The notes under the pieces: model-generated
Seen by the model: the letters and a program-made list of their open reading frames with translations, nothing else
Database searches by the model: none
Told to the model about the DNA's origin: nothing
Assembly: GCA_905178155.1 (NCBI GenBank)
Contig: CAJINV010000013.1
Coordinates: forward strand, 1,130,177-1,137,829
Reading direction: 5' to 3'
DNA length: 7,653 nt
Origin: Amoebophrya sp. A120
Taxonomy: Eukaryota; Protista; Dinoflagellata
Translations under genes and position numbers: made by a program
Shown: positions 1 to 7,653 of the stretch, piece by piece
Layout of the letters: every line of letters starts with the position of its first letter
Position numbering within the stretch: the first letter of the stretch is position 1

Positions 1-480
1 GCTGCCCCGCCCCGGCGCCCGTCCTCCATCCACGCGCGCGGCAGGGGCATCAGCGAGCCCCTTCTCTGCAAGGCTGCGCGCGGGAGAAGGGCGGGGGGGG
101 CACCAAGGCGCGCAGGGGCGGGGCACACAGGGGGCAGGCGGCACGGGCGGGCCACACCGCAAACGCGCGGGCGGGGCGTCACGTGCCAGCGCCTCGCATG
201 GCGCGGACTATTAGTTCCCTTGCCTCCTTCCCCCGTCCACTGGCGCCCGCCCGCTGCCGCGCTTTGCGTTGTTGCTTGGGCCTAAGGCTTGCCGCCACGC
301 AAACGCGCGCCCAGTGCGGGCGGGGTCCTCGCGCTCGCGCAACGACGGGAACCACGGGCGCCCCATGGCGCTCCGCCTTCGTTCGTTCAGCAAGAAGCGG
401 CGCAGATGCCTGGCCCCGTCCTGCATCAAAAATTTTCTCCCTTGCCCACCCTCTGGCGTTTTTCTTTCCCCCCTGTCCAC
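1..480. other. GC-rich, apparently non-coding block with G-runs, a 12-bp direct repeat and an imperfect hairpin
   Basis: G-tracts at 82-176; CGCAAACGCGCG at 158-169 and 298-309; arms 246-269 and 297-324 are imperfectly complementary. ORFs here have no recognisable protein features. Confidence 0.45.
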
Positions 481-734
481 TCGTTCACCCTCCCACTACG
501 CGACATAAGCTGCAGCCTTGTAATAACGATTTTTGAGAAGAACCGCAAATATTACGAAAGCCGATCAAGTATGCTGCGACCGGCAGGTCGAAACGATAAC
601 TTTATAGATACATGACGTGCGAAGAATCCTGCCTCTCGACTACGCTTGCTTTCACGAATTCAGAGGTGAACGGTTGAAATCGATACAACTTCACAGTCGT
701 CCCATTACGGGGCATGACCGCAGAATGCCATTCT

Positions 735-773
735 GGATTTGCGAATGGAATACGCGTCTCCGGATTTGCGAAT
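735..773 (+). repeat. 12-bp direct repeat GGATTTGCGAAT x2
   Basis: Exact copies at 735-746 and 762-773, about 110 nt downstream of the beta-adaptin stop. Confidence 0.6.
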
Positions 774-882
774 CAGTTAAAGTTTATCATTCTTGGTCTG
801 TATCCATGGTTGCAACCTAGATACTGTGACCGCAACGGATCCGGAGAACTTTTGCACAGTTTGCAACCGTCTGCCATTTCTA

Positions 883-966
883 TCAGGACTTCAAAATCGT
901 TTCAAACAATTTCTGCACGTGTGGCAAGATCGTTTCCTGGTCACTTCGCAGCTTCACCTGCGCAGC
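883..966 (-). CDS. AP1B1/AP2B1: beta-adaptin exon 8 ([27 protein letters not shown])
   Basis: Strand plus terminal amphipathic helix, as expected at the end of the appendage platform subdomain. An alternative canonical acceptor would start the exon at 957. Confidence 0.75.
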   Translation of the reverse strand, partial: AAQVKLRSDQETILPHVQKLFETILKS

Positions 967-3900
967 AGAATATGCATTCGCAAAAGTATCGCCCGCATCT
1001 TGCCGTGCAGAATGCCAAACCACGGAAGTTGGGGAGAGATCGGGAACGGGATCGCGATCATCTGTCATCATCATTGAAGCCCAAGGGTCGCATGATGAAC
1101 ATCACTACTTTCCCACAAGCATACAAGCATACGAACTTGTCCTTCAGCTGAGTGCAGCTGTGCTACACTTGAAAAGTGCGATACTTTTGCACGGGGCCAT
1201 ACTGCTCCGCGAATGACGATCTGCACGAAAAAGGCCATCCGGTTTGCAAAACAGCCGCCAAGTTGGAAGGAGTGCGTAGCGTTTTGGTCGAGCCCTACCC
1301 GGGTTTTGTCCACGTGGTGCACGAAAATTAAGTTGCGCTCCCGAAATTTTCGCAACAGCGTGGGCAAAAAGTGCTTTTCCTTCGTATCCGGATTGATGGG
1401 CACCACCACGAATTCGGACGTCGTTGCGCTAGAAGAAGCGGCCTCCGCGCCTCCAGTTCCGCTGGGTTTATTGGAGCTCTTCGGTTCCAACTTGCCCCAG
1501 TTTAAGTCGAACTGCGCCTGGGGAAGCGGCACGTCAGGGATCAGGATGGAGTGCAGCTCGAAGGGGATTTTGAAATACCACAGGTCCAGGTTCGTTTTCA
1601 GGGCCGCTTCCAAAACGATCAGGTTGTTCAACGTGAGAATGGTATTCATCGCGGCGGCGGCGGAACTATTGCTGTCCGGTGTTCCCGCTGTTTTCGCGGC
1701 GATCACGATGGGGATGACAATTGTCTTGGACTCCTTCGGCCGTAGCTGCTCGATGTCCAGGAAGGGTTTCTGCAGGCCGAGCGCGAGCTGGAAAAAGTTT
1801 TTGTTCACCTGCAGTTGGAAGTTCTGCAAGGTTTGCTTCGTGTTGTTCTGCAACGCGAGGAAGAGCAGCAGGGATTTATTGTTCTGGCTGGAACCTCCCG
1901 GCGCGGTAGAACTGCTGGAAGAAGTACTTCGGGCCAAGGAGGTTGCGATCTTGAGCCCTGTTTGGCCGCCCTTCCCCGGCTTCGTGTCCGGCAGCACCAA
2001 GGCGTATTTGACGCTTTCCGCCTGGCTCTGGCTGGTGACCGGACGGCCTTGATTTGATGTTGATGAGAGGCCTGCGGTAGTAGTTGCTGTTCCTCGCTGT
2101 GGCGGTGAGAAGGAAGACGAGGACTTGGCGTCTTCGAGCGCGGCAAGTACAGGGGTCGGCTTGTTTTTAGTACCACCTTGCTCGTCCGACGAGTCTTCGT
2201 CTCCGGACCCGTCTTCATCACTGGAACCGTCTCCCGAAGAATCTTCGTCTCTGTCCGAGGAATTTTCGCCTTCATCCTCCTCAGACGATGAGGATTCGTC
2301 GTCGCTTCCGGTTCCGCTCGCGGCCCCGCTCGCCGCCGAGCTGCTGGAATTGGTCGGTCCGCCGTTTTTAGACGCGTTCTCAAACTCGACGTGGCCCACG
2401 TTCGAAGACCCTGACAGCGGTCCGCCTTTCGCGATCGCGAGCGCCGTGGTGGACGAAGCGGGTCCTTGAGCGCTGGCGGAAGTCGTGCCCGCAGCGCCGG
2501 TCGTTCCGTCTTGCGGTGGTTTTCGGCCGGCTGCGTTCGAAGCAGATGCTGCATTCGGTCCTTTCTGCTTGTAATTTTCATCGAAACCCATTTCCGCCTG
2601 CAGTTGCCGCAGTCGCGCAACCGCGTTTTCCTCGTCTTCGCTGTCCATGTCCTCGTCATAGGCCTCCTTGTTGCGCTCAGCTATAGATCGCAAAAGATAG
2701 TGAGAATGAATAGTGGCCAAGTACAAATCGGCACAGTGTTGTTGTTCACAAGGTGTGCTCATTGAGAACACTTTACCACGATGTTATCCTACGTTTCGCG
2801 AACCTACTTCTTGCTGCTTTGAGCTAGTACAATCACACGACAAGAACTACCAGTAGGGAAAATCATTTACAACTTTTGCGAACTGCATAAGCGCGTTTTT
2901 CCCGCCTTGGTCCGCTAAATTGGACAGAAATTGCTCCGGGAGTTGCCGGTACACCGAGGAGAGGGAGCCCCACGTCTGCAGAATTTTGTCGTTCGTACTG
3001 TTCGAAGTCAAGCTGTTCTTCTCGTCGATAAGTATCCCGGGGAAAGAAGCGAGCATAGCATGCTGTTTAGGGTAAGCGCTTGCCTACTTATTAATTTTTG
3101 CATTACCAACTAAATGCTATGCTAGCTTTTTTCGGCGGGATAATGATCACTGGCTGCTTGGACAGAAGAATCTGCTTCGCGACCTTCGGGTCCGCGGAAA
3201 GCAAACGCCAGTACATGTAACTGGCGTAGTGTTCACGGTTGTATTTGAGCTTGAACAATTACGAAGTCAGTACTTACTTATGTATGATGTCTGCTGGTGC
3301 AGAACGCATAGTTGATATTGGTTCACTGACAAGCACAACAAGAGTACTATACCCTCGATCCCGCAAATCCGGATCATCGGCCTCTTCCGTGCAAAGCTTG
3401 AACTATCACATGCAAAGACGTCTGAGTTGGAGTCCAAGTCCTCGACCTCGTCCCGTTCACACACAAGTGAAAACACATATCACAGTTACATATTTCATGC
3501 GGTTTCATCTGCCGGATCGATTGTTACCAGTATTTCAAACGTAACACCCGCTCGACCAGCACAGTCAGACTTGTTGTTACGTAATTTTTTTTTCGGTGTC
3601 ATCTACGACTTCATCTCAGACATCCCATTTTCCCTCCTTATCAAGCACTTGGTGACGATTGGCTGCGTCCGGTTTCCTGGGCTTTTCAGGAACATTTTCA
3701 CGATCGCCGTGAGCAGCACCGTCTTCACCACCCCCGGTTCCTCGCGGAAATGCTGGACCTCCTGCTGCAGATTCGGCCGAGAACTACTACTGCCCCCGGT
3801 GAGAAAGTGTAGCAGAATCTCGTCCGCGTTGTCGATCCGCTCGCTGTGCTCCCCGAGTACGAAGATCAGGTTGGCTCGCGCCTCCGGCTCGTCGATGGTC

Positions 3901-5768
3901 TCCAAATGGTCGCACAAGACCTGGATGCATTTCTCGAACTTGCCCGGATACTTGCGGAAAAGCAGCGTCATGGTGATGATGGCCTCCTGCAAAACGTAGT
4001 GGACCTGCGTGTCCATCAATTCCATCAGTAAATTTACGCAGTACTCCGCGCACACCTCACTTTGCAGCGCGATTCTCCCGATGGTCTTTATCGTTTTCCG
4101 GACGAAATCAATGTCGACCTCCGAGGCGTAGTCTTTCAATTCCGACAGAACCGAGTCCAGCATGTTCGTGTCGACAGATGGACCGAGTTGTCCGGGTGGT
4201 CCCGAGGCGGTTGCGGGAGGACCACCCGCGGAAGAAAAGATGAGCAAGGGAAGCAGGTCCAGCTTCTCCATCTTTACAAACGTCGGATCGTTGTACTTGC
4301 AGTACAAAAGCTTCACGTCCAGCGAAAACCTCGCATTGGTGCTGGTCGAAGACGAAAAAACGTTCGCGTACTTTTTCAAAAATAGCTGCAGGTTCCGCAA
4401 AACCACGAACTGTATCTCGGAGTCCGAGTTCAGCAGCGTGATCAACGGCGGGCGCAGCTTCTGCAGATAAACCTGCTTCGTCTCTTGATTCGTGATGCTG
4501 TCCATCAACTTCAGGAACAGTTTCATGGTCGCCATCACCACCGCTTCGTTTGCGTGCGAGAGCCGCGGCGCCACCCGGTCCAGCAGCATCTCCGCTTGGC
4601 GACTCGTCGCGGGGTTGTAGCTGTGTGCGAGCGAGTCCAGGATGAAAACCTGGCCCCACTCCGTGCACTCATTCAACGCGTGCAGCAAGTTTTGCGTCAG
4701 CGCTTGGTCGACGATTTGCAAGTACAAGGGATTCTTCTTGCTCATCTCCGACAGCGCCGCAACGCAATTCGCGACCACCGCCGGGTTACTGCTTGTATGG
4801 GACAGAAAAAAGCAGCTACAACGTCGAACTCTGTCTTGTATTTTTACGCTAAACCTGCAACCATTATCTTGTTTCTTGGGTTTTGCAACAAAAACAGGTC
4901 GACCTGTGCGTTGTGTTTTCTCTGTGCGATACTCCGTCGTGAGATCCTTCAAAATTTCCGCGAACCCGTGCTCTTCCACCAGTTCTGCCTGGATGTCGTA
5001 CCACTATCCTATGCGAAAACGTCCCTCCCCGCAGCTAGTTCAGATGTGCCGTTGGCTACACGAATTGCAAAGTATTGCAGGTTGCGCATGAGCAGCTTAG
5101 AAATGAATACTTACAAAGATGATCGCGATCAGTTTCAGTTCGCATCCTCATATTGACTCGAGCATAAGGAGGTAGTCTGGTGTACCAGCGGCAGCGAGCG
5201 ACGCGCATTACAAACGACTACTTACTTTGTGCAGCTGCAGAAATTGCCAATCTGCAAGGTGGACAGTGCCTCACCTTTCGGATGGGAACGTTTCCACAAA
5301 AAATAGCAGCTTCGCGATACACATCACCGCGGTTTTGCGCACGTACGGGTCCTGGTCCCGACAGGACCGGCGCAGGGGCTCCAGGATGTACTCCGTCACA
5401 GCGTCCAGGCGGATGCAGCCCATGGTGCGCACCGCGAGCGCCCGGATCAACGGGTTGGGGTCCAGAGAGTCCTTGCGAAAGGTGTTGACTGCCAGGATCG
5501 CGAGCTCCGGCTGCGTGGCGGAGTAGTTCACAACGTACAGGTAGACGAGCTTTTTCAAATCCAGGCTGTTGGTTTGCATACAGTTTATAACGTCCGGAAA
5601 CAGCGAAGACACGTCCTTGCCCACCGTCATGGCCGCGATCACCTTCCGCACCGCCTCGCGTTTCTTCTCCAGCTTCTGGCTGTGCAACTCGTCGCGGAGC
5701 TCCTGCAGCTCCGACCGCTTGTTGCTCGTCGAAGAGCTGCTGAAAAAACGACCGTCGGCGGAAACCAT
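883..5768 (-). CDS. AP1B1/AP2B1: AP-1/AP-2 complex subunit beta (beta1/beta2-adaptin), 8-exon gene, ~1166 aa
   Basis: Beta1/2-adaptin motifs in order: [107 protein letters not shown], then a hinge and an appendage ([23 protein letters not shown]). Proposed exons: 5768-5307, 5000-4933, 4791-3642, 3399-3353, 3220-3144, 3028-2891, 2677-1203, 966-883, total 3501 nt (a multiple of 3), ATG at 5768, TGA at 885-883. The family call is secure; exact junctions are inferred. Confidence 0.95.
967..1202 (-). other. intron 7, GT...CT (or GT-AG ending at 958), ~236 nt, terminal inverted repeat
   Basis: Perfect 13-bp inverted repeat GCAAAAGTATCGC (1190-1178 / 980-992). Ends GTAT... and ...ATAT TCT give in-frame GCA|GCT. 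Confidence 0.75.
1203..2677 (-). CDS. AP1B1/AP2B1: beta-adaptin exon 7 (acidic/Ser-Gly hinge plus appendage)
   Basis: Bulk of ORF 1071..2771: low-complexity hinge, then appendage-like sequence ([30 protein letters not shown]). Confidence 0.82.
2678..2890 (-). other. intron 6, non-canonical (TT...TG), ~213 nt, terminal inverted repeat
   Basis: An intron is required because of the in-frame TAG at 2849-2847. Perfect 9-bp inverted repeat TCGCAAAAG (2881-2873 / 2688-2696). Ends TTAT... and ...ATAG CTG give in-frame C|AG. The protein is not conserved here, so exact ends rest on the motif. Confidence 0.68.
2891..3028 (-). CDS. AP1B1/AP2B1: beta-adaptin exon 6 (DEKNSL...[15 protein letters not shown]...GKNA)
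   Basis: [14 protein letters not shown] corresponds to the end-of-trunk motif GSLASVYHKPPxxF. The 3' boundary is inferred from the intron rule. Confidence 0.8.
3029..3143 (-). mobile_element. intron 5, non-canonical (TT...TA), 115 nt, MITE/introner-like with 31-bp imperfect inverted repeat
   Basis: 3144-3114 vs 3031-3061 match at 26/31. Ends are TTAT... and ...ATAC TTA; A|TC gives QPVI-I-DEK. A 118-nt alternative using the flanking ATC repeat is also in frame. Confidence 0.78.
3144..3220 (-). CDS. AP1B1/AP2B1: beta-adaptin exon 5 ([25 protein letters not shown])
   Basis: Conserved YxYWRLLS..DP motif; absent from the ORF track. Confidence 0.88.
3221..3352 (-). other. intron 4, GT-AG, 132 nt, degenerate terminal inverted repeat
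   Basis: GG|T restores RDRG-YMYW. Ends are GTATAGT... and ...ACTACGC CAG, in the same +1/-4 register but with weak pairing. Confidence 0.9.
3353..3399 (-). CDS. AP1B1/AP2B1: beta-adaptin exon 4 ([16 protein letters not shown])
   Basis: 47-nt exon absent from the ORF track; encodes the conserved DxPDLRDRG motif. Confidence 0.9.
3400..3641 (-). other. intron 3, non-canonical (AT...TC), 242 nt, sub-terminal inverted repeat
   Basis: TTG|AAG gives VTKCL|KLCTEE, co-linear with homologues. Ends are ATAA... and ...ATAG TTC. 3626-3607 pairs with 3415-3434 (15 WC + 3 G:U of 20). Confidence 0.82.
3642..4791 (-). CDS. AP1B1/AP2B1: beta-adaptin exon 3 (trunk, SNPAVVAN...TQPIVTKCL)
   Basis: Main body of ORF 3603..4979, with continuous HEAT/ARM trunk similarity. 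Confidence 0.92.
4792..4932 (-). other. intron 2, GT-AG, 141 nt, stop-free and in frame, with terminal inverted repeat
   Basis: GA|C restores the conserved D of DSNP. Ends are GTAT... and ...ATAC AAG. 4932-4916 pairs with 4795-4811 (14 WC + 1 G:U of 17). Confidence 0.9.
4933..5000 (-). CDS. AP1B1/AP2B1: beta-adaptin exon 2 ([23 protein letters not shown])
   Basis: Matches the conserved LYDIxxxLVExxGFxxxLKDL segment. Confidence 0.9.
5001..5306 (-). other. intron 1, non-canonical (CT...GG), 306 nt, introner-like with terminal stem
   Basis: Removal joins AAG CTG|TAC GAC (KL|YD), the conserved reading. Ends are CTAT... and ...ATAG TGG. 5309-5285 pairs with 5001-5025 at 24/25 positions (7 G:U). 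Can slide 1 nt (GC...TG) giving the same mRNA. Confidence 0.88.
5307..5768 (-). CDS. AP1B1/AP2B1: beta-adaptin exon 1 (MVSADGRFF...VMCIAKL)
   Basis: Part of ORF 5271..5840. Similarity to beta-adaptin N-termini starts at the ATG at 5768 and ends after CIAKL. Confidence 0.92.
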
Positions 5769-5788
5769 TTTGTGCTTTGGCTGTTGGA

Positions 5789-5812
5789 CTAAGTAAGTAA
5801 GTACAATAAAAG
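5789..5812 (-). promoter_or_regulatory. candidate 3' splice / trans-splice acceptor upstream of the beta-adaptin ATG
   Basis: Minus strand reads TTTTATTGTACTTACTTACTTAG: a T-rich tract ending in AG (5790-5789), 20 nt before the ATG. Function is inferred only. Confidence 0.3.
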
Positions 5813-6417
5813 GCCTCACATGTAGACCGGTGAACGACACCGCACTAGCGGAGTACTGTCAAGAACCCAGACAAAGATTCTTCACTTGTAAGTTACACTA
5901 GGACCAAGCCCTTTGTAAAACACTACTTCACAGCACAGTGGCCAGTGCTGCGCTTTGCGGAAACGAATCCAGATCAAATTCGCGGCTGTACTTCTTGTTG
6001 TATCCGCTCTCTCTTCTTCTTCATTGTAGAAGCCGTTATTTTCAAGTAGTGATTGATGTGCTGCTGCTCCTTCTTTCGTGCCACTCTTTTGGCTCAAAGC
6101 CAGCCACCGCTCAGAGAGAACCAGAGTAGGGAAAAACTGAAGAAGACAATTGGCACGTCCTCTTAAACGCCAGAACGCAGAAAGAAGAACTCGTAGCGCG
6201 TCAGCGCTCTTTCCATGGGTAAGTACCCTTGTACTCACTTTTGTAGATACTCAACTTCTATGCCTGCGTGGATGTGTCGCTTATGTTTGTATGTTGATGT
6301 CGCTGAAACATGCGTACGCGTAGAAATGACTAGTAGTAGAGCAATGAATAATATGACTAAGATTTGTTTTTTCAATCTTCATCATGGTCGTTCCACCTTC
6401 CCACGCTGCCCCCAGCC

Positions 6418-7653
6418 TCATCTGCCTTTGCTCTTTTCTTGTTCATCTATCACATACTTTTCAAATCCGCTTTCAGCCTCGAAGCAGATTCCGAAGGACG
6501 GCAACTCGAGACGCGCCGCGTGCAAGAACATGCGCCACACGTGGCCGTCCCGAGGAGAGTGCAGGAGCTGCTGCTTGTTCGCTTGTTCTACTCCATTTTG
6601 CGTAGTCGAGAGCGGCCCCGGTCCTTCCGGTCCAGCCATCGTGCAGGAAGAGCTTCGCGAGCAGCTGCTGCTTCTCCCACCATTCCGATTTCCGCTTACC
6701 GCACTGTACGCTGCGTCACCCAGGATCGGATGGCCCAAGAAAGCCAAATGAACCCGGATCTGGTGTCGGCGGCCGGTGAAAAGGCGCACCCGAAGCAGCG
6801 TCACCTTCTTGGAACAATCCGAACCCGAAACAGTTCCCTCTGCTGCCACTAAAGGCCTACGGTAGTACCCCCTTCTCACGACCGAAAAGTGTGTGTGCGC
6901 GGACTCGGCCTTTGCTTGCGATTTTCTTGTTCCACCTGCAACTGTTTCAACATCAACCGGAGATGAATTCGAATTCAAACTTTTGTGCTGGCGCATCGCA
7001 TGCTCAGCCAGGCCATTGCTCTTCCCGTCCTCGTGCGGGGACATCGAGAACCGTGCCAAATCGAGCAGAGCGCCGGTGCCAGTTTTGACAAAATCGCCGT
7101 CTTGCACGAAGACCTCTCTTGTCGCGAACAGGGTCGATGATTTAGCTGGGGCGGCACCTACCGCTGGCCTTTCTTTTTCTTCGACAAGACCTCGTTCATC
7201 TTCTGTGGCCTTTTTTCCGTCATTTTCCTTATGACAAAGATCCACCGGCGAAGCAACTACACCCGGACTCTTTTCTCCAGATTGTATAGCGTCGGAGGCA
7301 CTAGAAATTTTTGCAGTCGCCAACCCGTCGGCCCCGGTGGTTCTTGTCAATTGTAATGATACGTCAGGAGGCGATATTGGAGCTTTATCCCGGATGGATA
7401 GGTGCACGTCGTACTCAGTTTCCTCCATCCACCCCTCCACGAGGACATCGTAAAACTTCCGCGCCTTTCGCTGCGTGAACTCGTCCCCGACCGCGGCTGC
7501 GGTTTGTTTTGTCAGGCCGACGAGCAGGATCCCGGAGGTTGCGTGGTCCAGTTGATTGATCCAACGAATCTTATTTGTCGGTTCTTGATGCCGCTCTTTC
7601 ACCCAGTCCGCCACAGTCTCCTCCCCGTCGTAATTCCTTTCGGGTCGAAAATC
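6418..7653 (-). CDS. RluA/RPUSD-family RNA pseudouridine synthase (5'-truncated by the window edge)
   Basis: Catalytic motif NQLDHATSGILLV (Asp codon 7548-7546), KFYDVLVEG, TGRRHQIRVHLAFLGHPILGDAAY, RMFLHAARLELP. The frame is open to 7653, so GTG at 7614 is not the start. TGA at 6420-6418. Confidence 0.93.
   Translation of the reverse strand, partial: DFRPERNYDGEETVADWVKERHQEPTNKIRWINQLDHATSGILLVGLTKQTAAAVGDEFTQRKARKFYDVLVEGWMEETEYDVHLSIRDKAPISPPDVSLQLTRTTGADGLATAKISSASDAIQSGEKSPGVVASPVDLCHKENDGKKATEDERGLVEEKERPAVGAAPAKSSTLFATREVFVQDGDFVKTGTGALLDLARFSMSPHEDGKSNGLAEHAMRQHKSLNSNSSPVDVETVAGGTRKSQAKAESAHTHFSVVRRGYYRRPLVAAEGTVSGSDCSKKVTLLRVRLFTGRRHQIRVHLAFLGHPILGDAAYSAVSGNRNGGRSSSCSRSSSCTMAGPEGPGPLSTTQNGVEQANKQQLLHSPRDGHVWRMFLHAARLELPSFGICFEAESGFEKYVIDEQEKSKGR

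Follow-up and report, generated by a model that had tools for sequence, protein, structure and literature searches.

Splice junctions that fit a constant one- and four-nucleotide distance from the complementary end motifs of seven introns in a beta-adaptin gene of Amoebophrya sp. A120

More than 60 % of the introns of Amoebophrya lack GT-AG ends, and how these are removed is a question that the genome paper itself states to be open (Farhat et al., 2021; PMC7789003). The locus described here raises that question within a single gene. In a stretch of 7653 nt of Amoebophrya sp. A120 DNA (contig CAJINV010000013.1, positions 1 130 177–1 137 829; hereafter the window), the minus strand carries a gene for an AP-1/2 complex beta-adaptin (883..5768) with eight coding exons, 1166 aa and a Pfam Adaptin_N domain. 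The large third exon is 100 % identical to P0001 (1166 aa, Amoebophrya sp. A120), and the eight exons, once spliced at the junctions of the RNA-like contigs (see below), translate into exactly that protein; thus the gene model was known and its seven introns were already annotated. At 1166 aa the product compares with ∼900 aa in most homologues, and its hinge (window 1202–2677, minus strand) is greatly expanded, with low-complexity runs of Ser, Asp, Glu and Gly. From the letters alone, a first, sequence-only reading had proposed that the introns are bounded not by GT/AG but by a short terminal helix, TAT at +2 to +4 facing ATA at −7 to −5.

The junctions were compared with assembled contigs, not reads, from X1, X2 and X3, which represent one sample and are RNA by guess, and from X5, which is DNA-like. 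In RNA-like contigs of each of X1, X2 and X3, all seven joints were present, and in every case the placement that had been proposed is among the equivalent ones. X5 provides a single contiguous contig (495–7526, 7032 bases) with no differences and no joint, so the segments skipped in the RNA-like contigs exist in the DNA; contigs from X7 were fragmentary and had no joints. Raw runs X8, X9 and X10 yielded 0, 1 and 0 reads, respectively, too few to bear on the junctions. The exons show no letter differences in X1–X3, and by the X1 record coordinates all exon bases are present and none has been added. No back-joints were seen in the X1–X3 or X5 contigs, a type of data that cannot show the absence of circles. 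In an alignment with nine homologues there was no gap at introns I1–I4, nor any amino acid gained or lost, which bears out the claim that protein conservation fixes these four independently. Continuity at I5–I7 was plausible in the same alignment, and there the junctions derived from the same rule are matched by X1–X3 joints at equivalent placements. A metagenome search with P0001 returned 80 loci, all of them distant (45–52 % identity in the best segment) and none near enough for intron comparison.

All seven introns lie on the minus strand. I1 (5306–5001, 306 nt, joint 5000/5307) has CT-GG ends within CTAT...ATAG-TGG, is slidable by 1 nt and is predicted to fold into a long end-to-end stem in register. 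I2 (4932–4792, 141 nt, joint 4791/4933; GTAT...ATAC-AAG) is a GT-AG hybrid with a stem and cannot slide. I3 (3641–3400, 242 nt, AT-TC; ATAA...ATAG-TTC) is slidable by 1 nt, its joint 3398/3641 being an equivalent placement; its ends are unpaired in the minimum-energy fold, and an inner stem is present. I4 (3352–3221, 132 nt, joint 3220/3353; GTAT...ACGC-CAG) has GT-AG ends and a weak stem, and could be an older canonical intron. I5 (3143–3029, 115 nt, TT-TA; TTAT...ATAC-TTA; joint 3027/3143, equivalent placement) is slidable by 2 nt and contains a 29-nt inverted repeat (86 %) starting from +2 and −5. I6 (2890–2678, 213 nt, TT-TG, joint 2677/2891; TTAT...ATAG-CTG) is not slidable and has a sub-terminal 9-bp stem. 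I7 (1202–967, 236 nt, GT-CT; GTAT...ATAT-TCT; joint 965/1202, equivalent placement) is slidable by 1 nt, has a terminal 5-bp plus a 13-bp stem, and starts with GT but leaves unused an in-frame AG 9 nt farther on. In total, two introns (I2 and I4) have GT-AG ends and five do not, whilst five junctions can slide by 1–2 nt and only I2 and I6 are fixed.

In bins overlapping the introns, X5 depth was 44–55 against 44 for single-copy sequence, so none of them belongs to a many-copy family at ≥ 95 % identity, which suggests eroded, single-copy elements. No similarity was found among the seven apart from a 14-nt near-palindromic word shared by I1 and I7 in opposite orientation. Elsewhere in the window, positions 1 to ∼523 are GC-rich (up to 79 %) and highly repeated (X5 depth 950–1580 versus 44), with loose ends at 522–526 that run on into many different sequences; this part appears to be one end of a dispersed element that lies downstream of the beta-adaptin gene. 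Upstream and co-oriented is a gene with a PseudoU_synth_2 (RluA-like) domain (6421–7653, minus strand) that has no intron in the part seen. Within its pseudouridine synthase reading frame, ∼7460–7653 is a repeated or paralogous segment (X5 bin depth 165 versus 44, shared loose end at 7461).

As sliding blurs the position of a junction, we described each intron by the number of bases before its TAT-type triplet (a) and after its ATA-type triplet (b), the sum of which is immune to sliding. This sum is 5 nt in all seven introns. The values allowed for a are {1,2} for I1 and I4, {1} for I2 and I6, {0,1} for I3 and I7, and {0,1,2} for I5, and the sole split common to all is a=1, i.e. 1 nt on the 5′ side and 4 nt on the 3′ side (p=0.0018 for all seven under a uniform null; p=0.012 for the five introns with exact TAT and ATA). 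At this split TAT stands at +2 in six introns and ATA at −7 in six, the counts first noted, and T+2, A+3 and A−7 are invariant. Opposing +2 to +4 to −5 to −7 gives 18 Watson–Crick pairs out of 21, against 0–10 at 11 other offsets; U+2 faces a purine at −5 in every intron, and the +1/−4 pair holds in five (three Watson–Crick, two wobble). The register is therefore well supported in the beta-adaptin gene, on a basis of seven introns from one gene, as represented by contigs of one RNA sample. The first reading overlooked that the flank of 1+4=5 nt equals the target-site duplication of some A120 introners.

Two further patterns were noted around the junctions. The end of the upstream exon pairs with intron −1 plus the start of the downstream exon beyond a 2-nt bulge (25 of 56 Watson–Crick across the seven introns; permutation p=0.009, ∼0.04 after 12 offsets), an effect driven by I3, I6 and I7 that is possibly a palindromic target preference or an exon–exon helix. 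A rule by which +1 and −1 always pair, or form G.G or A.C, fits all seven introns; it was set aside as post hoc and in conflict with TT-CC and TT-TC, both among the top motifs of strain A25.

The idea of a closing stem held up in part. Pairing in register is strong when the ends are simply opposed, and each intron's own ends form the best duplex in five of seven; however, a terminal stem closed in register is predicted by the minimum-energy fold for just I1, I2, I5 and I7, and not for I3, I4 and I6. As such, a cut measured from the helix is only partly supported, as it agrees with the fixed register but not with the folds of these three introns. The companion proposal, that a helix is read instead of GT/AG, is similarly mixed: in-frame GY-AG alternatives lie within 12 nt of I1, I5, I6 and I7 and the contigs use none of them, in keeping with a register beyond GT/AG, but two of the seven are GT-AG hybrids, T+2 and A+3 occur as in spliceosomal donors, and no compensatory change in TAT/ATA was found among the seven introns.

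The class of intron is known. The presence in Amoebophrya of non-canonical introns with inverted repeats (introner elements), named in the first reading, is borne out by Farhat et al. (2021; PMC7789003), where 65 % of A120 introns are reported as non-canonical, with inverted repeats that begin TAT, continue for ∼7 nt and end AAA (those of A25 begin TTA) and direct repeats of 3–5 nt at the boundaries. Table S4 of that paper has T+2 in 9/9 predominant A120 non-canonical motifs, and 9/9 predominant A25 motifs beginning TT. Inverted-repeat introns with GT-AG ends are reported there too, at ∼21 % for A120 by our own arithmetic on the published percentages, a figure open to aligner bias. In the present gene, an A-run starts at +11 to +15 in six introns and a T-run ends at −15 or −16 in six, I4 having neither. 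Direct repeats at the boundaries gave 14 of 35 matches under a 5-bp model (p=0.036 uncorrected), which, as the best of 18 geometries, is not significant once corrected. With A120 as host, skipping in RNA-like contigs and non-GT-AG ends in 5/7, the set agrees with the A120 non-canonical introns and departs from canonical U2 introns, there being GT/GC-AG ends in only 2/7 and YTRAY within 45 nt of the 3′ end in none. We found no paper that states a fixed register for A120, although Figs 3 and S19–S25 of Farhat et al. and Fig. S8 of Gozashti et al. (2025; PMC12130899) may show one. The 1/4 spacing thus appears to be unreported. The feature is real, its introns and intron class are already known, and only the spacing rule is new.

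These introns are likely to be old inserts of a TA...TA inverted-repeat transposon, i.e. introners, and we put at about even their excision by a relaxed spliceosome of the U2 type, with pairing of the intron ends as an aid. By this account, insertion would have made a 5-bp duplication (3 bp if the paired +1/−4 bases belong to the element), and cuts placed 1 nt outside the repeats on the 5′ side and 4 nt outside on the 3′ side would take out the element plus one duplication length and restore the target, independently of its sequence and of the orientation of the element. Since removing the element and 5 nt would restore any target, inserts would be removed cleanly. The spliceosome would read N-U-A, in which +1 is relaxed but U+2 and A+3 match GU-A donors; the hairpin would bring the intron ends together, replacing U1/U2AF bridging; and branching would occur at the invariant A−7, always equally far from the 3′ cut, for which no AG would be required. 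Fixed short branch-to-end distances are described for Yarrowia and Trichomonas (PMC2483917), with the branch A at −6 and −8 by our own count, so that by analogy A−7 would be within range. Fritillaria offers a comparable precedent of an adapted spliceosome that has abandoned GT-AG (bioRxiv 2025.08.15.670264), and the near-complete spliceosome (83 of 89 proteins found, no U1 snRNA found; PMC7789003) also counts in favour. So does the share of GT-AG ends, 2/7 here (p=0.005 at 1/64) and ∼21 % of A120 inverted-repeat introns as against the rare hybrids of Euglena (PMC12501133), an enrichment that may be aligner bias. Spliceosomal chemistry almost universally uses G+1 and a terminal AG. Against relaxed spliceosomal excision are the missing terminal AG in the non-GT-AG introns, the pairing predicted for A−7 inside the helix in four of seven, and the lack of YTRAY from the 3′-terminal 45 nt of all seven, one CTGAC lying at −50 in I4. 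Perfect GTAAGT donors inside I1 and I4 also count against it, as three in the sense orientation (5220–5225, 5109–5114 and 3272–3277, minus strand) are unused in the contigs. GTAAGT is over-represented in the window as a whole (7 versus 2.0 expected, 7 being reached in 1 of 200 shuffles), always outside coding sequence, and occurs on the plus strand at 5793–5802, 5888–5893 and 6219–6224.

A separate, non-spliceosomal nuclease/ligase that measures its cuts from the U+2:R−5 end of the helix, as proposed for Euglena, is an explanation that we regard as possible but doubtful. It would account for the purine opposite U+2 in every intron, for the 18/21 pairs in register, for the preference of each intron for its own ends and for the neglect of in-frame GY-AG sites. 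It further gains from A25, where at least two families, fam12 and fam3, show the 1/4 placement with a 5-bp target-site duplication despite TTA repeats (28 of 60 rows covered; PMC12130899, PMC7789003), and from the Euglena precedent of a fixed register with circular excised introns (PMC12501133). It is weakened by the open ends of I3, I4 and the non-slidable I6 in the minimum-energy folds, by the absence of compensatory changes and by the frequency of GT-AG hybrids. The bulge-helix-bulge recognized in tRNA and archaeal splicing, the TSEN substrate, has two 3-nt bulges flanking a central helix of 4 bp. That geometry was rejected here, with 7 of 28 positions pairing, and no part of the window matched an Rfam group I/II catalytic core at the gathering threshold. 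On balance we slightly favour the spliceosomal reading over a Euglena-like nuclease/ligase.

It is improbable that no genome-wide register exists, with only the 5-nt total being fixed by duplication and frame selection, the cuts falling at 1/4, 4/1 or symmetrically, and this gene being a lucky one. The published tables give that view some ground, as do the splice sites called 'variable' relative to the hairpin in the Fig. 3 legend of Farhat et al. (PMC7789003). By our own count over the rows for all 58 A120 families in Gozashti et al. (2025; PMC12130899), in 24 the splice sites depart from symmetry about the element by exactly 3 nt, 12 towards the 3′ and 12 towards the 5′ side, so that the annotation contains the mirror placement as often as the 1/4 register; three are symmetric and 31 have other offsets. 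In the three families whose copies were fully counted, T+2 stands at 7956 of 11 578 annotated copies (69 %), with +1 variable, and A−2 at 7837 of 11 578 (68 %). However, none of the seven introns allows the mirror 4/1 (p=0.008 under 50:50) or 1/1. Moreover, copies that are young and retain intact duplications can slide, and GT/AG and CT/AC, the top motifs, look like aligner preferences; the mirror placement may thus arise from sliding combined with such a preference. The Euglena code, too, emerged only once slidable introns were excluded (PMC12501133). In the same A120 rows, fam160, fam56 and fam74 have exact 1/4 offsets with a 5-bp target-site duplication, and fam38 is annotated as '5-bp TSD, TA/TA termini'. 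The tables fit a 50:50 mixture of the 1/4 register and its mirror, and in the rows covered they are compatible with the register rather than proof of it or of our explanation of the mirror. We consider it very probable that the register is real and general in A120.

Finally, an artefact, whether through use of neighbouring GT/GC-AG sites by canonical splicing, editing of the intron ends in RNA or excision at the DNA level, is highly unlikely and largely refuted: it could draw on the GY-AG alternatives near four of the five non-canonical introns and on the RNA nature of X1–X3 being a guess, but the contigs fix the junctions, the exons have neither differing nor extra letters, X5 is contiguous, group I/II matches are absent, and possible editing is reported at only 2–4 % of intron ends (Farhat et al., 2021; PMC7789003).

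A fixed 1/4 register would turn what has seemed to be no signature into a testable code that predicts exactly where cuts fall, offers A−7 as a candidate for the branch nucleotide and accounts for the harmlessness of inserts, and it would correct the placement of slidable introns in existing annotations. A bolder reading, which we think rather unlikely, is that A120, and perhaps A25, has a second nuclear splicing code, spliceosome-independent and convergent with but independent of that of Euglena, which cuts 1/4 around any TA...TA hairpin. Each TA...TA insertion, wherever in an exon and whichever way round, would then become a perfectly removed intron, and the result would be a universal introner of which the genome tolerates tens of thousands of copies. 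With the 1/4 register, the splicing code of Euglena would also have a counterpart among alveolates.

Amongst known systems, the closest are the introners of A120 itself (PMC7789003, PMC12130899), which share with these introns (115–306 nt) the organism, the variable dinucleotides, a proportion of GT-AG hybrids and the TAT...AAA inverted repeat. By contrast, the seven seem to be eroded singletons, with X5 depth near single copy. A 2024 review repeats the variable-boundary view of Amoebophrya introns and suggests an adapted spliceosome (PMC11282704). Introners of the Micromonas and Aureococcus type are, as here, inverted-repeat transposons with target-site duplications that turned into introns (PMC11282704), and Fritillaria relies on an adapted spliceosome to remove its non-GT/AG introns (bioRxiv 2025.08.15.670264). 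In both groups the dinucleotides are defined, whether carried or co-opted (GT/GC plus a target AG; AG-AC/AT), unlike the present introns, in which the terminal dinucleotides are not fixed apart from T+2. Hemistasiid diplonemids also have non-canonical introns with paired ends, of unknown mechanism (PMC12621601). The nonconventional introns of Euglena (PMC12501133), an unrelated lineage, differ in motif (CAG/CTG versus TAT/ATA), in register (+i pairs with −(i+2) leaving 3/5 free bases, versus −(i+3) leaving 1/4), in having a purine at exon +1 (here 3/7, with no such rule) and in the rarity of GT-AG hybrids, which are common here; in a column comparison, the euglenid signature N3CDG...CH′GN5-6/R does not describe the seven introns. 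Even so, the likeness drawn in the first reading is borne out by that paper: the Euglena introns follow no GT-AG rule, their register is genetically defined, with ends paired in a fixed asymmetric register, and they have a probable MITE origin, with slidable direct repeats that hide the rule, as they do here.

What the first reader, a model, noticed from the sequence alone, without database searches (positions are those of the whole stretch)
5001..5309. Intron 1 ends form a 25-bp helix whose deviations are almost all G:U on the sense strand
Seen: CTGCTATTTTTTGTGGAAACGTTCC (5309-5285) against 5001-5025 gives 17 Watson-Crick pairs, 7 G:U, 1 U:U and no A:C. A neutrally decaying DNA inverted repeat should gain G:T and A:C oppositions about equally, so 7:0 suggests selection on pre-mRNA structure. 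The last three exon bases (CTG) can also pair with the TGG overhang. Caveat: I3, I4 and I5 do contain A:C oppositions, so this is not uniform.
Basis: partly seen in the sequence, partly recalled or inferred. Interest (0 to 1): 0.72.

Follow-up and report, generated by a model that had tools for sequence, protein, structure and literature searches.

The report
Hairpin-ended transposon intron in Amoebophrya
This 306-base stretch is cut out of a gene of the marine parasite Amoebophrya without normal splice signals; its ends are likely the worn inverted repeats of a small transposon and are predicted to pair as RNA, a known kind of intron in this organism, and the wobble-pair excess seen here is not repeated in the gene's six other introns.

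Summary
The pair count is right (17 Watson-Crick, 7 G:U, 1 U:U, 0 A:C) and the intron is real. 5001-5306 is skipped in transcript-like contigs of one sample. The seven-intron model translates letter for letter into a public Amoebophrya sp. A120 beta-adaptin. Such hairpin-ended non-canonical introns are published for A120, and this scan has noted similar ones in other protists.

The selection argument is weaker than claimed. The six other introns give 3:2 to 10:7 (p 0.45-1.0), and only 2 of 6 pair better on the sense strand.

Two things were added here. First, the 3' arm occurs exactly on two other DNA contigs, so it is a family repeat and all six deviations likely sit in the 5' arm. Second, all seven introns, including both GT-AG ones, fit one cut register, N-TAT...ATA-NNNN (39 of 42 positions), whereas the paper calls the sites variable. 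That register is the better lead. Verdict: known kind; G:U selection plausible but unproven.

The parts
883..5768 (-). Host gene: AP-complex beta subunit (beta-adaptin), 8 coding exons, 1166 aa
   Evidence: Spliced model identical to P0001, named Amoebophrya sp. A120 by its source; Pfam Adaptin_N
5001..5306 (-). Intron 1, 306 nt, non-canonical (CT..GG, or GC..TG if slid one base)
   Evidence: Joint 5000/5307 in contigs of X3 and X4, present as continuous DNA in X1; no indel against 7 homologues at AKL|YDI
5285..5305 (-). 5' arm of the 21-nt terminal inverted repeat, starts TAT; differs from the complement of the 3' arm by 4 C>T, 1 A>G, 1 A>T
   Evidence: no other contig laid on it
5005..5025 (-). 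3' arm of the terminal inverted repeat, ends ATA; family motif
   Evidence: Exact 21-nt match on 2 other contigs of DNA run X1, both ending at 5005 and 5025, with unlike flanks
5306..5306 (-). First intron base, pairs C-G with 5004; outside the shared repeat
5001..5004 (-). Last 4 intron bases after ATA (one paired base plus 3-nt overhang); likely decayed target-site duplication
   Evidence: 2 of 5 matches to the left flank here, 14 of 35 over seven introns; origin inferred
5307..5309 (-). Last exon-1 codon (Leu), can pair with the 3-nt overhang (1 WC, 2 G:U)
   Evidence: complete pairing in 1 of 7 introns only
5026..5031 (-). Inner extension of the stem: C.A and A.G oppositions, then 4 pairs with 5282-5279
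4792..4932 (-). Intron 2, GT-AG, also G-TAT...ATA-NNNN with a terminal stem
3400..3641 (-). Intron 3, non-canonical (tool cut 3399-3640, slides 1), decayed stem, TAA...ATA
3221..3352 (-). Intron 4, GT-AG, TAT...ACG; holds most of the A:C oppositions
3029..3143 (-). Intron 5, non-canonical (tool cut 3028-3142, slides 2), best-kept inverted repeat, 0 G:U and 1 A:C
2678..2890 (-). Intron 6, non-canonical, no slide possible, T-TAT...ATA-NNNN
967..1202 (-). Intron 7, non-canonical (tool cut 966-1201, slides 1)

Best explanation
This is a non-canonical intron of Amoebophrya A120, likely the worn remnant of a small inverted-repeat DNA transposon, that is cut out of the beta-adaptin RNA one base before TAT and four bases after ATA, likely guided by the helix its ends are predicted to form. 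Shown: precise removal, the 21-nt repeat, other genomic copies of the 3' arm, and one register fitting all seven introns of the gene. Inferred: the element inserted with about a 5-nt target duplication, and the splicing machinery (which lacks a detected U1 snRNA in A120) measures the cuts from the TAT/ATA base of the helix. Also inferred: as the copy aged, 5'-arm changes that keep RNA pairing (C>T, A>G) were tolerated more than those that break it.
For: Skip of 306 nt in X3 and X4 but not in DNA run X1; model equals P0001; no amino acid gained or lost. Sense-strand helix predicted with high probability. Two other contigs carry the 3' arm exactly, and both matches stop where the Watson-Crick helix stops (chance about 5e-5 per given 21-mer). 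Register N-TAT...ATA-N4 matches 39 of 42 positions; the chance that one 1+4 split fits all seven slide ranges is about 0.0008 under a uniform split. Published support: A120 repeat families start with TAT; 9 of 9 predominant A120 non-canonical motifs in Table S4 have T as second base; U1 snRNA not detected. In the 7 families with 96 or more copies among the 20 of 58 A120 rows seen, GT starts are 26-30%, as expected if base 1 is free and base 2 is T. Euglena introns need fixed spacers to a paired motif.
Against: The G:U excess does not replicate: six other introns 3:2 to 10:7, all seven pooled p 0.065-0.42 over 8 settings and p 0.25-0.36 over 4 settings. Sense beats antisense duplex energy in 3 of 7 introns, 2 of 6 without intron 1. 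In full context the terminal helix is not predicted on the sense strand for intron 6 (non-canonical, 0.0 pairs) or intron 4, and the TAT:ATA pair itself has probability 0.01-0.42 in introns 2, 3 and 7. No clean 3-5 nt direct repeat at intron 1. Splicing evidence comes from one sample whose RNA status is a guess, and the public gene model may rest on similar data. Farhat et al. describe the splice sites as variable relative to the hairpin. No orthologous intron was found, so there is no covariation test.
Confidence: 0.55

Rival explanations
1. The inverted repeat is only a transposon fossil. The cuts are set by the short TAT and ATA motifs (or bound proteins) at fixed distance, and 5:0 is a small-number result picked out as the best of seven introns.
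Against: Intron 1 keeps 20 of 21 repeat positions pairable despite 6 differences; the sense/antisense gap of 12.9 kcal/mol is three times any other intron's; G:U is at least as many as A:C in 15 of the 16 'six others' and 'all seven' tallies.
Confidence: 0.28
2. The G:U oppositions come from biased mutation, not selection: C>T and A>G changes on the non-template strand, or one local event that turned bases 3-8 of the 5' arm into a T run.
For: The five G:U-making changes are 4 C>T and 1 A>G on the sense strand; 3 of 6 changes lie in one T run; with 4 independent events p is 0.06-0.15.
Against: No G+T excess in intron interiors (T 260 vs A 271, G 224 vs C 210); a mutational bias should also hit the 3' arm, which has 0 of 6 changes (two-sided p 0.03; biased by how the copies were found).
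Confidence: 0.1
3. The parent element already had unequal arms, and G:T wobbles were kept because it moves through a single-stranded DNA or RNA hairpin, so the bias concerns transposition rather than splicing.
For: Depth accounting shows each of the two other contigs laid only one exact arm, so their partner arms may also differ; the 6:0 arm split is odd for plain decay.
Against: Neither contig was laid on this intron's 5' arm or interior at 80% likeness; with DNA parameters the sense advantage is only 2.2 kcal/mol.
Confidence: 0.07

Closest known systems
Non-canonical introns and introner elements of Amoebophrya A120 (Farhat et al. 2021, PMC7789003)
   Same: Same organism by protein identity; non GT-AG ends; terminal inverted repeat starting TAT with an A run; predicted hairpin joining the exon ends; length near the 240-nt mean; the public protein already has this intron removed.
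   Different: Longest perfect run is 6 bp (below their 8-20 nt) and there is no 3-5 nt direct repeat, so it looks like a decayed copy. The paper calls splice sites variable relative to the hairpin, whereas one register fits 7 of 7 here. No G:U versus A:C analysis in the text I could search.
TIR DNA-transposon introners of A120 (Gozashti et al. 2025, PMC12130899, Dataset S2)
   Same: Families classed as TIR DNA elements with mostly non-canonical ends, 2-5 nt duplications, and splice sites often co-opted from the flanks.
   Different: No family consensus holding this arm was found in the 12 of 14 supplement files searched, so no family could be assigned.
Euglenid nonconventional introns (Nomura et al. 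2025, PMC12501133)
   Same: Works alike: paired triplets near both ends at fixed spacer lengths from the cuts, with a longer 3' spacer; probable MITE origin.
   Different: Motif CAG/CTG with spacers 3 and 5-6, against TAT/ATA with spacers 1 and 4 here; unrelated lineage; tested by mutagenesis in Euglena, untested here.

Membership tests
Amoebophrya A120 non-canonical intron (Farhat 2021) | Removed from the transcript | tested here: met
   Joint listed in 2 of 3 transcript-like contig runs (X3, X4); X5 shows a 13-letter loose end fitting it; all one sample; absent from DNA run X1
Amoebophrya A120 non-canonical intron (Farhat 2021) | Ends other than GT-AG | tested here: met
   Both equivalent cuts (CT..GG, GC..TG) are non-canonical
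Amoebophrya A120 non-canonical intron (Farhat 2021) | Lies in the A120 genome | tested here: met
   Spliced product identical to P0001, named Amoebophrya sp. A120
A120 introner element, strict definition | 8-20 nt inverted repeat at the ends | tested here: inconclusive
A120 introner element, strict definition | Repeat starts TAT, about 7 free bases, then an A run | tested here: met
   TAT, 9 bases, AAA in the 5' arm; spacing is 9, not 7
A120 introner element, strict definition | 3-5 nt direct repeat across the borders | tested here: not met
   1-nt slide only; 2 of 5 matches. Hence filed as introner-derived, not as a strict member
A120 introner element, strict definition | Repeated elsewhere in the genome | tested here: inconclusive
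   3' arm on 2 other contigs; no other contig laid on the body at 80% likeness; genome not held
A120 introner element, strict definition | Match to the authors' family HMMs | not testable with these tools
   Profiles and consensus sequences not in the supplements searched
U2 or U12 spliceosomal intron by consensus | GT/GC-AG or AT-AC ends | tested here: not met
   whether the spliceosome nevertheless removes it was not testable
Euglenid nonconventional intron | N3-CDG ... CH'G-N5-6 | purine signature | tested here: not met
   Bases +4 to +6 are TTT and the next exon starts with T
Curated structured RNA or self-splicing intron (Rfam) | Match to an Rfam model | tested here: not met
   0 matches at E up to 1 in the window

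The most novel reading that the evidence does not exclude
A120 introns are not variable at their ends but follow one positional code, 5'-N TAT ... ATA N4-3', read from the base of a G:U-tolerant terminal RNA helix. Many GT-AG introns are just instances of it, worn copies that DNA-complement searches miss obey it too, and it stands in for U1-based donor recognition: a second, independent origin of the Euglena-type helix-measured splicing.
Probability: 0.33. Interest if true: 0.72.

Novelty: already known. Interest (0 to 1): 0.33.

Why it matters
How A120 removes the roughly two thirds of its introns that lack GT-AG, with no U1 snRNA detected, is an open question. The published inverted repeats could be mere transposon leftovers or working splice guides. 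A fixed N-TAT...ATA-N4 register, if general, would turn 'no clear splice signature' into a rule that can be used for gene annotation and tested by mutation.

Tried and rejected
Whole genome: none held, so no genome-wide count. Three raw-read RNA runs laid 0, 1 and 0 reads on the window: no test. No listed holder is on record as RNA. Exact search of metagenome contigs with the 5' arm: 0 hits. Related-locus scan: 53 loci from 203 candidate stretches, best segment 79% and 52% or lower over the longer match; none looked like a close Amoebophrya relative, so no compensatory-change test. Arm motifs not found in 12 of 14 supplement files of PMC12130899. Rfam: nothing. The generic repeat finder did not list this stem among its 25 longest of 304 inverted pairs. 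Rejected: a canonical GC-AG reading (the in-frame equivalent cuts are CT..GG and GC..TG only). Rejected: internal mini-exons using the GTAAGT motifs (the skip is one piece of 306 nt). Rejected: exon-to-overhang pairing as a general rule (1 of 7). Not supported: a strand-wide G+T mutation skew. The joint 4670/5327 in X4 and X5 comes from a contig with 18 other letters in 109 and was set aside as another organism's or a paralogue's transcript. Earlier scan notes for this genome and sequence: none.

Full report
Setting. The minus strand carries a beta-adaptin gene (Pfam Adaptin_N). A protein search returned a 100% match, P0001, 1166 aa, which its source names Amoebophrya sp. A120. Contigs of run X3 (RNA by guess) skip seven stretches: 966-1201, 2678-2890, 3028-3142, 3221-3352, 3399-3640, 4792-4932 and 5001-5306. 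X4 repeats the six that lie in 2600-5500, and X5 lists five of them plus a 13-letter loose end that fits the intron 1 joint. X3-X5 are one sample. One contig of DNA run X1 spans 2600-5500 without a gap and may be the window's source. Removing the seven stretches gives P0001 letter for letter. Seven homologues align without an indel at the intron 1 position. So 5001-5306 is a real intron and is already removed in the public gene model. It can slide by one base, and neither cut is GT-AG or GC-AG.

The observation. The helix is predicted on the sense strand and largely lost on the antisense strand: duplex -26.4 vs -13.5 kcal/mol, expected pairs 24.1 vs 11.7. The whole-region z-scores are modest, -1.64 and -0.55.

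Anatomy. Two other contigs of X1 match 5005-5025 exactly, with unlike flanks, and both matches begin at TAT and stop at 5025, where the Watson-Crick helix also stops. A given 21-mer is expected about 5e-5 times by chance in that run. This marks the element's inverted repeat as 5005-5025 with 5285-5305. Against the shared arm, the 5' arm differs by 4 C>T, 1 A>G and 1 A>T. That all six changes are in the 5' arm is an inference from the exact copies of the 3' arm. It is biased by the fact that only exact copies, each helped by a second short match, were laid. Depth accounting shows each of those contigs laid one arm only, so their partner arms are unknown.

The G:U argument. Inside the repeat the count is 5:0 (one-sided 0.031, two-sided 0.0625). 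The next opposition inward is C.A, and a symmetric extension gives 6:1 (p 0.125). Conditioned on the 5' arm, 13 of 21 transitions make G:U, so p is 0.09-0.12. Counting the T run as one event gives 0.06-0.15. I aligned all seven introns with scoring blind to G:U versus A:C. Four settings gave pooled 11:6, 25:17, 29:20 and 18:12 (p 0.25-0.36). Eight end-restricted settings gave p 0.065-0.42 for all seven and 0.45-1.0 for the six others (3:2 to 10:7); the four other non-canonical introns alone gave 0:1 to 6:2, none significant. Most A:C lie in intron 4, a GT-AG intron, which fits relaxed need for a stem but is a post hoc remark. Sense beats antisense energy in 3 of 7 introns, and the terminal helix is not predicted on the sense strand for introns 4 and 6.

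The register. Within the slides the data allow, all seven introns can be written N-TAT ... ATA-NNNN: five exactly, intron 3 as TAA...ATA and intron 4 as TAT...ACG, 39 of 42 positions. Introns 2 and 6 cannot slide and show 1+4 directly. The total of five flanking bases would follow from a 5-nt target duplication removed exactly (inference; remnant matches 14 of 35, p 0.04). The shared split is the informative part: about 0.0008 under a uniform split over six options, a null of my own choosing. Published tables agree at the 5' end. 9 of 9 predominant A120 non-canonical motifs have T second (Table S4), and large A120 families start GT in 26-30% of copies (7 families of 96 or more copies among 20 of 58 rows seen). 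This is one gene, so generality is untested.

Mechanism. Most likely a small inverted-repeat DNA transposon inserted here. The transcript folds the arms together, and the splicing machinery cuts one base before TAT and four after ATA, restoring the frame. Removal, repeat, copies and register are shown. Transposon origin follows from the published family. Helix guidance and selection on pairing are inferred, by analogy with Euglena, where a paired motif and fixed spacers are required. Rivals are motif-only recognition with a fossil repeat, biased mutation, and inherited unequal arms.

What is known. Farhat et al. (PMC7789003; seen: abstract, passages, sections 10, 11, 12, 16, supplement passages and part 3 of 5; figures not visible) report that over 60% of A120 introns are non-canonical. 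About 30% of these have 8-20 nt inverted repeats and 3-5 nt direct repeats, families start TAT, hairpins are predicted, U1 snRNA was not detected, and splice sites are 'variable' relative to the hairpin. Gozashti et al. (PMC12130899; passages, 12 of 14 supplement files searched, 20 of 58 A120 rows) class the families mostly as TIR DNA elements. Also seen: PMC12501133 (abstract, passages, sections 7 and 8) and PMC11282704, PMC12005148, PMC11453091 (passages only). Roy et al. 2023 (PubMed 36543167) is not held. I found no G:U versus A:C analysis or stated fixed register for these introns in searches, or by term search of the Farhat text and supplement. Their Figs 3, 4 and S19-S25 and the Roy paper, which I could not see, may show either. 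This intron meets the definition of an A120 non-canonical intron. It fails the direct-repeat feature of a strict introner element, so I file it as introner-derived rather than as a strict member.

Verdict. Observation confirmed, interpretation partly supported, kind already known, interest 0.33.

Noticed in passing
window 5220-5225, 5109-5114, 3272-3277 (minus): Perfect GTAAGT donor motifs lie inside introns 1 and 4 and are not used in the transcript-like contigs; 3 seen vs 0.43 expected (p about 0.01, post hoc). Of interest given the missing U1 snRNA. Four more lie on the plus strand at 5793, 5797, 5888 and 6219.
   Followed up: partly
window 4792-4932 and 3221-3352 (minus): Both GT-AG introns also begin G-TAT and have terminal inverted-repeat remnants, so they may be introner-derived too.
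   Followed up: partly
window 3054-3071: An X1 contig shares 18 nt next to intron 5's arm and, 100 nt further on, carries intron 1's 21-nt arm: two related elements side by side elsewhere in the genome.
   Followed up: no
window 2872-2889 and 971-987: Introns 6 and 7 share 17 of 18 bases of arm sequence (E about 0.05-0.06), perhaps related families.
   Followed up: no
window 388-524: Several X3 contigs pile up here with differing letters and diverge at 522-524 into unrelated sequences: a repeated element; 1-400 is 70-79% GC.
   Followed up: no
window 6418-7653 (minus): Upstream gene on the same strand with an RNA pseudouridylate synthase domain (PF00849); one X3 contig covers 6269-7507 without a skip.
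   Followed up: no
window 883-5768 (minus): The beta-adaptin carries Ser/Gly/Pro-rich insertions and a long acidic Ser-rich linker that the seven aligned homologues lack or have much shorter.
   Followed up: no
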